Below are positions 1 to 64,000 of a DNA stretch of 64,000 bases, in pieces. Position numbers and translations under genes: made by a program. The notes under the pieces are model-generated. The model saw only the letters and a program-made list of their open reading frames with translations, did no database searches and had not been told where the DNA came from. Location: positions 463,717-527,716 of the forward strand of contig AP029158.1 of assembly GCA_037076615.1 (NCBI GenBank), in the 5' to 3' direction. Numbering within the stretch: the first letter of the stretch is position 1; each line of letters starts with the position of its first letter. This DNA is from Candidatus Parcubacteria bacterium. Its GTDB lineage: Bacteria; Patescibacteriota; Patescibacteriia; Patescibacteriales; UBA12465.

Positions 1-186
1 ATTGCCGCCGCTTTAGGCGGTATTCCGGAACTGATTGAGCGTTGGGGCGGTCTCCTTTTTGAGCCTGATAATTTGGAGAGTTTACTAGCAACCCTAAACG
101 ATTTTATTAAAAACGGGGCACCTCTTCAGACGGCCCCGCCTCCACCAGCTTACGGTGAACAAATTTTAAATTTAGTTTTTAGTTGA
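1..186 (+). CDS. Glycosyltransferase family 1 (GT4-type), C-terminal fragment; 5' end lies outside the window
   Basis: Frame 1 reads IAAALGGIPELIERWGGLLFEPDN...LNLVFS and stops at TGA 184-186. GGIPE-type motif is typical of the GT1 C-terminal domain. Confidence 0.55.
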   Translation: MAAALGGIPELIERWGGLLFEPDNLESLLATLNDFIKNGAPLQTAPPPPAYGEQILNLVFS

Positions 187-192
187 TTAAAA

Positions 193-1215
193 TTAACCCT
201 CAAATCCTTGTGTTCGGCTCGCGGACTGCAAAGAAATGATGGTTTTTTTAATGCCATTTTCCAAAGTAACGACCGGCATCCAAGCGAGATTATTACGCGC
301 TTGATAAATATCGGGCAACAATAATTCGGTTAAAAATAATTTACTCTCCGAATAGGCAATCGCCGATTCTGACTCGGTTTCTTTAATAATCAGTTGAGCC
401 AAGTCGGTGACATTAACATCAACATCGGAGCCGATATTTATTGGTCCACTTAAATTAGAAGCGGCCATTTTAACAACGGCATCAATAGCATCATCAACGT
501 AACAAAAAGAGGAAGAAAAATTTTCATCACCAAAAATTACTAAAGGTTTATTTTTAATAGCCGAATAAACCAAATCCGGAATTAGCTGGTCATCATCTAA
601 AGTCATGCGCGGACCATAGATTCTAAAGAGGCGAACAATTTTGGTATCTAAGTTATGCATCTCGCGATAAGAGTCAACCATGGTTTCAGCAAAGCGCTTC
701 CCTTCATCATAAGCGGCCCGCGATGATAACTGATTGATAACACCCAGCTCAGTTTCGCGCACCTTGCGCCCAATATTATTAATATCTCGACCGCCATAGA
801 CAACCGAAGAGGAAAATTGGATAAACTTAGCTTTATTGGCGACTGCTAACTCTAATAAATTATAGACAACCAAAGAGTTAGCTTTCAAAATTTCCAAACG
901 ATTTTCTAAAAAATTACGAGGCGACAGTGGGCAAGCTAAATTATAGATTTCTTGAAGACCCTGAAATTTTATCTTGAAGCGTTCTAGAATTTTAATCTCG
1001 GCGAGATTTAAAGGTTCCGCGAGATCATGATTAATAAAAATAAAATCGGGATTAGCGAGGAGGTGGTCAATATTTCTTTGTTGGCCGGAAATAAAATTAT
1101 CAACGCAAATAACTTTACAGGTCTTCACTAGCTCGTCACAAAGATGCGAGCCGATAAAACCGGCGCCGCCAGCCACCAAAACATTTTTTTTATCAAAGAT
1201 TACCTGCTTGGACAT
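193..1215 (-). CDS. NAD-dependent epimerase/dehydratase, UDP-glucuronate decarboxylase (UXS)-like
   Basis: 340 aa. N-terminal Rossmann motif GGAGFIGSHL. Extended-SDR layout with YxxxK (AYDEGKR). Confidence 0.75.
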   Translation of the reverse strand: MSKQVIFDKKNVLVAGGAGFIGSHLCDELVKTCKVICVDNFISGQQRNIDHLLANPDFIFINHDLAEPLNLAEIKILERFKIKFQGLQEIYNLACPLSPRNFLENRLEILKANSLVVYNLLELAVANKAKFIQFSSSVVYGGRDINNIGRKVRETELGVINQLSSRAAYDEGKRFAETMVDSYREMHNLDTKIVRLFRIYGPRMTLDDDQLIPDLVYSAIKNKPLVIFGDENFSSSFCYVDDAIDAVVKMAASNLSGPINIGSDVDVNVTDLAQLIIKETESESAIAYSESKLFLTELLLPDIYQARNNLAWMPVVTLENGIKKTIISLQSASRTQGFEG

Positions 1216-1221
1216 ATATTT

Positions 1222-3249
1222 TTAATTATTAAAACGAATTAAGTTCACATTAACACCGCCGGTAAAAGTTTCCGGATAAGCGTAGAAAGAGGACACTAAA
1301 CTGCCGGCGCGGTCAAAAACCCGAGCATGAGCTACGCCTCCCGCCTGAGCACCGGTAATAATCTCGGCAATACCATCGTTGGAAACATCACCAGCGGCTA
1401 AACTCACACCACCACGCCAATTAGAATTATAAGCGAGAAATTTTTGTTGTAGACGACCATAGTTATCAAAAATTCTCACCTGGGGTTGATAGTTGCCGGC
1501 CGGGGCCACAATAATACTATCGTGTTGGCCATTTTGACGGCCGTAAAGTGAAGCCGCCGCGACATTGACGCCGCCACGATAATCGGGGGGATAAACATAG
1601 AAGGCCGCCTCCAACTTAGCCTGATTATTAAAAATCTTAACAATTGGCTCTCGCCCCTCACCTAAGCCAATAATTAATTCCGGATGATGATTGCCATCGA
1701 CGTCACCTAAGGCTACGCTTAAGCCACCACGGTCATAAAGACCGTCGGCAAAAAATTGCCTCTCCACCTGACCGAAACCGTCAAAGATTCGCACGTGAGG
1801 ACCGCCGCCTGGACCCGGAACCGTAATAATCTCTGCCTGACCATCAAGATCATAATCGCCAACCGCCAGACGCACGCCGCCCTTAAAGTTTTGATTGTAA
1901 GCTAAAAATTCTTTTAAAAGTTTGCCTTTTTGATCATAAACGCGCACCCAGGGTTCCGCCCCCGGTCCATTAGCGGTAACTATCTTAATTTTGCCATCAC
2001 CAAAAAGATCGCCGGTAGCTGCACTTGAGCCTTGACTGGTTGGAGTTTGAAAAGGAGTGCTGGTCGCGCCGTCTAAACTGGCCACCAAAATTTCTTCCTG
2101 ACCGCTATAAGGGGTTAGTAACAAAAGATTAACGTGATCGTACATTAATTGTCGGGCGGCTGTTACCGCTGCGGCCGCATTAACGCGACCAAAACCTAGC
2201 TGCCCAGGATAATCCGGATTTAATAAAGCAATTGGATCCGCCGAACCCAAAACTAAACCAACCACATCAGCGCGACTCAGGTTAGGATTAGCTTGAGCTG
2301 TTAAAGCCATCACTCCGGAAACAACGGCTGTCGCCATGCTCGTTCCTGACCAGTAACCATCATAGTAAGGACTAGCGGCTTCAGGGTTGCTGCCGGGAGT
2401 GATCGTGCTAAAAAAACTAATACCAGGAGCCGTAATATCAATACAATCTGCACCGTAACCAGAAAAAGGTGTCTTCTGATCCAAAGCATCGGTAGCCGCG
2501 ACTCCAACCACCATATTCTTCCAGCGACTACCATCCATACAGGCTGGATAAATTGGGTTCTTAGCAGTGTTGCGACCATCGCCAGCCGCTTGATCATTAC
2601 CGGCCGCCGCGACCACAATAATTCCGGCCTCGTAAGCGCGCTCAATCGCGTCCGCTAAAGAATCGTTATAGTTGTAGGTAACAAAACTTAAATTAATAAT
2701 ATCGGCGCCATTTCTAATCGCATAATCAATTGCTCGAACGACCGCGCTTACGCGCCCTTCACCGCGATCATTTAAAACCCGTAAAGGCATAATGTTGGTT
2801 CGCCAAGCTAAACCAGTAACACCCTGATTATTATTACCACGAGCACCAATAATACCGGCAATAATGGTGCCGTGGGAGACACCGGCCTCCGTCCAGCCGG
2901 ATTCAAATTTCGGCGAGGGGTCAGGTAAATCATTGACAAAATCCCAACCATAAACATCATCAATAAAACCATTGCCGTCATCATCAATATTATTATCAGG
3001 AATCTCACGCTCATTAACCCAAATATTCCCTTTGAGATCAGGATGGTCAACATCAACGCCGGCATCAATAACCGCTACGGTAATATCGGGGGCACCAGAA
3101 ACAATGGTCCAGGCTTCATCAGCCTTAACTTTTGCCAAATACCATTGCCGGGAATAAAAAGGATCATCAGGCAATAGTCGCGCTGAAGTCTTAAGTGGAA
3201 AGAGAAAAGTAATTATTAAAAATAGAGGGATTATTTTTGCGGTGCGCAT
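1222..3249 (-). CDS. Secreted subtilisin-like serine protease (peptidase S8) with C-terminal FG-GAP/VCBS-type repeats
   Basis: Catalytic triad contexts AVIDAGVDVDHPDL, SHGTIIAGIIGA, GTSMATAVVSGV. C-terminal repeats such as GDYDLDGQAEIITVPGPGGGPHVRIFD. I prefer the ATG at 3249 (MRTAKIIPLFL... signal peptide) over the track's GTG at 3267. Confidence 0.8.
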   Translation of the reverse strand: MRTAKIIPLFLIITFLFPLKTSARLLPDDPFYSRQWYLAKVKADEAWTIVSGAPDITVAVIDAGVDVDHPDLKGNIWVNEREIPDNNIDDDGNGFIDDVYGWDFVNDLPDPSPKFESGWTEAGVSHGTIIAGIIGARGNNNQGVTGLAWRTNIMPLRVLNDRGEGRVSAVVRAIDYAIRNGADIINLSFVTYNYNDSLADAIERAYEAGIIVVAAAGNDQAAGDGRNTAKNPIYPACMDGSRWKNMVVGVAATDALDQKTPFSGYGADCIDITAPGISFFSTITPGSNPEAASPYYDGYWSGTSMATAVVSGVMALTAQANPNLSRADVVGLVLGSADPIALLNPDYPGQLGFGRVNAAAAVTAARQLMYDHVNLLLLTPYSGQEEILVASLDGATSTPFQTPTSQGSSAATGDLFGDGKIKIVTANGPGAEPWVRVYDQKGKLLKEFLAYNQNFKGGVRLAVGDYDLDGQAEIITVPGPGGGPHVRIFDGFGQVERQFFADGLYDRGGLSVALGDVDGNHHPELIIGLGEGREPIVKIFNNQAKLEAAFYVYPPDYRGGVNVAAASLYGRQNGQHDSIIVAPAGNYQPQVRIFDNYGRLQQKFLAYNSNWRGGVSLAAGDVSNDGIAEIITGAQAGGVAHARVFDRAGSLVSSFYAYPETFTGGVNVNLIRFNN

Positions 3250-3266
3250 AAACTTATCATACCACA

Positions 3267-4493
3267 CTATTTTTTATTTTCGAGAAGAGCCAAAGTTTCG
3301 GTCGCACAGCGATACCAGCAAAATTTCTTGGCTTGACGAAATCCGCGCTCTTTTAACTCCGCTCGTAATTCTTTATTTAAAACTAACTCCGCCATCGCCT
3401 CGGCAATCTCGGTATAATCAAGGTGATTAAAATAACGAACCGCCTCACCGGCCACCTCCCTTAAAACAGAGATATCGGAAACGGCCGTCGGCACTCCTGA
3501 AGCCAAAGCTTGCAAAACCGGAATACCAAAGCCTTCGTGTTTAGTGGGAAAAATAAAAGCGGTCGCCTGCTGAAAAATTAACGGTAGCTCATTTTCTTTA
3601 ACCCAGCCCGGCATAATCACCTCGCGCTCTAAATCAAATTCCTCAATAACATACTTAACCTCGTCGTAGCCATAACTGGCATTACCAATTAAAACTAATT
3701 TTTCTTTAATTTCCGGATACTCTTCTCTTAAAAAGGCAAGCGCCTCAACTAAGGCGACCGTATTTTTCTTTTTTTCCAAGCGGCCGACATATAAAAAATA
3801 GGGGCGGGTAATACCGTAACTATCCAAACAACGATCGGCTTCGGAATTCGTGCCGCCGTTGGGTTCGTATAACTCTGAAGCAAAGCCGTTATGAATAACT
3901 TTAATTTTTCCTGGGTCAGCGAAAGGAAAACATTCTAAAATTTCTTGCTTAGTAAAATCAGAAACAGTGATAATTGTTTCCGAGTGGCGCAAGGAAAAAA
4001 TCGTGGACCAAAAAAGATAATCCAAGCTCGTGCCCTGGTAACGACCGCCGCTAAAAACTTTAACCAAAAACTTAATAAAATTACGGCGCTTGGCACTGCG
4101 CGCTTTCGGCGCTTCCGGACGATAAACAGCCTCTTCGCGAGCAAAGGCAATATCATGAATAGTATTAATCGTGCGGCGCGGATGAATTAAGGGAATCCCG
4201 TGGGCGGGAACAAATAAAACATCGGGACGACGAAATAACATCTCTAAAGACAAACGCCCTAGAGTCCAAAAAGAAGTGAGTGGCCAAGACAAAACCCGAA
4301 ACTCAAAATTAGGCGCCTCGGCGACGATCGCCTTTAACTCCGCCGTCGGAATCTGATCCAAATAAAGGCGATAACGGTTATGACGATCAAGACGGGCGAG
4401 CTCTCTGATTAGATAAAAAGAATACCACTCCGTGCCGGTCTTTTTTTGTCTGTTGGCGCGTGAAGCGTCAATACCAATCAACATAAAGCGCAA
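3267..4493 (-). CDS. Glycosyltransferase family 1
   Basis: 408 aa. C-terminal GT1 motif PTKHEGFGIPVLQALASGVPTAVSD. Confidence 0.75.
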   Translation of the reverse strand: MRFMLIGIDASRANRQKKTGTEWYSFYLIRELARLDRHNRYRLYLDQIPTAELKAIVAEAPNFEFRVLSWPLTSFWTLGRLSLEMLFRRPDVLFVPAHGIPLIHPRRTINTIHDIAFAREEAVYRPEAPKARSAKRRNFIKFLVKVFSGGRYQGTSLDYLFWSTIFSLRHSETIITVSDFTKQEILECFPFADPGKIKVIHNGFASELYEPNGGTNSEADRCLDSYGITRPYFLYVGRLEKKKNTVALVEALAFLREEYPEIKEKLVLIGNASYGYDEVKYVIEEFDLEREVIMPGWVKENELPLIFQQATAFIFPTKHEGFGIPVLQALASGVPTAVSDISVLREVAGEAVRYFNHLDYTEIAEAMAELVLNKELRAELKERGFRQAKKFCWYRCATETLALLENKK

Positions 4494-4508
4494 AAATAAA
4501 AAGGCGAC

Positions 4509-5516
4509 TTATTTAGTCGCCAAAATGCTCCGTTTATAGGAGTCTAGATTATCTAAGGCGATGCCGGTTCCTTTAACAACACACAGAAGCGCATCATCGG
4601 CAACATAAGCGGGCACACCGGTCGTGCGCGCAATTAATTGATCCATATTACGCAGCAAAGCGCTGCCACCAGTTAAAACAATACCCTTGTCCATAATATC
4701 AGCCGCTAATTCCGGCGGAGTGGTATTTAGAACTTTCTTGGCGGCCATGACAATGGCTTCTAACTCATTTTGAATCGCTTCGGTGACATCGTCGCTAGAC
4801 ACCGTGATGCTACGCGGTAAGCCAGTGACAATATCTCGACCCCGAATTTCCATATACAGCTTATCTTCCATATACAAGGCAGAGCCGATGTTGATTTTAA
4901 TTTCTTCAGCAGTTCGCTCGCCAATAGCCAAATTATATTTTTTACGGACAAACTCCAAAATTGCGTCGTCAAACTTATTACCACCCACTCGGACTGAAGT
5001 GGAGGAAACAACGCCGCCTAAAGAAATAACGGCCATTTCTGCCGTGCCCCCGCCAACATCAATAACCATATGGCCCGTTGCCGAACCAATCGGAATATCA
5101 GCCCCAATCGCGGCTGCCACCGGCTCCTTAATAATGTAGGTGGCTTTAGCACCCGCGGAAGTTGCCGCTTCAATGACCGCCCGGCGCTCAGTTGAAGAAA
5201 TTCCCGCCGGTACCGAAATCATTACCTCGGGGCGGAAAAAACGCATCCCGCCGATAGTTTTATTAATAAAATAGCGGATCATCGCCTCGGTAGTGCGGTA
5301 ATCAGCAATCACCCCCTCTTTTAAAGGCTGAATGGCCCGAATCGTGTCCGGAGTGCGCCCCAACATATCTTTGGCTTCGTTGCCAACCGCTAAAATCTTA
5401 TTGTCATCGATAGAAATCGCCACCACGGATGGTTCGTTAATCACAATTCCTCTTTTCGGCAAATAAACTAAGGTATAGGTCGTCCCGAGATCGATGCCAA
5501 TGCGTTTTATAAACAT
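4509..5516 (-). CDS. mreB: Actin-like rod-shape protein MreB, second paralog outside the mreBCD operon
   Basis: 335 aa. GIDLGTTYTLVY, NEPSVVA, VIDVGGGTAEMAVISLGG, LTGGSALLRN. Collinear with the MreB at 10298-11344. Confidence 0.85.
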   Translation of the reverse strand: MFIKRIGIDLGTTYTLVYLPKRGIVINEPSVVAISIDDNKILAVGNEAKDMLGRTPDTIRAIQPLKEGVIADYRTTEAMIRYFINKTIGGMRFFRPEVMISVPAGISSTERRAVIEAATSAGAKATYIIKEPVAAAIGADIPIGSATGHMVIDVGGGTAEMAVISLGGVVSSTSVRVGGNKFDDAILEFVRKKYNLAIGERTAEEIKINIGSALYMEDKLYMEIRGRDIVTGLPRSITVSSDDVTEAIQNELEAIVMAAKKVLNTTPPELAADIMDKGIVLTGGSALLRNMDQLIARTTGVPAYVADDALLCVVKGTGIALDNLDSYKRSILATK

Positions 5517-5603
5517 ATTTTTCTAATATCAGTAAAAAAAATCCTGGACCAAGCCGTTAAAAAATTACCGCTTGACCCCTAATTTATAACGGAAAAACCA
5601 CAA

Positions 5604-6050
5604 TTAGTCAATTGCCATTACTTCCTCGCCGTCATTCCAATTACTGTCCGTATCTTCCCCTAAGCGTTCGGAGTTGGCCATAATTTTCTTCACTTTTTCG
5701 GCAAATTCATAAGTATCAAACTCCTCTTTGGGGAAAAAGTAATCAGCGCCGATCTCTAAGCTCCGGGCACGACTATCCTCATCAGAAATATCGGAAAAAA
5801 TAAAGATCGGTAAGTCTGCTAGCTCCGGATCGTTTTTTACGCGCTTGATAATTTCAAAGCCATCTATATTAGGCAGAATCACATCTAAAATTAGATAATC
5901 AGGGCGAAAATCGCGAAGGTCATCAATGATTTCTTCTAACTCCTCTTCCCCCTCGTGAGTTTCCACACTTAAACCATCGGCACTAAAATTAGCCTCAAGG
6001 CTGTAAAGAATGTTGGCATCATCTTCAATGATAAAAAGTTTTTTCCCCAT
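5604..6050 (-). CDS. Stand-alone response-regulator receiver domain (CheY-like)
   Basis: 148 aa. KLFIIEDD acidic pocket, phospho-acceptor context YLILDVILPNIDG. No output domain. Confidence 0.75.
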   Translation of the reverse strand: MGKKLFIIEDDANILYSLEANFSADGLSVETHEGEEELEEIIDDLRDFRPDYLILDVILPNIDGFEIIKRVKNDPELADLPIFIFSDISDEDSRARSLEIGADYFFPKEEFDTYEFAEKVKKIMANSERLGEDTDSNWNDGEEVMAID

Positions 6051-6060
6051 AAGATTAAAA

Positions 6061-7026
6061 TTAAGAACGTAAACGGCGCCACCAAGAAGGATGGTCTTGA
6101 TACCATTTAATCGTTTGCGCTAAACCTGCCGCCAAAGAAACTTGCGGTGCAAAACCTAGTTCGGTCGCCGCTTTAGAAAAATCGATGGCATAACGAAGAT
6201 CGTGACCCAGGCGATCAGTCACATACTCAATCTTGTCTTCTCCCTGCCCCATTAACCGTAAAATATCTTTAGTTAAGGAAAGGTTATCACATTCACTGTT
6301 GCCACCTAAACAATAAGTTTCACCAATTCGTCCTTTATTAATAATTAAGTCCAAGCCGCGATTATGGTCGTCTACATAAATCCAATCCCGAATATTTTTA
6401 CCATCACCATAAACAGTTACCGATTCCCCGTTTAAAAGATTGGTCACAAAGTGCGGAATTAATTTTTCCGGATGTTGGTAGGGGCCGTAATTATTAGAAC
6501 AATTAGAAATGGTAATCGGCAGGCCATAAGTATGATAATAGCTACGGACCAAATGATCAGAAGCAGCTTTTGAGGCGCTATAAGGAGAACGCGGATCGTA
6601 AGGGGTTTTTTCAGAAAACTTCGGTGAGTCAAAGTCTAGCGCACCAAAAACTTCATCAGTAGAAACATGGTGAAAGCGTTTTAAGCCGTGGTGTCTCGCG
6701 GCCTCTAAAAGAACACGGGTACCCTCAACATTAGTTTTAATAAAAGCCGCGCTGTCAGCGATAGAGCGATCAACATGGCTCTCGGCGGCAAAATGAACAA
6801 TCAAATCGCAAGTGGCCACCAAGCCGTCCACCAGTGCCGCATCAGTAATATCACCCTCCACAAACTGGTAATGAGGGTTATTTTCCACCTCAGCCAAGCT
6901 CTCTAAATTAGCGGCGTAAGTTAACGCATCCAAATTAACGATCTCGTCGTCTGGATGTTCACGAAGCCAATAGTGAATAAAATTAGAGCCGATAAATCCG
7001 GCCCCGCCGGTCACTAAAATTTTCAT
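6061..7026 (-). CDS. rfbB: dTDP-glucose 4,6-dehydratase
   Basis: 321 aa. MKILVTGGAGFIGSNF, HVSTDEVFG, YSASKAASDHLV (catalytic YxxxK). Confidence 0.9.
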   Translation of the reverse strand: MKILVTGGAGFIGSNFIHYWLREHPDDEIVNLDALTYAANLESLAEVENNPHYQFVEGDITDAALVDGLVATCDLIVHFAAESHVDRSIADSAAFIKTNVEGTRVLLEAARHHGLKRFHHVSTDEVFGALDFDSPKFSEKTPYDPRSPYSASKAASDHLVRSYYHTYGLPITISNCSNNYGPYQHPEKLIPHFVTNLLNGESVTVYGDGKNIRDWIYVDDHNRGLDLIINKGRIGETYCLGGNSECDNLSLTKDILRLMGQGEDKIEYVTDRLGHDLRYAIDFSKAATELGFAPQVSLAAGLAQTIKWYQDHPSWWRRLRS

Positions 7027-7030
7027 GGTT

Positions 7031-7432
7031 TTAAGAAGTTAATTTAAGGGCGACTGCGGTCATTTCGCCAGGGGCATATTTTTGTTCCGGAAAGCGCAAC
7101 GGTGTATCGCCGGGAACGCGCGGGATAAGATGCCAGTGAAGATGCGGAATTTCTTGACCGGCGACCGGGTCGTTATTTAAAACAACGTTATAGCCCTGGT
7201 AGCCAAGCTTATCCTTTAACAAAGCGCCACCTTCTTTAACCTTAATTATTAAGGCAGCTAAAGCGGTCTCGTCAATCTCTTCTAAAGTAGCCACATGTTT
7301 TTTAGGGATAACTAAAAGATGGCCAGGATTAACCGGAGCGTTATCTAAAAAAACTAACGCCTCCTCGGTCTCTAAAATTTTAGTGGCCGGCAACTCACCG
7401 GAAACGATGCGACAAAAAACACACATAAGCAA
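7031..7432 (-). CDS. HIT (histidine triad) family nucleotide hydrolase/transferase
   Basis: 133 aa. C-terminal histidine triad IPHLHWHLIP. N-terminal CVFCRI. Confidence 0.85.
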   Translation of the reverse strand: MLMCVFCRIVSGELPATKILETEEALVFLDNAPVNPGHLLVIPKKHVATLEEIDETALAALIIKVKEGGALLKDKLGYQGYNVVLNNDPVAGQEIPHLHWHLIPRVPGDTPLRFPEQKYAPGEMTAVALKLTS

Positions 7433-7441
7433 TTTTTTAGT

Positions 7442-7894
7442 TTAAGGAATTTGATAAGGGCTATCAGGATCTTTTTCCCAACGAATTTCATCAACCTCAT
7501 CCTTCTTTAAAATCCCGCGATAAAGCTTATCCGGAAAATTAATAGAAAGGGCCGGTTCCGCAGAAATCGCTTGATAACCATGAACGACTCCGGGTGGCAC
7601 AATCACTACCGTGGGGTTATCGGCACCAACGTCTAGAGTAATTTTTTCGCCGACGGTCGGCGACAGGGGGCGACGATCCCAAAGATAAAGCCGAAAGGTT
7701 CCCGGTCCAGGAAAAATAAAATAATCACTTTGGTAGGTGTGTTCATGTGGCCCTCGAGCCACACCCGGCTTCGTCCAACTTAAATAAGACATCGCCACTT
7801 GATAATCAAGCTCATCGTGACGATAAACCTCCACTAAATAACCGCGGTCATCCTCATTCTTTGTTAATTCTTTAATAATCACGCCTTCAATCAT
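7442..7894 (-). CDS. RmlC-like cupin (dTDP-4-dehydrorhamnose 3,5-epimerase-related sugar epimerase/isomerase)
   Basis: 150 aa. NEDDRGYLVEVYR and GPHEH cupin motifs. Sits next to rfbB. Confidence 0.6.
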   Translation of the reverse strand: MIEGVIIKELTKNEDDRGYLVEVYRHDELDYQVAMSYLSWTKPGVARGPHEHTYQSDYFIFPGPGTFRLYLWDRRPLSPTVGEKITLDVGADNPTVVIVPPGVVHGYQAISAEPALSINFPDKLYRGILKKDEVDEIRWEKDPDSPYQIP

Positions 7895-7898
7895 AAAA

Positions 7899-8921
7899 TT
7901 ATTTATTTAATTCTTTTAAAGTTTTGAGTCCGTTTTGAGCTCCATGCTGAGTGATTTTTCCGGCCGCTTGGCGGCTAGCCAGTAAAGAAGCTTGTTTTAG
8001 ATCCCCCTCAGAAAGCAACCAGGCCGCCACCCAGGTAGAACCAAAGACATCGCCGACACCAGTCGCATCCACGGCTTTTTGCCGCCCCACCACCCCCTGG
8101 TGATGGGTTTTATTAGCATTAGCACAATAAGAGCCCGCCCGTCCGTCCGTTAACAGCACCACTTCCGGCCCGTAAGAACGCAGAGTCTTTAATAAAAAAG
8201 CCGCTTTATTTAAAGTCTTAAGATCTTGGCCCACGTAGCGCGGATCGCTTAAAACAATTTCTAAGGCCTCATCGCGATTAACAATTAAAACGGTCGTTTT
8301 CTTTAAAAAGGGTTTTAAAAATTTAACGCCGGCTTTTAATTGCCGGGCACCGGGGTTCCAAAAAATTCTCCCCGAGGCATAACGAAAAATTTCTCGCAAA
8401 TCTTGTTTCCAGGCTCCCGATAAAGAACTTAAATAAATATTTTTGGCCCGGCCAAGTGCCCGACGGCGCGCCGCGTTAAAATCCAAGCGGCGGTTAGCCC
8501 CCCGAGCAGCAAAAATAACCCGCTCGCCATTGGGGGCAATTAAAATAAGCGACATTCCTGAAGCCTCTTCCGGCCAGCTGACAACTAAATTAGTATTAAC
8601 GCCTCTTTTCTTCAAATTGCGAATAATTTCCTGACCGACCGAATCGCGACCTAAATCACAAATAGCAGAAACCCTAAAGCCTAAGGTAGCCAGATTGACT
8701 GCGGTGTTAGCGGCTCCACCCCCAAAAGATTCCCAGACTTGGGGAACGCCAATTTTAGCGCCCTGTTCAAAGGCAATTAGTTGCAGACGGAGCGGATCAG
8801 AGGGATTATCAATCAAGACTCCTTCGGCGGTAAACAAAGATAAATCTTTAGTCGCCCCACCAATGGTAATAAAATCATAAGCCATATTTGCTATCTTAGC
8901 ATAAAGCCTCTTTTTTCCCAA
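7899..8921 (-). CDS. PfkB-family carbohydrate kinase (ribokinase-like)
   Basis: 340 aa. FGGGAANTAVNLA and C-terminal DATGVGDVFGS (DxxGxGD ATP motif). True start may be the internal Met (MAYDFITIGG). Confidence 0.7.
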   Translation of the reverse strand: MGKKRLYAKIANMAYDFITIGGATKDLSLFTAEGVLIDNPSDPLRLQLIAFEQGAKIGVPQVWESFGGGAANTAVNLATLGFRVSAICDLGRDSVGQEIIRNLKKRGVNTNLVVSWPEEASGMSLILIAPNGERVIFAARGANRRLDFNAARRRALGRAKNIYLSSLSGAWKQDLREIFRYASGRIFWNPGARQLKAGVKFLKPFLKKTTVLIVNRDEALEIVLSDPRYVGQDLKTLNKAAFLLKTLRSYGPEVVLLTDGRAGSYCANANKTHHQGVVGRQKAVDATGVGDVFGSTWVAAWLLSEGDLKQASLLASRQAAGKITQHGAQNGLKTLKELNK

Positions 8922-8934
8922 AGAAAAAAGCGGC

Positions 8935-9477
8935 TTACTTTTTTTCTAAAAAAACCGGCTGGAATTTTTTTGATAAGCCGCTAACTAAGTTAAAAAGTAA
9001 AAGCATCAAACCGACACTCCAAATAATTTGTGTTCCAAGATAGCGCCAGAAAGAAGCGTTTCCCAAAAAGAAGCCGGGGGTTAAACCGCCCGGAGCCAAC
9101 AACAGAAAAGTATAGAGAAAAAAATTGTAAAAAATCGAACCACTGAGTGCCAAGAGTAAAAAAGAATAAAGTGAGCGGTTCGTTACGACATTGGTAAGCA
9201 ATAAATATAAGAAAAAAACGGTGAGGGGCAAGCTAATTAAGTGGAGACCAAAAAATTCAAAATTTAAAATATCCAACCAAAAACCCATAAGCATCGCTAA
9301 AGGCAAAAAAACGCCCGGCGGCATAAAGAGTAAACAAAAAATTAAAATTACCAGTGGCAGGCTTAGCGCCGAGACGGCGAGCGGCAAGGGAGAAATAAAG
9401 GAAGCTTGAAAAATAGCGATTAGGGAAAAAAGTAAGGCCCAAAAAAACCATTTAAACCAAGTTTTTTTTAAAGTCAT
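8935..9477 (-). CDS. mreD: Polytopic membrane protein, probable MreD
   Basis: 180 aa, about 5 hydrophobic segments. Overlaps the mreC stop by 4 nt. Called by position in the mreB-mreC-mreD order. Confidence 0.55.
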   Translation of the reverse strand: MTLKKTWFKWFFWALLFSLIAIFQASFISPLPLAVSALSLPLVILIFCLLFMPPGVFLPLAMLMGFWLDILNFEFFGLHLISLPLTVFFLYLLLTNVVTNRSLYSFLLLALSGSIFYNFFLYTFLLLAPGGLTPGFFLGNASFWRYLGTQIIWSVGLMLLLFNLVSGLSKKFQPVFLEKK

Positions 9478-10289
9478 ACCACTAAGAGAACATTAACAAT
9501 CGTCAAAGAATTACGATTGAATAAAGGTTCAATATTAACATTCTGCCAAATATCATTATTCAACTTATTGACTTGACTGACCTCGCCAATAAGTAGGCCG
9601 CGCGGGATCTCGCCGCCTAAGCCGGAAGTAATTACCGTATCACCAGGAACAATCGTTTCTGACTGAGGAATGTAAGTCATTTTAATCGTCAACCCCTTAT
9701 CACCTTCCGTTAAGCCAATCGTGCGCGTATCATTTTGAATTGTAGCCGGCAACTGACAATTACGACTGGTCGTTAAACAAACGCGCGCTAAGGTCGGACG
9801 CACTTCGACGACTTTGCCGATAATAACGCCGTTTTCATCAATAACCCCCGCGCCGACGCTAATCCCATCATTGGCGCCTCGATCAATAACAATATCTTGA
9901 TCATCTTGCTTGATGTCAAAAACTAAATTTTGCGAAATAACATTGGCCAACAAACTGGGCTCATCCGTGCTCGCCGCGAAATCTAATTGAGCGCGCAGCT
10001 TAATATTTTCTTGCTCTAGTTCTTTTAAATCGGCGTTGGCGGCGGTGAGCCTAACAACCTGTTCTTGTAAAATATCAACCCGATCAGAAAAATTATTAAA
10101 CTCCTCGCGACGCTCATAAAAATGACGAAGGTTGGCACTGGAGTTATAAAAAAAATTAGCCACCGGTTTAGCGGCCCAAACGGCGGCTTGTTCTAAAGGA
10201 GCCAACCAGCCAAGAAAATGGAAGGTAATCAAAAGAATAATGATCCCCGCCCACCGCCAAATTCGAACTTTATTTTTTGACCGCGCCAT
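9474..10289 (-). CDS. mreC: Rod shape-determining protein MreC
   Basis: 271 aa. N-terminal TM segment, coiled coil (LQEQVVRLTAANADLKELEQENIKLRAQL), beta-rich C-terminal domain with GDTVITSGLGGEIPRGLLIGEV. Confidence 0.8.
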   Translation of the reverse strand: MARSKNKVRIWRWAGIIILLITFHFLGWLAPLEQAAVWAAKPVANFFYNSSANLRHFYERREEFNNFSDRVDILQEQVVRLTAANADLKELEQENIKLRAQLDFAASTDEPSLLANVISQNLVFDIKQDDQDIVIDRGANDGISVGAGVIDENGVIIGKVVEVRPTLARVCLTTSRNCQLPATIQNDTRTIGLTEGDKGLTIKMTYIPQSETIVPGDTVITSGLGGEIPRGLLIGEVSQVNKLNNDIWQNVNIEPLFNRNSLTIVNVLLVV

Positions 10290-10297
10290 AGGCCTAA

Positions 10298-11344
10298 TTA
10301 TTTACTGTCGGTGCTCGGCAAAACGACCTTTTCCAAAAGCTCCCTGTCTTTTAAGAGCATTCCCGTTCCGCGCGCCACACAAGTCAAAGGGTCATTAGCA
10401 ATTTTAACGGGGATCTTAGAGGCTAAGGAGATGGCTTTATCCACGCCGCGCAACAAAGCACCGCCCCCGGAAAGGAAAATTCCCCGCTCATAAATATCTG
10501 CCACGAGCTCCGGTGGCGTTGTTTCTAAAATAGTTTTTATACTCTCAATAATTTTATTCAGCGTGCGGCTTAGGGATTCACGAACCTGAACATCACTAAT
10601 AATAATCGCTCGGGGCAAACCAGTGATTAAATCTCGACCGCGAACTTCAATTTCTTGAGGTTCGTCTAAGGGGATTGCCGAGCCAATCGTTATTTTAATA
10701 TTCTCCGCCACCTGCTCGCCAATTAAAATATTAAACTCCTCGCGAATATACTCAATAATATTTTGATCAAATTCATTGCCCGCCAGACGTAAAGATTTCC
10801 AAGTCACCACACCGCCTAAAGAGATAACGGCAATTTCCGTCGAACCGCCACCGATATCAACCACCATTGTCGCCGTCGCATCCACCACCGGTAAACCGGC
10901 ACCAATCGCCGCCGCCATCGCCTCCTCAATTAAATAAACTTTGCGCGCCCCCGCCGATTTCGTTGCATCTTCAACCGCTTTTCGCTCCACCTCAGTCAAA
11001 TCCAAGGGAATACCCACCACCACGCGCGGTCGCGGCACCAAAGCAAAGTTCTGTTGATGAACTCGAGAGATAAAATACTTAAGCATTTTTTCAGTTATTT
11101 CAAAATCAGAAATCACCCCATCAACTAAAGGTTTAACCGCCTCAATATGACTCGGCGTTTTGCCCACCATTAAACTAGCGGCTTCGCCAACTTCTAAAAT
11201 TTCATTAGTACGCTTATTAATCGCCACAACTGAGGGCTCGTTTACAACCACTCCCTTTTCATTAAGAAAAACGAGGGTGTTTTTTGTTCCCAAATCAATG
11301 CCTAAATCATGGCTCATTTTGCCGCGCAATTTTCCAAACAACAT
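10298..11344 (-). CDS. mreB: Rod shape-determining protein MreB
   Basis: 348 aa. GIDLGTKNTLVF, NEPSVVA, VVDIGGGSTEIAVISLGG, LSGGGALLRG. Confidence 0.9.
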   Translation of the reverse strand: MLFGKLRGKMSHDLGIDLGTKNTLVFLNEKGVVVNEPSVVAINKRTNEILEVGEAASLMVGKTPSHIEAVKPLVDGVISDFEITEKMLKYFISRVHQQNFALVPRPRVVVGIPLDLTEVERKAVEDATKSAGARKVYLIEEAMAAAIGAGLPVVDATATMVVDIGGGSTEIAVISLGGVVTWKSLRLAGNEFDQNIIEYIREEFNILIGEQVAENIKITIGSAIPLDEPQEIEVRGRDLITGLPRAIIISDVQVRESLSRTLNKIIESIKTILETTPPELVADIYERGIFLSGGGALLRGVDKAISLASKIPVKIANDPLTCVARGTGMLLKDRELLEKVVLPSTDSK

Positions 11345-11350
11345 AAAACT

Positions 11351-12577
11351 TTATTTTAAATACTTTATTAAATCAGCCGTGTTCACGATTTCCTCTTTAG
11401 ACCCGGACCGAGCTTTTACTTCTACGCCTCCCGCCGCTAAAGTTTTAGCGGAAACAACCACTCGCCAAGGACAGCCAATTAAATCAGCTTCCGCAAATTT
11501 TTCACCGGCCCCTTTATCGCGATCATCGAATAAAACTTCAAAGCCGGCCGCTTGTAAATCTTGATAAATCCGGGCGGCCGCTTCGTCTTGGTTAAGCGAC
11601 AATAAATGAATTTTAAAAGGAGCAATGGTGGCGGGCCAAATTATTCCCCGCTCATCATGGCAAACTTCAACAACCGCCCCCAAAACGCGACTTAAACCAA
11701 TTCCGTAACAACCCATAACCACCAACTTCTCTTCGCCGTCAGCCGTGCGGTAAGTTAAGTTAAAAGGTTTAGAGAAAGCTGTTCCCAATTTAAAAATATT
11801 CCCGACCTCAACCGCTTTGCGCTCTATTAAATCGGCATTGCCGCAGCCTGGACAAGTTTTTTGTTCAGCAATGATTTCTCGGTTAACGGCTAAGCGACAA
11901 GCATCGCAGCAATAAATTAAATCTTCTCCGGCCTCGGTAAAAGTTTGGAATTCGTGAGAATATTTGGAAAAAGAACCGCCGGCGGCAAAAGTTAAATAGG
12001 TCTTTTCTTTTAAACCGAGACGTTCATAAATCTTGTAGTAAGCCTGCAAAACGCGCTCATAATAATTATCTAAATCCTCTTGATCGGTATGGAAAGAATA
12101 TAAATCTTTCATTAAAAATTCTCGCCCTCTAAGCAAACCGGATTTAGCCCGCTTTTCATTGCGGAATTTAGTTTGAATTTGAAAAACCGAGAATGGCAAA
12201 TCTTTATAAGAAGTAACAAATTTTTTCGCTAACGGGGAAACTTCTTCTTCGTGAGTCGGATTTAAAACATATTCTTTTTGGTCGGAACCGGCCAGACGAA
12301 ACAGAACATCCATCGTCTCTAAGCGGCTGGTCTTCGCCCATAAATCTTTAGGCGCTAACGCCGTCAAACTTATTTCCTGACCGCCAACAGCCTCCATCTC
12401 TTCAACAATGATGCGGCGAATATTATTTAAAACTTTTAAGCCAAGCGGCAGAAAAGAATAAATACCGGCAGACACCTTATCAATAAAACCGGCTCTAATT
12501 AAAGCCTGAGCATTATAGCTCTGCTCATCCTTCGGCAATTCTTTAATTGTTTTCGTAAAAAGATTGGCTTGTTTCAT
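11351..12577 (-). CDS. proS: Prolyl-tRNA synthetase, bacterial type lacking the INS editing domain
   Basis: 408 aa. FQIQTKFRNEKR, REFLMKDLYSFH, GCYGIGLSRV, C-terminal anticodon-binding domain. A short Cys-rich insert sits where INS normally lies. Confidence 0.85.
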   Translation of the reverse strand: MKQANLFTKTIKELPKDEQSYNAQALIRAGFIDKVSAGIYSFLPLGLKVLNNIRRIIVEEMEAVGGQEISLTALAPKDLWAKTSRLETMDVLFRLAGSDQKEYVLNPTHEEEVSPLAKKFVTSYKDLPFSVFQIQTKFRNEKRAKSGLLRGREFLMKDLYSFHTDQEDLDNYYERVLQAYYKIYERLGLKEKTYLTFAAGGSFSKYSHEFQTFTEAGEDLIYCCDACRLAVNREIIAEQKTCPGCGNADLIERKAVEVGNIFKLGTAFSKPFNLTYRTADGEEKLVVMGCYGIGLSRVLGAVVEVCHDERGIIWPATIAPFKIHLLSLNQDEAAARIYQDLQAAGFEVLFDDRDKGAGEKFAEADLIGCPWRVVVSAKTLAAGGVEVKARSGSKEEIVNTADLIKYLK

Positions 12578-12585
12578 ATTAATGA

Positions 12586-13161
12586 TTAATGGGCTAAATA
12601 ACGTAGGGCGGCTTTTAGGCGGGCCGAAGTACTGCCGTGCTCGGGGCCCACTTGTTTTAAGGCTAAACGAGCATCATTTACAGAATAACCTAAGCTCACC
12701 AAAGCGTCCAGCTCGTCGCTGAGACCAGTAAAATCAGGGCTAATGTGGCTACTCGGAGCCAGTTTTAAAATCTTATTCTTTAATTCTAAAATTAGGCGAT
12801 CAGCGGTTTTTTTACCAATTCCAGAAACCTTAGTCAAAAGTGAAGCATCACCGTGAATAATCGCGGTTTTGACATCGTCGGCGGAGGCTAAAGATAGTAC
12901 CGCTAAAGCGGACTTGGGACCAACACCGGAAACAGAAATAAGAAGTCCAAATAATTCTAAATCGGCCAAATCGGCAAACCCGTAAAGATCATTCAGCTCT
13001 TCGCGAACCTGATGGTGAATATAAGCGACTTGATTTTGTCCATTTTTGATAGTGGCTAAAAATCTTTCGCCGGCAAAAACTTGATAGCCGACGCCACCAG
13101 TTTCTAAAATAAAATAGCTGTCGGTTTTCGCGATTACTCGCCCCTCTAAATAAGCAATCAT
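12586..13161 (-). CDS. ruvA: Holliday junction DNA helicase subunit RuvA
   Basis: 191 aa. MIAYLEGRV..., HhH motifs LISVSGVGPKSA and LTKVSGIGKKTA. Confidence 0.9.
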   Translation of the reverse strand: MIAYLEGRVIAKTDSYFILETGGVGYQVFAGERFLATIKNGQNQVAYIHHQVREELNDLYGFADLADLELFGLLISVSGVGPKSALAVLSLASADDVKTAIIHGDASLLTKVSGIGKKTADRLILELKNKILKLAPSSHISPDFTGLSDELDALVSLGYSVNDARLALKQVGPEHGSTSARLKAALRYLAH

Positions 13162-13171
13162 AAAAAAATAA

Positions 13172-14452
13172 TTAATCTTTAACCGCCGGCTTTAAAAAAC
13201 GACGCACCACGGAAAGCACCGGGACGGCCTCATTTAAGACAACGGCGATTTGCCGACCGCCACCACCGCCATGGGCTTCTGTTAAGGGTTCGCCGGTCAG
13301 AGCATCATAGAAAACGGTAATTTTTGGTTTCAGAACATCGTAAAGAGAGCGGACAATTTCAATCCGATCTTCAGCTAGCCAGGTATTATGAACTTTAAAG
13401 TAAGCAACTTTTTCTCCCGGCTTAGTCTCGGGAATAAAATATTCCGGTGCGGCCGCCACGGCCTGTCCACAAAACTCCCAATCGCAATCCAAACGCGTGC
13501 ACTCTAAGTTTTGTCCGGCTTTCTCGCCTAATAAAAATCCGTCCGTGTAACCGCGGTGGGTTAATTTATTAATTAACTCTTGCTTTAATTCCTTTAACTT
13601 TTCTTTAAGTTCGGCCGCCGGTAAACCGGATTGGCAGTACTCTAAAGCTTGGGCATAGATGCCGGTAACGACCGCTTCGTAGTAAACACTTTTGGCGCGG
13701 CCTTCAATTTTAAAAGAAGTTACTCCCGCTGCCATCAAGTCCGGCAAAGATTCAATTAAGCAAAGATCTTGAGAGTTTAGAAAATAAGACCCCTCCGGTT
13801 CTTGAATAACTTCAAATTCTTTTTCATGACCGACTGGTTTTAATTGATATTGCCAGCGGCAAGGTTGAACACAATCACCTAAATTAGCGGAACGACCGGT
13901 TAGTTCTCGCGACAAAAAACAGCGTCCGGAGTAAGCCATACACATCGCCCCGTGAACAAAATATTCCAACTCCAAATCCGGAGCGGCTTGAGAGATGGCT
14001 TTAATTTCTTTTAAAGTAACTTCGCGTGCCAAAATAATTCTCTTCACCCCCGCCGCCTGCCAAAATTGGGCCGCGGCACTGTTGGTGCAGTTAGCTTGGG
14101 TTGATAAATGAATCACCGCTTCTGGCCAATCCTTTTTTACCATCGAAATAATCCCCGGGTCGGCGACAATCAAAGCATCAGGTTTAAGATTACGAAGTTT
14201 TTTTAAAAACTCCGGCAATCGATCCAAATGCTCTTCGTGGGCGAAGATATTTAAAGTCACATAAGCTAGCGCCCCTTTATCATGGGCGTAATTTATTCCC
14301 TCCGCCAAACTGCTTAAATCAAAATTATTAGCGCGGGCCCGTAAGGAAAAGTCCGGCACCCCCAAATAAACCGCCTGAGCGCCGAAGGCGAGACCAGTTT
14401 CAAGTTTTAATAAGTTTCCAGCTGGAGCCAATAATTCTAATTTTTTAGACAT
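13172..14452 (-). CDS. Peptidase U32 family protein
   Basis: 426 aa. Family signature EYFVHGAMCMAYSGRCFLS and following Cys cluster. Confidence 0.8.
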   Translation of the reverse strand: MSKKLELLAPAGNLLKLETGLAFGAQAVYLGVPDFSLRARANNFDLSSLAEGINYAHDKGALAYVTLNIFAHEEHLDRLPEFLKKLRNLKPDALIVADPGIISMVKKDWPEAVIHLSTQANCTNSAAAQFWQAAGVKRIILAREVTLKEIKAISQAAPDLELEYFVHGAMCMAYSGRCFLSRELTGRSANLGDCVQPCRWQYQLKPVGHEKEFEVIQEPEGSYFLNSQDLCLIESLPDLMAAGVTSFKIEGRAKSVYYEAVVTGIYAQALEYCQSGLPAAELKEKLKELKQELINKLTHRGYTDGFLLGEKAGQNLECTRLDCDWEFCGQAVAAAPEYFIPETKPGEKVAYFKVHNTWLAEDRIEIVRSLYDVLKPKITVFYDALTGEPLTEAHGGGGGRQIAVVLNEAVPVLSVVRRFLKPAVKD

Positions 14453-14458
14453 GAGTAA

Positions 14459-15370
14459 TTAATTAATATCAAGATTTCTTAAACGAGCAACGCGTTCTTC
14501 AATAGGAGGATGAGTCATTAGGAGTTTACTAAAGGCCGAGGTCTTATTTTTTTTCTCATCACCTTGAAGCGGCGTCACAATATACATATGCGCGGTGGCC
14601 GCATTCACCCTTTTTAAATTCTGCGGGGCGACACTAATTTTTTCTAAAGCCCGCGCCAAGCCTTCGGGGTAACGAGTCAGTAAACCGGCACTGCTATCGG
14701 CTAAATACTCTCGCTTACGAGAAATAGCCAGTTGCATCAATTGGGCCGCGAGCGGAGCCAAAATCAGCAAAACAATCACTAAAATAAGGCCTAAAGGATT
14801 AGAGCTTTTGCTGTCGTCGCTACGACGGCCGCCGCCCCAGACTAAGCCTCTAGAGAACCAATCAATCATAATGATTATTACCCCAACTAAAACGGTCGCG
14901 ATTGTGGAAATTAAAATATCATAGTTGCCGATATGCGATAATTCGTGAGCAGCTACCCCCTCTACCTCCACCTTATCTAAGCGCCGGAGTAAACCGGTCG
15001 TAAAAGCAATCGCCGCGTGTTCAGGGTTGCGGCCAGTGGCAAAGGCATTGGGCGCGTCATCCTCAATAATATATATCTTGGGTACCGACAAACCGGCGGT
15101 GATACAAAGATTTTCTACTAGGCGGTAAATCTCTTTGTCGACGTTAGGATCGACTAAACGCGCCCCGGCCATCGACAAAACAATTTTGTCACTCCACCAA
15201 TAACTAACGAAGCTGGAAACGACACTAAAGATGACGGCCGCAATCAAAATCCCCGGACTGTCAAAATACCAGGAAATCGCATAACCGACACCAATTACCA
15301 AGATGAGAAAAATCATCATTAGCAACCAGGTGCGTCTTTTGTTGTTTGCCTGATGCTGGTAAAGAGTCAT
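14459..15370 (-). CDS. htpX: Membrane zinc metalloprotease HtpX (peptidase M48)
   Basis: 303 aa. HELSHI zinc motif, 4 TM segments, downstream REYLAD. Confidence 0.85.
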   Translation of the reverse strand: MTLYQHQANNKRRTWLLMMIFLILVIGVGYAISWYFDSPGILIAAVIFSVVSSFVSYWWSDKIVLSMAGARLVDPNVDKEIYRLVENLCITAGLSVPKIYIIEDDAPNAFATGRNPEHAAIAFTTGLLRRLDKVEVEGVAAHELSHIGNYDILISTIATVLVGVIIIMIDWFSRGLVWGGGRRSDDSKSSNPLGLILVIVLLILAPLAAQLMQLAISRKREYLADSSAGLLTRYPEGLARALEKISVAPQNLKRVNAATAHMYIVTPLQGDEKKNKTSAFSKLLMTHPPIEERVARLRNLDIN

Positions 15371-15378
15371 CTTAATTA

Positions 15379-16131
15379 TTATTTATCTTCTTTCTTTTTA
15401 AAGCCGCCCTCAAAAGCGCGCAGTATTTCTACCGGCGTCATCACGATCACGGTATTTGATTGGTCACTAGAGAGATCATTAATTGATTGGAGAGTTCGTA
15501 AATGTAGGGCGCCCTCAGAAGCATTCAAGATGCTAGCGGCCTGAGCGATATTAGTGGCGGCGGCGAGTTCACCTTCAGAATTAATTATCACCGCCCGCTT
15601 CTCGCGCTCCGCCTCCGCCTGTTTGGCGATAGTGCGCTCCATTGATTCTGGAATAAAAATGTCTTTAAGCTCAACATTGTTTACTTTAATGCCCCACTCA
15701 TCAGTCTCTCTATCAACAATTTCCTTAATTCTCTCAGCAATCTTATCGCGTCGTGCTAAGAGCTCATCTAAAGTCACTTCACCAACAATGTTTCTCATAG
15801 TTGTTTGTGCGTACTGAGAAACGGCATAGTAAAAATTTTCCACTTCAATAACTGCCTTGGGGGCATCAGCTACTTTATAATAAATAACGGCATTAACAGT
15901 TACCGAAATGTTATCACGAGTAATTGCTTTTTGATCAGGCACATCAACAGCTTTAATACGAACATCTACCTTTTTAAAGGTTTGAAAGATTGGCAGCAAT
16001 AACCTCCAACCTGGCTCCATAGTGTAGGTATAGCGCCCCATGGTAAAAACAACTCCTCTTTCCCATTGGTTGACTTGCTTAAGGGAGGATAAAAAGATAA
16101 GAAGAGCCAACCCGATTATAAAGTAAATCAT
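15379..16131 (-). CDS. SPFH/band-7 (stomatin/prohibitin-like) membrane protein
   Basis: 250 aa. N-terminal TM segment, SPFH core (VDVRIKAVDVPDQKAITRDNISVTVNAVIYYKV), Ala/Glu-rich coiled coil. Confidence 0.8.
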   Translation of the reverse strand: MIYFIIGLALLIFLSSLKQVNQWERGVVFTMGRYTYTMEPGWRLLLPIFQTFKKVDVRIKAVDVPDQKAITRDNISVTVNAVIYYKVADAPKAVIEVENFYYAVSQYAQTTMRNIVGEVTLDELLARRDKIAERIKEIVDRETDEWGIKVNNVELKDIFIPESMERTIAKQAEAEREKRAVIINSEGELAAATNIAQAASILNASEGALHLRTLQSINDLSSDQSNTVIVMTPVEILRAFEGGFKKKEDK

Positions 16132-16152
16132 ATGATTGTTATTATTTTATCT

Positions 16153-16707
16153 TTAGAACTGAACTTTAACCGGCTCTTTTTGAGCGGCATCAGCCAGTTC
16201 ATAAAATTTATATTCTTCAAACTTTAACATTTTGTTAATTAAGTTAGTCGGAAAGACTTGTAACTTAGTGTTAAAGTCACGAACATTGCCGTTGTAAAAA
16301 CGGCGAGAAGCCATGATTTTATCTTCAGTATCGGTAAGCTCGCGTTGCAGCTCTAAAAAGTTTTGATTAGCTTTTAAGTCCGGATAATTTTCCGCTAGAG
16401 CAAAAATGGAGCGCAGTGTGGAAGATAATTGATTTTCCACGACCATTTTTTTCTCGGGATCGGTGCTCGGCACCTCCATCGCCGAATTACGAGCCGCAAT
16501 CACTTTTGCCAAGGTTCCTTCCTCATGAGCAGCGTAACCTTTAACCGTTTCCACCAGATTAGGAATCAGGTCGTAACGGCGCTTAAGCTGCACATCCATG
16601 TCGGAAAGAGCTTCTTCCACTCGATTTTTGCCGGCAACCAAACCATTGTAGAGACCGATGATAGCGAAGATTAAAATCACCGCTACTGCCAAAATAATCC
16701 AAGCCAT
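16153..16707 (-). CDS. lemA: LemA family membrane protein
   Basis: 184 aa. N-terminal TM segment, then YNGLV...DVQLKRRYDLIPNLVETVKGYA..E and RRFYNGNVRDFN. Confidence 0.8.
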   Translation of the reverse strand: MAWIILAVAVILIFAIIGLYNGLVAGKNRVEEALSDMDVQLKRRYDLIPNLVETVKGYAAHEEGTLAKVIAARNSAMEVPSTDPEKKMVVENQLSSTLRSIFALAENYPDLKANQNFLELQRELTDTEDKIMASRRFYNGNVRDFNTKLQVFPTNLINKMLKFEEYKFYELADAAQKEPVKVQF

Positions 16708-16725
16708 AGATTTTTTATTAATTTA

Positions 16726-19641
16726 TTATTTATTTAAAACTTCTAAATTTAAAGAGAACTCATGCTCGCCAAGCTTGACCAAGTTCTCGCTAGCCGTAGA
16801 CACTAACTCACAATCCACACTTAAAGTGGCGGTTTTAATCTCCTCTTTTTTGGCCTCAATAAATTCAAGAATGTCTTTATCGGCGCCACCAATTATCACC
16901 TTCGTGCGATCGGCCAAATTAAGATTTAAATCCTTCCGGTTCTTGTTAATCAAGCGAATGAATTCTCGGGTCCAACCTTCTCGCTCCAATTCTGGGGTAA
17001 TAACGGTATCTAGTTTTACGGCCAGAACATCAGCCGTTTCCCAAAACAATTTTTGAACATTTAATTCTTCTTTAATTAAATTTTCATATTCTTCGGGTAA
17101 ACTTAGGTTAGGAATGCTCACGGTCGCCGAAGCGAGAGCCTGGCGAACTTTAATTCCGGAAGCATCACGCTCCGCCAAGCCAAGCTCCACGGCACGACGC
17201 ACTAAAGACATATTCGCTAAAACCGTTTTATCGTTGTCGGTTAAGGCCGCAGCAATCGGCCAAGACTCTAGGTGAACCGATTGAGAAGAGTCAGAAAAAT
17301 TATAACCCGTTGTTTCTTGCCATAAGTTTTCAGCATTGAACGGTAAAAATGGCGCCATCACTTTGGCTAATTCCGCTAAGACATACCGTAAGACCGCCAG
17401 GACCATATCTTTATCAGCGCCTTCTTCTTTAAAGCGATCACGAGAACGACGTAAATACCAAGTGGAGAGCTCATCAATAAATTCGGTAATCGGACGCATC
17501 GCTTTCGATAAATTGTAAGTCTCAAGAGCGGTTGTCGCCCCAGTTTCCAATTGCGACAATTTCGCTAAAATCCAAATATCTAAAACCCCGGTTGCTTCCG
17601 GTCGCTCTAAAGTCGGCTGTTCCCCCTCGGCATACATCTCATAAAACTTATAAACATTATTAAGAATGATGATATTTTTGCGCAAGGCTTCGGCAACCCC
17701 CTTTTCGGAAAAATTAAAATTCTCCGCCTGCATTACTGGCGCGGCCAGAAGATAAGCGCGCAAGGCATCGGCGCCGTATTTATCCATCAGTAGCAGAGGG
17801 TCAGGATAATTTTTTAAACGTTTGGACATCTTTTTGCCGTCCTCAGCTAAAACAATGCCATTAACCACCACTTGATCAAAAGCCCGTGTGCCTTTGACGG
17901 CCACCCCTAAAACATGAGTGTAGTAAAACCAAGCACGAGTCTGATCAACGCCCTCGGCGATAAACTGGGCCGGAAAATTATTTTCAAATTTTTCTTGATT
18001 AGCAAAAGGATAATGCTCTTGTGCATAAGGCATGGAACCCGACTCAAACCAACAATCTAAAACATCAGGAATTCTGGTCATTGTTTCCGAACACTCAGGA
18101 CAAGGAAAAGTAAGAGGATCAACTTTATCTTTGTGAATATCGGTAATCGGCGAGATTCCGGTCAGTTTTTCTAATTCCGCCACCGAGCCGACCAAATGCT
18201 TATGCCCGTTAGGACACTGCCAAATTGGAATTGCACTGGCCCAAAATCGTTGCCGAGAAATAGACCAATCGCGCGCCCCCTCTAACCAATTACCAAAGCG
18301 GCCTTCCTTTATATGAGTCGGTGACCAATTTATTTTTTTAGCCTCTTCTAATAATTGCGGCTTAATTTTGGTGATATCAACAAACCAAGAAGAGGTGGCA
18401 TAATTTAATAAGGGCGTATCACAACGCCAACAATGCGGATAACTATGTTCGTACTTCGCTTTTGAAAAGAGTAGATTGCGGTGCGCCAAGTTTTTAATGA
18501 TTTCAATATCAGTCGCTTGGTGATCAGCGGCAGGCTTAACATTCAAGCCGGCAAAATCAGCGACTTCCGCCTTAATCGTACCGTCAAAATTAACATGCTG
18601 AACGAAAGGTAAATTTTCCTTCTGACCTAGAACTAAATCATCTTCACCGAAAGCGGGTGCAATGTGAACAATGCCGGTCCCCTCCTCGGTATTTACAAAC
18701 TCGGCGGCATAAATCTTCCAGCCATTTTCCCGGTTAGCTAAATCCTTATCATTAGCATAATCAGAAAATAAAGGTTGATAGGCCTGGCCAACTAAATCCA
18801 CGCCTTTAAAAGTAGCGACAACTTCATATTCCTTTCCCGCTAAAACCTCTTCAGCTCGTTCTTTGGCGAGAATATAAAAATCTTCACCAATTTTTACTTT
18901 GAGATAATCAATTTTTCCGTTAACAGCCAAAGCCACATTACCAATTAAGGTCCAAGGTGTGGTGGTCCAGGCGATAACAAAAGTGCCCGGCTCAGAAACT
19001 AATTCAAATTTTGCGATCGCCGATAAATCTTTAATTAACTGATAACCTTCAGCCACCTCGGATTGCGAAACCGTGGTTTCACAATGCGGGCAAATATGCA
19101 TGGAGCGATGGTCTTGATAGATTAAGCCCTTGTCCCAAAGCTGTTTCATTACCCACCAAACCGATTCCATGTAATTCAAATCCATGGTCCGATAAGGATT
19201 ATCCATATCCACCCAGCGACCAAGGCGATCAATCGTCGTCCGCCACTCATCAGCGTAAGTAGAAACGCGTTCGCGACAAAGATTATTGAATTTCTCTACC
19301 CCCAATTCCAAAATTTCTTTTTTACTTTTAACGCCTAATTCTTTTTCAACAATATTTTCAATCGGCAGGCCGTGGCAATCCCAACCCCAGCGACGCTCCA
19401 CCGAAAAACCGCGCATCGTTTGGTAGCGTGGAATCACATCTTTAATAATACTACCCACTAAGTGACCATAATGAGGCAAGCCGGTCGCGAATGGAGGACC
19501 GTCATAAAAAACAAAGCGACCCTGCGGCGCTTCTTTAGCGACGGACTGTTCAAAAATTTTAGCACTCTGCCAAAATTGCTGGACGCGCCCCTCGGAACCG
19601 GAAACCGGATTACTTAAATTAACTTGCTTATCATCACTCAT
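16726..19641 (-). CDS. ileS: Isoleucyl-tRNA synthetase (eukaryote-like/type 2 signature)
   Basis: 971 aa. HIGH variant PHYGHLVG, KMSKRLKNYPDP, CP1 editing domain WTTTPWTL. Confidence 0.95.
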   Translation of the reverse strand: MSDDKQVNLSNPVSGSEGRVQQFWQSAKIFEQSVAKEAPQGRFVFYDGPPFATGLPHYGHLVGSIIKDVIPRYQTMRGFSVERRWGWDCHGLPIENIVEKELGVKSKKEILELGVEKFNNLCRERVSTYADEWRTTIDRLGRWVDMDNPYRTMDLNYMESVWWVMKQLWDKGLIYQDHRSMHICPHCETTVSQSEVAEGYQLIKDLSAIAKFELVSEPGTFVIAWTTTPWTLIGNVALAVNGKIDYLKVKIGEDFYILAKERAEEVLAGKEYEVVATFKGVDLVGQAYQPLFSDYANDKDLANRENGWKIYAAEFVNTEEGTGIVHIAPAFGEDDLVLGQKENLPFVQHVNFDGTIKAEVADFAGLNVKPAADHQATDIEIIKNLAHRNLLFSKAKYEHSYPHCWRCDTPLLNYATSSWFVDITKIKPQLLEEAKKINWSPTHIKEGRFGNWLEGARDWSISRQRFWASAIPIWQCPNGHKHLVGSVAELEKLTGISPITDIHKDKVDPLTFPCPECSETMTRIPDVLDCWFESGSMPYAQEHYPFANQEKFENNFPAQFIAEGVDQTRAWFYYTHVLGVAVKGTRAFDQVVVNGIVLAEDGKKMSKRLKNYPDPLLLMDKYGADALRAYLLAAPVMQAENFNFSEKGVAEALRKNIIILNNVYKFYEMYAEGEQPTLERPEATGVLDIWILAKLSQLETGATTALETYNLSKAMRPITEFIDELSTWYLRRSRDRFKEEGADKDMVLAVLRYVLAELAKVMAPFLPFNAENLWQETTGYNFSDSSQSVHLESWPIAAALTDNDKTVLANMSLVRRAVELGLAERDASGIKVRQALASATVSIPNLSLPEEYENLIKEELNVQKLFWETADVLAVKLDTVITPELEREGWTREFIRLINKNRKDLNLNLADRTKVIIGGADKDILEFIEAKKEEIKTATLSVDCELVSTASENLVKLGEHEFSLNLEVLNK

Positions 19642-19647
19642 ATATAT

Positions 19648-19890
19648 TTAATAAAGTCGACGTGAAGGATCAATATCACTCATCGGATCATCTTTATAGA
19701 GTTCGTTTAATTCGGCTTGGCGCTTCTCAAAATCGCGCTGGGCCTGCTCCTTCTGTGCTTCTTTTTGTTTTATTTCGTCGGCGGCGACTAAGTCCGCTTC
19801 TTTCTCTAAATTTTTCTGTTCACGACGGGCTAAAATTTTATCGGCGGCCTTATGCCCGGACGCCAAAGGATCGAACTTTTTTTCAAACAT
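19648..19890 (-). CDS. Small charged coiled-coil protein, unknown function
   Basis: 80-aa ORF ending 7 nt before the ileS start. Lys/Glu/Gln-rich. No recognisable domain. Confidence 0.35.
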   Translation of the reverse strand: MFEKKFDPLASGHKAADKILARREQKNLEKEADLVAADEIKQKEAQKEQAQRDFEKRQAELNELYKDDPMSDIDPSRRLY

Positions 19891-19972
19891 AATTTTAAGG
19901 TCTTAACTTGCCTAAATTAACACATAATCCTTGAAAAATCAAGAGTAAAAATCGGCTAAAATAGTGGAAAAA

Positions 19973-21115
19973 CTATTTTTTGGGAATTATTTTTTCGTAA
20001 ACAGCGAGCATCTTTTTGGCCATTTTTGCCGCTTCAAAATTAGTGGCTGTTTGACGGGCCGCTTGCGACATTTTTTTTCGTAAATCGGGATTATCAATCA
20101 AGGTTTGTACCGCCTTTTGCGCTTCCGCGAGATTATTAACAATAAAGCCGTTTTCGCCGGACTTAATTATTTCCGGGACAACACCCACCGGATAGGCCAC
20201 CGGAATCAAGCCTTGCGATATCGCTTCTATTAAGCTCAGAGAGAAACCTTCATAACGCGAAGTCAAGAAGAAAATATCACCGGCACAGCTGGCTAAATAA
20301 TCAGGAATTTCATTTTTCAAAATATTCGAAAGTACTTGATGATTAAGAATAGTGTTTTGCAACCAACTAATCAGTTTTTTACTCCTCGTCATAATGATAG
20401 AAGTTTTGGGCAAATCAGGAAAAAGACGATAGAGGTTAACTAAACGGTCAATCCCTTTTAATTTAAGGGTGAAAACATCTTCACCAATACGCCCCAAGAA
20501 AACTATTTTTGGCTTCTGACTGACCGGTTGCGGCGTCTTCGCAAACCAATAATCTTCAATGGCATTATGGATAACCACAATTTTATCAGCCGGAATTTCT
20601 TGCTTTAGTAAATCTTGGCGAACAATTTCCGAAGTGGCAATCACACAATCAGCACGCTCGGCAGCATACTTTTCAATGATAGCAATATCGTATTGTGGCC
20701 GTCGCGACTTTAAATTTAACTCACTGATAATACCACCGCGTTTTAGCTCATTAATAATCTTGCCGCCGCTATCCTCTAGAAATTTAGTTCTCGGGGTATC
20801 GCGCAAAAACCCATAAGTAGTGGAGCCAAAATGAGAGACAACCGGCCGATTAAAGCGCAAAAAAGCGAGGGGTGTGTAGGTCGTGCCTTGAATAATGTCC
20901 GCTTTTAAGATTTGATCGCGCGACTCCATTAGAGAATAAAAAAAGAGGATATTATTGGTCCCTTTTAAGGCAATCGGGGTGTCGCTAAGGGAAAATTTTG
21001 GATAAAAATCCTTAACTTTAGCGCCCTGGCGACGAAGTGAGGCCACAATTAAACTATTAATGTAGCCAGCGCCCGTTTTAACTTTTTTACTGCTGTGAAT
21101 ATAAGATATTTTCAT
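19973..21115 (-). CDS. Glycosyltransferase family 1
   Basis: TSRYEGFSLSLIEAISQGLIPVAYPVG motif. The track start at 21142 lies 5 nt from an upstream terminator hairpin, so I prefer the ATG at 21115 (MKISYIHSS...). Confidence 0.7.
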   Translation of the reverse strand: MKISYIHSSKKVKTGAGYINSLIVASLRRQGAKVKDFYPKFSLSDTPIALKGTNNILFFYSLMESRDQILKADIIQGTTYTPLAFLRFNRPVVSHFGSTTYGFLRDTPRTKFLEDSGGKIINELKRGGIISELNLKSRRPQYDIAIIEKYAAERADCVIATSEIVRQDLLKQEIPADKIVVIHNAIEDYWFAKTPQPVSQKPKIVFLGRIGEDVFTLKLKGIDRLVNLYRLFPDLPKTSIIMTRSKKLISWLQNTILNHQVLSNILKNEIPDYLASCAGDIFFLTSRYEGFSLSLIEAISQGLIPVAYPVGVVPEIIKSGENGFIVNNLAEAQKAVQTLIDNPDLRKKMSQAARQTATNFEAAKMAKKMLAVYEKIIPKK

Positions 21116-21146
21116 ATATATAATATAGCTAATTATCGCCAATAAT

Positions 21147-21172
21147 ACAAAAACCCGAAGCTTTTCGGGTTT
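21147..21172 (-). terminator. Intrinsic terminator after the secA-downstream small ORF
   Basis: AAACCCGAA-GCTT-TTCGGGTTT with a flanking T-run on the minus strand. Confidence 0.65.
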
Positions 21173-21218
21173 TCTAAATTTAATCTAAAAGAGTGGCGGC
21201 GGCAACTTTTTTATCCCT

Positions 21219-21461
21219 TTATTTATCCAAATAACCAACTATCCCATCTTCATTGATAGCATCTTTAATAACGGAGCGGTTAAATAAATAATGGTTTTGG
21301 TCTTGTAACTGAATTAGATCAATCTCTTCATCGCCGCGCTCAATTGTTACCACCGCTTGATCATCAACTAAATATTCGACCCCATTAATTTTAATCGCCA
21401 GGTTTTTGTCCGGCTTTAAAAATTTCTTGATGTTCATAGATTTAGTTATTCTACAGAACAC
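21219..21461 (-). CDS. Small hypothetical protein
   Basis: 80-aa ORF between secA and a terminator (alternative start MNIKKF at 21437). No recognisable domain. Confidence 0.35.
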   Translation of the reverse strand: MFCRITKSMNIKKFLKPDKNLAIKINGVEYLVDDQAVVTIERGDEEIDLIQLQDQNHYLFNRSVIKDAINEDGIVGYLDK

Positions 21462-21508
21462 TTTATAACTACCATGAACTACAGGGGTCTAAGCCGAGTG
21501 ACTCGATT

Positions 21509-24235
21509 TTAAGCGCCGTGACACTTCTTATATTTCTTGCCACTGCCACAAGGACAAGGGTCATTGCGGCCAATAACTTTTCCGGACTCATCTTTGACTT
21601 TTTCGCGCACGAGATCAATCGTTTCTCCCGGCTGATGATCGGCCGAAGTTTTAGCGGCGCCAGAAAACTGTAAGTTCTGCCGCTCATTCTGCTTTTGCAG
21701 ACTAGCCACTAACTGTGGTGCCACATCTAAGGCGTCGCCGGTTTTATAGATTGAGTAAACCACCTGACGACGAATTAAATCATTTAATTCACGATATAGG
21801 CGGTAAGCCTCTTTTTTATACTCAACTAAAGGATCACGTTGACCATAACCACGCAAACCGATTGAGCCGCGCAGATAATCCATGGTTTCTAGGTGCTCAA
21901 CCCACAACTGGTCAATAGAACGCAATAAAATTCCTTTCTCCACTTCAACAAAACTAATACCCACGCCCTCTAAAGAGGCTTCCAATTTTTCATATCTCTT
22001 GGCCGCTAAGTCTTGGAGCTCAGCTAAAAGTTCGGTGAGGGCTTGAGGACTGGTATTGTCTTTATAGGCTAATATTTTTTCCGTCTCGGCACTTTGTAAG
22101 GTAAAAATAGCGGTCACCGATTCGGTCACTTCCTTTAAATTCCAATCCTTAACATCACCGACACAATTAAAAGAAACAATGTTATTTAATTCTTCAATAA
22201 TAATTTCTTTAACAATGTCACCCATCTTTCTCTCACCATGGTCACCGACCTGCTCGGCAATTTCTAAAATTTCACGACGACGTTGATAGATGGCTTCGCG
22301 ATGTTTATTAATGACATCATCATATTCCACCAAGTGTTTACGGGTATCAAAGTTATTGCCCTCCACCCGCTTCTGCGCCGATTCCACCGACTTGGAGATC
22401 ATACTGCTCTCAATCGGTATATCCTCAGGCACTTTAAGCATCGTCATCGCATTTTTCATGCGATCGCCGCCAAAAACGCGCATCAAGTCATCTTCAGTAG
22501 AAACATAAAAACGAGAGGAGCCAGGATCGCCTTGACGACCGGCGCGGCCGCGTAATTGGTTATCAATGCGGCGTGATTCGTGGCGTTCAGTGCCAATAAC
22601 ATGCAAGCCGCCTAAGGCAATAACTTCTTCTTGTTCGGCCTGAGCTCGAGCCACATCTTCTGGGTCGTCACTATCGGGAGTGCCGCCTAAAATAATATCA
22701 ACACCACGACCAGCCATGTTAGTGGCCAGAGTAATCGCGCCTTTGCGACCGGCCTGAGCAATTGTTTCCGCTTCACGTTGGTGATTCTTGGCATTTAACA
22801 TTGCCGGGCGCAAACCTTCGCGCTCCATCATCTCAGTTAAAATTTCATTTTTTTCAATAGAAATTGTACCAATTAAAATTGGTTGCCCCTTGTCATTTCT
22901 TTCTTTAACATCACGAATAACCGCCTCATACTTCCCTTTTTCAGTACGGTAAATCAAATCGTTATAATCTTTTCTGATATTCGGCTTATTAGTCGGGATA
23001 ACAATTGTTTCCAATTTATAAATTTTATAAAACTCTTCCGCCTCCGTCACCGCGGTTCCAGTCATACCGGATAATTTTTTGTACATGCGGAATAGGTTTT
23101 GAAAAGTAATAGAGGCCATGGTTTGCGATTCTCTCTGGACCTTTACCCCTTCTTTAGCTTCCACCGCTTGATGCAAACCTTCGTTATAGCGACGACCGGG
23201 CATTAAGCGGCCGGTAAACTCATCGACAATAATAATTTCCCCCTCTTTAACAACATAATCCTTGTCGCGCTTTAAAAGTACATGTGCTTTTAGCGCCTGC
23301 TCAATATTATGGACATCTTTAATACCGCCACTCACATAAATATTGTCAACACCAAGCATTTTTTCCATCTTATTCATGCCATTCTCCGTCAAAGTAACGG
23401 CACGCTGCTTTTCATCCAAATTATAATCCTCATTTTCCTCTAAGCGCTGCACTAATTGGGCAAACTTAAAATAACGGTCGGTTGATTCCTCGGCCGGAGC
23501 ACTAATAATTAAAGGAGTTCTGGCCTCATCAATTAAAATGGAGTCAATTTCATCAACGATGGCATAATGTAAATCTCTTTGAACGGTTTGCGCCAAGTTG
23601 CCCACCATATTATCGCGCAAATAATCAAAACCAAATTCGTTATTGGTGCCATAAGTGATATCGCAATAATAGGCTTCTCGGCGCGAAATCGGCTTAAAGT
23701 GCTGCAACCGTTCATCGTATTGAGTATCGTCGTTATATTCAGGATCGTAGACAAAAGCAGCATCGTGAACAATCACGCTCGTGGATAACCCTAAGGCGTA
23801 AAAAACCGGCGCCATCCAACCAGCGCCAACCCGCGCCAAATAATCATTAACAGTAATTAAATGCACCCCTTTACCCTCTAAAGCATTTAAATACAAGGGC
23901 AAGGTGGCGACTAAAGTTTTTCCTTCACCGGTTTTCATTTCCGCAATCTGACCACGATGTAAAACAACGCCACCAATTAACTGAACATCATAATGGCGCT
24001 TGCCTAACAATCGTTTAGAAGTCTCTCTAACCACGGCAAAGGCTTCGGGTAGCAGGTCATCGAGAGTCTCGGAAGCAGCCAAACGCTCTTTAAAAGCGCC
24101 AGTTTTAGCTTTTAACTCATCAAGAGATAGCTTTTCTAAGTCTGTCTCCAAATCATTAATTTTAGCCACCAGCGGCTTAATTCCCCGAATAATTTTTTCA
24201 TTAGGATCGCCTAATATCTTGTCTAATAAACCCAT
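21509..24235 (-). CDS. secA: Preprotein translocase ATPase SecA
   Basis: 908 aa. MKTGEGKTLVATLP Walker A, DEVD-like VDEIDSILIDEARTPLIIS, C-terminal zinc motif CPCGSGKKYKKCHG. Confidence 0.95.
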   Translation of the reverse strand: MGLLDKILGDPNEKIIRGIKPLVAKINDLETDLEKLSLDELKAKTGAFKERLAASETLDDLLPEAFAVVRETSKRLLGKRHYDVQLIGGVVLHRGQIAEMKTGEGKTLVATLPLYLNALEGKGVHLITVNDYLARVGAGWMAPVFYALGLSTSVIVHDAAFVYDPEYNDDTQYDERLQHFKPISRREAYYCDITYGTNNEFGFDYLRDNMVGNLAQTVQRDLHYAIVDEIDSILIDEARTPLIISAPAEESTDRYFKFAQLVQRLEENEDYNLDEKQRAVTLTENGMNKMEKMLGVDNIYVSGGIKDVHNIEQALKAHVLLKRDKDYVVKEGEIIIVDEFTGRLMPGRRYNEGLHQAVEAKEGVKVQRESQTMASITFQNLFRMYKKLSGMTGTAVTEAEEFYKIYKLETIVIPTNKPNIRKDYNDLIYRTEKGKYEAVIRDVKERNDKGQPILIGTISIEKNEILTEMMEREGLRPAMLNAKNHQREAETIAQAGRKGAITLATNMAGRGVDIILGGTPDSDDPEDVARAQAEQEEVIALGGLHVIGTERHESRRIDNQLRGRAGRQGDPGSSRFYVSTEDDLMRVFGGDRMKNAMTMLKVPEDIPIESSMISKSVESAQKRVEGNNFDTRKHLVEYDDVINKHREAIYQRRREILEIAEQVGDHGERKMGDIVKEIIIEELNNIVSFNCVGDVKDWNLKEVTESVTAIFTLQSAETEKILAYKDNTSPQALTELLAELQDLAAKRYEKLEASLEGVGISFVEVEKGILLRSIDQLWVEHLETMDYLRGSIGLRGYGQRDPLVEYKKEAYRLYRELNDLIRRQVVYSIYKTGDALDVAPQLVASLQKQNERQNLQFSGAAKTSADHQPGETIDLVREKVKDESGKVIGRNDPCPCGSGKKYKKCHGA

Positions 24236-24297
24236 ATTTTTTATCTTATCGCAAAGAAATAGCCTAACTCAATTAAAGAGGGGCGTCAATTTATTTT

Positions 24298-24615
24298 TTA
24301 GCGGTTCTGGTCGCGCTTTTTCTCGCGGTACTCAACAATCACTTCAGACAAATGGTCCTTGACTTTATCAATAGCCTTATAGAGATCAGAAGCTTTTTTT
24401 TCTACGCGCAGCAAGGTTCCAGGAATAGATAGATTGACTTCCGTTTTAAAAATATCTCCTTTGGCCTGCTCACCACCAACCCTGGAAACTTCAACATCAC
24501 AGTTAATAACCGGCGTATCACCGAGAAATTTTTCCAACATATCCATTTTATCTTGAACATATTGAGAAATGGCGGGCGTGAGGGTAATTTTTGTAGCTAG
24601 TAAGTTAATTTTCAT
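24298..24615 (-). CDS. hpf: Ribosome hibernation factor, short HPF/RaiA type
   Basis: 105 aa. Family pattern MKINL....ITLTPAISQYVQDKM..LEKF and KAIDKVKDHL. Confidence 0.8.
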   Translation of the reverse strand: MKINLLATKITLTPAISQYVQDKMDMLEKFLGDTPVINCDVEVSRVGGEQAKGDIFKTEVNLSIPGTLLRVEKKASDLYKAIDKVKDHLSEVIVEYREKKRDQNR

Positions 24616-24635
24616 ATATTTAAATTAATTATTAG

Positions 24636-25742
24636 TTAATTAAAGAGCCGCAAGATGTCTTTGTAGGTGACAAAAATAATTAAGGCCATCAGCAGGAAGA
24701 AACCGGCATTATTAAGCCAAGCTTCTATCTCTTTTTTGAGCGGTTTACCGCGCAATTTTTCCACTATCAAGAGAAAAGCCCGTCCACCATCAAGGGCTGG
24801 GAAAGGGAAAAAATTGAGAACGGCCAAGTTTATGGATAAGAGCGCGGTAAAGTTCATGAGGTTAGTAATACCAAAACGAGCCACCTGACCAGTCATTTGC
24901 GCAATCATCACCGGACCGCCAACCGAATCGCCGACCGGAGTACCTACAAAGAGATCTCTGATTAATTTAAAGAAGGCGATAATAATCAACCATAACATTT
25001 CCAAAGCATACTTAAAACCTTCATAAATCGCTTTAAAAAAGGGATAACGAACCATTTCTACCTGATCTAAACCAACACCAATTAAAGCTTGCCCATCCTT
25101 GTCTTGAGGAGTCACGCTTAACCGCTGTTCTTGTCCAGAGCGATTAATAGTGACCAACAATTCTTGACCGGAAGACGCGCCAACAACCCCTTGAAAGGCA
25201 GCGACGTCGCTTAAAGCCTCGTTGTTCACCGCCTTTAAGGTGTCACCGGCCATGAAGCCAGCGACTGCGGCTGGCGAATCAGCCACGACTTCAACAACCC
25301 TTACTTCCCCGCCTTCGACAACCGATTGCAGCACGCCAATCATCATGCTGGCGCTAAAAAGAATTCCGGCAAATAAAATATTCATGGTGACGCCGGCCGC
25401 CAAAATAATGAAGCGTTGCCAGATTTTTTTACTGGCGAAACTATCAGTCTCGTCCGACTCGCCATTTTCGCCTTTAATCCGAACAAAGCCCCCTAAAGGC
25501 AACCAATTTAAAGAATAAACTGTTTTCTTAAAGACCGGCACCAAACATTCCAAATCGCGCGTCCCCCAAAAAAAATGCCATTTATTATCCACCCCCCGAT
25601 AAAAACCGAAAAGACGGGGCGGCATACCCAGACCGAATTCTTCGGCACCAACTTTAAAATAACGAGCGGCCCAAAAATGGCCGAGCTCATGGACCAGGAC
25701 TAAAGCGGATAAAACCGCTAAAAAAATTATAATGGTTAACAT
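24636..25742 (-). CDS. rseP: Site-2 (RIP) zinc metalloprotease RseP (peptidase M50) with PDZ domain
   Basis: 368 aa. HELGHFWAA, PDZ segment (SPAAVAGFMAGDTL), NFFPFPALDGG. Confidence 0.85.
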   Translation of the reverse strand: MLTIIIFLAVLSALVLVHELGHFWAARYFKVGAEEFGLGMPPRLFGFYRGVDNKWHFFWGTRDLECLVPVFKKTVYSLNWLPLGGFVRIKGENGESDETDSFASKKIWQRFIILAAGVTMNILFAGILFSASMMIGVLQSVVEGGEVRVVEVVADSPAAVAGFMAGDTLKAVNNEALSDVAAFQGVVGASSGQELLVTINRSGQEQRLSVTPQDKDGQALIGVGLDQVEMVRYPFFKAIYEGFKYALEMLWLIIIAFFKLIRDLFVGTPVGDSVGGPVMIAQMTGQVARFGITNLMNFTALLSINLAVLNFFPFPALDGGRAFLLIVEKLRGKPLKKEIEAWLNNAGFFLLMALIIFVTYKDILRLFN

Positions 25743-25751
25743 GCAGGTAAA

Positions 25752-26306
25752 TTAAATAGCCATAATATCCGCCTCTTTCTGATCGCGGATTTCTTTTAAG
25801 GCCTCGTTTTTCTTAGCGATTAAATCATCTAAATCTTTTTCTTGACGAAATTTATCGTCTTCAGTCAATTCTTTAGCGCTAAAAGCCTCATCAATCTTAG
25901 TTTTTACTTCTTCGCGAACCTGGCGCAGTGAAATCCGGGCTTTTTCTAAGCGATCATTTAATTTCTTTACTAAATCACGACGATTTTCTTCGGTTAGATT
26001 AGGAATAGTGAGACGAATTTTATCACCCTCATTCATGATCCCAAATCCCAAATCAGCCTCCATTAAAGCTTTTTCTACTGATTTAATTATTCCCTTATCC
26101 CAAGGGGTAACGAGGAAACTGCGCGGATCAGAAATAGAAAGATTGGCGACACCATTTAAAGGGGTCACAACGCCATAAGCTTCCACTTGGATGCCATCTA
26201 ACATCACTAAGTTTGCCCGCCCGGTACGAAGACTGGCGATGTCACGCTTAAAAAAGTCGATAACATTATTAAATTCGGCTTCTTTTTCTTGAACAAGATT
26301 AGTCAT
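25752..26306 (-). CDS. frr: Ribosome recycling factor
   Basis: 184 aa. LRTGRANLVMLDGIQVEAYG, IPNLTEENRRDLVK. Confidence 0.9.
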   Translation of the reverse strand: MTNLVQEKEAEFNNVIDFFKRDIASLRTGRANLVMLDGIQVEAYGVVTPLNGVANLSISDPRSFLVTPWDKGIIKSVEKALMEADLGFGIMNEGDKIRLTIPNLTEENRRDLVKKLNDRLEKARISLRQVREEVKTKIDEAFSAKELTEDDKFRQEKDLDDLIAKKNEALKEIRDQKEADIMAI

Positions 26307-26320
26307 ATATTTTTAATTAT

Positions 26321-27451
26321 TTATTTAAAGATTAGTCCGGTGCCCGGACCACTATTAACACCGAAGTAAATATTATTCGGATAACGATAATCAATTAAGA
26401 TTTGCGAGACGGCACGCTTGGTCGGCAACTTAATATTAGACCAAGTTACGCCGCCATCACCAGAGCGAGCAAAAGTCAGGCCGGTGCCGTAGTAGAGATT
26501 ATTGGAATTTTGGGGATCAATGGCCACCGCGGTTACTAAATCTTGATCTTCTGAAGGCAAAATAGTGAGCTTTTGCCAACTAATGCCGCGATCGGGAGAT
26601 TTGACGACAATATTCTTAGTGGCCAGCATAATTAAGTCATCACTGGCGCCGACAGCTAAAGACCGGAAAGAATTATCAACATCCAAGTCCGCTAAAACTT
26701 TTCTGAAATCAAGCCAGTTATTAACGGCAAAGTTAGTATTAACATCGCCAGAGCGGCGCGGATCAGTATCACTGTTAGTAATAAAGGAATAAAGGCCGGC
26801 CGAAACATCGGCGACAAAAATCTGGCGACTGTCACTTGGCAACAAAACAATTTCCGCTACCCCCCTATCTAGCCGGCGCAAGACGCGCCAAGAGGATCCA
26901 CTATCAATACTTTTTAGAATATCGCCATTAGACGTTCCTAAATACAGATTGTCCGGATTACGCGGATCAATGGCTAAGGCGTTAAAGACGGCTTCCCGGT
27001 CGGCGTCTAAGTAAAGCTGACTCCAAGTGCGAGTACAATCAGAAGAGCGCAATAATTGATTGCCAAAAATAGCAAAAACTTCACACTTGTCTTGGGGGTT
27101 AATGACCACGTCATTAACAGTCACATCTCCCGGGAAAGATTTTACTTTCTGCCAGCCCTCTGCAACATTGGGAGTAAAATAAAGGCCATTACCATAAGTC
27201 CCTAGATAAACCCGCAAATTATCACTGGGATCAATGGCTAAACTGCGCACATTGACATTAGCAATACTGCCAGGCTTATTGGTAATCGTCGGAATATAGG
27301 GTTGGTGGCTAAAACGAGCGCCACCATCCGTAGAAACAAAAACCGCCCCCAAATCGGCCAAATCTTGCTTGCCGCCTAAAGTACAAGCGGAAAGAAGTAA
27401 AGGAACAATCAGAAGGGTGAGCGCTAAGCGCCAAGATCGCGAGTAAATCAT
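26321..27451 (-). CDS. Lipoprotein with BNR/Asp-box repeats (beta-propeller, Ycf48/sialidase-like fold)
   Basis: 376 aa. Lipobox LLLSAC. Asp-box-like repeats STDGGARF, SSDCTRTW, SIDSGSSW, SPDRGISW, SGDGGVTW. Confidence 0.55.
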   Translation of the reverse strand: MIYSRSWRLALTLLIVPLLLSACTLGGKQDLADLGAVFVSTDGGARFSHQPYIPTITNKPGSIANVNVRSLAIDPSDNLRVYLGTYGNGLYFTPNVAEGWQKVKSFPGDVTVNDVVINPQDKCEVFAIFGNQLLRSSDCTRTWSQLYLDADREAVFNALAIDPRNPDNLYLGTSNGDILKSIDSGSSWRVLRRLDRGVAEIVLLPSDSRQIFVADVSAGLYSFITNSDTDPRRSGDVNTNFAVNNWLDFRKVLADLDVDNSFRSLAVGASDDLIMLATKNIVVKSPDRGISWQKLTILPSEDQDLVTAVAIDPQNSNNLYYGTGLTFARSGDGGVTWSNIKLPTKRAVSQILIDYRYPNNIYFGVNSGPGTGLIFK

Positions 27452-27453
27452 AT

Positions 27454-28437
27454 TTAAAGATTAAAAATAACTTGTTCTAATACTGTAGCAGGACTAACAT
27501 TTGCTGCCAAATATTTTTGGGCAGTGAGGAGCATGTCTGCTAGTTGATAATAATAAAACCAATCTTGCTCAGCCAGTTGTAAATTAACGGTGGCGAGCTC
27601 CTCTTTTAGGGCAGCGTATTGGATAAGTTCGGGCTGATTAAGACGCAAGAGCAGTAAATCGCGCCATACTCGCTGCCAAGAAGAAATTAAACTCTCCACC
27701 TGATCTCTATCTAGAGGGCCAATCTTTTTTAAGGTAGCACTGCGCTCAATTAAGGACTGAGAGAAAAAACCAAGAAAAGAACGGGCCGAATCTAACTGCG
27801 CTTCATAATATTCCGGTTCTTCCAGCAAACGGACCGCTTCTAAGGGGCGCCCGGCCGCTAGGGCCGCTAAGTTTTTCGCACTCGCCCGGTCAACCTTTTT
27901 CTCTTCTAAAAGATAATCATAAATAATTTCGTAAGGCACGGGAGTAAAATAAAGCACCTGGGCCCGAGAAACCAAAGTGGACGGTAAGGCGGTTAAGGAG
28001 TTTGTCAATAAAATAATCACCACTTTCTCCCGCGGTTCCTCCAAAGTTTTTAGTAAAGAATTGGCGCTGTTAGCATTTAAGGTTTCAGCCTCTTTAATAA
28101 TCCCGATTTTATAAGACCCTAAAAAAGAGCTTAAAGATAACATCTTAATAAAATCACGAGTGAGATCAACGGGAATATCTTTTTTCCCGGCGGGGCGCTC
28201 TAAAATATAAAGATCACTGTTAGCACCGGAGAGCGCTTCTTGTCCATCCGATAAAAGCAAATTATTAGCAAAAGCTTGAGCGAGAGTGCTTTTTCCTAAA
28301 CCATCAGGACCAACAAAAATATAAGTTTGCGCCAATTGTCCGGAACTTAAAGAATGATCAAGAAAATCAGCCACCTTGTTATTGCCTAAAGGGGGCCAAT
28401 CATAGCGTCTTTGATAGTGAAAATTAGAGTTTGCCAT
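27454..28437 (-). CDS. holB: DNA polymerase III delta-prime subunit
   Basis: 327 aa. AQTYIFVGPDGLGKST, NSLLKTLEEP, clamp-loader AAA+ layout. Confidence 0.75.
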   Translation of the reverse strand: MANSNFHYQRRYDWPPLGNNKVADFLDHSLSSGQLAQTYIFVGPDGLGKSTLAQAFANNLLLSDGQEALSGANSDLYILERPAGKKDIPVDLTRDFIKMLSLSSFLGSYKIGIIKEAETLNANSANSLLKTLEEPREKVVIILLTNSLTALPSTLVSRAQVLYFTPVPYEIIYDYLLEEKKVDRASAKNLAALAAGRPLEAVRLLEEPEYYEAQLDSARSFLGFFSQSLIERSATLKKIGPLDRDQVESLISSWQRVWRDLLLLRLNQPELIQYAALKEELATVNLQLAEQDWFYYYQLADMLLTAQKYLAANVSPATVLEQVIFNL

Positions 28438-28483
28438 GTCTTGATTATATCACAGCTGCGCGCAGTCGCGAAACGGGTTTCAA

Positions 28484-28512
28484 TTGATTTTAGCAGGGTC
28501 TCTTGCTATAGT
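28484..28512 (+). promoter_or_regulatory. Candidate promoter for the sugar-transferase gene
   Basis: TTGATT (28484-28489), 17 nt, TATAGT (28507-28512). This would leave only a very short leader before the ATG at 28527. Confidence 0.4.
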
Positions 28513-28526
28513 AAACTTATAAATAT

Positions 28527-29846
28527 ATGAGTAAACGTTTCAAACAAGTCTGCCTAATCTTAGGTGATTTGGGAGTGCTTTTTTTAGCACTCGCCGGCTC
28601 TTTGATGTTACGCTTCGGGCCAAATTGGCAAGCAATGTGGTTAGAGAATATTCCCTACTTTCGCCCTTTATTCCTGCTCTGGTTAGTAATTCTCTATATT
28701 AGCGGCGCCTATAAATTAAACTTGGTTTATAATTTTCGCCGCTTCTTACAAAACGCGGCCTCGGCCACTCTGGGAGCGGGGCTGATTTCTATTATTTATT
28801 TCTACTTAATTCAGTCGCCAGTCTCACCAAAAACTATTTTGGTAATTTTCTTAGGAGTTTTTCTCTTGCTTTTTTTCCTCTGGCGCTCACTGGCCAGCTT
28901 AGTAATTCGCTCATTTTTACCGGTCAACAATTTAGCCATTATCGGCAATGACTCCGTGAGCAGCGATCTTTTAGCCAACTTAGCTAAGCAACCGCATCAA
29001 GGTTTCAATACAGCTTTAGTTTTTAAGAATCTATCAGACGCTAAAGCGTTGCCTGCCCTAATTAAGGAACGAAATATCAATACCGTGATTGTCGCTCCAG
29101 AATTTGCTGATAATCCGGACTTGATTGGCTTACTGTTTAACTGCCTATCTTTGAGCATTAATGTTTACAATCTTAGTGATTTTTACGAATTGGTTTATGG
29201 TCGTGTGCCTCTAAGCTCCATTAACCAAGCCTGGTTTATTGATAATGTTAACCAAGGCAGTCGCCGCTATTTTGATTTAGCTAAACGAGTGATCGACTTA
29301 ATCGGGGCCGGCTTACTACTACTCACTACTCTTCCCTTTTTCCCTTTATTGGCACTACTGATAAAAATTGATAGCCGTGGCCCTGTTCTCTTTCGTCAGC
29401 AACGAGTGGGAAAAAATGAACACGTTTTTACCATGTTAAAGTTCAGGACGATGAAGGCCCAAGACAATGACGGCTCTATGACCGGCCCCCAAGATAAGCG
29501 CATTACTCGGATTGGCCGCTTCCTAAGAGAGAGTCGCCTCGATGAAATTCCCCAAATTATCAATATTTTCCGAGGTGAAATGAGTTTTATCGGCCCCCGA
29601 CCGGAAAGACCGGAATATGTTGCCGACTTAGCGCAAAAAATCCCTTTCTATAAAACTCGCCTGTTAATTAAACCGGGGATTAGCGGTTGGGATCAGGTTT
29701 CCGGTGTTTATCACTCCCCTTCTCTAGAAGACAGCCAAGCTAAGCTAGAGTATGACCTTTTTTATCTAAAGCACCGCTCTATCTATCTAGACTTAAGCAT
29801 TATCTTAAAAACGATTGCGACAATACTCAGCCGGGGCGGCCGTTAA
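28527..29846 (+). CDS. Polyprenyl-phosphate glycosyl-1-phosphate transferase (WbaP/bacterial sugar transferase family)
   Basis: 439 aa. N-terminal TM block. C-terminal catalytic domain KRVIDLIGA...RVGKNEHVFTMLKFRTM...DEIPQIINIFRGEMSFIGPRP. Confidence 0.8.
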   Translation: MSKRFKQVCLILGDLGVLFLALAGSLMLRFGPNWQAMWLENIPYFRPLFLLWLVILYISGAYKLNLVYNFRRFLQNAASATLGAGLISIIYFYLIQSPVSPKTILVIFLGVFLLLFFLWRSLASLVIRSFLPVNNLAIIGNDSVSSDLLANLAKQPHQGFNTALVFKNLSDAKALPALIKERNINTVIVAPEFADNPDLIGLLFNCLSLSINVYNLSDFYELVYGRVPLSSINQAWFIDNVNQGSRRYFDLAKRVIDLIGAGLLLLTTLPFFPLLALLIKIDSRGPVLFRQQRVGKNEHVFTMLKFRTMKAQDNDGSMTGPQDKRITRIGRFLRESRLDEIPQIINIFRGEMSFIGPRPERPEYVADLAQKIPFYKTRLLIKPGISGWDQVSGVYHSPSLEDSQAKLEYDLFYLKHRSIYLDLSIILKTIATILSRGGR

Positions 29847-29861
29847 TTTAGATTAGACTTT

Positions 29862-29891
29862 AAAAAAGCGATCACCATGATCGCTTTTTTT
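29862..29891. terminator. Bidirectional terminator between the convergent sugar-transferase and flippase genes
   Basis: AAAAAA-GCGATCA-CCA-TGATCGC-TTTTTTT. Confidence 0.7.
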
Positions 29892-29901
29892 GTTGGTTTT
29901 T

Positions 29902-31200
29902 TTAGGAGCGCCCAGGCCAGAAGCGCTGGTAAATAAAAATACAAAAAGGGCCAAGTAAATAAGAAATGGTCGTCGCCCAAGCGGCGCCCACTAAACCAAA
30001 GCGCGGAATGAATAAATAATTTAAACCGACATTGGCCACCATCATTATTAAGTTAAGAAAGAAAATGAGCCACAGACGATTTTCAGAAGTGAGCGCTTGA
30101 TTAATGGCGGTAACTAAAAAGAAGCCAATACTGGACCAGGCATAAACACTTAAAACAGGAGCCGCGGCCGCATACTCCGGGCCAAAAATAAAGATCGTAA
30201 TCGGCTGACTAAAAATAGCCAGTAGTAAAGCAATTGCTAAGGCCAAGGAAAACATCAACCAGTACAATTTACTCAAACGATTTTGGTAGAGCTCCCAACT
30301 GGTTTTTTTTGCATTAACAATCGCCGGGAATAAGGAGCCACAAATAATCCCGGGAACAAAATACCAAATCTCGGAAAGCTTGGCAGCGACTGCGTACAAA
30401 CCAACCGCCGCATTGCCTAAAAAGCGACCAATCATCACCTGATCAACTTTCTGATAAATAAAAGCGGCCGCTGATGATAAGAGTAGCAACCAAGAAACAC
30501 TTAAGATTTTCTTGGCTAAAGTCGGGTTAAAGGTCCAGGTCGACAAAGACCGACCCGATTGGCGATAAAAATAAATAGCCCCGATAGAAATAACTATTGA
30601 TTCAACTAAGGCGGCCACCGCCAACCAAATGACGCCGCGGTGGGTGACGATGATAATAATCTTTAAGACGGCCGCAAATAAAATTCCGAGCGTTTGAACT
30701 TTGACATTTTTAACCGACTCCACCCGAGAATTAAAGAAAGTGTTGGAAACATTAAAAGCTTGAAAAATAAAACTGCTGGAAAAAATTAAAACAATCAACT
30801 TAACCAAATAACTACTTTCTAAAAAGTAAGCCGCCAGCGAAGCGGCGATAAAAGCAATGGTACCGCCAATTAGTTTTAAACGAAAAGCAGTCCCTAGTAA
30901 TTCATCGCGCTTTTCCGGTTGAGAAATTAACTCCCGATATAAAATTGCATCTACCCCTAAGGGGGCGATAAAAGAAAAAAGTCCGACAAAAGATAAGGCA
31001 TAATTATAAAGGCCATAATTAGTGGGACCAAGATAACGAGCGACGGCGGCGCCGACAAAAAAGGAGACGACCAAAGAAAAAAACTGCCCGACAAACATCC
31101 AGCCAGTATTTTTAAAATATTTTTTGACCCCCTCATGGTTTAACCAGGGATGATAGGACGACGGAACCAAGCGTAAAACGCGCTGCCAGTTTAAAAGCAT
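29902..31200 (-). CDS. Polysaccharide flippase (Wzx-like, MOP superfamily)
   Basis: 432 aa, about 12-14 TM segments. Convergent with the sugar transferase, sharing a bidirectional terminator. Confidence 0.7.
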   Translation of the reverse strand: MLLNWQRVLRLVPSSYHPWLNHEGVKKYFKNTGWMFVGQFFSLVVSFFVGAAVARYLGPTNYGLYNYALSFVGLFSFIAPLGVDAILYRELISQPEKRDELLGTAFRLKLIGGTIAFIAASLAAYFLESSYLVKLIVLIFSSSFIFQAFNVSNTFFNSRVESVKNVKVQTLGILFAAVLKIIIIVTHRGVIWLAVAALVESIVISIGAIYFYRQSGRSLSTWTFNPTLAKKILSVSWLLLLSSAAAFIYQKVDQVMIGRFLGNAAVGLYAVAAKLSEIWYFVPGIICGSLFPAIVNAKKTSWELYQNRLSKLYWLMFSLALAIALLLAIFSQPITIFIFGPEYAAAAPVLSVYAWSSIGFFLVTAINQALTSENRLWLIFFLNLIMMVANVGLNYLFIPRFGLVGAAWATTISYLLGPFCIFIYQRFWPGRS

Positions 31201-31243
31201 AAAACAATCTTCTTTTTACTTTCTCAGTTTAGCATTTTCACAA

Positions 31244-31273
31244 TAAAAAAAGGAGAAGTCTTTTGACTTCTCC
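31244..31273 (-). terminator. Intrinsic terminator after the 405-aa gene
   Basis: GGAGAAGTC-TTTT-GACTTCTCC followed by a T-run on the minus strand. Confidence 0.7.
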
Positions 31274-31282
31274 AAAATTTCT

Positions 31283-32500
31283 TTAATTAAAATCTACTAA
31301 CATTTTAGCGAGCAGCCCAACCTGTAAGTTTGGTGACTCACGATAATGGTCCAATAAATCCTGTTGTTTTAAGATTTCTGCTCGGGGAATTTTCAAGACC
31401 AGGCTAAAAGCCAGGTTACGGTAATGACAATTGGACGATTTTTGCGCTTCAAAAAGAAGTTTTAAATTTTCCAATAACTTTTCATTACCAACTCTTGATA
31501 CCAAGCGGCGAGTGTGGTGGCGGACTCGTTTAAGCCCGGAACACTGACCAAGAAGCAAGTGCTCCAAGGGTAAGTTATCATCACTGACCTTGCGCAATAA
31601 CCTTAAAACCAGACTTCGATGCTGACGGCTACGACTATCCAAGCAACAGATCAGGAAGTCAACGTGCTTGTCCGGACTAATCCAGAGGCTGTTAGAAATT
31701 GTTTGTAAGGCCAACTGACGAAACCCCTGACGGATGTCTTTGTCCCCCCAATTAATAAAGCTTTTTAAATAATCCAGATAAATCTCTTGAATTCCTTGAT
31801 AAGAAAACTCGGAATTAAAAAAAGATAAAGCTAATTCCGCCGCCAAATAAGGAATGTGAAGATACCGCGAATTAGACAATTGAACCAAGTAATCTAAATT
31901 GCTCAGTAATTTCTCCACTGGCCAACTTTTCATTACTTCTAAGTGAGCCAAAGTGGCCGCCTCAGAAAGAAGCTGGTTTTGTCCTTTTTCAAACTTAAGA
32001 ATTAATTCAAGATTTCTTTCTTTTTGTTCCAGGCTCCAAGATTTAATAATTTTAGCCATCAACTCGCACATCAGGGACCGCATAATAATTAAACCCTCAG
32101 ACCGTGACCAATTTTGAATAGTCACAAAATAAGGACTTAAAGATGAGGCGGGTAAAGCGCGCAAAATAATAGTGGCTGTTTCAGCTGTTTCTTTGCGGTT
32201 GGCCAGGGACAAAACCTCTGTCAACTTTTTCTCAAAGACCGCCGCGGGAAGACTTTCTAAAATCTTCGTTACTTTTTCTTCAGCGGCCCGACAAGCATTA
32301 GCAATTTTAATAATTTCTTCTAAATCAGAGACAATCTCCTCAGCACTAAAGGATTTTAATTTTTTCCAGGCATATTCTCGAGCATGATAGTCGCACGAAT
32401 AAATAGAAAGTCGCAACCAAAAACTTGGTCGATTCTTGCTATTAGCCTCCGGATTCTCACTAAGCCAATCTAATGGTCCAGAATTTCCTTCTCTTTCCAT
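31283..32500 (-). CDS. Alpha-helical repeat protein (HEAT/ARM-like impression), unknown function
   Basis: 405-aa ORF with its own near-consensus promoter and terminator. Leu-rich, helix-like periodicity. No recognisable catalytic motif. Confidence 0.5.
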   Translation of the reverse strand: MEREGNSGPLDWLSENPEANSKNRPSFWLRLSIYSCDYHAREYAWKKLKSFSAEEIVSDLEEIIKIANACRAAEEKVTKILESLPAAVFEKKLTEVLSLANRKETAETATIILRALPASSLSPYFVTIQNWSRSEGLIIMRSLMCELMAKIIKSWSLEQKERNLELILKFEKGQNQLLSEAATLAHLEVMKSWPVEKLLSNLDYLVQLSNSRYLHIPYLAAELALSFFNSEFSYQGIQEIYLDYLKSFINWGDKDIRQGFRQLALQTISNSLWISPDKHVDFLICCLDSRSRQHRSLVLRLLRKVSDDNLPLEHLLLGQCSGLKRVRHHTRRLVSRVGNEKLLENLKLLFEAQKSSNCHYRNLAFSLVLKIPRAEILKQQDLLDHYRESPNLQVGLLAKMLVDFN

Positions 32501-32535
32501 GATATTCTGTTTTTTGATGTTAATGTTCTGGCCCT

Positions 32536-32564
32536 AATATAACACCTTTAAGTAAAAATGTCAA
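32536..32564 (-). promoter_or_regulatory. Near-consensus promoter for the 405-aa helical-repeat gene
   Basis: Minus strand TTGACA (32564-32559), 17 nt, TATATT (32541-32536). Confidence 0.55.
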
Positions 32565-32616
32565 TCAAAAAAGCGGCCCTTTTGACAGAACCGCTCTTTT
32601 TTTCCTAATCTACCAA

Positions 32617-34914
32617 TTAATTTATCTCACAGGCGCCACCGGCACAGGCCAATTCTTTTTTAACCTCGGTTTCATCCTGTTTTTCATAACTGATAATTTG
32701 GGCAAAATCCATACTCCGGAATTTCTCCAAAAGCTCTTCATATCTCTTCTCATCAATCGCTTCATAAGGGGCTAACTCGTAAACATGATTGGTGCGCGGC
32801 AAGAAGGAAAGACCACCAATAATATCCCAATTCTCATAGACCCAATTAGCGACACCAATCCATTCCTCGTCACCGACCGTGATGGTCACGGAGGGGTTAT
32901 GTTCAGTAAAGTTTAATTTAACCTTCTTCCAGTGCTCCAATTGTTCTAAGGCGTTTAAATCATCACCGAAGATTGAGCCCTTTGGAGCTTTAACCGGGAA
33001 CTCGAAGACAAAAGTGCTAGCATCTTCATAGGCTTGTCCAACTTCCGGCTTGTAAGGGATTCCCTGGTCGCGCAACATCTTAAATAGCGAATCGGTAGCG
33101 GAGATGCGAACGCGGCGGATGTAGTAAGGAGCATAGCGCGCATGCATACCGGAAGCACAATCAACCAACTGGGAAACAGTGCCAGAAGGCTTCACGCAAG
33201 TAACCGAACTAGAAGCTTGAATGCCAAAACGTTTGGCGTATTCTTTATTAACCCTAATTGATTCCTTCTTAAGTCTTTCTAAAACTTCCGCTTGACGGCT
33301 AACTTTAGAATCCCATTGTCCGGTCACCGAAACGCCGAGCAGGCGTTCAGCTTCACAGTTCTTTTTCCAAGCTTTAGAAAGGTAAGGAAAATAAGTGAGG
33401 GTAGATTGATAAGTTCCTAAGATGGCCGCTAAGCGAACCTTCCTTAGTAATGATTCTTCGGTGTCATTATGACGAGCAACCACTTCAGTTAAATTACAGA
33501 ATTGCTTGGACTGGAGGATAATTTCACCACAGGGGTTAGTGCCCATTTGGCCGACCATATTGCCATGGGCATCAAAAAAGCCGGACTGCTCATGCAAAAG
33601 ATCTAAGCGGCGTTTCGGCAGAGTTTTAACAAGTGAGCCGCGATTGAATATTCCCCGTTCGCCCGAGCCGGATTTCATCAGTGCAGTCCACTCATCCATA
33701 AACTCTTCGTTGGTCGGTTTTTTAAGATAAACGGCGGAGTTATTGGCCAAGCTTCGTTGTGATTCGGTTAGGTAAAATTGGCCTTTTTTAGCATCGCGAA
33801 TATCGTCATCATCTAAATCCGATAGCGAGATCATGGCACTGCGGCGAACACCACCAGAAACAACACAGTAACCAATCATACAAATAATATCGTGCAAATC
33901 AATATTGCGCAGCCGGCGTCCTTGGCGGTTTAACATCTTTTTGCGCGTAAAATCTAAGAGTTGGCGAAGCGGTTCGGGGCCGGAACTTTTACCACCCATG
34001 GTCATCAGCCGCGCCCCGGCCGGCCGTAACTGCGAATAATCAAAAATAATATCTTCACCGGCGGCCCAAATTTTCATCCCTAAAGCCAAAGCATCAGCCC
34101 AGCCCTCTTTACTATCCGGAACCACAAAAGTGCTGGGTTTTTTGCCACTTTGATTTAAGATCTGAGGGAATTTTTCAACATTCTGACTTTCCACGGACCA
34201 ACCGACACCGGTGCCACACATAGAAACATACATAATCTCGGCAATGTCTTGAAAATTTTCCGGCGCAATATAAGAACAGTTATAAGCACAAGCATTGGTG
34301 CGATCAGCGGCTTTACCAGAGAATTGCATCAGCCGCATCGAAGGCATAATTTCCTGATTTAAAATGGCCTCGCGTAGTTCGCCATATTCTTTTTCCGTGA
34401 GCGCATCCTTAAGATTCTTTTTCATGTAGCTTAAGTAGCGGTCAACGGTTTCAATCCAAGTCTCGCGACGTTGCTCCTCGTCAATCCAGCGTGAATAGCT
34501 GCGGTAAAAAATGAATTCTGATAAAGGATTTTTAAAATATTTTTTACTTTCCTCAGTTAATTTTTGAACGTGCTCCGGAATTTCAAGGTTGCGCTTTCTC
34601 ACATCGGCTCGTTTCTGGCGGTATAAAATATAAGCCTTAGCTACTTTCGGAAAATCATTGCGCATCAATTCCTCTTCCACTAAGTCTTGGATCATCTCAA
34701 CATGAGGAATAAAGTTTTTTTCATCGGAAAACTTTTTCATGCGCTTTAGATGAAGCTCCACTTGGGCGCTAATTTTCTTAGCGAAGCCATTGGTTTCTTG
34801 GCCGACTTCTTCAAAAGCTTTAGTGATCGCATTTTCGATGCGACCGCTATCAAATCTGACAATCTCACCACTCCGTTTCCGGATTTTTGTGATTGCGGGC
34901 AAATTTTTAGGCAT
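32617..34914 (-). CDS. nrdJ: Class II (adenosylcobalamin-dependent) ribonucleotide reductase with N-terminal ATP-cone
   Basis: 765 aa. ATP-cone (ITKIRKRSGEIVRFDSGRIENAI), active-site TNPCGEI, C-terminal redox tail CAGGACEI. Confidence 0.9.
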   Translation of the reverse strand: MPKNLPAITKIRKRSGEIVRFDSGRIENAITKAFEEVGQETNGFAKKISAQVELHLKRMKKFSDEKNFIPHVEMIQDLVEEELMRNDFPKVAKAYILYRQKRADVRKRNLEIPEHVQKLTEESKKYFKNPLSEFIFYRSYSRWIDEEQRRETWIETVDRYLSYMKKNLKDALTEKEYGELREAILNQEIMPSMRLMQFSGKAADRTNACAYNCSYIAPENFQDIAEIMYVSMCGTGVGWSVESQNVEKFPQILNQSGKKPSTFVVPDSKEGWADALALGMKIWAAGEDIIFDYSQLRPAGARLMTMGGKSSGPEPLRQLLDFTRKKMLNRQGRRLRNIDLHDIICMIGYCVVSGGVRRSAMISLSDLDDDDIRDAKKGQFYLTESQRSLANNSAVYLKKPTNEEFMDEWTALMKSGSGERGIFNRGSLVKTLPKRRLDLLHEQSGFFDAHGNMVGQMGTNPCGEIILQSKQFCNLTEVVARHNDTEESLLRKVRLAAILGTYQSTLTYFPYLSKAWKKNCEAERLLGVSVTGQWDSKVSRQAEVLERLKKESIRVNKEYAKRFGIQASSSVTCVKPSGTVSQLVDCASGMHARYAPYYIRRVRISATDSLFKMLRDQGIPYKPEVGQAYEDASTFVFEFPVKAPKGSIFGDDLNALEQLEHWKKVKLNFTEHNPSVTITVGDEEWIGVANWVYENWDIIGGLSFLPRTNHVYELAPYEAIDEKRYEELLEKFRSMDFAQIISYEKQDETEVKKELACAGGACEIN

Positions 34915-35033
34915 AGGGTTTATAAAAATAAAAAATAAATAGCCAGAGGCGATAGCAGTTTAAAAGCGCGAGAAAAAGCTAAGAAAATAAGCACTTTTCC
35001 TTATAAAAGACGGTTAAACGGCCTAAAGAAAAA

Positions 35034-35082
35034 TAACTATATGTTGGGTCTAATGCTAGTAAAAAACTACTACATATGGTAT
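35034..35082 (-). promoter_or_regulatory. Two candidate NrdR boxes overlapping or following the nrdJ -10
   Basis: taaCTATATGTTGggt (35034-35049) and ctaCTACATATGGtat (35067-35082) match the NrdR consensus acaCwAtATaTwGtgt at 12/16 and 11/16. Spacing of about 33 bp is slightly longer than the usual 31-32. Confidence 0.3.
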
Positions 35083-35109
35083 TCTAGCAAATTTCTTAAG
35101 AGGGGTCAA
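35081..35109 (-). promoter_or_regulatory. Candidate sigma-70-type promoter of nrdJ
   Basis: Minus strand TTGACC (35109-35104), 17-nt spacer, TAGAAT (35086-35081). About 165 nt upstream of the nrdJ ATG. Confidence 0.5.
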
Positions 35110-35163
35110 AGGGGCTGTGTTTAGCGTCTTAAAAGCGAAAAAAGAGTAGTTATTAACAGGCTT

Positions 35164-35198
35164 AAAAAAACTACAGCCCGCTTTTTTTAAAAGCGGGC
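35164..35198 (-). terminator. Intrinsic terminator after yidD
   Basis: GCCCGCTTTT-AAA-AAAAGCGGGC, then TGTAGTTTTTTT on the minus strand. Confidence 0.65.
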
Positions 35199-35216
35199 CA
35201 AAATTTATCTTGAGTT

Positions 35217-35480
35217 CTATTTAAGCGGATCGTGACCGCCTTCATTCCAAGGATTACAGCGCAAAATTCGCCGGATTGTCATTAAGCCACCTTTAATGGC
35301 GCCATATTTTTCTAGAGCGGCAATACCGTAGTCTGAACAAGAGGGCGTAAACCGACAATAGCCATAAGGCCAGCGCCCCTTAAAAACACCATGATCAGGA
35401 GAGATGGTTTTTTGGTAAAGCTTAATCGCGGCGATACCTAAGTTCCTCGGCCAGTACCAAAAAATAAATTTGTCATTCAT
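35217..35480 (-). CDS. yidD: Membrane protein insertion efficiency factor YidD
   Basis: 87 aa. YQKTISP.....[37 protein letters not shown]. Confidence 0.85.
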
Positions 35481-35491
35481 AAATTGATTAT

Positions 35492-35522
35492 AAAAAATCG
35501 GCTGCCATTTGGCAAGCCGATT
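35492..35522 (-). terminator. Intrinsic terminator after the orphan gene pair
   Basis: AATCGGCTTGCC-AAAT-GGCAGCCGATT (one bulge) followed by TTTTTT on the minus strand. Confidence 0.6.
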
Positions 35523-35545
35523 ATTTTTAATTCTCTTTTAGGATT

Positions 35546-36169
35546 TTAAGTGGTTTTGAGAAGGTAATCACCGAAAGAAAAACATCTTTTTTCCGCTTCG
35601 GGGCTTAAAAATACATAGCCGGTTCGCTTGGAAAAAATGCTGACCTCTTCTTTTTCAATGAAGGTCCCGATAGTTTTATAAGCAAAAGAGTGGACATCCC
35701 TACGAATGCACAACAAATGCCTAACCCCATAACGATCAACATAGGCGGAGTGCATAATAATCAAACGATCAAGCTTCATGTCTCTTAAATCATGATCACT
35801 TATTCGCTCTCTTAAAAGAGCGGCGACCTCAACCGTGGCCGACAGTAAGCCTCGCGCCTTTGCTTCTTCTCTAATTTCCGCAAGACGACCCTTCTTGTTT
35901 TTCAAAATCGTAATTCCCATTAGCTCCGAACTGGACTCTTCGTTTCTGGCGGCGATAAAAATATCGCGGGCCGTCGAGGAAAGCCCGTAGCCATTTTTTT
36001 CAAGACGATCAATCCACACCGACGAATCTCCAGTTTTAGGATCCAAATTCAAAAGAATCCGATCCTGGGCATAAACAATCACCCCCGAAAAAAGCCGGAG
36101 CACGGAAAGCGGGAATAAAACAAAAGCCGCGACCACCGCTAAAATAATAACAATTATAGTTCCCATCAT
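35546..36169 (-). CDS. Hypothetical membrane-anchored protein (orphan)
   Basis: 207-aa ORF with an N-terminal TM helix. Starts 4 nt after the upstream ORF and is followed by a terminator. No recognisable domain. Confidence 0.45.
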   Translation of the reverse strand: MMGTIIVIILAVVAAFVLFPLSVLRLFSGVIVYAQDRILLNLDPKTGDSSVWIDRLEKNGYGLSSTARDIFIAARNEESSSELMGITILKNKKGRLAEIREEAKARGLLSATVEVAALLRERISDHDLRDMKLDRLIIMHSAYVDRYGVRHLLCIRRDVHSFAYKTIGTFIEKEEVSIFSKRTGYVFLSPEAEKRCFSFGDYLLKTT

Positions 36170-36173
36170 CTTA

Positions 36174-36995
36174 TTATTTTAGTTGGCCGTGAGCATCGCT
36201 GTAAATCAAGAAGGAAAATTTTTCATCAAAATCTGAATCCAGAGGAATCAGCTCCCAGCGCATCTGCCCCGGATCACAAGCTAAAGCTTTGATATAAGGG
36301 GTGTCCTCATATTCATCCCAATAGATGGTGCCCAGCGAACAAATATATCTTTGGTACCACGACTCAGGAACAAGACTCTCGTTCTCTAAGAGGAAGTCAA
36401 AAATATTGGCGTTCGGCGAATAATCGCGGAGTTTACATAAAAAGGGGCTCAGGCCATTTTTTACTTGACTCGGCGTCACAAATTTAAAAGCTTTTTCATC
36501 AAAAAAAATTGGCTCTTTAAGATTGTGAAAAGAAGCTTGATAGCCAGAAATCTTTTTGGGAGCACTGTTAAAATGAATTTTCCCGGGCTGAGAAATTTTC
36601 GCTTTCCCTTCAATCACCTGGCGCATCAGATAGCCCTGATTTTCAATAATTCCCTGCAAAGAGCGAATTGTTTCTTCGTAATTTAAAGAGCCTTGCTCTA
36701 GCAAATCTTCAGTTTTCTGCTGAAGCAAAAAGATTTGATAGACCAAGAGCTGTTCATCAACAATATTCCGGCAGGGCATTCCCTCGAGGCCACCATTTTC
36801 CGGCGCCATAAGTTCCAAGCCATTTCTTTGGGCGGCGACCATTATCCACCCCTGACCTTCGGTTAACAACTGTAGTTCAGAGAGAGTACTTTGATAGCCG
36901 AGCGACTGTTTATCAATCCGCTTCTTCACTTCTCTAAACTTTTTAACTAAAGCGCCAATTTGGCACTCGGTTAATTTCTTTCTACTTTCGTTCAT
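36174..36995 (-). CDS. Hypothetical protein (orphan) with an internal N-terminal duplication
   Basis: 273-aa ORF. Two related segments, SLGYQSTLSELQLLTEGQGWIM and SLNYEETIRSLQGIIENQGYLM. No recognisable domain. Confidence 0.45.
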   Translation of the reverse strand: MNESRKKLTECQIGALVKKFREVKKRIDKQSLGYQSTLSELQLLTEGQGWIMVAAQRNGLELMAPENGGLEGMPCRNIVDEQLLVYQIFLLQQKTEDLLEQGSLNYEETIRSLQGIIENQGYLMRQVIEGKAKISQPGKIHFNSAPKKISGYQASFHNLKEPIFFDEKAFKFVTPSQVKNGLSPFLCKLRDYSPNANIFDFLLENESLVPESWYQRYICSLGTIYWDEYEDTPYIKALACDPGQMRWELIPLDSDFDEKFSFLIYSDAHGQLK

Positions 36996-37148
36996 GATTT
37001 AAACAATTTTGACTCTTGCCGTTCTCAAATATTTATTTATTCTGCAACAGCGCTCTAAATCCTTAAAAAGATTCAGGGCGCTGTCGCAAAAAGCTGTTAA
37101 GGTGCTTAGTCTTTTATAACTTAAAAAGCCGTTTTAGTCAAGAGTAAC

Positions 37149-37175
37149 AAAAAAGAGGCTTTTGGCCTCTTTTTC
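37149..37175 (-). terminator. Intrinsic terminator after the 322-aa gene
   Basis: AGAGGC-TTTTG-GCCTCT flanked by A and T runs. Confidence 0.6.
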
Positions 37176-37191
37176 TCTTAAATTAGTTTTT

Positions 37192-38160
37192 TTATTCAGT
37201 CGCCAACCTTATTTCCCCACACTTCCCGTTAGTAGCATCAACAGCATCAAAAATATCGTCAATGTTCGGCTCGTAAGCGGATAGTTTAGTGCCATCTTTT
37301 AAGGTTAGCTCCACAAATTCTTGATGACTTTGAAAAGCCTCCTCCACTTCACAATTATTAATCGCTTCTAAGAGGATGGGCCAGGTGCTATTGGCCTCGT
37401 TTACAAAAGAGCGGTTATCAGGAGTCAAGCAAAGATTGGGGTTAGTTTCATCAACTTTTAAGCCAGCAGCCACACAATCATCATAATTTCTAATTCCATC
37501 TAAGAGAGCCTGACAATAGTCATGGCTGCCCCAATCGCTGGCAACCAAACAAACAGCCAAACGATCTTTAATAGTGGTTTGCGAAAGAGTAATAGTCTTA
37601 ACAATCTCTTCCACTAAGGCGTCAAGATTGAAATCAGCCTGCTCTTTTTCACAAGCGGTCTTCTCCGGGTCGTCATAGTTAACGCATTGCGGATAGCCAA
37701 GGAAGAAAGAAATAACTCCGGTTTGGCCGGCCAGGGGGAAATAATAACTATAGTTTTTGTAGATGGTGCCGGCCGCTCCCTCAGAATAAGTGGAAACGCA
37801 GTAAGAACGACCATCAATTGTCTTCTCAGCTTTCCAAATTCCCGGCGATGACTCATTGCCGACAGGATTACAAGAATAAGGGGCATTTAAAACAATTAAT
37901 GTTGGTGACCAGTCTCGAGAAGAAATGTATTTTGTCTCAAGTCTAGGCGGATAACTGTAGGATTCACCGGTATCGGTAACGCTAAACACCCAGTCGGCGG
38001 GGAGATTAATTCCAGAAGAAATATCGCGCTGGCCGTCATCATTTGTCACTAAAACGGCGGCGGCGATCATCACTAAACCAAGGGCGATTAAAAGCAAAAG
38101 GGGCCCATAATGGAAGGGTCTCTTGGTGGTGGTTTTTTTAAAAGAATTTTCAGGTTCCAT
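37192..38160 (-). CDS. Hypothetical Cys-rich exported or membrane-anchored protein (orphan)
   Basis: 322-aa ORF. N-terminal TM/signal anchor (LLLLIALGLVMIAAAVLV), many Cys residues. Terminator follows. Confidence 0.45.
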   Translation of the reverse strand: MEPENSFKKTTTKRPFHYGPLLLLIALGLVMIAAAVLVTNDDGQRDISSGINLPADWVFSVTDTGESYSYPPRLETKYISSRDWSPTLIVLNAPYSCNPVGNESSPGIWKAEKTIDGRSYCVSTYSEGAAGTIYKNYSYYFPLAGQTGVISFFLGYPQCVNYDDPEKTACEKEQADFNLDALVEEIVKTITLSQTTIKDRLAVCLVASDWGSHDYCQALLDGIRNYDDCVAAGLKVDETNPNLCLTPDNRSFVNEANSTWPILLEAINNCEVEEAFQSHQEFVELTLKDGTKLSAYEPNIDDIFDAVDATNGKCGEIRLATE

Positions 38161-38252
38161 ATGTTTTTTAAAATTAAAGAAAACGAAGTCTTCTTAAGAG
38201 AATAATAGCAAATTTAAGGATTTTGGGGAATTGGATTAAAAAAGGTTAAATT

Positions 38253-39112
38253 TTAAAATCTCAACCAGTTTGGCGGAATCAGATCGCTATCATCCGCCTT
38301 ATCATTAGCAAACCATTGTTTTGGAGCGATTATTATTTTTGTAGGGTTACTAATTAACCATGCGCCCCACCAAGAAAATGAGCTATTAGCGACAACACCG
38401 TGACGGCACTGGCTCATTAAAGCAAGCTCTTCAAAGTCTTGGAGATTACCATCGGAAACGTAAACTGCATCTTCAATTTTTAGGTAATCTTGAACCCAAG
38501 AAATATCATCAGAAAAAATAAAAAACCTAGGATTTTTTACCTTCCCTCTCATAAACTTGACCGCTCGCTCGTAGTAATCCAAAGGACAAAGACCTAAAAA
38601 TTTATTAGCGGCGCTATTTGAAACATAATCACCACGACGAATATGAACAAAGATTGATTCAGATTCAGTAATATTTAGATTAGTATTTAAAGGAGTTTTT
38701 AATTTAAACTCTTCATTTAAAATATCCACTATATCCTCAAAGTATTTATAACTTTGAAAAAACCCTGTTAGCCAAATATTATCTTTAAGCCGTAAAATAT
38801 TAGAATCAAAGCCGACTCCATTTTCAAAATAATATTTTTTTAAATAAAATCGAGTCTTTAAACCAATTTTCCTTAATATTTTATGAAGTAGGTTTATTTT
38901 TTTATAAATAAGGCCAGCGGGATTATTACTTACCGCTTTAATATTATAGAGATTTAATAAATATTGACGTGGTGTATCCGAACCACCATAGGGGGGGTCA
39001 GATAACTATAATCAATATTTATTTCAGTATTATTCTTTAGCGCCAGTTGGCGAGCAACAGCGTACTGGAATAGTTGATTGCCAAGCCCACCTTTTATTTT
39101 TAAATTGACCAT
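38253..39112 (-). pseudogene. GT11 alpha-1,2-fucosyltransferase, reading frame broken at a C7 (G7 on + strand) homopolymer
   Basis: ATG at 39112 gives MVNLKIKGGLGNQLFQYAVARQLALKNNTEINIDYSYLTPP, then runs out of frame after the tract at 38991-38997. The next frame continues ..YGGSDTPRQYLLNLYNIKAV...HIRRGDY... to the stop at 38253. One extra C would give an intact 286-aa protein. Confidence 0.75.
38991..38997 (-). repeat. Homopolymer G7 (+ strand) / C7 (coding strand) at the fucosyltransferase frameshift
   Basis: Read directly: ...accata ggggggg tca... at 38991-38997. Confidence 0.9.
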
Positions 39113-39852
39113 AAACTTAAAAATATCCTTAAAATAGATTTTAATTTTGCCTTAAAGTAGCCAGGATAATCTTTTTTATATTTATTAATTATTTGATTAG
39201 TAACAATCGCTATTTTATACTTATTTTTTTTAGAAATCCCTTCATTATGTATAAGATAAGCGACAAGCGGTTCGCCAATATTTGCCAATCTAAAATTGCG
39301 TCCGATTTTTAACCATAAATCGAAATCTTCACAAACAACTAAAGATTCATCATAGCCAGCAACTAAATTAAATACTTCTTTTTTAAATAAAACACTGGAT
39401 TGGGCAAATTGATTTTTAAATAAAATTTTTTTTCTAATTGAATTATCTTGAGTTTTAAAAATATCTTCTTTTATTTTAATTCCCTTCTCATTAAAACAAA
39501 TAATGCCAGTACCAACTAACCCAACTCTACTATCTTGATTGAATATATTTAATTGTTTTTGCAGTTTATTATTATCTAACCAATAATCATCACTATCTAG
39601 CATGGCAATATATTCCCCCCTAGCCATGGAAATGCCTAAATTACGACTTTTAGAAATACCTAAATTGATATTATTCTTATAATATTTAATCCTTTCATCA
39701 GTTAAACTACCAATTAAAATTCCCGTATCATCAGTTGAAGCATCATCAATAATTATTAACTCAATATCTTTATAGGTCTGTAATAAAACACTCTTTATAG
39801 CTATTGAAAGTAAATCGGAACGATTGTAGGTACAAATAATAACAGAAATCAT
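39100..39852 (-). CDS. Glycosyltransferase family 2
   Basis: 250 aa. MISVIICTYNR, IIDDASTDDT, AMLDSDD (DxD). Confidence 0.8.
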   Translation of the reverse strand: MISVIICTYNRSDLLSIAIKSVLLQTYKDIELIIIDDASTDDTGILIGSLTDERIKYYKNNINLGISKSRNLGISMARGEYIAMLDSDDYWLDNNKLQKQLNIFNQDSRVGLVGTGIICFNEKGIKIKEDIFKTQDNSIRKKILFKNQFAQSSVLFKKEVFNLVAGYDESLVVCEDFDLWLKIGRNFRLANIGEPLVAYLIHNEGISKKNKYKIAIVTNQIINKYKKDYPGYFKAKLKSILRIFLSLWSI

Positions 39853-39863
39853 AAGTGAAAAAA

Positions 39864-40787
39864 TTATTTCTCTACCAATTCTGCTAGCCCAATAGCATTA
39901 TCTTTATGAATAAAAATTAAATTATCATAAACATATTTATCTTTTGCTTTGTGTAAACTAAGGTTTCCATTCACATCACACTCATATGCTATATAATTAT
40001 TTGTTAATAAAATATCAATAGACTTACGGCAATTATCCTTCCATTCATCCTCGCCAGCAACCTCAATACTAATAACCGGTTTTAATTCTTTCATAATATA
40101 ACCCATGCCTTCCAGAATAAGATGTTCTGCGCCCTCAGCATCAATTTTAATAAATGTTGGAGTTATATTATGTTTTTTACAATAATCATCAAGAACAGTT
40201 GTTTTAACTTTTATCTCAATAGCATTCTTCCTCAAAAATTTAGTGTCGTCAGATGTTCTTTTTCTAAATCCATTAAAAGCACTAAATTTAGGACCATAAT
40301 CTATAAAATTTATTTCTTTTTCCTCATTAAGAACGGCGAGATTATTGATAATTACATTACCACTTTCTTTTGTGTTTATTTTTAAAGATGAGAAAGTTCT
40401 TGGTGTCGGCTCAAAACTATAGACACGCCCAGAATCTTCAACCAACCGAGAGCACAAAACGGTATAGTAGCCAACGTGAGCACCAACATCTAAAAAACAA
40501 TCTCCCTTTTTGAGAAAATTTAATAAAAAAATAGTTAAATTTGCTTCAAAAAACCCATAATAAAGAATTGCCTGGCCTTCTGGTAAAAAATAAGTCATTT
40601 TATCACCCCATAAAGTTTTTACCCTGACTTTATAAGGATGAATTCGAGCTATTATGGCTAAAACGTAAAAAAACAATGTTCTAATTGGATCTTTAACTAA
40701 CCTCAAAAAACGATTATTATTTATTTTATAAAGCTCATGCCTTTTCAAAACTTTTTCTTTTAACAATTCCCTTTCCTCACTATTCAT
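39864..40787 (-). CDS. FkbM-family SAM-dependent methyltransferase
   Basis: 307 aa. FLDVGAHVGYYT SAM-binding motif, IKIDAEGAE motif typical of the FkbM family. Confidence 0.7.
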   Translation of the reverse strand: MNSEERELLKEKVLKRHELYKINNNRFLRLVKDPIRTLFFYVLAIIARIHPYKVRVKTLWGDKMTYFLPEGQAILYYGFFEANLTIFLLNFLKKGDCFLDVGAHVGYYTVLCSRLVEDSGRVYSFEPTPRTFSSLKINTKESGNVIINNLAVLNEEKEINFIDYGPKFSAFNGFRKRTSDDTKFLRKNAIEIKVKTTVLDDYCKKHNITPTFIKIDAEGAEHLILEGMGYIMKELKPVISIEVAGEDEWKDNCRKSIDILLTNNYIAYECDVNGNLSLHKAKDKYVYDNLIFIHKDNAIGLAELVEK

Positions 40788-40793
40788 ATTTTT

Positions 40794-41897
40794 TTAATTA
40801 TTTTTATAAACCTCTAAATATTTTTCTACCATCTCGGCAACAGAAAACCTATCAGTAGCGGCTAGCACTGAGCTATCTTTAAATAACAGCTGCAGAAAAT
40901 CATCTAAGTTATTTACTTCAAAACAATTCTCTTGACCAACTACCTCACTATTGCCACCAACATCACTGGCGATAGTCGGCACGCCCGACTTCAAGGCTTC
41001 AATAAGAGAAATAGATAAACCTTCATAAAGAGAGGGTAAAACAAAGACATTAAAAGCTTTAATAAAGCGGCTGGCTTCAGAAACTGCGCCCATTAAAAAA
41101 AACTGCCGCTCTAAACCTTTTTCTTTGATAAGTGTTTCATACTTTTCTCGCTCCGGACCTTCACCAATTATTACTCCTTTGGCATCAGGTTTTATTTTTA
41201 ATATCTCGGAGAAAGAATCAATTAAAAATTCATAATTTTTTGGAAAAGCTAGGCGACCAATAGAGCCAATAATATAAGCTTGGCTAAGATCCTCGCCAAG
41301 GCGATCAGAAATAAATTGTCGCGCCTCTTCTCGGTTTTTAAAATAACCACTCGGGAAATCTAAGCCGTTATAAATTAGAACGCCTTTTTTGGCGATGCCT
41401 AATTTTTTGGCAGTATTTAAATTATGCTCACTAACAAAAACCACCTTGTCGGTAAACCTTAGAAAGAATTTGAAAAAAGCCTTAAACCCTAATTTTATCA
41501 AAGGACTACTTTTATAATTCTCATCTAAAACCGATAGCCCGTGAACGGTAAAAATAACCCCTGGCTTAGGACCGCAAAGCTTGGCGGCCAGGGCTCCGGG
41601 TAAAGTGTTAGAGCTATTAAGATGAACAATATCAAAGCTTTCTCTCTTAATAACTCCTTTTAACTCTTTAATAAAAGATAAGATTTGAAAAGGATTACGG
41701 CTCCGCTTTAAGCTACCTAATCTGATTGTTTTTATTCCTGCCGGCGCTAGCTTCTCGGCCAAAAAATCACCCTCACCAAAAGCAACCACGACTTCGTGAT
41801 CTTTATGTTTAAGTCCTTGAGCGAGAGCTAAAATAAACGACTGGGCCCCGCCTATTTCGCCTTTGGTAATAACCAACAAAATCTTCATATTACCCAA
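40794..41897 (-). CDS. Glycosyltransferase family 1
   Basis: 367 aa. N-terminal KGEIGGAQSF. C-terminal PSLYEGLSISLIEALKSGVPTIASDVGG. Confidence 0.75.
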   Translation of the reverse strand: MGNMKILLVITKGEIGGAQSFILALAQGLKHKDHEVVVAFGEGDFLAEKLAPAGIKTIRLGSLKRSRNPFQILSFIKELKGVIKRESFDIVHLNSSNTLPGALAAKLCGPKPGVIFTVHGLSVLDENYKSSPLIKLGFKAFFKFFLRFTDKVVFVSEHNLNTAKKLGIAKKGVLIYNGLDFPSGYFKNREEARQFISDRLGEDLSQAYIIGSIGRLAFPKNYEFLIDSFSEILKIKPDAKGVIIGEGPEREKYETLIKEKGLERQFFLMGAVSEASRFIKAFNVFVLPSLYEGLSISLIEALKSGVPTIASDVGGNSEVVGQENCFEVNNLDDFLQLLFKDSSVLAATDRFSVAEMVEKYLEVYKNN

Positions 41898-41899
41898 TA

Positions 41900-42151
41900 T
41901 TATACCAGTTTGTTTTTAATATTCCTATTTTCCACCCCCTCCTCCAAATAGAAAAGTTTATCAATCGGCGTAGCGAGCTCGGCGGCAATCGTGAGCGCTA
42001 ATTTTAGCGAGGGATTGTACTTCCCTTGTTCTAAAAAAACAATGGTCTCCCGCCGCACCCCAACCCGCACCGCCAGATCTTCCTGGGTTAACCCCTGCTG
42101 CAAGCGACACTCTTTTAAATTGACGCCTAGCTCCTTATTTTTTCCAGGCAT
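41900..42151 (-). CDS. XRE-family helix-turn-helix transcriptional regulator
   Basis: 83 aa. [36 protein letters not shown]. Confidence 0.8.
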
Positions 42152-42512
42152 AGATTCTGAATAAAATGGAATAAAGAATCATCAGGAAGCAGGCGGAGTA
42201 AAAGAGAAAATTGGCGAGAGAAAATAAATATGAATTATCAGGATAACTGACATAAAGCACCATTCCGACCAGGGCGCAAACTCCGCTATAGATGCTAATG
42301 GCGTAAGTGGCCGCTCGGCCAGCCAACTGATAATCGCGTTCATCGGCTAAAACATCGGCGACACGGCGGCGTAAAATATAGAGTAGCCCCCAAGCAGCAA
42401 TCACCATTGCGACCGCCAAGTACCAGTTACGAAGTGACAAAGAAACGCTGATGCCCGCAGAGACAAAAACAATCAGCAGTAATCGGTAGATTTGATAAGT
42501 TTTTTTGGTCAT
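42135..42512 (-). CDS. Small 4-TM membrane protein co-transcribed with the XRE regulator (DUF2178-like arrangement)
   Basis: I prefer the ATG at 42512 ([16 protein letters not shown]...). The longer track ORF would cover the divergent promoter region. Overlaps the XRE gene by 17 nt. Confidence 0.45.
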
Positions 42513-42540
42513 AGTTTTGTTAATTATTTCTAACAACTTA

Positions 42541-42569
42541 ATGTTAGAAAAAGATAACAAGATTGTCAA
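42541..42569 (-). promoter_or_regulatory. Candidate divergent promoter for the membrane-protein/XRE operon
   Basis: Minus strand TTGACA (42569-42564), 17 nt, TAACAT (42546-42541). Confidence 0.4.
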
Positions 42570-42594
42570 GACTCCTCTCACTCTGCTTGACAAT
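42562..42594. promoter_or_regulatory. Perfect 9-bp inverted repeat spanning both divergent -35 boxes (candidate XRE operator)
   Basis: ATTGTCAAG (42562-42570), 15 nt, CTTGACAAT (42586-42594). Confidence 0.4.
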
Positions 42595-42615
42595 ATAGAA
42601 TAAATATGCTATATT
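42587..42615 (+). promoter_or_regulatory. Near-consensus promoter for the 42653-43129 gene
   Basis: TTGACA (42587-42592), 17 nt, TATATT (42610-42615). Confidence 0.5.
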
Positions 42616-42652
42616 CAGGTCAGAACATAAACAACTAAATAAAATTATAATC

Positions 42653-43129
42653 ATGAAAGAAGAATTCATTAAAATCTTAAGCATTGTTTCTGCGCTCGGA
42701 ATTGCCGTTGCTATTATCGCCTATGTCATTAGTTTATTTGCTCCGAGTGCCATCCTAGACACTATTAGTGCCGTTGGCTTTTGCCTCTTTATCCTCCCGA
42801 TGTTTGGCTTGATCTTTGCCCTACCAGCGGGATTGGTAGCAGATGGCGAAGAATTTATTTCTTTCTGGGGTAAAGTCGGGCTTTTCTCATTGTTTTATCT
42901 ATTCCTGTTCCCATTCATCACCATGTTAATGGTTATCGCGACTGACGCGATCTTCCACTTCTTGCCCGACATTCATGAAGCGATGTCTTCCGGAGCGGAT
43001 AGACTAGCCGTTCAAGAGATGAGGGCGGAAGCTAGGTCGCTTTCCTTTATAATCGGAGGGATCGCGTACGGGGCAATGATACTGGCCGGTCTGATTTACA
43101 GAGCATTTACCAAAAAGGCAGAAGCTTAA
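42653..43129 (+). CDS. Hypothetical polytopic membrane protein
   Basis: 158-aa ORF, about 4 TM segments. A near-consensus promoter lies upstream and an intrinsic terminator downstream. Confidence 0.45.
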   Translation: MKEEFIKILSIVSALGIAVAIIAYVISLFAPSAILDTISAVGFCLFILPMFGLIFALPAGLVADGEEFISFWGKVGLFSLFYLFLFPFITMLMVIATDAIFHFLPDIHEAMSSGADRLAVQEMRAEARSLSFIIGGIAYGAMILAGLIYRAFTKKAEA

Positions 43130-43137
43130 AACAAAAA

Positions 43138-43167
43138 GCACCAACAACAATGTTGGTGCGTTTTTTT
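43138..43167 (+). terminator. Intrinsic terminator after the 42653-43129 gene
   Basis: GCACCAACA-ACAA-TGTTGGTGC, then G and TTTTTTT. Confidence 0.75.
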
Positions 43168-43176
43168 ATGTAAATA

Positions 43177-43710
43177 TTAATCAACAATAAATTCGGTGTT
43201 AGGCAACTTCTCGCGAATAATGCCTAGATCGTACTCCGAAAATTGATTGCCAGATATATTGAAGGTCTTTAAATTTTGCAGACCCCCCAATTCATATGGC
43301 AACCCCGTTAAATTGTTGTTTGAGAAATCTAGAATCTCTAACTGGCTCAAGTGACCAACTTCCGCCGGAATGCCGGTGAAATTATTGTCACTGGCATCAA
43401 GAATTTTTAATTTTTTCAGATTGCCGATTTGCGACGGCAGAGCACCGGATAAATTGTTGTTGGAAACATTGAGCGACTCCAACTCGGAGCGGTTAAATAT
43501 CGCCATATCCAATTTATCTAAGTTGCGACCGCTTAAATCTAAACTGGCACTATTTTTAATAGGCGTCTTATCCACATCTTTATCTTCGATCTAATTATTT
43601 TTGTTATCAGTTGGCGCTGTTGACTGTCCACCCGATAAAGTGCAACCAGAAATGAGGAGGGCGGCGGCGCCAAAAACCGCCAAACTATGTATTTTTTTAG
43701 TATTTTTCAT
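43177..43710 (-). pseudogene. Leucine-rich-repeat lipoprotein interrupted by an in-frame TAG
   Basis: ATG at 43710 encodes MKNTKKIHSLAVFGAAALLISGCTLSGGQSTAPTDNKNN (lipobox ISGC), then TAG at 43591-43593. The same frame continues IEDKDVDKTPIKN... into five ~23-aa LRRs (LxxLxLSNNNLTGxLP) to the stop at 43177. Confidence 0.6.
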
Positions 43711-43791
43711 ATATTTATTGTCTATTAGAGCGATTTATTTCTAACACTAAATGGCCGGTTTTACAATACAGAGGGGTGGCCTTTTTAATAC

Positions 43792-43817
43792 AAAAAAACA
43801 CCCGGACGGGTGTTTTT
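43792..43817 (-). terminator. Intrinsic terminator after the 43848-44396 gene
   Basis: Minus strand ACACCC-GTCC-GGGTGT followed by TTTTTTT. Confidence 0.7.
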
Positions 43818-43847
43818 CTAATTACAGAAAGCGCTGGTAAGCAATAA

Positions 43848-44396
43848 TTAATTATCCCCATATATTCCGGGAGAACAGATCCCTATCGCAACCTTTCCAT
43901 ATGGGCCATCGCTGTACTGATTTAACTGACTCTCCATTACGATATTTTTTTTCTTAAAAAAGGCAATCATACTTTTATCTTCTTCGAAGGTGTCTTCCAG
44001 TAAATATAAAACATCATCATTTTCACTAATTTTTTTTAAATTAACTGGACCATTAAACATTAAATCTCTCCTCATACGGGGAGTATCCGTTTGTAAGTCC
44101 ATTAAAATAATGTTAGTAGCAAACGTAAGGATGCCTGAGCTCGTAACAATTTTCTCACCTATCAATCTAGCGGTTGATTCTCCTATTAAGTTGCACGTAA
44201 CATTATTAGAAAAATTATCAGCTTCTGCCCAATATTCACCGATGTTTATTTCTGGACTGCCAGTATAATATTCATGAAAAGCTTTATGCTCTTCGTCCAT
44301 TACCGCTCCTGAGTGGGAAAGATATAAAAACAAAATTAGAAAAACAAGGAGACCCAAAACAACACTAATTAATAACACTAACTTGTTTCTTTTCAT
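43848..44396 (-). CDS. Hypothetical membrane-anchored protein (orphan)
   Basis: 182-aa ORF with an N-terminal TM helix. An extended -10 element lies upstream and a terminator downstream. Confidence 0.4.
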   Translation of the reverse strand: MKRNKLVLLISVVLGLLVFLILFLYLSHSGAVMDEEHKAFHEYYTGSPEINIGEYWAEADNFSNNVTCNLIGESTARLIGEKIVTSSGILTFATNIILMDLQTDTPRMRRDLMFNGPVNLKKISENDDVLYLLEDTFEEDKSMIAFFKKKNIVMESQLNQYSDGPYGKVAIGICSPGIYGDN

Positions 44397-44423
44397 AAAA
44401 AACTAATTAATTATTATGTTTTA

Positions 44424-44432
44424 ATTATACCA
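44424..44432 (-). promoter_or_regulatory. Candidate extended -10 promoter (TGgTATAAT) for the 43848-44396 gene
   Basis: Minus strand reads gTGgTATAATtaaaac, about 28 nt upstream of the ATG at 44396. Confidence 0.35.
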
Positions 44433-44433
44433 C

Positions 44434-44459
44434 AAAAAACACCCTAGCGGGTGTTTTTT
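44434..44459 (-). terminator. Intrinsic terminator immediately after the duplicated tRNA-Ser 3' end
   Basis: Minus strand AAAAAACACCC-GCTA-GGGTGTTTTTT. Confidence 0.7.
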
Positions 44460-44463
44460 ATAT

Positions 44464-44488
44464 GCGGAGAGCAAGGAATTACGAACCC
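44464..44488 (-). repeat. Direct repeat of the tRNA-Ser 3' end (acceptor 3' strand plus T-arm 3' half)
   Basis: The + strand GCGGAGAGCAAGG at 44464-44476 is identical to 44671-44683. It then continues aATTaCGAACCC versus gATT-CGAACCC in the tRNA. Confidence 0.85.
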
Positions 44489-44627
44489 GTCGCTTCGCTC
44501 CCCTCAGGGGGCTTCCGCCCTCTTAGGCACTCCTCATTTCATTCGTCGCTGACACCCCCGCAAAAACGGTGGGAAACCTAGGTTTCCCAAACCCTTCCTA
44601 GGGTTCGAATCTTTTCATAACCAACCC
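44489..44627 (-). other. Body of tRNA-Ser-linked non-coding module (module A)
   Basis: 139 nt without a plausible ORF. Contains anti-T-arm GATTCGAACCCT (44600-44611), an 18-nt perfect palindrome (44571-44588), ACGAATG (44540-44546) and a GGGC-GGAA-GCCC hairpin (44509-44520). Confidence 0.5.
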
Positions 44628-44670
44628 TCATACAACAAAGACGCCCCCTTGGGGCGTCTTTGTTGTATGA
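44628..44670 (-). terminator. Perfect 20-bp hairpin directly after tRNA-Ser
   Basis: TCATACAACAAAGACGCCCC / GGGGCGTCTTTGTTGTATGA with a 3-nt loop. GC-rich core flanked by A-rich and T-rich arms. Confidence 0.6.
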
Positions 44671-44671
44671 G

Positions 44672-44756
44672 CGGAGAGCAAGGGATTCGAACCCTTGATA
44701 CCTTGCGGTATACACGCTTTCCAAGCGTGCGCACTAGACCACTATGCGAGCTCTCC
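44672..44756 (-). tRNA. tRNA-Ser (anticodon GGA), class II with long variable arm; CCA not encoded
   Basis: Minus strand GGAGAGC-TC-GCATAGTGGTCTAGTGC-G-CACGC-TTGGAAA-GCGTG-TATACCGCAAGGTATC-AAGGG-TTCGAAT-CCCTT-GCTCTCC-G. Hand-folded cloverleaf. Confidence 0.9.
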
Positions 44757-44804
44757 AAAAGCGCCCGAAGGCGCTGAGGGGTAAAATTAAATCCGAAAAC
44801 AGAA

Positions 44805-45521
44805 TTATTGTAAGTACTGGGAAACAATTGTCTTCAAACCTTCCACTTCTTTGCCGTCGCTATCGGTATAATTTTCATAGGGACGAGCACCGACAATTAT
44901 ATCATCATTGATAAATAAAGTCGGCGCGCCATAGACTGAATGGCTCTTGGCCGCGGCTGTTTCCTGTAGTATTATTCCCTGTTTTTCGGTATTGGTCAAG
45001 CAAGACTTAAAATCTTCTTCATTCAACTTCAATTCTTGCGCGACCCGCAGCAGTGATTGCTCGGTTAAGCGGTCATCTTTTACAATTTTAAAAACTTCAG
45101 TACGCATTTTTTTCCATTCTTTCTGCTCGCCGGCGCAACGAACCGCCATTGCGGCCAGTAAAGAATCAGCTTTTTCCCGAACAGCATAAGGACGAACGGT
45201 AATGGCCACCGACTTCCCAAATTCCGCCCGGATTCTATCTAAATTATCGGCATTAATCGCCGAGAACTCACTCGCATAATCTTCATAGACCACAATCTTA
45301 AGGTCTGCCTTCTCTGATCCTAAAACAAAATCAGCGGCCGACAAAACCGGCGGCTCATCAGCAACAAAACTGGCCGATTTTTCGGTCAAAGGTGAAACCG
45401 TTTCATTTGCTGGCTCCCCGGCCTTTTGTTTGCTAAACATTAAAGCTACTAAAGAGAGAGCAACCACCAAAGTAATAGTCCAGAGAACGGCTTTAGATTT
45501 TTTTAATTCAAGCTTAGTCAT
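44805..45521 (-). CDS. DsbA-family thioredoxin-fold protein, membrane-anchored, active-site CxxC replaced by SxxS
   Basis: 238 aa. N-terminal TM segment. DsbA/BdbD-like motifs CAGEQKEWKKM and YGAPTLFINDDIIVGARP. YEDYASEFSA stands where F.D..CP.C is expected. Confidence 0.7.
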   Translation of the reverse strand: MTKLELKKSKAVLWTITLVVALSLVALMFSKQKAGEPANETVSPLTEKSASFVADEPPVLSAADFVLGSEKADLKIVVYEDYASEFSAINADNLDRIRAEFGKSVAITVRPYAVREKADSLLAAMAVRCAGEQKEWKKMRTEVFKIVKDDRLTEQSLLRVAQELKLNEEDFKSCLTNTEKQGIILQETAAAKSHSVYGAPTLFINDDIIVGARPYENYTDSDGKEVEGLKTIVSQYLQ

Positions 45522-45525
45522 AATT

Positions 45526-46980
45526 TTACTTAAACTTTAAAGGAGTAAAGGCCACCCGCGTCTCTAAAGCTTGAGCCATAGACAGTAGATGCCCTTCGCT
45601 TCCGGCTGGGGCAATTAACTGCGCGCCAATCGGCAAATCTACGCCTTCTTTTTCCACTAAACCAACCGGTACCGAAATTGCCGGCAAACCGGCCAGACTC
45701 GGGGCCGTTAAATAAATATCCTCCAAATACATGGACAGCGGATCAGTATTTTTTTCACCTAATTTAAAAGCTGGTTGCGGCTGAGTCGGCACTAAAAGCA
45801 CATCACACTCTAAAAAAGCTTCGGCAAAATCTTGATTAATCAGAGTGCGCACAGCCTGCGCTTTTTTATAATAAGCTTCATAGTAACCGGATGACAAGGA
45901 AAAAGTGCCCAGCATAATCCGGCGTTTAGTTTCCGCTCCAAACCCCTGCCCGCGATTCTTTTTATAAAAATCTTCTAAATTGCCACTTTCATCGCTACGA
46001 TACCCCCAAGCCACACCATCAAAACGAGCCAGGTTAGAACTTATTTCCGAGGGGGTAATAACATAATAAGCGGGAATAGCGTATTTAGTATTAGGCAAAC
46101 TCACTTCAACCACGGTTGCTCCGGCCGCGATTAACCATTCTTTGGCTTGCTCCAGACTGGCGGCAATTTTCGGATCCAAACCCTCATCATAGTATTCTTT
46201 AGGTAAACCAATTTTTAAGCCGCTAACATCTTCTTTTAATCCAAGCTCCCGGCCGCCAGGATAAGTGTTAGCATCTTTAGTGTCCGCTCCGGCAATTACC
46301 TCATAAACTAAGGCGGCATCTTTAACATTTTTAGTAATCGGTCCGACAACATCAGTTGAAGAAGTCATTGATATTAAGCCAAAACGAGAAACGGCACCGT
46401 AAGCCGGTTTAAAGCCAACGACCCCACAGTAAGCCGCGGGCTGTCTAATGGAACCGCCAGTATCCGACCCTAAGGCAAACAAACAAAAATCAGCCGCCAC
46501 CGCGGCCGCACTGCCGCCGGAGGAACCACCGGGAACGCGGGTTAAGTCCCAAGGATTATGAGTTGGCCCAAAAGCGGAAGTTTCAGTGGAGCCGCCATGA
46601 GCAAATTCATCTAAGTTAGTCTTGCCAATTAACACTGCCCCGGCCTCTGCTAATTTACTGATTACCGTGGCGTTATAAGGGGCAACATATTTTTCTAAAA
46701 TCTTTGAGGACGCGGTCGTACGTAAACCTTTGGTCAAAAAATTATCTTTCGCCAGATAAGGGATCCCTAAGAGCGATCCTTTTTCACCGGCGGTAATTCT
46801 TTTGTCGGCCCGAGCGGCTGCTTCTCGCGCGCCCGCTTCATTTAAAGTGACTAAGGCGCGCAAACGCTCATCACCGTTATCAATCTGCGCCAAACAATCC
46901 TCCAGTAATTTAGTGGCAGTCAGTTCCCCACTATCAAGCAGGCGTCGAGCTTCAGAAATAGTTAAACGATTAGTTTCCAT
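45526..46980 (-). CDS. gatA: Glutamyl-tRNA(Gln)/aspartyl-tRNA(Asn) amidotransferase subunit A
   Basis: 484 aa. Amidase signature GGSSGGSAAAVAA and GSDTGGSIRQPAA. Confidence 0.95.
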   Translation of the reverse strand: METNRLTISEARRLLDSGELTATKLLEDCLAQIDNGDERLRALVTLNEAGAREAAARADKRITAGEKGSLLGIPYLAKDNFLTKGLRTTASSKILEKYVAPYNATVISKLAEAGAVLIGKTNLDEFAHGGSTETSAFGPTHNPWDLTRVPGGSSGGSAAAVAADFCLFALGSDTGGSIRQPAAYCGVVGFKPAYGAVSRFGLISMTSSTDVVGPITKNVKDAALVYEVIAGADTKDANTYPGGRELGLKEDVSGLKIGLPKEYYDEGLDPKIAASLEQAKEWLIAAGATVVEVSLPNTKYAIPAYYVITPSEISSNLARFDGVAWGYRSDESGNLEDFYKKNRGQGFGAETKRRIMLGTFSLSSGYYEAYYKKAQAVRTLINQDFAEAFLECDVLLVPTQPQPAFKLGEKNTDPLSMYLEDIYLTAPSLAGLPAISVPVGLVEKEGVDLPIGAQLIAPAGSEGHLLSMAQALETRVAFTPLKFK

Positions 46981-46981
46981 A

Positions 46982-47266
46982 TTATAAAACGCGCTTTACT
47001 TTTACTAAACCATCCTCCAATTCGCTGCTCGCTAAAGCGGCCGCGACTTCTTCTTCGGACCAAGGGGCAACCGCATCCGAGCGCCAAACATTACTTAACT
47101 TCCCAACGGCTACGGTCGGCGCCACCGCACTAGTGTCAGCTTCATTTAACAAATCTACATAATCCAAAATGGCGCTTAGTTGCGCCCCGTAATTTTCTTC
47201 TTCAGCGGCACTTAATTCCAAGCGCGCCAAATCGGCAATATGTTTTACTTCCTTTGCTTCTAACAT
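46982..47266 (-). CDS. gatC: Amidotransferase subunit C
   Basis: 94 aa. IADLARLELS..E, directly upstream of gatA. Confidence 0.85.
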   Translation of the reverse strand: MLEAKEVKHIADLARLELSAAEEENYGAQLSAILDYVDLLNEADTSAVAPTVAVGKLSNVWRSDAVAPWSEEEVAAALASSELEDGLVKVKRVL

Positions 47267-47270
47267 AAAA

Positions 47271-48434
47271 TTAATCTAAACCCGGCATTTTTTCACCACC
47301 TAAATAAGAAAGCATCGCCCCACCGCCGGTAGAAATAAAATCTACATACTCTGACATTTTTGTTTGTCCTAGAGCCGCCACTGTTTCCCCACCGCCCACC
47401 AAACCGAAAGCATGGCCAGTTGAACGAGCGGCAATCGCCATCGCAATATTTAAAGTGCCGGCGCTATAAGCGCGCTCTTCAAAATAGCCCATCGGACCAT
47501 TCCAAACAATTGTTTGCGCTTCTTTAATGTACTCACCAAAAATCCGAATCGTTTCCGGACCGATATCTAAAATCGTGTCGGTCGGACTTACTTTTTCCAC
47601 CGCCAACACCTGGGCCTGCCCCTTCTCATTTTTTACCACCACATCAATTGGCAAAATAATATCAGCCGCCACTTCCCCTTTCTTGAAGAAAACTTCAAGC
47701 TCGGACAACTGATCTTCATCAACTAAAGACTGCCCTACTTCCAAACCGGAAAATTTAAAAAAATTATTGGCCAAGGCGCCGCCGATTAATACTTTACGAG
47801 CAGAAGCCCTTAACTTTTTAATTAAAGGCAATTTAGTGGTAATCTTGGCTCCACCCATCACAACGACTAAAGGCTGAGTTGGTTCTAAAATTTTATCTAA
47901 CGCTTCAATTTCACCAACTAACTGAAGCCCTTGGTAATTTGGCAGAAGTCGACGAAGGGCCGACACAGAAGCTTGCTGGCGATGAGAAACGGAAAAAGCT
48001 TCATTGATGTAGACATCGCCGTAAGCGGCTAATTTTTTCGCAAACTTAGAATCATCTTGATATTCACCTTTATTAAAACGGAGATTTTCTAAAAGTAATA
48101 CTTCTCCATCCTTTAAACTGGCCACCGCCTCATCGGCCCGATAACCAACCGTTTCTTTAACAAAGATGACGGGGCGCTTCAACAATTCACTCAAACGAGC
48201 AACAATCGGCTTTAATGATAACTCTGGGACAATCTCCCCAGCCGGATCCCCTAAATGAGCCAATAAAATAACGCGCGCGCCTTGGCTCAACAAAAATTCT
48301 AAAGTCGGTAGGGCGGCCTGCAAACGATAATCATCAGTAATCTCACCATCTTTGAGGGGCACATTAAAATCAACGCGCACCAAAACTCTTTGCCCTTTAA
48401 TTTTTTTTAAGTTCTTGATGGAGTTTAATTTCAT
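47271..48434 (-). CDS. pgk: Phosphoglycerate kinase
   Basis: 387 aa. RVLVRVDFNVPL, ILLAHLG, STGGGAMLSYLGG. Confidence 0.95.
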   Translation of the reverse strand: MKLNSIKNLKKIKGQRVLVRVDFNVPLKDGEITDDYRLQAALPTLEFLLSQGARVILLAHLGDPAGEIVPELSLKPIVARLSELLKRPVIFVKETVGYRADEAVASLKDGEVLLLENLRFNKGEYQDDSKFAKKLAAYGDVYINEAFSVSHRQQASVSALRRLLPNYQGLQLVGEIEALDKILEPTQPLVVVMGGAKITTKLPLIKKLRASARKVLIGGALANNFFKFSGLEVGQSLVDEDQLSELEVFFKKGEVAADIILPIDVVVKNEKGQAQVLAVEKVSPTDTILDIGPETIRIFGEYIKEAQTIVWNGPMGYFEERAYSAGTLNIAMAIAARSTGHAFGLVGGGETVAALGQTKMSEYVDFISTGGGAMLSYLGGEKMPGLD

Positions 48435-48439
48435 ATATT

Positions 48440-49591
48440 TTATTGTCTATTTGAAGTCGCTAAAAGTTCGGTGAGGGTAACTTCTACCTCATTAAGTGAT
48501 CCTGCTCGGTCATAACTTAGAACTAAACGATCTCCGGGCAAGTGACCGACTAAAGCGGCCGTTAAGGTGAAATCTCGATTTAATTCTTGATTGTTAACTT
48601 TTAAGATCACATCACCAGCCTTAAGTCCGGCCGCCGCCGCTGGACTACCCGATAAAACAGCCGGCTTATCCGAATCTACCAACCAGGCGCCACGATCTAA
48701 TTTGGAATCAGTAGCCACCGTGCGACTTAAGTCCCAATAATTAACCCCTAAGAAAGGCCAAGATAATTTTCCTTTACTGATCAAAGACTGCCAAGCGGAA
48801 TTAAATAAATAAGCAGGATGTAAAACCTTATCTTCACCCCACCAACCAACAAAGCCCCCACTTAAAGTAAAAGCTAAAGATTGGTTAAAGGTTGCGTCCG
48901 GTGCTTGCGCTAAGACTAATTGTGCTTCGGGGTGATCACTGCTAATAACGCCAGCTGGATAAGTTTTGGCAATCACGGTATTCGGCAAAATCTCACCACT
49001 AGCAGTTAATAAAATAATTGAAGTTCCGGGCTTGAGATCGGTCGCCGCCGCTAAAGACCGCACCGGTAAATTCTGCGCACCCTTTAATTTAATTAGGGAT
49101 ATTTCTTGCTCCCCGGGCAACACTACCGGCAACACCTTTTCTAAACTGTATTTACTCCGATCAGAACCTAAAACAAAATAATTTTCTAAATCCGCCTCAC
49201 TCACCATCGGCAACTCACCATTAACCAAGACCCAACCATCGGCAGAAATAATAAAACCAAAACCAAGGGCGTCGGCCAAGTGATAAAATGGCGCTTCTAA
49301 AGACTCTCCTTCTGTCTCCTTAAAAATACTCACCAAGGATGGTCTTACCGTCGCAGCCGTTTCCTCAACTTTGACATCTTGATTAACAACCACATTTTTA
49401 GCGTCCTGAATAATCAAATTAGCCCGGTCATAGATAGAGTCGGCCAAATTTAATTCGGGGCGTGATCCAGTAATACTGCTTAACTCTTCGTCTAAATAAG
49501 TGGTGGCAATAATGGATGCTAAGGCTCCGGTTAAAGCGCCAAAGGTAATCGCTGAGATAATGACCGTAAATAAATAACTGGGTTTTTTCAT
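48440..49591 (-). CDS. HtrA/DegP-like trypsin-fold protein with C-terminal PDZ; catalytic His not evident
   Basis: I prefer the start MKKPSYLFTVII (49591). GFGFIISADGWVLVNGELP stands where GSGF.I..DG...TN.HV is expected. LSGG corresponds to GNSGG. PDZ segment GSPAAAAGLKAGDVILKVNNQEL. Confidence 0.55.
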   Translation of the reverse strand: MKKPSYLFTVIISAITFGALTGALASIIATTYLDEELSSITGSRPELNLADSIYDRANLIIQDAKNVVVNQDVKVEETAATVRPSLVSIFKETEGESLEAPFYHLADALGFGFIISADGWVLVNGELPMVSEADLENYFVLGSDRSKYSLEKVLPVVLPGEQEISLIKLKGAQNLPVRSLAAATDLKPGTSIILLTASGEILPNTVIAKTYPAGVISSDHPEAQLVLAQAPDATFNQSLAFTLSGGFVGWWGEDKVLHPAYLFNSAWQSLISKGKLSWPFLGVNYWDLSRTVATDSKLDRGAWLVDSDKPAVLSGSPAAAAGLKAGDVILKVNNQELNRDFTLTAALVGHLPGDRLVLSYDRAGSLNEVEVTLTELLATSNRQ

Positions 49592-49598
49592 ATAAATT

Positions 49599-50363
49599 TT
49601 AGTTAAACCACCGCGCGGTGAGCAAGAGCAAGGTGAGCCCGGCACCACTCGCCAAAAGGTAATAACGAACCTTTTTTGGCGTTAAGGCTTGACGCAAATA
49701 AAGTTTGATTAAATTGATTAATAAATAATAAACAGTAGCTAAGCAGAGAGCGGAGACATTGTATTGTAGGGGTAAAAGCAAATAGATAAAAGCCACTTGC
49801 GCTAAAATAGAGACAATAATTAAAGAAAAGCGGCCACGAACTGCTAATTCGGCCGGCTCATCTTCTAAATTAACAAAGGCGAGCCCTAAGCTGAAAGCGA
49901 TAAAGATCAAAAACATCGGCCAAGTGGTCAGATTAAGTAGTGATTGAAGACCAAACATTGAGGCCGCGGAGAAAAATACTGTCATGAGCCCCCCAAAAGA
50001 TTTAGCCACCGCAAACTCTTCGGCGGTATAAAGCTTAGGGCGGCGATAATAGTAATAAAGATTCCGGAAATAAACGAATAGGAAAATCGTGTTGAGCAGA
50101 AAAATCGTCTGTACTATTATTTTATTCATCTGCAGGCTGGCATAGACCGAACTCGCCACCAAAAAACCGGCGGGAATAAAAGAGGCCAGTAGCCAGGGCC
50201 ACGGACGATTAGCCGAGCGCAGTGACCAAGTCAGCGCTAAAGTTAGAAGCACGGACACCCCTAAAGAGACATAAAAAGCATCCGGCCGAAAAAAATAAAC
50301 CTCGGCGAGCAGTAAAATAATGATGGGGTAAATTGTAACCGCTAAACGTTGAAATTGTTTCAT
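49599..50363 (-). CDS. Hypothetical polytopic membrane protein
   Basis: 254-aa ORF, about 7 hydrophobic segments. No recognisable motif. Confidence 0.4.
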   Translation of the reverse strand: MKQFQRLAVTIYPIIILLLAEVYFFRPDAFYVSLGVSVLLTLALTWSLRSANRPWPWLLASFIPAGFLVASSVYASLQMNKIIVQTIFLLNTIFLFVYFRNLYYYYRRPKLYTAEEFAVAKSFGGLMTVFFSAASMFGLQSLLNLTTWPMFLIFIAFSLGLAFVNLEDEPAELAVRGRFSLIIVSILAQVAFIYLLLPLQYNVSALCLATVYYLLINLIKLYLRQALTPKKVRYYLLASGAGLTLLLLTARWFN

Positions 50364-50408
50364 ATTTTGAATATATAGGAAAATTGGGGACAGAGCAACT
50401 CCTGGCGC

Positions 50409-51083
50409 TTAATAAACCTCCACCGGAGTACCAACCCCAACTCGCTCAAAAAGGTAGGCGGCGGGGATAATTCCTAGGCGAATACAGCCATGAGAAACCG
50501 GCCGACCTAAATGATCAGACCCTTCGCGATAACCGTTCGGCCAATAAGGGAGCTGATGAATGCCGATACCCCCCACGATTCCTAACCAGTAAGGCATATA
50601 AAGGCCATAATTTTTAGACCAAGCCAACTCGGCTTTGTTGCGAATTTGAAAGTTACCGGTCGGGGTCGGCATGCTCGGCTTCCCGGAAGAAATCATAAAC
50701 TCCCGCCAGCGCACCCCATTTACTAAATAAAATAAACGTTGATTCTTTAAATCAATTTCAATTTTCTGCGGAAATTTTTGAGTAGAAGAACTTAAGGGAT
50801 CATAGGCATTATCAATCTCGGTAAAATCAGAGTGGCCATCGCCATCACTATCAGGATTATTTAAATCGGTGCCAAAAATCCACTCAAACTCATCAGTCAA
50901 GCCGTCGCCATCACTATCAAAATAGGGATTGGTAGCAGCAATCTCTTTAGCCTTCTGCCAGCGAACGGCATCAGAAGCGGCGCGCTCCTCGGGAGACAGC
51001 GCTAAAGCGGCGCCGACACCGGCCAGAAATAAAAGACCAACAATTAAAATAACCTTAGTGATTGGCTTTATCTTAAAACTCAT
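50409..51083 (-). CDS. L,D-transpeptidase (YkuD domain) with Asp-rich calcium-binding-type repeats
   Basis: 224 aa. Signal/TM segment, DSDGDGLTDEFE and DSDGDGHSDF repeats, catalytic SHGCIRL. Confidence 0.8.
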   Translation of the reverse strand: MSFKIKPITKVILIVGLLFLAGVGAALALSPEERAASDAVRWQKAKEIAATNPYFDSDGDGLTDEFEWIFGTDLNNPDSDGDGHSDFTEIDNAYDPLSSSTQKFPQKIEIDLKNQRLFYLVNGVRWREFMISSGKPSMPTPTGNFQIRNKAELAWSKNYGLYMPYWLGIVGGIGIHQLPYWPNGYREGSDHLGRPVSHGCIRLGIIPAAYLFERVGVGTPVEVY

Positions 51084-51085
51084 AA

Positions 51086-52642
51086 TTATCTTTTACTAAA
51101 CTCACAGCCACAAAATTTTTGTCGGTAAAAACCTAAGTCTTTCGCTAGCGTTTGGGACTGCGGATAAATATCAGGCGCACTAAAATCCTCTTCTAAGAAT
51201 TTAAGACCACTGATTTCAGCAATCTCGGCTCCCAATTTTTTTAAAAGGGCGCGATCTTTGTAAGGAGAAACTAATAAGCTGCTAGAAAAGTATTCGCAGT
51301 TTTCTTGCTTGGCGACAACCGCGGCCGATTCTAAACGGCGGCGATAACAAACGGCGCAACGCTTCCCGCGCTCCGGTTCAGACTCCAAGCCTTTAACGGC
51401 CTCGTGCCAAGGCTCAGGTTCATAAGGCGCAACTATCAGCTTAAGACGGTAGAGACCAGCCATTTGCTTAACGGCGGCCAAACGCACCTCATATTCTTCT
51501 TTGGTGTTCAAGTTGGAATTGTCAAAATATAAAACCACTTTATAAACCGGTTTCAATAAAGTTTTAATAATGTAGGCACTGCAAGGAGCACAGCAAATAT
51601 GAAGTAAGAGTCGCGGCTTCCCTTTTTTAATTAGGCGCGGTAAAAAAATCACTAACAAGAAAATAACAGCTACTAACCCCAGAAGAGCTAAGAGTTTACC
51701 CCGACTCTGTAAAAATAAGCCGGCCACACCGAAAGTGACGGCCAGAATGTAAAAAACAAAAACCGTCTGCTTCTGATTTAGACCGGCCGCCAGTAAGCGG
51801 TGGTGAAAATGTTTTTTGTCCGGACTGCGGAAGGGGTTTTTACCGGCCACCAATCGCCGAGTGATCGTCCAGGCGACATCAATGATCGGCAAACCCATAA
51901 TGAGCAAAGCAATCGCAATTTTACTACCGGAGATAATAGAGAGCACGCCTAAAGAAAAGCCTAAAAATAGTGAACCGCCTTCGCCCAGAAATATTGAAGC
52001 GGGGTTAAAATTAAAAATTAAAAACCCGGCTGTCGCCGCCACCAAAATCAAAGAAGCGAGCGCGATATCAGGTTGATAATAATTAGTGGTCAAGGTAAAG
52101 AGAAAAATCACCAGGGCGCCGATTAAAGAAACGCCGCTCACCAAGCCATCGACACCGTCTAAAAGTTTAGTAGTGTACATCATGCCCAAGAGCCACAGAC
52201 TAATTAATAGGGGTGATAACCAGGGCCAGTCGCTAAGATTAACAATACCCCCTTGAAAATCGGATAGCCGGGCAATCTCAACGCCACCTAATAAAACGGC
52301 CGCAACCGCTAAGAAAGGGAAAAATAATTGTTGCCAGGGCTGAAGATTATATTTGTCATCTAAAAAGCCACCAATCATCAAAATTGCCCCGCCGATTAAG
52401 AAGCCGACCCAGTGCGCGGCGGTTAAATCACCGACCAATAAATACTGATGAAAAATTAAAAAAGTAATCGCCAGGGCCAAGTAAATCGCCGTTCCTCCTA
52501 GTAGTGGCGTCGCCCGCCGGTGAATTTTTCGACCGCCATCCGGTTGATCTAAAATTTTAAAACGCCAAGCCAGCCGTCGCACCAAAAACGTGCCCAGGAC
52601 ACTAAGAGAAAAAGCACAAATAGCCGCAAGAAGGTAAATCAT
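51086..52642 (-). CDS. Fusion protein: WecA/MraY-family polyprenyl-phosphate HexNAc-1-P transferase (N-terminal) plus DUF208/QueH-like Fe-S domain (C-terminal)
   Basis: 518 aa. N-terminal DDKYNL, TKLLDGVDGLVSG, FLGEGGSLFLGF. From about aa 345: LLLHICCAPCSAY ... CAVCYRRRL ... YRQKFCGCEFS, the Cys pattern of epoxyqueuosine reductase QueH. Confidence 0.7.
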   Translation of the reverse strand: MIYLLAAICAFSLSVLGTFLVRRLAWRFKILDQPDGGRKIHRRATPLLGGTAIYLALAITFLIFHQYLLVGDLTAAHWVGFLIGGAILMIGGFLDDKYNLQPWQQLFFPFLAVAAVLLGGVEIARLSDFQGGIVNLSDWPWLSPLLISLWLLGMMYTTKLLDGVDGLVSGVSLIGALVIFLFTLTTNYYQPDIALASLILVAATAGFLIFNFNPASIFLGEGGSLFLGFSLGVLSIISGSKIAIALLIMGLPIIDVAWTITRRLVAGKNPFRSPDKKHFHHRLLAAGLNQKQTVFVFYILAVTFGVAGLFLQSRGKLLALLGLVAVIFLLVIFLPRLIKKGKPRLLLHICCAPCSAYIIKTLLKPVYKVVLYFDNSNLNTKEEYEVRLAAVKQMAGLYRLKLIVAPYEPEPWHEAVKGLESEPERGKRCAVCYRRRLESAAVVAKQENCEYFSSSLLVSPYKDRALLKKLGAEIAEISGLKFLEEDFSAPDIYPQSQTLAKDLGFYRQKFCGCEFSKR

Positions 52643-52644
52643 AA

Positions 52645-55311
52645 TTATAATTCGGGAGCTTTAATAACACCAACCGCGCCTTTTTTATCAATATAAACCG
52701 TATCGCGGCGCTTTAATTTATTAGCCAGCATTAAATTAGCAATTTCATTTTCCACTCGTTCTTGGAGTAAGCGCCTTAAAGGACGAGCGCCAAAGCGGGG
52801 ATCGTAACCGGCTTTAGCCAAAACCGCCACGCCATCTTTGTCGGCCTGAAAGTTTAAGCCTTGCGCCGCTAAATTCTTTTTGATCCCCTTTAGCATGAGT
52901 ACGGTAATCTGAATAACTTCCTCGGGAGTAAGCGGCGAGAAAACAATAATGCCGTCAAAACGATTAATTAATTCCGGTCGTAAGTATTTAGTAAGCTGAT
53001 TATCAATCAAGTCTTGTTTAATAAGACTAAGCTCAGTGTTCGCTCTAATACCTTCTTGAATAACCAAGGAGCCGATGTTGGAAGTCGCAATTACAATGGA
53101 TTGGGAAAAACTAATCGTGCGCCCCTGACCATCAGTTAAGCGACCGTCATCTAATAACTGCAAAAAGAGATTTAAAATATCAGGATGAGCTTTTTCAATT
53201 TCATCAAAGAGGATTAAGGAAAAAGGTTTTTTGCGCACCGCTTCCGTTAAATAACCTAAAGTGCCGTCGTGATCGCCAATCATTTTTCCAACACTATCCG
53301 GTTCTTGGTATTCACTCATATCCAAGCGAATCATGTAATCTTCCGAACTAAAATAAATTTCGGCTACTGTTTTGGCTAGCTCAGTTTTACCGACACCGGT
53401 CGGACCTAAAAATAGGAAGCTGGCAATCGGCCGCTTGGAATCTTTTAAGTTAACGCGCGAACGCCTTAGAGCGGCGGCCACCGCTTTCACCGCTTCATGT
53501 TGACCGATTAAACGTTCGTGAATGGTACTCTCTAAGTTTAATAATTTTTGCCCCTCATCTTCAGAGATTTTACTGGCTGGCACGCCGGTTAAATCTTCAA
53601 TCGCCAAGGCGACCTCTTCCCCGCCACAAATCAAACGCTCTGGATTATGAGCGCCAGCCTTACTGGTAATAATCACTGCCTTTTGCAGCAAATTAATATC
53701 GCGCAAAGGCGAAGCGCTCGTGCTTAAAAATTTAGAACTTAAATCAACCGCCTTCGCCAAAGCACCATAAGTTAAGAAAACGCCATATTGTTTTTCTAAG
53801 GCACTCGCCTTACTCTGTAAAATTTGAATCGCTTGATTAACGGTCGGCTCCTCTAAACCAATCATGGTGACAACCGAACCTAAAGAACTTTTTTCTAAAT
53901 ACTTAGAATAATTTTCGGTGGTCGCCGTTAAGATACAATAAAGAGCTTGCTTCTCAATAACCTCCACTAAAACTTCCGCTAATTCAAAACTCTCTTCTTC
54001 ACCGGCGGAGATTCCTAAAAGACGCTCCACATTCGGAACATATAGAATTACATTACCGGAACGGTTAGCTTCACTTAAAGAAACTAGTAAGCGCCGTTGT
54101 GCTTCAGCTGGTGAAGCTCCAGAAATTAAGGGCGCTAAATTTAATTCCACTAATCTTTTATCTTGTAAAAACTCGGGAACACTTTCCTCCACCATCATCT
54201 GAGCTAAACCCTCCACAAAAGTACGCTTACCGACGCCGTTAGGACCAGTCACTAAAATACCAGCCTGACCACTAGCCCAAGCATCAAAGAGAGTTATAAA
54301 TTCTTTCTGTCGCCCTAAACATAACTCTAAACGACCAGAACGTGCTGCCAAAGTTAAGTCTCGAGAAAAATGATCCAATGTCGGCGTCGCAATAGCCGTA
54401 TAAGCGCGATTCATGGCTGTTGCTGGTTTTAGATAAGCGGCTTCGTGGTATTTTTCATAATCAGCTGAAAAGCGCTCGTTAATTTTAAACCACTCAATCC
54501 CGTTATAAAGTTTATCTTCTTCAATTCCTAAATCGAATAAAATTTCTGCCAAAATCGGGTCGCGCGCATAACAAGGAGCGACTAAATCTAAAACTTCAAC
54601 CGCTAACTGTTTCCGCTCTAAGGCACTAATAGCGGCTAAAACGAGGATTTCATTAATTTTGTCGGCCACTTTTGGTTGGCCCGAGGCCCCCCCTAAAGCC
54701 AGACGCTTATCTAAAAAAGTAATCAGACGAGCACCATCGACATTCAAACGAATAAATAAAGATTGAACAGTTTTATTTTTTAAGAGCGTTCTAAATAAAA
54801 TTAAAACGCCTAACTCGGAATGTTTTAATTTAAAGGTGGCGAGATAAGCGTCCTCTAGCAAAAGCCGGGCTTCATTACTAAGAGCGGTTTCAACCGCCCA
54901 AGGATCTTCGCGCTTAAAAACGCCTTTAGCCGGATCAAGACGGAAACGACGATAATCAATTTTAAACAAATCTCGGGCGCGCAAGCGAGAGCGATAATAT
55001 AAAAATAAGTCAGCTCCTAAACTTAAATAAAAAGCTAAAAGAAGAATATGTTGGTCAGCGACCAAAAGAAGTGGATCTTGTAAAATAAAACTGAAATTTC
55101 CCCAAATATACCAAGCGAGCGCGATCCAGCCAAGCGCGGCTATTAAAAAAATAAGTAAATCAACAAGGCGGCGAGTAAAAGCCAAACTGCGGTCCAATAA
55201 AATAATGGTGCGCTTAAATTGGAGCCGGGCGTAAACAAAAACACCACGAAACCAAAGGCCGGAGGCTTGTAATTTAGGATTATATTCAAACTTCAAAGTA
55301 TTTTTAGTCAT
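52645..55311 (-). CDS. Membrane-anchored Clp/Hsp100-family AAA+ ATPase paralog with a degenerate first nucleotide-binding domain
   Basis: 888 aa. Two N-terminal hydrophobic helices. D1 has GPNGVGKRTFVEGLAQ and ILYVPNVERL (canonical [16 protein letters not shown] and ILFIDELH, as in the adjacent ClpB). D2 is canonical: [31 protein letters not shown]. Confidence 0.75.
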   Translation of the reverse strand: MTKNTLKFEYNPKLQASGLWFRGVFVYARLQFKRTIILLDRSLAFTRRLVDLLIFLIAALGWIALAWYIWGNFSFILQDPLLLVADQHILLLAFYLSLGADLFLYYRSRLRARDLFKIDYRRFRLDPAKGVFKREDPWAVETALSNEARLLLEDAYLATFKLKHSELGVLILFRTLLKNKTVQSLFIRLNVDGARLITFLDKRLALGGASGQPKVADKINEILVLAAISALERKQLAVEVLDLVAPCYARDPILAEILFDLGIEEDKLYNGIEWFKINERFSADYEKYHEAAYLKPATAMNRAYTAIATPTLDHFSRDLTLAARSGRLELCLGRQKEFITLFDAWASGQAGILVTGPNGVGKRTFVEGLAQMMVEESVPEFLQDKRLVELNLAPLISGASPAEAQRRLLVSLSEANRSGNVILYVPNVERLLGISAGEEESFELAEVLVEVIEKQALYCILTATTENYSKYLEKSSLGSVVTMIGLEEPTVNQAIQILQSKASALEKQYGVFLTYGALAKAVDLSSKFLSTSASPLRDINLLQKAVIITSKAGAHNPERLICGGEEVALAIEDLTGVPASKISEDEGQKLLNLESTIHERLIGQHEAVKAVAAALRRSRVNLKDSKRPIASFLFLGPTGVGKTELAKTVAEIYFSSEDYMIRLDMSEYQEPDSVGKMIGDHDGTLGYLTEAVRKKPFSLILFDEIEKAHPDILNLFLQLLDDGRLTDGQGRTISFSQSIVIATSNIGSLVIQEGIRANTELSLIKQDLIDNQLTKYLRPELINRFDGIIVFSPLTPEEVIQITVLMLKGIKKNLAAQGLNFQADKDGVAVLAKAGYDPRFGARPLRRLLQERVENEIANLMLANKLKRRDTVYIDKKGAVGVIKAPEL

Positions 55312-55315
55312 ATCC

Positions 55316-55678
55316 TTAGCTAAGTTGATACCAAATCGCCAACCAAATTAGCACAGGTAAAATTAAATAAAAAATCAGCCCCAGCAGACTGAAAAAGCTC
55401 AAAAGCAATAATAAGCCGCCCCGGAAAACAACTTGGACTAAACGAATTAGAAAAGAAATCAGACGACCGGCAAAATCACTTTGACCATACATGGGTACAA
55501 AAATGTTGCGCAGCCAGACCAAAAACCCTAAAGAAGCTTCGCGTTTTCTGATAAAAAGCCAAAAACGACGGGCTAAATCTAAAAAGCCTCGGCTATACCA
55601 CCAAATCGGTAAATAGACAAAATCCCAGACGATAGTGAAAATAATTTTACTAAAATGAGGGAAGCTTGATTGTTCCAT
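55316..55678 (-). CDS. Small hypothetical membrane protein upstream of the Clp-like ATPase
   Basis: 120-aa ORF, 2-3 hydrophobic segments. Ends 4 nt before the Clp-like start, so probably co-transcribed. Confidence 0.4.
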   Translation of the reverse strand: MEQSSFPHFSKIIFTIVWDFVYLPIWWYSRGFLDLARRFWLFIRKREASLGFLVWLRNIFVPMYGQSDFAGRLISFLIRLVQVVFRGGLLLLLSFFSLLGLIFYLILPVLIWLAIWYQLS

Positions 55679-55739
55679 AAAATTAATCTTGCTTTAATTG
55701 TAGCACAAAGAGAGCCAAATAAAAAAATCTTTTTAAGGG

Positions 55740-55768
55740 TTGACACCCCTATTTTCTTATAGTATGCT
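55740..55768 (+). promoter_or_regulatory. Candidate sigma-70-type promoter of clpB
   Basis: TTGACA (55740-55745), 17-nt spacer, TATGCT (55763-55768). CIRCE lies just downstream. Confidence 0.5.
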
Positions 55769-55772
55769 GTTA

Positions 55773-55799
55773 TTAGCAGTCTAAAGACAAGAGTGCTAA
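55773..55799 (+). promoter_or_regulatory. CIRCE operator (HrcA binding site)
   Basis: TTAGCAGTC-N9-GAGTGCTAA, versus consensus TTAGCACTC-N9-GAGTGCTAA. Lies 18 nt upstream of the clpB ATG. Confidence 0.8.
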
Positions 55800-55816
55800 A
55801 TACTAAAAATAATTTT

Positions 55817-58471
55817 ATGTTTAATAAATTTACAGACAAGTCGCAAGAGGCGATTATAAATGCCCAAATTATTGCAGCGCAAAATGGCCAGCCGGCCATT
55901 AGCCCCTTACATATTCTCCTTTCCCTGCTCCAGCAAAACGAAGGCTTGATTCGCCCGGTTTTAGAAAATCTGAAGACCGACCCCGACATTCTTGAAGATT
56001 ATATTGTTCGCGAGCTCGGCCTATTGCCCAAAGAAAAAGTTAAATATGACGGCGGCCCAATCCAAGCCGTTTCCGGCAATGAGGAAATGGCAATGGTCTT
56101 AGAGCGAGCCCAGAAAGAGGCCGATGGTTTCGCTGATGAATTTATTTCCACCGAACACATTTTGTTAGGTCTCGCCGGGGTGCGGAGCGCTGCCCAAGAA
56201 GCTTTAAAACGTTTCGGTGTCCAATATGGCGCCATTCGCGATGTTTTAGTAGAGCTACGCGGCAATAAACGTATTACCGACCCCTTTCCAGAAACGAAAT
56301 TCCGAGTTTTAGAAAAATATACCACCAACTTGACCGAATTAGCGCGCCAAGAAAAACTGGATCCGGTAATTGGCCGTGATCAAGAGATTCGGCGCATCAT
56401 GCAAATTCTTTTGCGACGTACTAAAAATAATCCGGTTTTAATCGGCGAGCCGGGGACCGGTAAAACGGCTATTGTTGAGGGTTTAGCGCAGCGCATTGTT
56501 TCCGGCGATGTGCCGGAAAATTTGAAGAATAAAGAAGTGGTGGCTTTAGATCTTGGTGCTTTAGTCGCCGGGGCGAAATTCCGTGGTGAATTTGAAGACC
56601 GCCTTAAAGCGGTGATTAAAGAAGTAAAAGGCGCCGGTGGCAACATCATTTTATTTATTGATGAATTACATACTTTAATCGGCGCCGGGGCGTCAGAAGG
56701 GTCAATGGATGCTTCTAATATGTTAAAGCCGGCTTTAGCGCGTGGTGAGCTGCGCGCGGTGGGCGCCACGACTACGAAAGAATATCAGAAATATATTGAA
56801 AAGGATGCCGCGCTAGAACGTCGCTTTCAGCCGATCGCCGTTGAAGAGCCGAGTCTGGAAGATGTGGTGGATATGCTCCGCGGTTTAAAAGAAAAATACG
56901 AAGTTCATCATGGCGTGCGCATCACTGATGACGCTTTAATTGCGGCGGCTAAATTATCCAGTCGTTATATTAGCGACCGCTTTTTACCCGATAAGGCCGT
57001 GGACTTAATTGATGAGGCGACCTCAGCGCTACGAATGGAGATTGATTCCCTGCCGGAAGACTTGGATCAACTGCAGCGAAAAATAAAACAGTTAGAACTT
57101 AATCGCGCCGCCGTTAACACCGAGGCCGCTACCGTCAAAAAAAGAACGAAATTAAAAAATCTTAACCAGGAGTTAGCGGAACTGCAGGAAAAGGCGAAAC
57201 AATTAGAGCTGCACTGGAGTAATGAAAAAGAAATCATTAGCAATATCCGCGAAACTAAAAAAGAAATTGAAAAATTAAAAACCCGAGCGGAAATCATTCA
57301 ACGCCAAGGAGCGGATTTAACGGAGGTTGCTAAAATAAAATACGGCACCGTGCCAGAACTAGAAAATAAAATTAGCGGTCTTCAAGACGAGCTCTTAAAA
57401 ATCCAAAAAAAGGGTCAACGCATTCTCAAGGAAGAAGTTGATGAAGAGGATATTGCTAAGGTCGTTTCTCGCTGGACCGGGATTCCGGCTCAGAGAATGC
57501 TAGACGATGAAGCGAAAAAATTAAGCGAAGCGGAAGCAATTTTGGGTCAAGAAATTATTGGTCAAAATGAGGCTATTCGCGCGATTGCCAACGCTCTGCG
57601 CCGGGCTCGTGCTGGCATTAATGAGGAAAAGCGACCGCTGGGATCCTTCTTATTTGTTGGCCCGACCGGTGTGGGTAAGACCGAACTGGCAAAAGCGATT
57701 GCGCGCTTCATGTTTAATGATGAAAACTCCTTGATCAGAATTGATATGAGTGAGTACATGGAAAAACATTCCGTCGCCAAACTGATTGGCTCGCCACCCG
57801 GCTATATTGGCCATGATGAAGGCGGACAATTAACCGATCGGATTCGCCGGCGCCCCTACTCCGTTGTTCTTTTTGATGAAATTGAAAAAGCCCACCCCGA
57901 TACTTTCAATATGCTCTTACAGATTTTAGATGATGGCCGCCTAACCGACTCTAAAGGTCGCGTGGTCAACTTCAAAAATACCATTATTATCATGACTTCC
58001 AATCTCGGTAATGATGTGATTAGACAGTACGCCATTGGCTTCAATGTTGATGAAACTAAAGAAGACAGTAGTGAGTGGCGCCAAGAAGAGATGAGAGAGA
58101 AGGTTGATAAAATTTTACGCGAAAATTTCCGTTTAGAATTTTTAAACCGCATTGACGAAATCATCTTGTTCCGCAGTCTCTCTAAAGAATCTTTGGAAAA
58201 AATTATTGACTTAGAGTTGGCGAAAATAACTAAGCATTTAAACACGAGTAAAAACATCTCCTTAAAAATAAATTCTGCGGCCAAAAAATTACTGGCCGAA
58301 AAAGGTTATGATCCAACTTATGGCGCCCGTCCACTCAAGCGCACGATTCAAACGATGCTCTTAGACAAACTGGCACTAGAAATTGTAGACGGCACGATCA
58401 ACGAAAATGATAAAGTGAGGATTTCCTTAGATAAAAATAAAAAAGAGGAGCTCCTGATTAAAGTCGCTTAA
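55817..58471 (+). CDS. clpB: Disaggregase chaperone ClpB
   Basis: I prefer the ATG at 55817 ([13 protein letters not shown]...) because the track GTG at 55793 lies inside [33 protein letters not shown], long coiled-coil middle domain, [24 protein letters not shown]. Confidence 0.95.
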
Positions 58472-58501
58472 ACTCCTGAAAAAATAAGTTAAAAATAAGT
58501 T

Positions 58502-58530
58502 AAAAAGAGGTCCAACCCGGATCTCTTTTT
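58502..58530 (+). terminator. Intrinsic terminator after clpB
   Basis: AGAGGTCC-AACCC-GGATCTCT (one G:T pair) followed by TTTT. Confidence 0.55.
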
Positions 58531-58601
58531 AAAAAATGGGGTCTTAAATATTTTTATGTTATAATAAAGCCAATCAATAAAATGAATAAATAATTGTAAA
58601 T

Positions 58602-60122
58602 ATGTCAAATCGTTTTTTTAGCTTTTTCTTGCTCTTAGCTTTAGCGACCCTCGCCTTACCGGCTCAGGCCAACTTACTAACAACTAATTTTGTCACCACC
58701 AGTGCCCCCACCGAAAATGGTTTTAACCCCGCCCGAATCCTGGAAGATGCGGATATGTTAGATGTTAAAAGCATGAGCCTGGCAGAAATTCAAGCTTTTT
58801 TGGAAAGTAAAAATAGCTTCTTGGCGACTTTTAGAACCACGAATGCTTACGGCACCCCTAATAAATCGGTGGCGGAAATTATTTATGATGCTGCCAACAA
58901 CAACTATGACTGCGATGGGGTTTCTTTAAGCGAATCACCGACCGAAGCTGAACGCCAAAGCAAGTGTCGGCCGATTACCACCATCAGCCCGAAAGTTATT
59001 TTGGCCACCATTCAAAAAGAATCTAGTTTAATTGAAACCACTTCTTATCACACTCGCGCTGACGGTTGGGCCCTAGGTTATGGTTGCCCCGATGGCGGCT
59101 CCTGTAATCCTTATTACAAAGGCTTAGGCAAACAAGTTAATAGTGCGGCACTCCAGTTTTTAGCTTATATGCAAACACCGCAACGCTATCCTTTTCAAGC
59201 CGGTCAGACTTATTCTTTTACCAATCCTTACGGCACCATTTCTCAGGAGCCAATGACCGTGACTGTAGAAACTCAAGCCACCGCTTCACTCTACAATTAC
59301 ACCCCCCATGTTTATAATGGTAACTATAATTTTTACCGCTTATTTAAAGAGTACTTCCCGCCTGGCATCCGCAATTACCCGAACGGCTCCCTTCTCCAAA
59401 TCAGCGGTGAACCCGGCGTCTGGTTAATTCAAAGTGGCGTTAAGCGACCTTTTACTAATTACGCCGCCTTAACCTCACGCTTTGATCCGAAAAAAATTAT
59501 TATTGTTAGTCCATCGGCGCTCACCCCTTACACGAAAGGGGAGCCAATTCGCTTCGCTAACTACTCTTTAGTGCAAGTGGAAACTGGTGGTATTTATCTT
59601 CTAGCGGATAACGAAAAACGGCCGATTGATTCCATGGATACTTTTAAAGCGATTGGTTTTAACCGAGAAGAAATTATTGCCGCCACCGAAGCGGATTTAG
59701 CCGCTTACGCTTTAGGAAAAACAATTACACCCGCTTCGGCTTATCCGACTGGGCGCCTCGTTCAAAATCCAGTTAACGGCGGGGTCTTCTTTGTGGAGAG
59801 TGGAACAAAATATCCGGTTCCGGATCGCGTTTTCTTAGATACTAAATTTAAAGGACGCACTATTACTCGGGGCACGGTCGCCGAATTAGAAAAATATACG
59901 ACCGGACCGGCCGTGACCTTTGACAACGGCGAACTGATAAAATCGGATTCCGTCAGCACCGTTTATTTGGTCTCGGAAGGACAAAAACGCCCCTTCTTAA
60001 GCGGCGACACCTTTGAAACTCTGGGCTATAAATGGAGTAATATCATCACGGTTTCCCCTCAACACTTAGCTTCTTATCCCCCCGGCGAGCCGGTGCTAAT
60101 TGGGACCACCCCCACTAATTAA
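58602..60122 (+). CDS. Secreted protein: lysozyme/SLT-like N-terminal region plus four ~50-aa C-terminal repeats
   Basis: 506 aa. Signal peptide ...LALPAQA. ISPKVILATIQKESSLIE resembles the catalytic Glu-Ser region of lytic transglycosylases. Four repeats with the pattern h-Y/W-L-h-x-x-G-x-K-R/Y-P. Confidence 0.45.
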   Translation: MSNRFFSFFLLLALATLALPAQANLLTTNFVTTSAPTENGFNPARILEDADMLDVKSMSLAEIQAFLESKNSFLATFRTTNAYGTPNKSVAEIIYDAANNNYDCDGVSLSESPTEAERQSKCRPITTISPKVILATIQKESSLIETTSYHTRADGWALGYGCPDGGSCNPYYKGLGKQVNSAALQFLAYMQTPQRYPFQAGQTYSFTNPYGTISQEPMTVTVETQATASLYNYTPHVYNGNYNFYRLFKEYFPPGIRNYPNGSLLQISGEPGVWLIQSGVKRPFTNYAALTSRFDPKKIIIVSPSALTPYTKGEPIRFANYSLVQVETGGIYLLADNEKRPIDSMDTFKAIGFNREEIIAATEADLAAYALGKTITPASAYPTGRLVQNPVNGGVFFVESGTKYPVPDRVFLDTKFKGRTITRGTVAELEKYTTGPAVTFDNGELIKSDSVSTVYLVSEGQKRPFLSGDTFETLGYKWSNIITVSPQHLASYPPGEPVLIGTTPTN

Positions 60123-60123
60123 T

Positions 60124-60963
60124 ATGCCTTTAACTAAAGCTTTTTTAGTTCCCCATTCGCCAATTCTAATTCCGGAAATTGGCAAAAGTAATCGCCCTTT
60201 ATTGCGGCCAACTATTGAAGCTTACGAAACCTTAAAGGCTCGACTTAAGGAGGCCGAGGTAGAAACTTTGATTATTATCTCTCCCCACGGATCGGCTCAA
60301 GAAAATTATTTTAGCGCCAACGCCTTCCCGACTCCGAGTGGCGACTTAAAAAAATTTGGTTTATTGGCACCGCAGAAAAAATTTAATACCGATTTACTCT
60401 TACTTGATAAGATTCGCCAAGCGACCACCGCGCCCTTACAATTACTGAGCGCTGAGTTTTTAGATTATGCGACCACCATCCCCTTAAAACTGCTCACGGA
60501 TGACAAGCCTCTAAAAATAATTGGCTTACAAATTGCTGAAGATTTAGATGTTTCCGCTCATTTGGATTTTGGGCGACAGTTGGGAGCGGTCCTGCGCGCG
60601 CAAGCGAAAAAAATTGCCTTAATTGCTTCCGGAGATTTGTCGGCGCGGCTTAAAAAAAATTCCCCGAGCGGCTACTCGCCCAAAGGAGCAAAATTTGATA
60701 GTAAAATTATCACGGCTCTAGATGCGGGCGATAAAGCTGCCGAACAATTAATCGCCATTGATTCTAAACTGGCAGAAGCCGCGGGCCAATGCGGACTCAA
60801 ACCTTTAGCCATACTTATTGGCGCCTTAGATGGTTGCGTTTTTGAAGCTGATATCCTAAGCTACCAGACGGAATTAGGAATCGGCTATTTAAGCGCCGAT
60901 TTACCGATTAAAGCCTATGAAGAACCAGGAGCCGTCGTCACTGGCGGAGATTCTCAAAAATAA
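60124..60963 (+). CDS. LigB-superfamily (class III extradiol dioxygenase / Memo-like) protein
   Basis: I prefer the ATG at 60124 (MPLTKAFLVPHSPILIPEIG...). PHSP, ISPHG and ASGDLS motifs are typical of the family. Confidence 0.5.
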   Translation: MPLTKAFLVPHSPILIPEIGKSNRPLLRPTIEAYETLKARLKEAEVETLIIISPHGSAQENYFSANAFPTPSGDLKKFGLLAPQKKFNTDLLLLDKIRQATTAPLQLLSAEFLDYATTIPLKLLTDDKPLKIIGLQIAEDLDVSAHLDFGRQLGAVLRAQAKKIALIASGDLSARLKKNSPSGYSPKGAKFDSKIITALDAGDKAAEQLIAIDSKLAEAAGQCGLKPLAILIGALDGCVFEADILSYQTELGIGYLSADLPIKAYEEPGAVVTGGDSQK

Positions 60964-61189
60964 AAGTAAGGCCTCGGTGGTAAAACCGCCTGCTTATGAC
61001 TGGCAAGAAAAAGCTTTATGGGTGATTAAAGAATTAACTGTTCCACCCGCGAAAAAATCCTCAGTTTTTCAAATATGTAAAAAAACTCCCCCTCATATTG
61101 TGGAGCGGGCCGTCAATGATACTAAAGAATTGATGCCGACTGGAGAAAAGTGGCGCTACTTCTTTAAAATTATTTCCGCGTCAAAATAA
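60917..61189 (+). CDS. Small hypothetical protein
   Basis: 90-aa track ORF overlaps the previous gene by 47 nt. A GTG at 60977, after an AAGG, would give about 70 aa. No recognisable domain. Confidence 0.3.
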   Translation: MKNQEPSSLAEILKNKSKASVVKPPAYDWQEKALWVIKELTVPPAKKSSVFQICKKTPPHIVERAVNDTKELMPTGEKWRYFFKIISASK

Positions 61190-61197
61190 TAAATCTT

Positions 61198-61674
61198 ATG
61201 GGTAATATCTTACCAATTGTCTTACATCCCGCCCCTTCCTTGCGTGAAGTTTCTAAACCAGTTTCTCTGGCTGATTTGGCGACTCCAGAAATGAAACAGT
61301 TTATTGCCGATATGAAGGCGACTATGATGGCTAAAGATGGAGCCGGCTTGGCCGCACCGCAAGTGGGCAAAAATATTCGCCTGATTGTAATTAATGATGA
61401 GCTCCGCAAAGAAATAATTACTCTAGCCAATCCGATCATTACTAAAAAATCTTGGGGACGGGAAATTGAAGAAGAGGGTTGCCTATCCGTTTTAGACGCC
61501 AAAGGAAAAAACATTTATGGCTTAGTTTCTCGCCACAAGAAGGTTAATTGTCTTTACTACGACGAGTTTGGCCAGAAGAAAAAAATTCAGGGCGAGCGGA
61601 TGATCTCTCGGATTATTCAGCATGAAGTGGACCATTTAGATGGCGTACTCTTCATTGATAAGTTGGCGGAATAA
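61198..61674 (+). CDS. def: Peptide deformylase
   Basis: 158 aa. GAGLAAPQVG, EEGCLS, QHEVDHLDG. Confidence 0.9.
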   Translation: MGNILPIVLHPAPSLREVSKPVSLADLATPEMKQFIADMKATMMAKDGAGLAAPQVGKNIRLIVINDELRKEIITLANPIITKKSWGREIEEEGCLSVLDAKGKNIYGLVSRHKKVNCLYYDEFGQKKKIQGERMISRIIQHEVDHLDGVLFIDKLAE

Positions 61675-61700
61675 AAAACCGACTAAACAGTCGGTTTTTT
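61673..61700. terminator. Bidirectional intrinsic terminator shared by def and the convergent DedA gene
   Basis: AAAAAA-CCGACT-AAAC-AGTCGG-TTTTTT. The DedA stop codon lies inside the stem. Confidence 0.7.
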
Positions 61701-62315
61701 AGAACGCGCTCTTTTTTTCTTAATTAAATAATAGAGGAGCCAGAGAAAAGCTAGGCCGAGAATCACCCACTGCATTTCAGCGTAATACCTTTTAAACAGA
61801 TCTTCGTTCGCTCCTAGAAAATAGCCCAAATAAGCTAAAATTGTCACCCAGATGCCGGCCCCTAAAACAGTATAAAGAATAAAACTTGCGAGAGACATCT
61901 TGGCAAAACCAGCTGGCAGAGAAATCAACTGGCGCGCGACCGGAATTAAGCGCCCAATAAAAGTGGACTTAGCCCCATTTTTTTTAAAGAGTTCTTCGGA
62001 ATGGGCAATTTTTTCCGGAGTTATCCCTAGCCATTTTGATACTTTGTAATTAGCCAGGCGATAAATGAGCGGTCGTCCTAACCAGAGGGCGAGAAAATAA
62101 TTAATCAAAGCTCCCACTAAACTGCCTGAAACTCCGGCAATAATAATCAAATATAAATTATAATGTCCACTATGAGCGAGCCAAGCGGCCGGGGGAATAA
62201 CTACTTCTGAAGGAAAAGGAATAAAAGAACTTTCAATTGTCATTAGGATCGCGATACCCCAATACCCTAAGCCCTGAGTTATGCCCAGAAACCAGGCCAC
62301 CAAAGATTCCAACAT
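61683..62315 (-). CDS. DedA-family membrane protein
   Basis: 210 aa. ESSFIPFPSEVVIPPAG-like motif (IESSFIPFPSEVVIPPAAW), GRLIPVARQLISLPAG. Confidence 0.8.
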   Translation of the reverse strand: MLESLVAWFLGITQGLGYWGIAILMTIESSFIPFPSEVVIPPAAWLAHSGHYNLYLIIIAGVSGSLVGALINYFLALWLGRPLIYRLANYKVSKWLGITPEKIAHSEELFKKNGAKSTFIGRLIPVARQLISLPAGFAKMSLASFILYTVLGAGIWVTILAYLGYFLGANEDLFKRYYAEMQWVILGLAFLWLLYYLIKKKRARSKKPTV

Positions 62316-62355
62316 AGAAATAGCTTAAATAATAATTAGTGGTTATAATAATAAC

Positions 62356-63303
62356 ATGAGCTCTGATAAAATAACAATTGTTTTTGCCGGCACCCCGGAA
62401 TTCGCCCAGCCTAGTCTAGAAAGCTTAGCGACTGATACCCGTTTTGAAATTTTAGGGGTGATTACCCAACCGGACCGGCCGGCCGGGCGCGGCCAAAAGC
62501 TCGCTCCAAGCGCCATTAAACAGACAGCGTATAAATTAGGATTACCGGTTTGGCAACCTACCCGGATTAAAGATTTAGCCGCTGATTTAAAAAAGTTAGC
62601 GCCGGATTTTTTAGTGGTGGTCGCTTACGGACAAATCTTACCTTTAGAAATTTTAGAGATTCCCAAACAGGGAGCGATTAATCTTCATGGTTCCCTGTTG
62701 CCTAAATACCGAGGGGCCGCTTGTGTGGCGGCACCGATTTTAAACGGCGATCCGGTAAGCGGCGTAACGATTATGCTTATGGATGTGGGGTTAGACAGTG
62801 GCCCGATTCTAGATCAGAAAACAATCAATTTAGACTCCAGAGAAACCGCGGCCACTCTTCATGACAAGTTAAGCCAGCTAGGCGCCAGTCGTTTAGGCGA
62901 TGTCTTGGCGGATTTCTATACTGGAAAAATTACCCCCAAAAACCAACCCTTGGTCGGTATTTCCTATTTTCCAACTTTAAATAAAGAAGCCGGTTTAATA
63001 AATTGGCGCAAAGAAGCGCTGCTTTTAGACCGCGAAGTGCGAGCCTACTACCCGTGGCCGGGAAGTTTCACCACCTGGAGTGGACGCCGGCTGAAAATAA
63101 TCCGCGCTGAAGTCTGGGAGGGTGAAAATTTAGAAGAGGGGTTATCGGGAGCCGTTTTAATGGTTGATAAAAAATTATTAGTTAGCTGTGGACAAGGGTT
63201 TTTAAATATATTAGAATTACAACTTGAAGGTAGCCGGTCTTTAACTGCGGTTGACTTTTTAAGCGGTCACGGGCAAATTATTGGCAGTCGGCTTGGCCTT
63301 TAG
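62356..63303 (+). CDS. fmt: Methionyl-tRNA formyltransferase
   Basis: 315 aa. IVFAGTPEFA, NLHGSLLPKYRGAA, C-terminal beta-barrel domain. Confidence 0.9.
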   Translation: MSSDKITIVFAGTPEFAQPSLESLATDTRFEILGVITQPDRPAGRGQKLAPSAIKQTAYKLGLPVWQPTRIKDLAADLKKLAPDFLVVVAYGQILPLEILEIPKQGAINLHGSLLPKYRGAACVAAPILNGDPVSGVTIMLMDVGLDSGPILDQKTINLDSRETAATLHDKLSQLGASRLGDVLADFYTGKITPKNQPLVGISYFPTLNKEAGLINWRKEALLLDREVRAYYPWPGSFTTWSGRRLKIIRAEVWEGENLEEGLSGAVLMVDKKLLVSCGQGFLNILELQLEGSRSLTAVDFLSGHGQIIGSRLGL

Positions 63304-63309
63304 GAAAAT

Positions 63310-63381
63310 GGTCCCTTCGTCTAACGGTTAGGACGCCAGGTTCTCATCCTGGTAACAGGGGTTCGATTCCCCTAGGGACTA
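63310..63381 (+). tRNA. tRNA-Glu (anticodon CUC); CCA not encoded
   Basis: GGTCCCT-TC-GTCT-AACGGTTA-GGAC-G-CCAGG-TTCTCAT-CCTGG-TAAC-AGGGG-TTCGATT-CCCCT-AGGGACT-A. Hand-folded; resembles bacterial tRNA-Glu. Confidence 0.9.
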
Positions 63382-63383
63382 CT

Positions 63384-63420
63384 AAACAAAACAACACCTC
63401 AGAGAGGTGTTGTTTTGTTT
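63384..63420 (+). terminator. Perfect 17-bp hairpin directly after tRNA-Glu
   Basis: AAACAAAACAACACCTC-AGA-GAGGTGTTGTTTTGTTT. Confidence 0.6.
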
Positions 63421-63582
63421 AGACGGCGTTAGCCGCGGGAATCGAACAGGTTGGAAATGAGTCAAATCCGAGCCGCTATTTCGAGCGGCGAGGATACAGA
63501 CGAATGTCGGACAATATGCCGGGGGCATATTGAACGCCAACCCTGGACAAGTGAGCTTTTCGGAAGAAAAGCGAGCGCGATA
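63421..63582 (+). other. Body of tRNA-Glu-linked non-coding module (module B)
   Basis: 162 nt. Anti-T-arm GGGAATCGAAC (63437-63447), hairpins GCCGCT/AGCGGC (63472-63489) and CAATATGCC-GGG-GGCATATTG (63512-63532), closing pair GGCGTT/AACGCC (63425-63430 / 63533-63538), ACGAATG (63500-63506), GCTTTTC-GGAA-GAAAAGC (63555-63572). Confidence 0.5.
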
Positions 63583-63600
63583 ATTCCCCTAGGGACTACT
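63583..63600 (+). repeat. Direct repeat of the tRNA-Glu 3' end
   Basis: ATTCCCCTAGGGACTACT is identical at 63366-63383 (tRNA 3' end plus 2 nt) and 63583-63600. Confidence 0.9.
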
Positions 63601-63811
63601 GATTAAAACAAAAGAAGACACATCTTTAGATATGCCCTTTTTCTTACTTATCTATATTTTAGTTAGGTTGGCAGGTATTGAAATAAAAATCGGCGATTTC
63701 GCAGTGTGAATAATTCGCTCGAAAAATAAACTCTCCTTCTTTAGTACAAAAATTTCAACTTCAATTATAATTTCACCTGAAAATATTAACCTTAGTATAG
63801 ATGATTGCCAA

Positions 63812-64000
63812 TTACAAATCTGCCGGTACGCTCTGTAATTTATTGATTAATGGTCGGTCCGAAGAAACCGGAATATCAAAATGAAATTCTGTCTTCCCTA
63901 CCAAACCATCAGGACCCTGCTCCACCACCACCAATATTTCTTTTTCCCGAAGTTTTTTAGTGAGCTCTTGATAATAATTGGCAGCCAACTCATCAGACAT
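63812..64000 (-). CDS. Small hypothetical protein
   Basis: 62-aa ORF whose ATG is the last codon of the window. No recognisable domain. Confidence 0.3.
   Translation of the reverse strand: MSDELAANYYQELTKKLREKEILVVVEQGPDGLVGKTEFHFDIPVSSDRPLINKLQSVPADL

Follow-up and report, generated by a model that had tools for sequence, protein, structure and literature searches.

Segment 44464-44670 of the window (the whole 64,000-nucleotide stretch of DNA analyzed here) is probably a single tRNA-linked repeat (TLR) unit: a gene-less cassette of ~207 bp at the 3' boundary of a tRNA-Ser(GGA) gene, insertion-polymorphic and non-autonomous, coding for a structured RNA transcribed together with the tRNA. By its layout, it appears to be the Patescibacteria counterpart of the E. 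coli TLRs, whose prototype, RtT/rttR, is found in the tyrT operon. A TLR sits immediately 3' of a tRNA or rRNA gene, and its 3' end is identical to that of the gene (PMC8144298). Those of E. coli K-12 have been known since 1978, have no established function (Egan & Landy 1978; Rudd 1999; via PMC8144298) and are reported as processed RNAs (PMC8144298). In the literature searched, where only two papers employ the term, they are treated as an enterobacterial curiosity, unexplained since their discovery. The analysis described below changes this picture: the same layout is found with different cores across many phyla, one core type has a covariation-supported fold, and the cassettes appear at and disappear from tRNA genes and change their tRNA partners.

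The tRNA-Ser(GGA) cassette

The initial annotation, made from the sequence of the window, described three elements behind a tRNA-Ser(GGA): a perfect 20-bp hairpin, non-coding sequence rich in hairpins, and a second copy of the tRNA 3' end. Inspection of the minus strand located all of these elements exactly where they had been placed. The tRNA gene is intact, encodes no CCA, and extends over 44671-44756 according to ARAGORN or 44672-44756 according to Rfam (tRNA, 55.5 bits). The hairpin, T1 (44628-44670), abuts the tRNA end and consists of a perfect 20-bp stem (TCATACAACAAAGACGCCCC / GGGGCGTCTTTGTTGTATGA) with a 3-nt loop. It is terminator-like, with an A-rich arm, a GC top and a U-rich arm, and is also detected by the terminator scan; in the relative L188 its loop is flipped from AAG to CTT.

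Next comes seg1, GATTCGAACCCT (44600-44611), an antisense copy of the T-arm of its own tRNA (the reverse complement of AGGGTTCGAATC); it forms the 5' side of the closing helix P1 that RNAalifold predicts for the Ser-type subgroup. The structured core of this Ser-type module (44489-44599), supported by comparison with locus L169 and by the consensus fold of the subgroup, carries the palindrome hairpin GGGAAACCTAGGTTTCCC (44571-44588) and a GGGC-GGAA-GCCC hairpin (44509-44520); the subgroup core to which it belongs is GGAAGGGTTTGGGAAAC...GGAGCGAAGCG. The core also includes the motif GGAGCGAAGCGACG (44488-44501), a 14-mer that occurs unchanged, and at the corresponding position, in E. coli RtT unit 1. 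It is followed by a T-arm-like sense sequence, GGGTTCGTAATTC (44476-44488), the predicted 3' strand of P1, and by the 13-nt copy of the tRNA 3' end, CCTTGCTCTCCGC (44464-44476), identical to 44671-44683. Compared with GGGTTCGAATCCC of the tRNA, the distal GGGTTCGTAATTC has one inserted T, in the T-loop, and one C-to-T change, so that the 13-nt identity followed by one substitution and one 1-nt insertion, as first described, is borne out. An extra pyrimidine in the same context, TTCG[Y]AAW, is seen again in L025, L169 and L174. An intrinsic-terminator-like hairpin, T2 (A-tract/stem/T-tract, ~44434-44459), lies 3' of the distal copy, in agreement with the earlier claim that this copy has a terminator of its own.

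The segment has no ORF of note. A search of Rfam, which had been suggested as a check, returned tRNA and no other family over 44300-44900 at E<=10, and a gathering-threshold scan of the whole window found no family at either of the two modules described here besides the tRNAs. Two features had escaped the initial annotation: the antisense T-arm segment, and the identity of the layout with that of known TLRs (RtT/rttR, PMC8144298).

The tRNA-Glu(CTC) cassette

A second cassette is present on the plus strand behind tRNA-Glu(CTC) (63310-63382, ARAGORN and Rfam). Its T1 hairpin (63383-63421) has an 18-bp stem and a 3-nt loop. The Glu-type module (63434-63599), recognized by fold z-score, covariation and covariance model R1 (154 bits), contains seg1, GGGAATCGAAC (63437-63447, antisense to the T-arm of its own tRNA), then helices P2-P5, and ends with a 17-nt tRNA tail copy, ATTCCCCTAGGGACTAC (63583-63599). 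In both modules seg1 pairs with the distal T-arm-like sequence, closing the module as helix P1, and at both loci the cassette starts 1 nt after the tRNA end.

The claim that the tRNA-Glu locus repeats the architecture of the tRNA-Ser locus holds for the layout. The proposed collinearity of A/B landmarks likewise holds for layout only, and the short motif that the modules share, GACGAATG, is no more than expected by chance. Aligned as a pair by MAFFT, the modules gave nothing informative outside the tRNA parts. A covariance model built from both modules had been envisaged; the Glu-type model (R2) does not align the window Ser module. Since the shared motif is at chance and the Glu-type model misses Ser, what the two modules have in common is the layout, not a demonstrably homologous core.

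Occupied and empty sites

Relatives carry both occupied and empty versions of the two sites. The Glu locus is occupied in L018 and L013 and empty in L009 and L008, where the tRNA is followed directly by the terminator that is found 3' of the distal copy in occupied sites. Among the Glu-locus relatives the T1-equivalent hairpin is replaced wholesale. The Ser locus is occupied in L188 (adjacent DsbA protein 89% identical) and empty in L190/L191 (DsbA 70%) and L194 (DsbA 52%). The empty sites that the initial annotation proposed to look for thus exist at both loci, with the match to the native terminator shown at Glu. Direct repeats from the attachment site bound the segment, as in integrative elements, and the cassette is shown to be a discrete insertion at the tRNA 3' boundary.

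The distal copy includes CCA only where the tRNA gene itself encodes CCA, a pattern that supports its origin by DNA-level duplication. In L007 the distal tail is decayed at several positions beside a core that is still 92% identical, the pairing being kept only through G:U, which indicates that constraint on the tail is not strong in every case. The distal tail of L017 is decayed likewise.

An origin of the distal tRNA end as an ordinary tandem duplicate of the tRNA gene that has decayed is effectively refuted. The distal sequence does keep a T-arm-like stretch and an acceptor 3' strand, but neither ARAGORN nor Rfam detects a tRNA-like 5' part, the antisense T-arm segment and T1 are unexpected in such a remnant, and no second tRNA is seen at the empty sites of relatives. 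Furthermore, the same core occurs behind different tRNAs, as described in the next section. The decayed tandem tRNA-Ser gene that had been named as an alternative therefore finds no support in any tRNA signal or in the distribution of the core.

The segment had been noted to lack a recombinase; none was found in the flanks of either window module, where the genes are of the housekeeping kind (DsbA-like, GatA, PGK and Fmt genes), and none is enriched over 70 loci. Among the 145 ORFs located <=1 kb from modules at these loci, the most frequent Pfam families include no recombinase, transposase or reverse transcriptase. A phmmer search of the module-flanking ORFs with the L023 integrase found no integrase, and no replication or HUH-endonuclease gene was seen near the modules. 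No IS110-type or other effector gene adjoins them, judged from the window neighbors and the Pfam families of flanking ORFs. A large serine recombinase by tRNA-Glu in L008 lies beyond the native terminator and was rejected as not tied to the module. At L023, a P4-like integrase ORF lies just past the cassette array.

Distribution and exchange of tRNA partners

A pattern made from the window layout recovered >50 further loci in which a 12-nt tRNA tail is copied 160-250 nt downstream; further copies, which the initial annotation had proposed to search for, are therefore plentiful at the level of layout, and given this number the layout is far beyond chance. Seg1 is matched to its own tRNA at >50 loci. 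Cassettes of the same layout are found in Patescibacteria, Clostridia, Gammaproteobacteria, Spirochaetes and other groups, next to many tRNA types, with a unit size of 180-230 bp and tandem arrays at some loci. Two of the three viral-contig pattern matches (L021, L022) were discarded as chance matches.

The cores do not follow the tRNAs. The window Ser core is 92% identical (98/107) to that of L169, which lies behind tRNA-Gln(TTG); the tails of the two are identical at only 6/13 positions, and seg1 is rewritten to each T-stem. The window Glu core is nearer to that of the tRNA-Gly-linked L027 (70%) than to those of the Glu-linked L018 (49%) and L061 (47%). The partners recorded are Ser and Gln for the Ser type, and Glu, Gly, Trp and Ser for the Glu type. 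On comparison of the sequences, near-identical cores are shown to stand behind different tRNAs with both tRNA-matching ends rewritten. The cassette moves, or until recently moved, between tRNA genes, and it is non-autonomous. The route of transfer would probably be recombination seeded by the universal T-loop and tRNA-tail sequences.

Folding and covariation

Single-sequence fold significance gave z = -4.45 for the Glu module and z = -1.1, not significant, for the Ser module. Alignment A2 consists of 12 Glu-type modules, among which 6 different tRNA tails are represented (5 isoacceptors identified; the tRNA of L037 was not called). It has 40 pairs, 26 of them with compensatory changes, and 94% of its cells are paired vs 33-41% in slid controls; the observed pairing value was reached by 0/500 shuffles. 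In the pair-type lists, ~23 G:U cells outnumber ~6 A:C cells, which points to a folded strand of tRNA-sense polarity. The Glu-type core is shown to be a conserved folded single strand of that polarity.

The strong covariation is that of the Glu type. The Ser-type subgroup has 1 covarying pair and is too conserved for a covariation test, and a joint alignment of 21 Ser-type modules yielded 6 pairs; these modules are too heterogeneous for a consensus fold, so no third model was built. A single-base bulge at the T-loop center is conserved in the Ser-type subgroup, and in Ser-type subgroup ii a mini-hairpin intervenes between the T-loop part and an 11-12-nt tail. P1 reproduces the T-arm duplex over up to 15 bp. 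The tail shows no covariation with any internal segment, and GCGGGGG is invariant while the tails differ; the tail is therefore probably free.

The covarying core bears on whether the cassette is a purely DNA-level miniature integrative element of the CIME kind, attL + attR flanking a naked attP. Such an element would be recombined into the tRNA gene by a tyrosine integrase whose gene lies elsewhere, through an attP core that matches the tRNA 3' end exactly; T1 and the proximal tRNA end would derive from the element, the distal copy would be the displaced native end, and any RNA would be incidental. As in CIMEs, the segment lies between direct repeats of the tRNA 3' end and has no recombination genes, and relatives have empty sites. 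The insertion is precise, with the native terminator 3' of the distal copy, and the identity block spans the T-loop to the tRNA end; tRNA-targeting integrases with a T-loop crossover yield such blocks. The unit of 180-230 bp approximates a lambda-type attP, and the tandem arrays, the P4-like integrase ORF past the L023 array and the tail decay in L007 and L017 fit as well. However, a double-stranded att site would not account for 26 compensated pairs or for helices that tolerate G:U on one strand, no integrase is enriched next to modules at the 70 loci, and in Ser-type subgroup ii the contiguous identity is the tail only because the mini-hairpin intervenes. Nor would the arm sites of divergent integrases be likely to share similar layouts, and even a 14-mer, from E. 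coli to Patescibacteria. CIMEs arise by decay of one particular integrative element, are kilobases in size and are not known to have a conserved fold, whereas the 150-nt core here is conserved, covarying and recurrent across phyla. We regard such an origin as unlikely. The initial annotation had left the choice between a miniature integrative element and a structured ncRNA; the insertion (empty sites, no recombinase) and the covarying fold both stand, and what falls away is the CIME idea as an explanation of the covarying, deeply conserved core.

Covariation is equally compatible with single-stranded DNA, and the cassette might be a folded att site resembling those of CTX phage (attP) and integrons (attC). 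Seg1 and the distal T-arm copy would rebuild a T-arm-like duplex, a host Xer-type or other tyrosine recombinase would exchange one strand with the tRNA gene, and replication would fix the insertion. In attP and attC, as here, a structured single strand is formed by pairing of two inverted target-like copies, structure is kept more than sequence, arrays occur and the unit contains no recombinase. An integrated CTX has the order hybrid site, short body, inverted site, structured spacer, hybrid site, and the order of the cassette parts fits this geometry; the up to 15 bp of T-arm duplex in P1, the bulge at the T-loop center of the Ser subgroup, the tandem arrays and the want of a recombinase of its own agree with it. 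In contrast to those systems, the cassettes show no Xer or IntI link, carry no cargo and target a tRNA gene, and their E. coli relatives are known to be expressed as RNA, being reported as processed RNAs (PMC8144298). There is no evident source of a ~200-nt single-stranded circle and no replication or HUH gene nearby, and the many G:U pairs, with the L007 decay that pairs only via G:U, fit RNA better. A folded att site is thus highly improbable.

If the product is RNA, seg1 and the 3' tail could in principle be programmable adaptors of a guide-type RNA that pairs with the tRNA, its precursor or its gene, whether to direct RNase P (as an external guide sequence), to act as a decoy or sensor of the cognate tRNA, or to guide a recombinase in the manner of a bridge RNA. 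Both adaptors are rewritten per partner tRNA around a constant core, the complementarity of seg1 to the real tRNA often extends over 12-15 nt and exceeds that to the distal copy, and the tail is probably free. Yet the seg1-tRNA match is automatic if P1 pairs with a distal tRNA copy, and pairing in trans is not required; no IS110-type or other effector gene is linked and there is no experimental hint of such a role, so we hold it to be very unlikely.

Relation to E. coli TLRs

The reading preferred here, a TLR-type unit encoding a structured RNA, draws on the likeness to the E. coli repeats. At the E. coli tyrT locus there are four units, each ending in the tRNA-Tyr tail. Both the cassettes described here and the E. 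coli TLRs adjoin the 3' side of a tRNA (or rRNA) gene and share its orientation, are ~100-200 nt in length without an ORF, can occur in tandem arrays, and copy the 3' end of the upstream gene at their own 3' end. The window units are co-oriented directly downstream of the tRNA with 3' ends identical over 13 nt (Ser) and 17 nt (Glu), vs 18-19 bp in E. coli; the window copies end without CCA because their tRNA genes do not encode it. In RtT, as in the window units, a 5' segment pairs with the tRNA-derived 3' repeat (GGGGAAGGAU with AUCCUUCCCC). Local alignment of the Ser core with E. coli RtT gave one 14-mer shared with unit 1 (z 4.5), the sole primary-sequence link, and nothing with units 2-4.

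The two groups differ in that the window cassettes have the long perfect hairpin T1 between tRNA and module, and in that the window P1 5' strand is antisense to the T-loop and 5' T-stem whereas that of RtT is antisense to the acceptor and 3' T-stem. The window belongs to a Patescibacteria MAG, present in samples such as DRR520373 and SRR36594271, and the host of the E. coli prototype is an enterobacterium. The cores are also unlike. The Rfam RtT model RF00391 (gathering cut-off 45 bits) matches neither window module, even at E<=10 (for Ser, over 44300-44900), nor anything in the whole window, nor the Glu-type relatives, and the iterated Glu-type model R2 does not align E. coli RtT. Because R2 fails on the Ser module as well as on E. 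coli RtT, the TLR class is here defined by layout and not by descent of the core. Among the pattern-recovered loci, the Thioalkalivibrio-type units L023, L067 and L075 match RF00391 above the cut-off (scores of 54, 51 and 49.6 bits among them); L075 is from Thioalkalivibrio versutus AL2. R2 matches the RtT-class units L075, L084 and L067 with E-values of 7e-4 to 2e-3, which are inflated as links between types because the loci were pre-selected by a pattern containing seg1.

Proposed expression, maturation and mobility

A promoter-like site is present upstream of each tRNA, and the promoter scan of the window loci found none between T1 and the module. In order, the Ser cassette consists of T1, a ~150-nt structured domain closed by P1, the 13-nt tail copy and T2; the module would have no promoter of its own and would be transcribed from the tRNA promoter through read-through of T1. 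The 5S-linked RrA/B/F of E. coli sit between two terminators and are read through; the tRNA-linked members have no established function (PMC8144298). The copied tail beside P1 may let the tRNA 3'-end maturation machinery define and protect the RNA 3' end, and the product would be a stable small RNA of ~160-200 nt at a level tied to transcription of the tRNA. T1 could also terminate efficiently, in which case the module would not be transcribed. A stringent-response role for rtT, repeated in two sources, was set aside, the claim having later been withdrawn (PMC8144298).

A broader and quite unlikely proposition is that TLR-type cassettes are pan-bacterial, gene-less mobile RNA cassettes that home to tRNA 3' ends via two exchangeable base-pairing adaptors, the antisense T-arm segment and the tail copy. 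The folded P1 would mimic the target T-arm as a single-strand recombination substrate for a host enzyme, and retargeting would occur by rewriting of the adaptors.

Whether as widespread tRNA-coupled structured RNAs or as mobile cassettes, TLRs would become a tractable comparative problem. Their duplicated tRNA tails are open to being misread as att sites of genomic islands, and short-read assemblies are broken at tRNA genes by the perfect palindromes of T1.

Anatomy of the two cassettes

The initial annotation described a segment behind tRNA-Ser(GGA) that ends in a second copy of the tRNA 3' end, and each element it listed is present in the minus-strand sequence. The tRNA gene (44671-44756; ARAGORN, Rfam) is abutted by a perfect 20-bp hairpin with a 3-nt loop (T1; 44628-44670), also reported by a terminator scan. 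The same strand then carries the palindrome GGGAAACCTAGGTTTCCC (44571-44588), a GGGC-GGAA-GCCC hairpin (44509-44520), a 13-nt copy of the tRNA 3' end, CCTTGCTCTCCGC (44464-44476), and a terminator-like hairpin (~44434-44459). Directly before the 13-nt copy stands GGGTTCGTAATTC, a version of the tRNA T-arm that differs by an inserted T and a C-to-T change, the 1-nt insertion and the substitution originally noted. The segment contains no ORF of note, in keeping with its description as non-coding, and tRNA is the sole Rfam family matched there, even at E≤10.

The layout recurs at tRNA-Glu(CTC) (63310-63382, plus strand; ARAGORN, Rfam), as had been claimed, with a hairpin (63383-63421), a module (63434-63599) and a 17-nt tail copy (63583-63599) on the plus strand. 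Both modules have an extra feature absent from the original list, an antisense copy of the T-arm of their own tRNA (seg1): GATTCGAACCCT in the Ser module (44600-44611, minus strand) and GGGAATCGAAC in the Glu module (63437-63447, plus strand), in both cases just after the hairpin. The seg1 loop sequence matches the cognate tRNA, GAAT in Ser and GATT in Glu. Promoter-like sites lie upstream of both tRNAs, and none was found between the first hairpin and the module in either cassette.

The surrounding genes are housekeeping genes (DsbA-like, GatA, GatC and PGK to one side and Fmt to the other), whose homologues carry the names Parcubacteria, Falkowbacteria or Patescibacteria. The GC content of window positions 38001-42000 is 0.30-0.35 versus 0.41-0.46 elsewhere in the window, and this segment may be foreign DNA. 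Logan contigs of the same genome (L001, L004, L005) end at or very near the tRNA/T1 boundary (window ~44650 and ~63370), the perfect palindromes being the likely cause of the breaks; one Logan contig reaches from the Ser to the Glu cassette.

Occupied and empty sites in relatives

The cassette is a discrete insertion. When relatives are graded by Fmt identity to the window, the tRNA-Glu site is occupied at 97% (L012), 78% (L007), 75% (L013) and 63% (L018), and empty in L009 and L008, which have the same Fmt protein (61%). The terminator AAAAACGAAGA..TCTTCGTTTTT lies directly behind the tRNA in the empty L009 and behind the distal copy in the occupied L018; TATCGGGGAACTAGCACTGGCTAGTTCC is likewise placed behind the tRNA in L008 (empty) and behind the distal copy in L013 (occupied). 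Thus the hairpin, module and tail copy form one inserted unit that separates the tRNA from its native terminator. At the Ser locus, graded by DsbA identity, L188 (89%) carries a cassette nearly identical to the window's, and L190/L191 (70%) and L194 (52%; same genome as L018) are empty, with unrelated sequence and no module behind the tRNA. Empty sites, which the initial annotation proposed to seek at tRNA-Ser, are thus present in relatives at both tRNA loci.

The first hairpin turns over: the window and L007 Glu cores are 92% identical, yet their T1 sequences are unrelated. The hairpin loop of L188 is reverse-complemented, AAG to CTT (window 44648-44650, L188 3874-3876), a palindrome flip between otherwise near-identical cassettes.

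Directly past the native tRNA-Glu terminator of L008 (4326-7024, on to ~13900) are a large serine recombinase, a REP_ORF2-G2P replication gene and defence-like ATPases; this block resembles an island integrated at the tRNA that, in the window, bears the module. L190 has, ~1.3 kb from its empty tRNA-Ser site, a bAvd gene paired with an RVT_1 reverse-transcriptase gene (5101-6471), as is typical of diversity-generating retroelements.

Movement between tRNA genes

The window Ser core is identical at 98 of 107 positions to the core of L169, found behind tRNA-Gln(TTG); the tails agree at only 6 of 13, and the seg1 and distal T-stem flanks have been rewritten, reading CCC..GGG in the window and CCAG..CTGG in L169. 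The window Glu core shares 70% identity with that of the tRNA-Gly-linked L027, against just 47-49% with some Glu-linked modules. Cores are thus uncoupled from tRNA identity, and cassettes change partners. The distal copy includes CCA only where the tRNA gene encodes it, so the tail is duplicated at the DNA level and not from mature tRNA. A decayed tandem tRNA-Ser gene, the case named beforehand as counting against the annotation, is barely credible, since the same core stands behind different tRNAs and relatives have empty sites.

Distribution and relation to tRNA-linked repeats

A pattern derived from the two window modules and relatives (GGTTCGAWTCC N{58,88} AWTCGAAC N{4,5} GGAA) occurs at 120 or more loci in species-representative genomes. 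Among the matches listed, the 12-nt tRNA tail is repeated 160-250 nt downstream at more than 50, several of which are arranged in tandem, one unit every ~175-185 nt. By record title, hosts among the matches listed include Patescibacteria, Kazan, Clostridia/Christensenellaceae/Lutispora, Thioalkalivibrio and other Gammaproteobacteria, Coxiellaceae, Treponemataceae/Spirochaetales, Alphaproteobacteria and Longimicrobiales; the sole Saccharibacteria match listed (L080) proved to be a second tRNA-Ser gene with no cassette. Partner tRNAs include Ser (four anticodons), Glu, Gln, Pro, Gly, Tyr, Trp, Arg, Ala, Val and Ile. A Ser-type signature scan of metagenomes gave 43 loci, ~20 with complete Ser-type modules at many different tRNAs.

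Three Glu-type modules occur in a 7-kb locus of a Patescibacteria MAG (L122; 4435-4600, 6599-6761, 6815-6980), two adjacent behind tRNA-Glu and the third 2.2 kb off with no tRNA called beside it. The Ser-type module of L161 (~708, minus strand) has a well conserved 5' core, no recognisable upstream tRNA and a diverged or truncated 3' end; this copy may be decaying or may have been relocated. Modules nearly identical to Patescibacteria types occur in several MAGs whose title is 'uncultured Gammaproteobacteria' (L025, L027, L037, L061, L113, L138, L141); these taxonomic labels look doubtful.

Scanning viral contigs with the pattern yielded L023, a high-GC locus of four tandem units, each with a tRNA-Ser-like tail at its end, two of which Rfam assigns to RF00391, RtT (54 bits; cut-off 45). 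Within L023 9960-12453 the units are arranged A-B-A-B with a period of 368; beyond the array come an inverted piece of a tRNA 3' end (~10900-10960) and an ORF for a P4-like integrase (11020-12453), and ARAGORN found no intact tRNA upstream of the array. The E. coli tyrT locus (L024) has four RtT units (133-137 bits), all of which end with the final 19 nt of tRNA-Tyr. [quoted passage not shown] The stringent-response claim for rtT was withdrawn, tRNA-linked members have no known function, and it was suggested that the repeat directs RNase E 3' processing (PMC8144298). The term tRNA-linked repeats appears in just two papers of the literature searched.

The window modules have the layout that defines TLRs and lie outside RF00391, with no match to it even at E≤10. 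At the gathering threshold RtT is called only in Thioalkalivibrio-type units, and the Patescibacteria, Clostridia and Coxiella types match no Rfam family. The class is already known, and the window form is a new variant in a new phylum; pan-bacterial layout, covarying core and partner switching together go beyond what our literature search found described.

A Glu-type covariance model matches Clostridia- and Christensenellaceae-type modules (E 1e-4 to 1e-7) as well as a single Ser-type module, L091 (E 2e-5), and its iterated version reaches RtT-class units (E 7e-4 to 2e-3), values that overstate the cross-type evidence because the loci were pre-selected by a pattern containing seg1. The iterated model fails to align the window Ser module or E. 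coli RtT. The window Ser core and E. coli RtT unit 1 have in common the 14-mer GGAGCGAAGCGACG (z 4.5; score reached in 0 of 300 shuffles), which is equivalently placed in both, immediately 5' of the (G)TAAT(T)CC junction. A shared ancestry of the cores is unproven.

Recombinases are not enriched near modules. The L023 integrase gave no phmmer match among ORFs near modules at 70 loci, and the 25 most frequent Pfam families in 145 ORFs within 1 kb of modules are all housekeeping; within these searches the cassettes have no linked recombinase.

A covarying fold and a probable RNA

Twelve Glu-type modules with six different tRNA tails (five isoacceptors seen; the L037 tRNA not called) were aligned. 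The consensus has 40 pairs in five helices, with compensatory double changes in 26. Pairing is found in 94% of cells versus 33-41% when partners are slid by 1-3 columns, and none of 500 shuffles reached the observed pairing or covariation. Hand counts of the pair-type lists gave ~23 G:U and ~6 A:C cells, which places the folding strand in tRNA polarity. The closing helix, P1, pairs seg1 with the T-loop/T-stem portion of the distal copy, so that the tail, its final 12-14 nt, is not part of the fold.

The initial annotation, whose observations are confirmed, had offered two readings, a miniature integrative element or a structured ncRNA, and is partly supported: the insertion is discrete and the Glu-type fold covaries. 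An element acting purely as DNA would suit precise insertion and tandem arrays, but is unlikely as it does not fit the covariation. The best explanation, and probably the right one, is a non-autonomous cassette of TLR type encoding a structured RNA. Read-through from the tRNA promoter would produce this RNA, with the copied tail beside P1 setting its 3' end. Cassettes are gained, lost and retargeted among tRNA genes, through a putative recombination route probably seeded by the universal T-loop and tail.

Complementarity between seg1 and the real tRNA spans 12-15 nt in many modules and extends into tRNA-specific T-stem positions. A guide or decoy RNA working through two adaptors would account for the rewriting of the adaptors, but is quite improbable, this rewriting following equally from the need to form P1.

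The Ser subgroup (window, L025, L169, L174) has one covarying pair, in P1, its sequences being too conserved for a covariation test; its predicted consensus fold is consistent, and an additional, conserved pyrimidine bulges out of P1. An att site folded as a single strand, in the manner of CTX attP or attC, would match the cassette geometry and the bulged T-arm mimic, but is very improbable for want of a source of single strands. In a second Ser-type subgroup (L148, L166, L170, L175, L179) a mini-hairpin of 13-15 nt separates the ATTCC(C) part from an 11-12-nt tail, limiting contiguous tRNA identity to the tail.

Follow-up and report, generated by a model that had tools for sequence, protein, structure and literature searches.

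A tRNA-flank RNA cassette of Patescibacteria with a predicted tRNA-specific strand swap

The window, meaning the whole 64-kb stretch of DNA that was analysed, contains two tRNA genes, both followed by a cassette of ~215 bp without open reading frame (ORF), of a kind that lies in the 3' flank of some Patescibacteria tRNA genes (Table 1). Its parts follow a set order: the intact tRNA, a long hairpin right past tRNA position 74, a short spacer, a box antisense to the T-arm of the tRNA (positions ~53–64), ~140 nt of RNA core with several helices, and a T-loop-like stretch. The last 17–19 nt of the tRNA are then repeated up to position 74, and a terminator-like hairpin or the next gene follows. At the two loci of the window, ~110–140 nt of GC-rich sequence separate box and 3'-end copy; the two cassettes are here called modules A (tRNA-Ser) and B (tRNA-Glu). 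An earlier note on this DNA quoted sequences that are all present where it placed them, and stated that each module repeats part of its own tRNA in both sense and antisense orientation, which is the case at both loci. The collinear landmarks it listed are likewise there: ACGAATG, the GGAA-capped hairpins, GAGCG (also present in module B), and the 3'-end repeats.

Table 1. Positions of the two tRNA genes and of the cassette features that follow them.
Feature	Position	Strand	Basis or remark
tRNA-Ser(GGA), intact	44671..44756	(-)	ARAGORN; Rfam tRNA 55.5 bits; sequence
T-arm segment of tRNA-Ser, AGGGTTCGAATC, target of box A	44695-44684	(-)	
Hairpin H_A, perfect ~20-bp stem	44628..44670	(-)	Begins immediately past tRNA position 74
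Box A, GATTCGAACCCT, anti-T-arm	44600..44611 (44611-44600)	(-)	Exact antisense of tRNA-Ser positions ~50-61
Module A body, GC-rich hairpins	44489..44599	(-)	Sequence
ACGAATG, module A	44546-44540	(-)	
GGGC-GGAA-GCCC hairpin, module A	44520-44509	(-)	
GAGCG, module A	44500-44496	(-)	
T-arm-like stretch and tRNA-Ser 3'-end copy, GGGTTCGTAATTCCTTGCTCTCCGC	44464..44488	(-)	
Exact 3'-end repeat of tRNA-Ser, CCTTGCTCTCCGC	44476-44464	(-)	Terminates at tRNA position 74
Terminator-like hairpin immediately past distal copy, module A	44433..44460	(-)	Sequence
tRNA-Glu(CTC), intact	63310..63382	(+)	Sequence; ARAGORN; Rfam
T-arm segment of tRNA-Glu, GTTCGATTCCC, target of box B	63361-63371	(+)	
Hairpin H_B	63383..63421	(+)	Begins immediately past tRNA position 74
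Spacer with small hairpin GGC-GTTA-GCC	63422..63436	(+)	
Box B, GGGAATCGAAC, anti-T-arm	63437..63447	(+)	Exact antisense of tRNA-Glu positions 53-63
Structured core of module B	63437..63588	(+)	Match to model R1/R2
ACGAATG, module B	63500-63506	(+)	
GGAA-capped hairpin, module B	63555-63572	(+)	
Distal copy of tRNA-Glu 3' end, ATTCCCCTAGGGACTAC (positions 58-74)	63583..63599	(+)	

At the tRNA-Ser(GGA) locus, the first hairpin is terminator-like, with 20 pairs, its 5' arm rich in A and its 3' arm in U; its loop is inverted in the related locus L019. The 12-mer of box A is the exact reverse complement of the T-arm segment, and box and target are the sole matches in 64 kb at up to one mismatch; a shuffle control gave at least two matches anywhere in 5 of 100 sequences, with no constraint that they adjoin a tRNA. 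The body of module A has an unexceptional fold by itself (z = −0.7), and its two known copies (the window, also L006, and L019) are near-identical, and hence hold no covariation information. A terminator-like hairpin past the distal copy recurs in most other members.

Two covariance models built on relatives of module B, R1 and R2, score module B at 187 and 179 bits, respectively, in register, module B itself having belonged to the seed alignment. Module A gives at best 14.5–15.5 bits against the same models with filters off, and out of register; nhmmer with module A returns self matches only, and an alignment of the two modules by MAFFT was poor. On sequence, A and B have a layout and a few short motifs in common, and homology, which the earlier note had inferred, is not demonstrable. 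Nor is the common offset of the box a family feature, as the gap between hairpin and box is 6–16 nt in other members; the 16 nt proposed for both loci holds in A, and is 15 or 16 in B according to the end chosen for the stem. Between box and ACGAATG, the 52 nt given for B is right, and the 54 nt given for A should be 53. TAATTCC is not a module motif but a diverged T-loop copy, in place of which tRNA-Ala copies have CGAGTCC or AAGTCCT.

Module B has a structured predicted core (z = −4.5), comprising a closing helix P1, a helix P2 that encloses arms P3 and P4, and a hairpin P5 with a GGAA loop, the helices being broken by four 2x2 internal loops, three of them tandem GA/GA and one GA/AA. Ten non-identical relatives were collected, all except one from Patescibacteria MAGs or unbinned metagenome contigs, with tRNA-Glu(CTC), tRNA-Glu(TTC), tRNA-Gly(GCC) and tRNA-Ala(CGC) as hosts. 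In the place of the spacer hairpin, B-type relatives have GCC-GAA-GGC, GCC-AAA-GGC or GAG-AAG-CTC. Strict motif scans found cassettes 3' of tRNA-Glu(TTC), tRNA-Gly(GCC) and the same tRNA-Ser, with more in metagenomes and one or two matches per genome; searches with R1/R2 added copies 3' of tRNA-Ala(CGC) and a degenerate third type. Two B-type copies (L026, and the distal one of L027) have no tRNA directly upstream, and the ~90 nt preceding them, considered as a decayed tRNA-Glu, gave no tRNA signal and no convincing alignment.

The consensus fold comprises 49 base pairs common to the relatives, with 96.8% of cells paired. Structure and covariation analysis, proposed earlier as a check, found double (compensatory) changes at 27 of the 49 pairs in the B family, a figure reached by none of 500 shuffles, with slid controls at 1–7. 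GNRA loops, tandem G-A loops and G-U substitutions characterise the core, as does an invariant U-G pair (9 of 10 aligned cassettes); because this pair is kept and single changes yield G-U, the RNA strand can be assigned to that of the tRNA. This substitution pattern shows that the core evolves, at the level of sequence, in the manner of a folded RNA encoded on the tRNA strand. Core identity is 0.90–0.94, against 0.55–0.76 at fmt third codon positions and 0.57 in the hairpin and spacer; by this measure conservation of the core exceeds that of neighbouring coding DNA. There is no conserved ORF in the cassette: a 51-aa ORF over module B was dismissed as a gene, as it has stops in L020 and its residues shift with the compensatory stem changes. 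In Rfam 15, neither module gives anything at the gathering score, which only the two tRNAs pass, and at E ≤ 10 both modules and L027 give only noise far under the thresholds.

All nine members scored have a box antisense to the T-arm. It is found at the corresponding place in 10 further cassettes, where its sequence follows the T-loop of the adjacent tRNA: AATCGAA with Glu, ACTCGAA with Ala and ATTCGAA with Ser. The antisense box thus co-varies with the neighbouring tRNA, as the earlier note suggested it might, T-loop position 59 being T, G and A in the Glu, Ala and Ser tRNAs and the corresponding box base A, C and T; in the type-C box, the sole mismatch to the tRNA is a G-U pair. It is against this pattern that chance, or a functionless degenerate antisense tRNA pseudogene fragment, has to be weighed. 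T-arms are partly palindromic, which makes antisense-like matches easier than for random 12-mers, and module A alone is without comparative support; yet the box keeps its position and orientation in 10 of 10 aligned B-to-E cassettes and in module A, and changes with the tRNA, where a pseudogene of the kind the earlier note allowed for would show no positional conservation. ARAGORN and Rfam call no tRNA-like gene on the opposite strand, the match is just 11–12 nt long, and the box A 12-mer is found nowhere else in the window. An accident of this kind is extremely improbable.

Calculated duplexes between box and tRNA range from −19.6 to −27.4 kcal/mol, with 8–12 contiguous Watson-Crick pairs, whereas those between the box and the cassette's own 3' repeat range from −5.2 to −19.6 kcal/mol and are the weaker in all nine members (−21.1 versus −13.9 kcal/mol for box A). 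The two pairings had been proposed side by side, and modelling favours that with the T-arm in a read-through transcript: in minimum free energy (MFE) folds of the transcript from tRNA to repeat, the box is predicted to pair with the T-arm at both loci of the window and at 7 of 8 loci overall. The distal copy pairs with the acceptor 5' strand in the folds of 7 of the 8, and the swapped fold is 7–17 kcal/mol better than tRNA and trailer folded separately. P1, formed by the box and the 3' part of its own cassette, shows no compensatory support, and the box:tRNA pairing one co-varying position only; covariation cannot separate the two. The box keeps GAAC, the antisense of G53-T54-T55-C56, which has no partner within Glu, Gly or Ala cassettes.

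From these energy calculations a strand swap can be envisaged. In a transcript extending past the hairpin, the genuine tRNA would have its T-loop and 3' T-stem strand paired with the box; T-stem and acceptor pairing with the tRNA 5' part would then fall to the distal copy, and the tRNA body would refold round the cassette, which would resemble a large T-loop insertion bearing a spare 3' end and hairpin. Every such fold is a prediction, and co-transcriptionally an ordinary cloverleaf would form first. Promoter-like sites were found solely upstream of the tRNAs (tRNA-Ser and tRNA-Glu), and at L082 the distal copy ends only 4 nt before tRNA-Pro, and therefore transcription presumably traverses the cassette. 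We infer that a strand swap specific to the tRNA, taking place in RNA and perhaps also with the two strands of the tRNA gene, could tie the cassette to its tRNA, where it may serve to recognise and occupy the tRNA gene (homing or integration, with an enzyme acting in trans), to capture the read-through precursor, or both. We put the account as a whole, a Patescibacteria tRNA-flank RNA cassette with a tRNA-specific strand swap, at a probability of about 0.45.

A fold of this kind also brings to mind an intron-like RNA in the T-loop, either a self-splicing or self-circularising RNA or the descendant of one, in which the box would be an internal guide to the 5' exon and the proximal 3'-end copy and hairpin would render an unspliced insertion harmless. 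The predicted read-through fold is a full cloverleaf with the cassette emerging from the T-loop, the box is placed like an exon-binding guide, and conserved unpaired stretches (GGACAAGUGA, GAGCGCG) could form a core. However, Rfam returns no group I/II intron or small ribozyme match even at E ≤ 10, the intron end consensus is absent, and the complete upstream tRNA makes splicing unneeded, all of which renders an intron-like origin very improbable.

The cassette was inserted with duplication of the tRNA 3' end, as shown by the existence of empty sites, a tandem remnant and a two-cassette locus. The tRNA-Ala/tRNA-Pro site is empty in L090/L092 and filled in L082 and L026. tRNA-Glu genes without cassette occur in L087/L089 and in L086, where the terminator is a homologue of that past the distal copy in L027, and tRNA-Ser has no module in relatives at 70% or 52% DsbA identity. 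L027 contains two cassettes, and L035 a tandem remnant, with the window's hairpin and spacer lying past its distal copy and non-homologous sequence further on. The inserted unit could be hairpin, spacer, core and copy, or core and copy alone. Direct repeats of the tRNA 3' segment, 13–31 nt long, bracket the insertion, with the intact tRNA proximal; they stop at position 74 in Ser, Glu and Ala copies, and the Gly repeat of L020 (31 nt) continues beyond CCA as far as the terminator sequence. An inverted repeat of 6–11 bp is made up of the box and the T-loop-like 3' part.

No integrase, transposase, reverse transcriptase or nuclease gene was found in the window or within 3–10 kb of any cassette, in a Pfam search that covered 40 window ORFs of at least 120 aa and the neighbours of related loci. 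The only recombinase seen, a serine recombinase, is at the cassette-free tRNA-Glu site of L086, and cassette neighbours are housekeeping genes, Fic, CYTH or hypothetical proteins. With no mobility gene nearby, mobility is therefore read solely from the patterns of presence, absence and tandem arrangement. A blastn search of the module B cassette (63383-63601, hairpin to distal copy) against phage and plasmid collections gave no match. A scan of viral contigs for T-loop, box and ACGAATG gave 11 matches, all unrelated, and a conserved 21-mer of the core occurs in 34 viral contigs, none of which matches model R1 and which are thus unrelated.

Direct repeat, restored tRNA and element-borne terminator are together the classic signature of a conventional tRNA-targeting integrative element, of which the cassette might be a cargo-less relic or mini attP with arms. 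The distal copy would then be attR, and box and T-arm the inverted half-sites of a tyrosine or serine recombinase encoded elsewhere. In line with this, tRNA 3' ends are integration hot spots here, with a large serine recombinase element at the L086 tRNA-Glu, the flanks of tRNA-Ser vary between strains, and Fic and CYTH cargo lies between the two cassettes of L027. Arms that bind protein, however, do not evolve compensatory changes that preserve only pairing, G-U for G-C, or kept GNRA loops; no recombinase lies in or beside any of ~12 cassettes, and the core has long been conserved without cargo. The recombinase half-sites raised in the earlier note are consequently unlikely, given conservation of an RNA type and no recombinase gene with any cassette, and an att site acting at the DNA level is on balance quite doubtful. 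tRNA-targeting elements of phage or ICE type, with attL/attR at the tRNA 3' end, and their ORF-less cis-mobilisable derivatives (CIMEs) resemble the cassettes in these repeats, tRNAs and terminators, in tandem pile-up at one tRNA and in empty and filled sites. They differ in that the cassettes have no integrase (no ORF within, and no recombinase Pfam match in the window or related flanks), measure only ~215 bp, and have as interior a conserved folded RNA with compensatory changes and an antisense T-arm copy. We know of no description of any of these traits for att arms.

The same locus comparisons bear on a host RNA gene that is not mobile, i.e. a tRNA 3'-trailer RNA kept by the cell. Once processed by RNase Z or RNase P, such an RNA would use the box and the 3'-end mimic to bind its cognate tRNA or pre-tRNA or to refold it, for instance so as to titrate, chaperone, mark or check the tRNA, and the 3'-end duplication would be design, not an integration scar. 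Retention is long and vertical at the fmt-tRNA-Glu and tRNA-Ala/tRNA-Pro loci, in relatives at 63–78% protein identity, and stable inheritance at these two loci is as compatible with a host RNA gene as with a mobile element. Conservation of the core above coding DNA, the lack of a mobility gene nearby, the position of the L082 cassette within a tRNA operon, and box:tRNA complementarity that is better kept than that of the box to its own 3' part all count towards a host gene. This would leave unexplained, however, why B-type cores of different genomes are near-identical (0.81–0.94) although they follow three different tRNAs, and likewise the tandem remnant, the double cassettes and the clean absence in close relatives, and two copies persist with no adjacent tRNA; we consider a purely cellular gene unlikely. 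Functional RNAs do arise from tRNA precursors, as with the tRNA 3'-trailer sRNAs (3'ETS-leuZ of E. coli), and a box C/D guide in the intron of archaeal pre-tRNA-Trp acts in cis on its own tRNA, part of which it matches in antisense. Unlike the cassette, both the trailer sRNAs and the archaeal guide are short, and neither a tRNA-end copy nor an anti-T-arm occurs in the trailer sRNAs; box C/D machinery is not known from bacteria.

A guide RNA for an RNA-guided DNA enzyme encoded in trans, like the IS110 bridge RNA or the tRNA-homing guide of V-K CAST, would make direct use of the two tRNA-matching segments, with the box paired to positions 53-64 on the sense strand of the tRNA gene and the 3' copy to positions 56/58-74 on its template strand. 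V-K CAST elements home to tRNA genes through a short guide, and the cassette combines a scaffold with a 3' tail of 17–19 nt identical to the target and a second segment complementary to the other strand; that the box keeps GAAC, although partnerless inside Glu, Gly and Ala cassettes, also fits. Bridge RNA and V-K CAST delocalised crRNA resemble the cassette in having a scaffold of ~150–180 nt with short segments that match the DNA target, which in the cassette are one sense and one antisense relative to the tRNA gene. The correspondence to IS110, TnpB omega-RNA and Cas12k systems in such target-complementary segments (box 53-64; tail = 56/58-74) is formal only. An adjoining recombinase or nuclease gene is lacking: no Cas12k, TnpB, IscB or IS110-type gene lies near any copy. 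The cassette has no sequence, Rfam or model similarity to known guide scaffolds, its two segments are complementary to each other, the presumed seed is sequestered by the box, and searches of viral, phage and plasmid collections did not find the element. A role as guide is accordingly improbable.

Extending the strand-swap account, we tentatively entertain a protein-less, RNA-defined element whose folded RNA recognises one tRNA, or its gene, by a two-part strand swap, and installs and keeps itself in the T-loop/3'-end region of that gene. Such a tRNA-specific homing RNA might be a guide for a trans enzyme or a T-loop intron-like ribozyme, and would be re-targetable by about a dozen bases. RNA complementary to a T-arm opens specific primer tRNAs in the U5-TpsiC interaction of avian retroviruses and the boxes of Ty1, comparable to the box described here. 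The primer-binding site of retroelements is antisense to the tRNA 3' end; the cassette instead has a sense copy, and no reverse transcriptase. Dada elements carry a piece of the target gene and leave the target intact. These eukaryotic DNA transposons are reported to insert into tRNA and snRNA genes, sparing single-copy genes (PMC8869645), and are like the cassette in being a selfish insertion that targets small multicopy RNA genes. Dada differ in being eukaryotic and transposase-encoding, and in having no structured RNA core or anti-T-arm segment.

If the strand-swap account is true, some of the smallest bacterial genomes maintain a conserved RNA of ~150 nt with no recognisable specificity other than for a single tRNA, written as one antisense and one sense segment. 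The cassette would then be either a mobile element that targets tRNA genes in a new way, without encoding a protein, or an RNA of a new class, able to remodel one particular tRNA or the precursor of that tRNA. On either reading, the few large bacterial RNAs whose function is unknown would gain a family. In practical terms, the cassettes break assemblies at tRNA loci, and a 3'-end copy can pass for an ordinary att scar.

Further element classes were compared with the cassette. MITEs are short and ORF-less, with terminal inverted repeats and many near-identical copies per genome; the cassette has no ORF and has the 6–11-bp inverted repeat, and strict patterns gave one or two matches per genome. 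Group I/II introns were set aside, with no Intron_gpI or Intron_gpII match at E ≤ 10 and a cassette that begins GGGAAUCG... and not GUGYG. T-box riboswitches were discarded, as the cassette lies downstream of the tRNA, downstream genes are unrelated or convergent, and Rfam gives no T-box match. ARAGORN found neither standard nor permuted tmRNA, the 12.7 bits for tmRNA_permuted arising from the T-arm only. On inspection of the sequence, hammerhead, HDV-like, group II domain V, K-turn/box C/D, IS200/IS605, IS91, casposon and retron were each rejected for want of a defining motif or of the partner gene, as was integron attC, a single hairpin of 57–141 nt with RYYYAAC/GTTRRRY, the cassette being multi-branched with 49 pairs and no IntI; ATCGAAC and GTTCGAT match the attC R''/R' boxes at just 6 of 7 positions.

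Both tRNA genes that ARAGORN finds in the window (Patescibacteria, candidate phyla radiation; GC ~43%) are followed by an ORF-less cassette, module A behind tRNA-Ser(GGA) and module B behind tRNA-Glu(CTC), near the housekeeping genes GatCA, PGK, ClpB, Def, Fmt, SecA and aminoacyl-tRNA synthetases. An identical module A is present in one GTDB Patescibacteria MAG. Each cassette carries a box antisense to the T-arm of its tRNA and, distally, a copy of the tRNA 3' end. The box/T-arm matches quoted in the earlier note are exact and occur nowhere else in the window; its positions describe the arrangement correctly apart from one distance that is off by one, and its fixed hairpin-to-box offset varies with the end chosen for the hairpin stem.

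Features of modules A and B, in window coordinates and in order of transcription of the tRNA
Module	Feature	Position	Strand
A	tRNA-Ser(GGA)	44756-44671	minus
A	perfect ~20-bp hairpin, after tRNA-Ser	44670-44628	minus
A	spacer, 16 nt, between hairpin and box		minus
A	box GATTCGAACCCT	44611-44600	minus
A	GC-rich hairpins, ~110 nt, 3' of box		minus
A	GGGTTCGTAATTCCTTGCTCTCCGC	44488-44464	minus
A	terminator-like hairpin after GGGTTCGTAATTCCTTGCTCTCCGC, last part		minus
B	tRNA-Glu(CTC)	63310-63382	plus
B	hairpin	63383-63421	plus
B	spacer, 15 nt, with small hairpin inside, between hairpin and box		plus
B	box GGGAATCGAAC	63437-63447	plus
B	core, ~135 nt, 3' of box		plus
B	ATTCCCCTAGGGACTAC, after core	63583-63599	plus

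The loop of the tRNA-Ser hairpin (44644-44654) is CCCCAAGGGGG in the window; the otherwise identical copy of L019 (GTDB MAG JBMNOL01) has CCCCCTTGGGG. The palindrome centre is thus inverted, through a genuine flip at the hairpin or through misassembly. Same-strain Logan contigs (L001, L002, L004) stop within this hairpin (~44645) and within tRNA-Glu (~63373), and one of 18.7 kb runs exactly from module to module; the modules interrupt short-read assemblies.

The first search pattern comprised the T-loop, GACGAATG and TAATTCC, the box being left out on purpose; among 185,579 species genomes it again recovered module A, and B-like modules behind tRNA-Glu(TTC) and tRNA-Gly(GCC). A B-type pattern yielded more copies from JGI metagenomes, and contigs of Fmt and LCP-protein homologues recovered the same loci in relatives. 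Covariance model R1, built from nine B-type copies, detected in two lineages a diverged cassette that follows tRNA-Ala(CGC), scoring 88.9 and 63.3 bits, and a degenerate third cassette type immediately 3' of tRNA-Glu in contig L027. As the genome and metagenome scans were one strict-pattern pass each, the census is incomplete and skewed to B-like sequences. Viral contigs, phage genomes and plasmids yielded no cassette copy. The sequence ACGCCAACNNNGGACARGTRA is present in 34 IMG/VR viral contigs (L047-L080), ~10x a rough chance estimate; none fits the cassette model, and the sequence probably belongs to a coding motif conserved within one phage group. The contig with the tRNA-Gly cassette (L020, CAZREL010000032.1) is binned as 'uncultured Gammaproteobacteria', an assignment that may be wrong because all other cassettes are Patescibacteria-only.

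In every member the cassette starts antisense to the T-arm of the preceding tRNA, and in two copies without an adjacent tRNA the box is antisense to the tRNA-Glu T-arm. The T-loop TTCGATT of tRNA-Glu is matched by (G)GGGAATCGAAC; the same loop in tRNA-Gly, with CCCG as T-stem 3' strand, by CGGGAATCGAAC; TTCGAGT of tRNA-Ala by (G/A)GGACTCGAAC; and TTCGAAT of tRNA-Ser by GATTCGAACCCT. T-loop position 59 co-varies with the box in three states, and the type-C box has one change from perfect antisense, which gives a G-U pair. The box thus tracks its tRNA, as the earlier note had proposed, and a copy at odds with its neighbour was seen at no examinable locus. Two partners are available to the box: the genuine tRNA and, as helix P1, the T-loop-like sequence at the start of the cassette's 3' end. 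P1 shows no compensatory changes in the ten-member alignment (helices 1 and 2), and the box:tRNA duplex is the more stable in 9/9 cases (-19.6 to -27.4 vs -5.2 to -19.6 kcal/mol for box and own 3' end). The invariant GAAC of the box is antisense to G53-T54-T55-C56 and has no partner within the Glu, Gly or Ala cassettes. We infer that the box and the 3'-end copy, the two tRNA-specific ends, are where the cassette functionally contacts the tRNA or its gene.

Between these ends lies a folded RNA core, with a consensus of 49 pairs in the B-type alignment. In the ten-member alignment, 96.8% of cells are paired, a percentage somewhat inflated by fitting to the model, and 27 pairs change on both sides; 0/500 shuffles equal these values, and sliding partners by 1-3 columns leaves only 1-7 pairs with double changes. 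Compensatory changes were already seen in an independent MAFFT alignment. Chance, ranked last among the explanations, is scarcely credible. Across the family, stems are swapped wholesale with pairing retained, P4 from CAATATGCC/GGCATATTG to CAAAGCTCC/GGAGCTTTG and P5 from GCTTTTC/GAAAAGC to GCAATGC/GCATTGC and GCCCGCC/GGCGGGC. One-sided changes in the ten-member alignment are mostly G-U, one U-G pair is kept in 9/10 members, the core loops are GNRA-like, and the helices of module B are broken by 2x2 internal loops, four in all (three tandem GA/GA, one GA/AA). These features assign transcription to the tRNA strand. The ACGAATG landmark of the earlier note is, in module B, the 3' strand of a loop-interrupted helix (GAC-GA-AU). 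A small ORF overlapping module B shows no conservation. Folded alone, module B gives z = -4.5; module A gives z = -0.7, not a good fold. In Rfam 15 the gathering score is reached by the two tRNAs only, hits at E <= 10 adding noise only, and ARAGORN finds no tmRNA in the window, so the module RNA is not an RNA known to either; that it is an intron-like ribozyme, ranked fifth, is very improbable.

The cassette is an insertion. Between tRNA-Ala and tRNA-Pro lie 12 nt in L090 and L092 and ~215 nt in L082 and L026, the latter two lineages being about equally distant (63-67% LCP identity). Relatives with 61% Fmt identity have tRNA-Glu(CTC) without the cassette, and in L086 tRNA-Glu is followed by a homologue of the terminator found 3' of the distal copy in L027; the distal copy therefore stands where the tRNA originally ended. 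Behind the single complete cassette of L035 come the hairpin and spacer known from the window, with no core after them. This hairpin and spacer (1846-1898; TAAAC...GTTAGCCG) end exactly at the expected box start and may be left over from a second cassette or represent a target still unfilled. In L027, CYTH and Fic genes separate a degenerate cassette from a second one. Relatives with 70% or 52% DsbA identity have tRNA-Ser without the module, in flanks unlike even among strains with identical DsbA; in L039-L042, with identical DsbA, the sequence diverges immediately past tRNA position 74. In L038 (70% DsbA identity) this flank holds a diversity-generating retroelement (3840-6717; bAvd, RVT_1 reverse transcriptase, then a Fic gene); most differences between its variable/template repeats, at 4570 and 5052, fall on A positions.

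Behind tRNA-Ser, tRNA-Glu and tRNA-Ala, the 3'-end repeat stops at tRNA position 74; the 31-nt repeat of the Gly copy (L020) extends beyond CCA into the terminator, whose outer stem is common to proximal and distal copies. A ~90-nt AT-rich block, not tRNA, is shared before the B-type cassettes of L026 (13706-13800) and L027 (811-905, minus); it ends in AAGACTAC, matching tRNA-Glu in the last 6 nt only. The cassette might be a DNA-level att relic, a rather unlikely explanation that we rank third. Searches of the window and of 3-10 kb around related cassettes found no integrase, transposase, reverse transcriptase or RNA-guided nuclease domain, and a guide for an RNA-guided enzyme, ranked fourth, is decidedly improbable. 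These cassettes make up a new structured-RNA family whose members lack ORFs and behave as insertions at the 3' ends of tRNAs; an integrative RNA cassette, selfish or domesticated, is the reading ranked first (probability roughly 0.45). The earlier note held the two modules to be homologous. Module A fits the layout in full (12/12 box, part order, strand-swapped minimum-free-energy fold, absence in relatives); it is not demonstrably related to the B-to-E family, and just two near-identical A copies are known.

Core identity to the window is 0.90-0.94 in L035, L037 and L027 (75-90% Fmt identity) and 0.99 in the near-identical L032 (97% Fmt); for these genomes, identity is 0.55-0.76 at the third codon positions of fmt and ~0.57, effectively unalignable, over the hairpin and spacer. 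B-type cores elsewhere reach 0.94 behind Glu(TTC) and 0.81 behind Gly(GCC), and tRNA-Ala cores are ~0.6-0.7 identical to B and 0.69 to one another. These identities point to vertical retention over long periods at some loci and, at others, to a recent move from one tRNA to another.

At eight loci the sequence was folded from tRNA position 1 through the last base of the distal copy. In 7/8, the predicted minimum-free-energy structure retains the D-arm and anticodon arm, pairs the T-loop and 3' T-stem strand with the box and the distal copy with the 5' T-stem and acceptor 5' strands, and loops out the proximal 3' end and hairpin. This swapped fold is computed to be 7-17 kcal/mol better than tRNA and trailer folded apart (z ~ -8.4 for modules A and B); as modelled, it is a family-wide property, arising because the cassette has two tRNA-specific ends. 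The swap is a prediction, and an RNA that folds while being transcribed would first tend towards the normal cloverleaf.

Promoter-like sites lie upstream of the tRNAs only (modules A and B), and in L082 the distal copy is 4 nt from tRNA-Pro, so that transcription presumably crosses the cassette. A purely host tRNA-trailer RNA, ranked second, is an unlikely account. The sole recombinase seen, of the large serine type, lies next to a Rep gene in L086, at a cassette-less tRNA-Glu. Directly after this tRNA-Glu(CTC), positions 3983-6681 encode the recombinase (507 aa), whose called ORF overlaps the tRNA 3' end, and a REP_ORF2-G2P replication protein; the segment resembles a plasmid- or phage-like element that has integrated at this hot spot, where there is no cassette. 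Within the window, 38000-42000 has a GC of 0.30-0.35 vs 0.43 elsewhere and, with glycosyltransferase and FkbM-type methyltransferase genes, looks like a surface-polysaccharide island gained by horizontal transfer.

Follow-up and report, generated by a model that had tools for sequence, protein, structure and literature searches.

Results

The tRNA-Glu locus

The window analysed here is a 64,000-nucleotide stretch of contig AP029158.1 of Candidatus Parcubacteria bacterium. Close to its right end an intact tRNA-Glu(CUC) gene is followed by a terminator-type hairpin, a structured segment of ~160 nt and then a second, exact ATTCCCCTAGGGACTACT. The features of the locus are listed below.

63310-63382, + strand: tRNA-Glu(CUC), intact (ARAGORN; Rfam tRNA model 62.5 bits at 63310-63381)
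63366-63383, + strand: repeat copy 1 (T), ATTCCCCTAGGGACTACT, tRNA positions 58-74 plus 1 nt; exact 18-mer, attL-like junction
63382-63422, + strand: terminator-type hairpin; 19-nt arms (63382-63400 and 63404-63422), 100% complementary, 3-nt loop
63424-63435, + strand: P0, small hairpin CGGC-GTTA-GCCG of Glu-associated units (by eye, unscored)
63437-63447, + strand: 5' segment GGGAATCGAAC, forming P1 with the start of the tail (inverted repeat; MFE fold)
63449-63542, + strand: P2, closing helix GGTTGG (63449-63454) with CCAACC (63537-63542); three-way junction with P3 and P4
63457-63505, + strand: P3 (RNAalifold and pair counts)
63508-63536, + strand: P4 (RNAalifold and pair counts)
63543-63582, + strand: invariant joiner CTGGACAA, P5 hairpin and invariant 3' end GCGAU(A) (invariant columns; pair table)
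63583-63600, + strand: repeat copy 2 (tail T), attR-like copy of tRNA positions 58-74 plus 1 nt
63812-64000, - strand: 3' end of a convergent Radical_SAM/UPF0004 (MiaB/RimO-type) gene, outside the element (from contig L165)

The tRNA gene, which a sequence-only reading of this DNA had placed at 63310-63381, was confirmed by both ARAGORN and the Rfam model. A promoter-like TTGGCA-17-GAAAAT lies before it at 63281-63309. The same reading had reported an 18-bp repeat, and both copies are indeed exact and 217 bp apart; exact copies of its 16-mer core number only two in the window, and a repeat search with three mismatches allowed would be expected to yield 0.30 chance matches. The repeat had rightly been attributed to the tRNA 3' end but was said to start with the 3' half of the T-arm, whereas it begins three bases earlier, within the T-loop, and runs in tRNA numbering from A58 to C74 plus one T. 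The tRNA-Glu gene is left intact, and the insert is flanked by direct repeats of the tRNA 3' part. The hairpin next to the tRNA had been described as a perfect 17-bp structure (63384-63420); the hairpin itself stood, but its arms are 19 nt long. It is bordered by an A-tract on the 5' side and a U-tract on the 3' side. All units of the family described below possess such a hairpin, with a median perfect arm of 18 bp, and its sequence varies among units with compensatory changes and moves together with the core subtype. The hairpin is part of the inserted unit.

On the right, a metagenome contig (L165) identical to the window and running 1.1 kb further defined the limit of the element. What had appeared to be an orphan 62-aa ORF at the window edge, for which there was no exact-protein record, is the C-terminal end of a 412-aa radical-SAM methylthiotransferase-type gene (L165 335-1573, - strand; Pfam PF04055 and PF00919) that crosses the edge. 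This convergent Radical_SAM/UPF0004 gene bounds the insertion on the right. The suggestion that a larger insertion might continue past the window was not borne out: the extension holds only the radical-SAM gene, and neither an integrase nor a third copy of the 18-mer, which together had been named as signs of such an island, was present in the window or its 1.1-kb extension. A terminator-like site lies on the - strand at 63638-63615.

A conserved and covarying fold

The module between the hairpin and the tail is a conserved, covarying structure. When folded as a single sequence it gave a z-score of -3.9, and 0 of 200 shuffles folded equally well. RNAalifold found 24 of 29 pairs to be compensatory, and double (compensatory) changes were seen at 27 of the 29 base pairs across 58 aligned copies. 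In these copies 94.4% of the cells could pair, compared with 68.0% after shuffling; none of 500 shuffles came up to the observed percentage, which is somewhat inflated because the alignment (A3) was fitted to the model's structure. When the partners were slid, only 29-41% of the cells paired, and the covariation score was 0.677 as against 0.217 in shuffles. By helix, pairing reached 99.6% in P2, 86-100% in P3 and 96% in P4, with double changes in all of them. The P5 hairpin (GUGAGC...GCGAGC) contains a tandem G·A plus an invariant U·G, GGACAA, GAAC and GCGAU are among the invariant stretches of the family, and in P0 the GGC/GCC pairing is replaced by GCC/GGC in other Glu-associated copies (by eye, unscored).

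Most of the helices that had been proposed from the single sequence recur in this fold with covariation in homologues: GCCGCT/AGCGGC is the apex of P3 (GAGCUGC/GAGCAGC in L127), CAATATGCC/GGCATATTG is P4, and GCTTTTC/GAAAAGC is P5. The pairing of GGCGTT with AACGCC (63425-63430 with 63533-63538) had to be given up, as GGCGTT belongs to the P0 hairpin and AACGCC to the base of P4 and to P2. Neither the closing helix P2 nor the 11-nt segment GGGAATCGAAC had been recognised at that stage. The broader proposal of a discrete structured non-coding module between two tRNA 3'-end copies is supported, and its reliance on compensatory changes in homologues proved well placed, with abundant copies and double changes at nearly every pair.

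There were 96 G·U cells against 21 A·C cells, an excess that favours the tRNA-sense strand as the functional strand. No promoter-like site was found between the hairpin and the module. Since, in addition, the hairpin resembles a terminator of high efficiency, a transcript of the module is only putative, and its fold may function in single-stranded DNA instead.

Coupling of the module ends to the T-arm

The 11-nt segment GGGAATCGAAC (63437-63447) is the exact reverse complement of the tRNA T-arm at 63361-63371 and is complementary to tRNA positions 53-63. It is with this segment that the first 6-7 nt of the tail pair, while the remaining ~10 nt of the tail, corresponding to the acceptor 3' strand, are predicted to be unpaired. 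The 5' end is complementary to the T-arm and also pairs with the start of the tail, so that the attachment sequence itself is the foundation of the fold. Family-wide, the 5' segment tracks the T-loop type of the local tRNA, with GGGAAT for GATTCC, GGGATT for GAATCC, GGACT for GAGTCC and GGGAG for ACTCC, and position 59 covaries in all four ways. The mean number of contiguous P1 pairs was 6.3 for cognate and 4.8 for non-cognate combinations, a modest specificity given how similar T-arms are from one tRNA to another. The 5' segment corresponds to one strand of the tRNA T-arm and 3' end and the tail to the other; they also pair mutually, and the tail may be a mere junction repeat.

A family of units behind tRNA genes

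The covariance model (R1) matched the window only once, at 63430-63606 on the + strand (140.5 bits, E 1.8e-40), and found 77 copies in 65 fetched loci. A pattern scan of metagenomes gave 80 loci, about 55 of which are true members. The module is 169-174 nt long in most copies and 184 nt in two. In ~30 cases it ends 192-206 nt past the tRNA, and the tail equals positions 58-74 of its own tRNA. The host tRNAs comprise Glu-CUC/UUC, four Ser isoacceptors, two Gln, Trp, Gly, Ala and Asp; in the metagenome loci, 25 of 41 tRNAs are followed by a second copy of the 58-74 block, and in the same contigs many tRNAs for Cys, Arg, Leu and Pro are without a module. The unit is a member of an uncatalogued family of ~215-bp protein-less insertions that is common in Patescibacteria and contains a ~170-nt conserved, folded, RNA-like module.

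A second module follows the tRNA-Ser gene of the window, and it had been described as being of the same kind. This holds for the architecture, in that both have a hairpin, ~160 nt, T-arm-derived inverted ends and a tRNA 3'-end repeat, but not for the sequence or the RNA model: blastn detected no similarity between the Glu-type and the tRNA-Ser module, and R1 run with filters off over 44300-44800 gave no match.

Searches elsewhere yielded no catalogued relative. At the Rfam 15 gathering score the window and three multi-copy loci yielded only tRNA, and at E<=10 nothing credible was matched in 63290-63820. No phage or plasmid record was matched when the unit was searched with blastn, and in pattern scans of viral contigs, most of which were empty, no copy of the family was found. 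Fourteen viral loci from one such scan were all coding-sequence noise, and viral locus L085 was likewise a chance match in coding sequence; the phage intergenic region L084 was rejected as a member, having only the 3' hairpin domain in common (14.6 bits). Full-text searching of the literature found no description of the cassette. A tRNA or tmRNA on the opposite strand was dismissed, as no T-stem is formed there and ARAGORN makes no call. By visual comparison alone, the core motifs do not fit hammerhead, HDV-like or twister ribozymes or group II domain V.

Gain, loss and neighbours

The unit is present at the fmt-tRNA-Glu locus of the closest relatives (L004 and L131). It is absent from the fmt-tRNA-Glu(CUC) loci of three distant relatives (L005, L006 and L063), in which the covariance model finds nothing; their fmt proteins are 42-50% identical to that of the query, and gain here and loss there both fit. 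Tandem arrays occur in L161, L106, L124 and L108, including different subfamilies behind one tRNA, and L149 carries a decaying duplicate unit. In L150a/b, the hairpin, 5' segment and core are common to different tRNA-Ser loci and both T copies are local. Gene conversion among resident copies, instead of transposition, could account for such near-identical cores at different tRNAs. Three Logan contigs ending at 63373 were considered as an insertion polymorphism and discounted, as it is there that the 31-mers become common to the Glu-CUC and Glu-UUC genes. Neither a free or circular form of the unit nor a mixture of empty and filled sites within one population was observed in the contigs.

Units are also interleaved with small gene islets (Fic, ORF6N) that use the same tRNA site. 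When 309 neighbouring ORFs were clustered, the recurrent families were Fic and housekeeping. No recombinase, transposase or reverse transcriptase was found among these recurrent neighbours (309 ORFs, 55 loci) or among the tested cargo proteins, and no DEDD recombinase, TnpB or IscB-type ORF flanks any copy examined. The low-GC stretch at 38-42 kb, considered as a recombinase source, proved to be a glycosyltransferase cluster without a recombinase. Short acceptor remnants before distal units had the appearance of decayed T copies, but are of the gene-islet junction type, which is T-arm-like with a 7-8-nt insert.

Discussion

The reading that we favour, and to which we attach about even confidence, is that the 217 bp represent a single member of a family of protein-less miniature cassettes that insert site-specifically in the 3' part of tRNA genes in Patescibacteria. 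Such a cassette would consist of a strong hairpin terminator, a ~170-nt RNA-like module in the tRNA sense and a second copy of tRNA positions 58-74. The two 18-mers are its left and right junctions and behave like attL and attR, with an identity block reaching from the T-loop to the tRNA 3' end, and the terminator of the cassette would now end the tRNA transcript. Units come and go, form tandem duplicates and alternate with gene islets at the same tRNA site. A 17-bp target duplication would give the same junction pattern.

Movement of the cassette would rely on an enzyme encoded elsewhere in the genome, which we assume because none is ever adjacent to a unit. The RNA, or the same strand as single-stranded DNA, may help to recognise or present the tRNA T-arm site, and the module would accordingly be a guide-like or site-mimicking element and not unrelated cargo. 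Taken one step further, the module might be the RNA part of a programmable insertion directed to tRNA T-arms, with its ends guiding either a trans-encoded recombinase or an RNA-catalysed joining; this extension is tentative and we consider it possible but on the whole doubtful.

The target-matched ends of the module can also be accommodated by RNA catalysis of another kind, in which an intron-like or trans-splicing ribozyme joins tRNA positions 1-57 to the module's own copy of 58-74. In its guide, CGAAC would pair with the end of the 5' exon, GUUCG (tRNA 53-57), and GGGAAU with the 3' exon from A58, that is, the tail; read-through transcripts could be spliced in cis, or tRNA fragments in trans, and reverse splicing into T-loops could spread the element. 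The 5' segment remains complementary without a break across the start of the tail (57|58), the conserved core has joiners that are single-stranded and invariant as well as two tandem G·A motifs, and no protein is ever adjacent, all of which would suit a ribozyme. However, a group I intron is contradicted by the failure of RF00028 to match even at E<=10, by a G-C pair in place of U·G at the putative 5' splice site, by module ends of GAU(A) or GAC in which the last base is U, A or C and not G, and by a covariation fold that is a three-way junction plus a 3' hairpin instead of the P3/P7 pseudoknot topology, while at ~150 nt the module is too small for group II. Moreover, a strong terminator within the “intron” would abort most precursors, the guide is not general in that the 5' segment of the Ser module hardly passes the tail start, and splicing would change nothing, both tRNA 3' ends being identical. 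We regard this explanation as improbable. An explanation that we rate just as low is that the unit is a folded single-stranded DNA attachment site of the kind found in CTXphi and other elements that use host Xer recombinases, integrated by a host tyrosine recombinase, in which the duplex formed by 5' segment and tail in the tRNA-sense strand copies the double-stranded T-loop and T-stem of the tRNA gene. The 5' segment is indeed identical to the tRNA gene's bottom strand between position 53 and about 64 and the tail to its top strand from 58, the folded P1 imitates the target except for a small bulge (0-1 extra A) where the two meet, DNA hairpins tolerate G·T wobble, and there is neither a recombinase in cis nor an evident promoter for the module. 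Against this, a core of ~140 nt that has invariant unpaired stretches, an invariant U·G and tandem G·A motifs would be expected in a functional RNA more than in a spacer separating two half-sites. The units are accompanied by no genes of single-stranded phages or rolling-circle elements, and searches of viral contigs, phage and plasmid records yielded no copy.

It is also conceivable, though equally unlikely, that the module is not mobile at all but is a resident companion RNA which acts on the neighbouring tRNA in processing, quality control or as a decoy, and which spread by local duplication. The free 3' tail is complementary to the 5' acceptor strand of the tRNA and the 5' segment to its T-arm, the structure is under strong purifying selection, and both tRNAs of the 64-kb window carry such a module. 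Nevertheless, the distribution among relatives is patchy, different subfamilies form tandem arrays, some copies are decaying, units are associated with Fic and ORF6N islets, and many Cys, Arg, Leu and Pro tRNAs in the same contigs stand bare; these are the habits of a selfish insertion and not of a housekeeping partner. Lastly, the interval could be the remnant of a large island or prophage with attL in the tRNA, a nested or leftover attR, and the rest deleted or beyond the window. Tyrosine-integrase islands are classically recognised by direct repeats that comprise the tRNA 3' end starting in the T-loop, and gene islets use such sites in other loci. This explanation is nonetheless largely refuted and very improbable, given a unit size that is constant in dozens of independent loci and seven tRNA species, an interior under structural selection, and a search of the window and 1.1 kb beyond that met no third repeat and no integrase.

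If the cassette reading is correct, a widespread and strongly covarying RNA class of ~170 nt would be added to the very sparse ncRNA catalogue of Patescibacteria, and the tRNA genes of minimal genomes would dock stacks of tiny protein-less cassettes besides classical integrase islands. Since the attachment site supplies the sequence of the ends, which differ according to the target tRNA, it would become testable whether nucleic-acid pairing, and not the protein-DNA contacts of an integrase, sets the choice of tRNA site. If the programmable reading also holds, cassettes and gene islets would be written into, and stacked behind, chosen tRNA genes by RNA-directed integration of a new class, which would stand apart from bridge and omega RNAs as well as from self-splicing introns. 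As the units duplicate tRNA 3' ends and break assemblies, annotators should be able to recognise them.

Genomic islands and prophages use tyrosine integrases to enter tRNA genes with a crossover in the T-loop, at attachment sites of the type reportedly described by Reiter in 1989 and Williams in 2002. The cassette resembles tyrosine-integrase islands in its repeat from the T-loop to the 3' end, the restored tRNA gene, the tandem stacking and the empty sites in relatives. It differs in being only ~215 bp long, in having no integrase or other protein gene, and in an interior that is one structured RNA-like module with an inverted copy of the attachment core. Cis-mobilizable elements such as those of streptococcal ICEs, and miniature inverted-repeat elements, likewise have att sites or inverted ends, carry no recombination genes and are multicopy. 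These arose by deletion from a known autonomous parent, whereas no parent or enzyme was seen among the 77 copies of the cassette, and unlike theirs the inverted ends of the cassette are target-derived and change with the target tRNA.

The bridge (seek) RNAs of IS110/IS1111 and the omega RNAs of IS200/IS605 are, like the module, structured RNAs of ~150-200 nt at the edge of a mobile unit, with variable segments that correspond to both strands of the insertion target. The module, however, has no adjacent DEDD recombinase, TnpB or IscB and no Rfam match, and its variable segments are terminal and pair with each other, while the guides of bridge RNAs lie in internal loops. The CTXphi-type folded attP shares with the cassette two inverted, imperfect target copies ~100-150 nt apart, a foldable mimic and the lack of an encoded recombinase; it targets dif and not the tRNA T-arm, and the cassette differs further in a spacer that is a highly conserved multi-helix core and in having no filamentous-phage genes. 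Group I introns in Patescibacteria tRNA genes lie in the anticodon loop (at 35/36 and further positions), are recognised by the group I model and splice themselves (PMC13011429). They belong to the same phylum as the module and are, like it, protein-less structured RNAs with a guide-like segment whose complement lies on both sides of a tRNA position, but they interrupt the tRNA, whereas the module lies behind an intact tRNA and is without group I hallmarks.

Results

Behind an intact tRNA-Glu(CUC), the sequence-only reading had described a hairpin and an exact 18-bp repeat of the tRNA 3' end at a distance of 217 bp, and this arrangement was confirmed by ARAGORN, Rfam and a repeat search. The features at this locus are:

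immediately 5' of tRNA-Glu(CUC): promoter-like site, sigma-70-like TTGGCA-17-GAAAAT
63310-63382, + strand: tRNA-Glu(CUC), intact (ARAGORN and Rfam)
63366-63383: 18-mer ATTCCCCTAGGGACTACT, copy 1 of an exact repeat
63382-63400 and 63404-63422: perfect hairpin with arms of 19 nt each and a 3-nt loop; A-rich 5' flank, U-rich 3' flank
63437-63447: 5' segment GGGAATCGAAC, exact reverse complement of the tRNA T-arm at 63361-63371 (repeat search)
63583-63600: 18-mer, copy 2, exact, 217 bp from copy 1 and ~160 nt past the hairpin
63638-63615: terminator-like site of the Radical_SAM/UPF0004 gene

The hairpin, previously given as 17 bp, is indeed perfect but longer, and it overlaps the final two bases of the ARAGORN tRNA call. 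In tRNA numbering the 18-mer corresponds to A58-C74 plus one base, and no third copy was found within the window. The complementarity of the 5' segment to the T-arm is a feature absent from the sequence-only reading. The entire module is closed in the minimum-energy fold by a helix between this segment and the first bases of the downstream repeat (-66.9 kcal/mol, z = -3.9, with no shuffle equally stable).

The earlier possibility that a larger insertion continues beyond the window, next to an orphan 62-aa ORF, was not borne out. The metagenome contig L165 equals the window across their common region and runs 1.1 kb past position 64000, where the ORF proves to be the C-terminal end of a 412-aa Radical_SAM/UPF0004 protein whose gene is convergent. 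Over that range, the copy in the window is a minimal unit and not the edge of an island. Three independent assemblies of the window organism (Logan contigs L001-L003) all end at 63373, inside tRNA-Glu. Insertion polymorphism was rejected as the cause since the 31-mers there are common to both tRNA-Glu isoacceptor genes; the breaks are an assembly effect, not a biological one, because these genes share their 3' half at k=31.

Relatives were identified among species-representative genomes using the upstream fmt gene as anchor. In the closest, the metagenome-assembled Patescibacteria genome L004, fmt is 77% identical and is accompanied by the same tRNA-Glu and by a module 87% identical to that of the window, with a hairpin differing in sequence; a second module copy lies 1.5 kb onward, behind a Fic gene. 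In more distant relatives (L005, L006 and L063) fmt is followed by a unit-free tRNA-Glu(CUC), and a search of these empty sites with R1, a covariance model of the Glu-type family built from 40 copies, gave no match. A scan of a metagenome collection with the stretch identical in the window copy and both L004 copies returned at least 80 loci, and about 55 of the 80 listed are true members, the remainder being GC-rich coding-sequence noise. R1 has a single match in the window (63430-63606, 140.5 bits) and, among the matches listed, 77 in 65 fetched loci; these take in subfamily B, which is divergent (GGACAACGA...GAGGCGGA).

The module matches no Rfam family, and a full-text literature search found no description of the element. 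No copy was found in the phage and plasmid records searched, nor in the viral contigs scanned apart from weak 3'-domain similarity in L084 (phage contig IMGVR_UViG_3300020045_015966). There, at 3250-3420, the match comprises the 3' domain ...GACAAGUGAGC-hairpin-GAGCGCGAU only (14.6 bits), the rest of the module being absent; it is intergenic, flanked on one side by a terminase-like ORF and on the other by a small ORF resembling, by eye, a DNA-binding (excisionase-type) protein.

The layout is constant: the tRNA is followed by a long perfect hairpin, a short linker, the 5' segment GGGA(A/T)TCGAAC and the core, and then by the invariant ...GGACAAGUGAGC-hairpin-G(C/U)GAGCGCGAU, 0-1 A and the local tRNA positions 58-74 (the tail). 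The unit hairpin (median arm 18 bp) varies in sequence with compensatory changes, and nearly every module is 169-174 nt long. In about 30 cases at metagenome loci the module ends 192-206 nt past a same-strand tRNA gene. The tRNAs concerned are Glu(CUC, UUC), Ser(UGA, GGA, GCU, CGA), Gln(UUG, CUG), Trp, Gly, Ala and Asp; Cys, Arg, Leu and Pro tRNAs on the same contigs are module-free. One contig (L154, 38-3430) carries two units on opposite strands, behind tRNA-Ser(CGA) and tRNA-Asp(GUC), and its tRNA-Arg(CCG) begins 29 nt past the end of the Ser-unit module. A different, much shorter duplication is present at 10999-11070 of L012 (metagenome-assembled, labelled Gammaproteobacteria), where the last 12 nt of tRNA-Glu(CUC) are repeated 55 nt downstream.

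The window also holds a tRNA-Ser module:

44671-44756, - strand: tRNA-Ser(GGA)
44627-44671, - strand: perfect 20-bp hairpin
44464-44488, - strand: tail GGGTTCGTAATTCCTTGCTCTCCGC, a near-complete copy of T-arm and acceptor

This module extends ~150-160 nt after the hairpin, and its 5' segment GATTCGAACCC complements its own T-arm. The two modules had been called the same kind, which holds for the layout but not for the sequence, since neither blastn nor R1 detected similarity between the Ser module and the Glu family. The Ser module may therefore represent a separate, sister family of the same design.

RNAalifold on a MAFFT alignment gave a three-way junction, in which P2 closes P3 and P4, and after it a hairpin, P5; compensatory double changes were present in 24 of 29 pairs. 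A second test used 58 model-aligned copies, an alignment that is fitted to the model and so somewhat favours structure; here standard pairs occupied 94.4% of cells. Column shuffles gave 68.0%, with none of 500 attaining the real figure, and sliding the partners gave 29-41%. Double changes across these homologous copies were found in 27 of 29 pairs, the covariation score was 0.677 against 0.217, and the MAFFT-based result agrees on the structure. The module structure is real. The analysis supports the proposed interpretation as a structured trailing module and extends it considerably; three of the four helices originally listed stand, while GGCGTT/AACGCC does not. G·U cells exceed A·C cells (96 vs 21, or 48 vs 21 without one invariant U·G), which indicates that the functional strand is the tRNA-sense strand. 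Both P3 and P5 contain a tandem G·A motif, GC-GA...GA-GC.

Pairing between the 5' segment and tail positions 58-64 averages 6.3 contiguous pairs for cognate and 4.8 for non-cognate combinations, a modest specificity since the T-arms of different tRNAs are alike. At position 59 all four covarying combinations occur: U59-A, A59-U, G59-C (tRNA-Ala, L127) and C59-G (L088). Longer pairing is seen in L154 (GAGAGGAUU with AAUCCUCUC), and the match in L111 reaches 11 pairs. Since CGAAC of the 5' segment complements tRNA positions 53-57, a block missing from the tail, the module carries bottom-strand sequence of the gene (53 to ~64) at its 5' end and top-strand sequence (58-74) at its 3' end.

Besides the empty sites of distant relatives, several features point to insertion and turnover. 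Units occur in tandem in L124, and subfamilies A and B occur in either order in L161 and L106. L108 has four copies of the tRNA block, L149 a duplicated unit that has lost an internal stretch and shows C-to-T decay, and L004 decayed tails. Identical hairpin, linker and core were found behind different tRNA-Ser genes, and in L150 copy b has the 5' segment of copy a despite a different local tRNA block. It follows that the interior moves or is converted and that both copies of the block remain local.

Gene islets of 1-4 kb sit between units. Fic-domain proteins are the cargo in six loci (L131, L004, L086, L112, L127 and L162; for example L004 11297-12325, - strand), and other cargo includes CYTH, ORF6N, a PEP-utiliser-domain protein and LRR proteins, among others. 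The right junction of an islet lies in the ~40 nt preceding distal hairpins and resembles a T-arm whose loop has gained 7-8 nt, such as CCGTTCCAACTATA abutting TCCCAGTCCCCGAGC. Since islets end in this way, several kinds of insert appear to use the same tRNA site, and the junction sequences suggest a second insert class. Such junctions, for example CCGTTCCAACTATA or CAGTTCGGATATAG abutting TCCC..., were seen in L163, L153, L108, L092, L114, L143, L086 and L112, and the islet right end at the Glu loci is a conserved ~70-nt stretch terminating ...ATTTTAAGACTACT. No recombinase, transposase, TnpB/IscB or reverse transcriptase was recurrent among 309 neighbouring ORFs, and none was present in the cargo proteins tested.

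Directly 3' of the tail in L086, L101, L114 and L133 lies a conserved motif, GGGACGAAGCGAGTCTAAAAGC, and this region may be another small element. The L114 and L133 loci also carry a member of a small uncharacterised ORF family common to L114, L133 and L161; a 77-aa stretch of its representative had no Pfam match. Elsewhere in the window, 38000-42000 has a GC content of 30-35% compared with ~43% and encodes glycosyltransferases (GT11, GT2, GT1/GT4) and an FkbM methyltransferase. Mobility genes were not found there, and it is probably a variable surface-polysaccharide cluster.

Discussion

A conserved, structured, tRNA-sense module flanked by the tRNA 58-74 block constitutes a ~215-bp protein-less unit, and behind many tRNA genes, at their 3' ends, such units have been acquired, duplicated and lost. 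We propose that it would insert site-specifically, with an identity block that starts in the T-loop and reaches the 3' end of the tRNA, the classical arrangement by which a tRNA gene is restored, and that the integrating enzyme would be encoded elsewhere. Because the attachment core is built into the fold, which also changes with the target, the module most likely helps to recognise or present the site and is less likely to be unrelated cargo. Two other readings, a companion RNA of tRNA genes that is purely resident and the remnant of a large island, would fit the distribution of the units poorly.

For a module that recognises or presents its site, the remaining variants are a guide-like RNA for a recombinase, a single strand folded so as to mimic the target, or an RNA-catalysed, intron-like joining, although the data speak against group I or group II chemistry of the canonical kind for the last. 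The invariant U·G, the tandem G·A motifs and the invariant joiner sequences favour RNA rather than DNA as the functional form. That the family represents a new RNA-directed integration mechanism is a tentative and rather unlikely reading.

The mimic variant would have a parallel in CTXphi, with its folded single-stranded attachment site. The nearest paper found concerns something different, group I introns (PMC13011429), which are placed in the anticodon loop, whereas the window module lies 3' of the tRNA. The family is new and abundant, and it joins the known theme of integration into the tRNA 3' end with features that are unprecedented: its miniature size, the lack of any protein gene, and a covarying RNA with target-derived ends.
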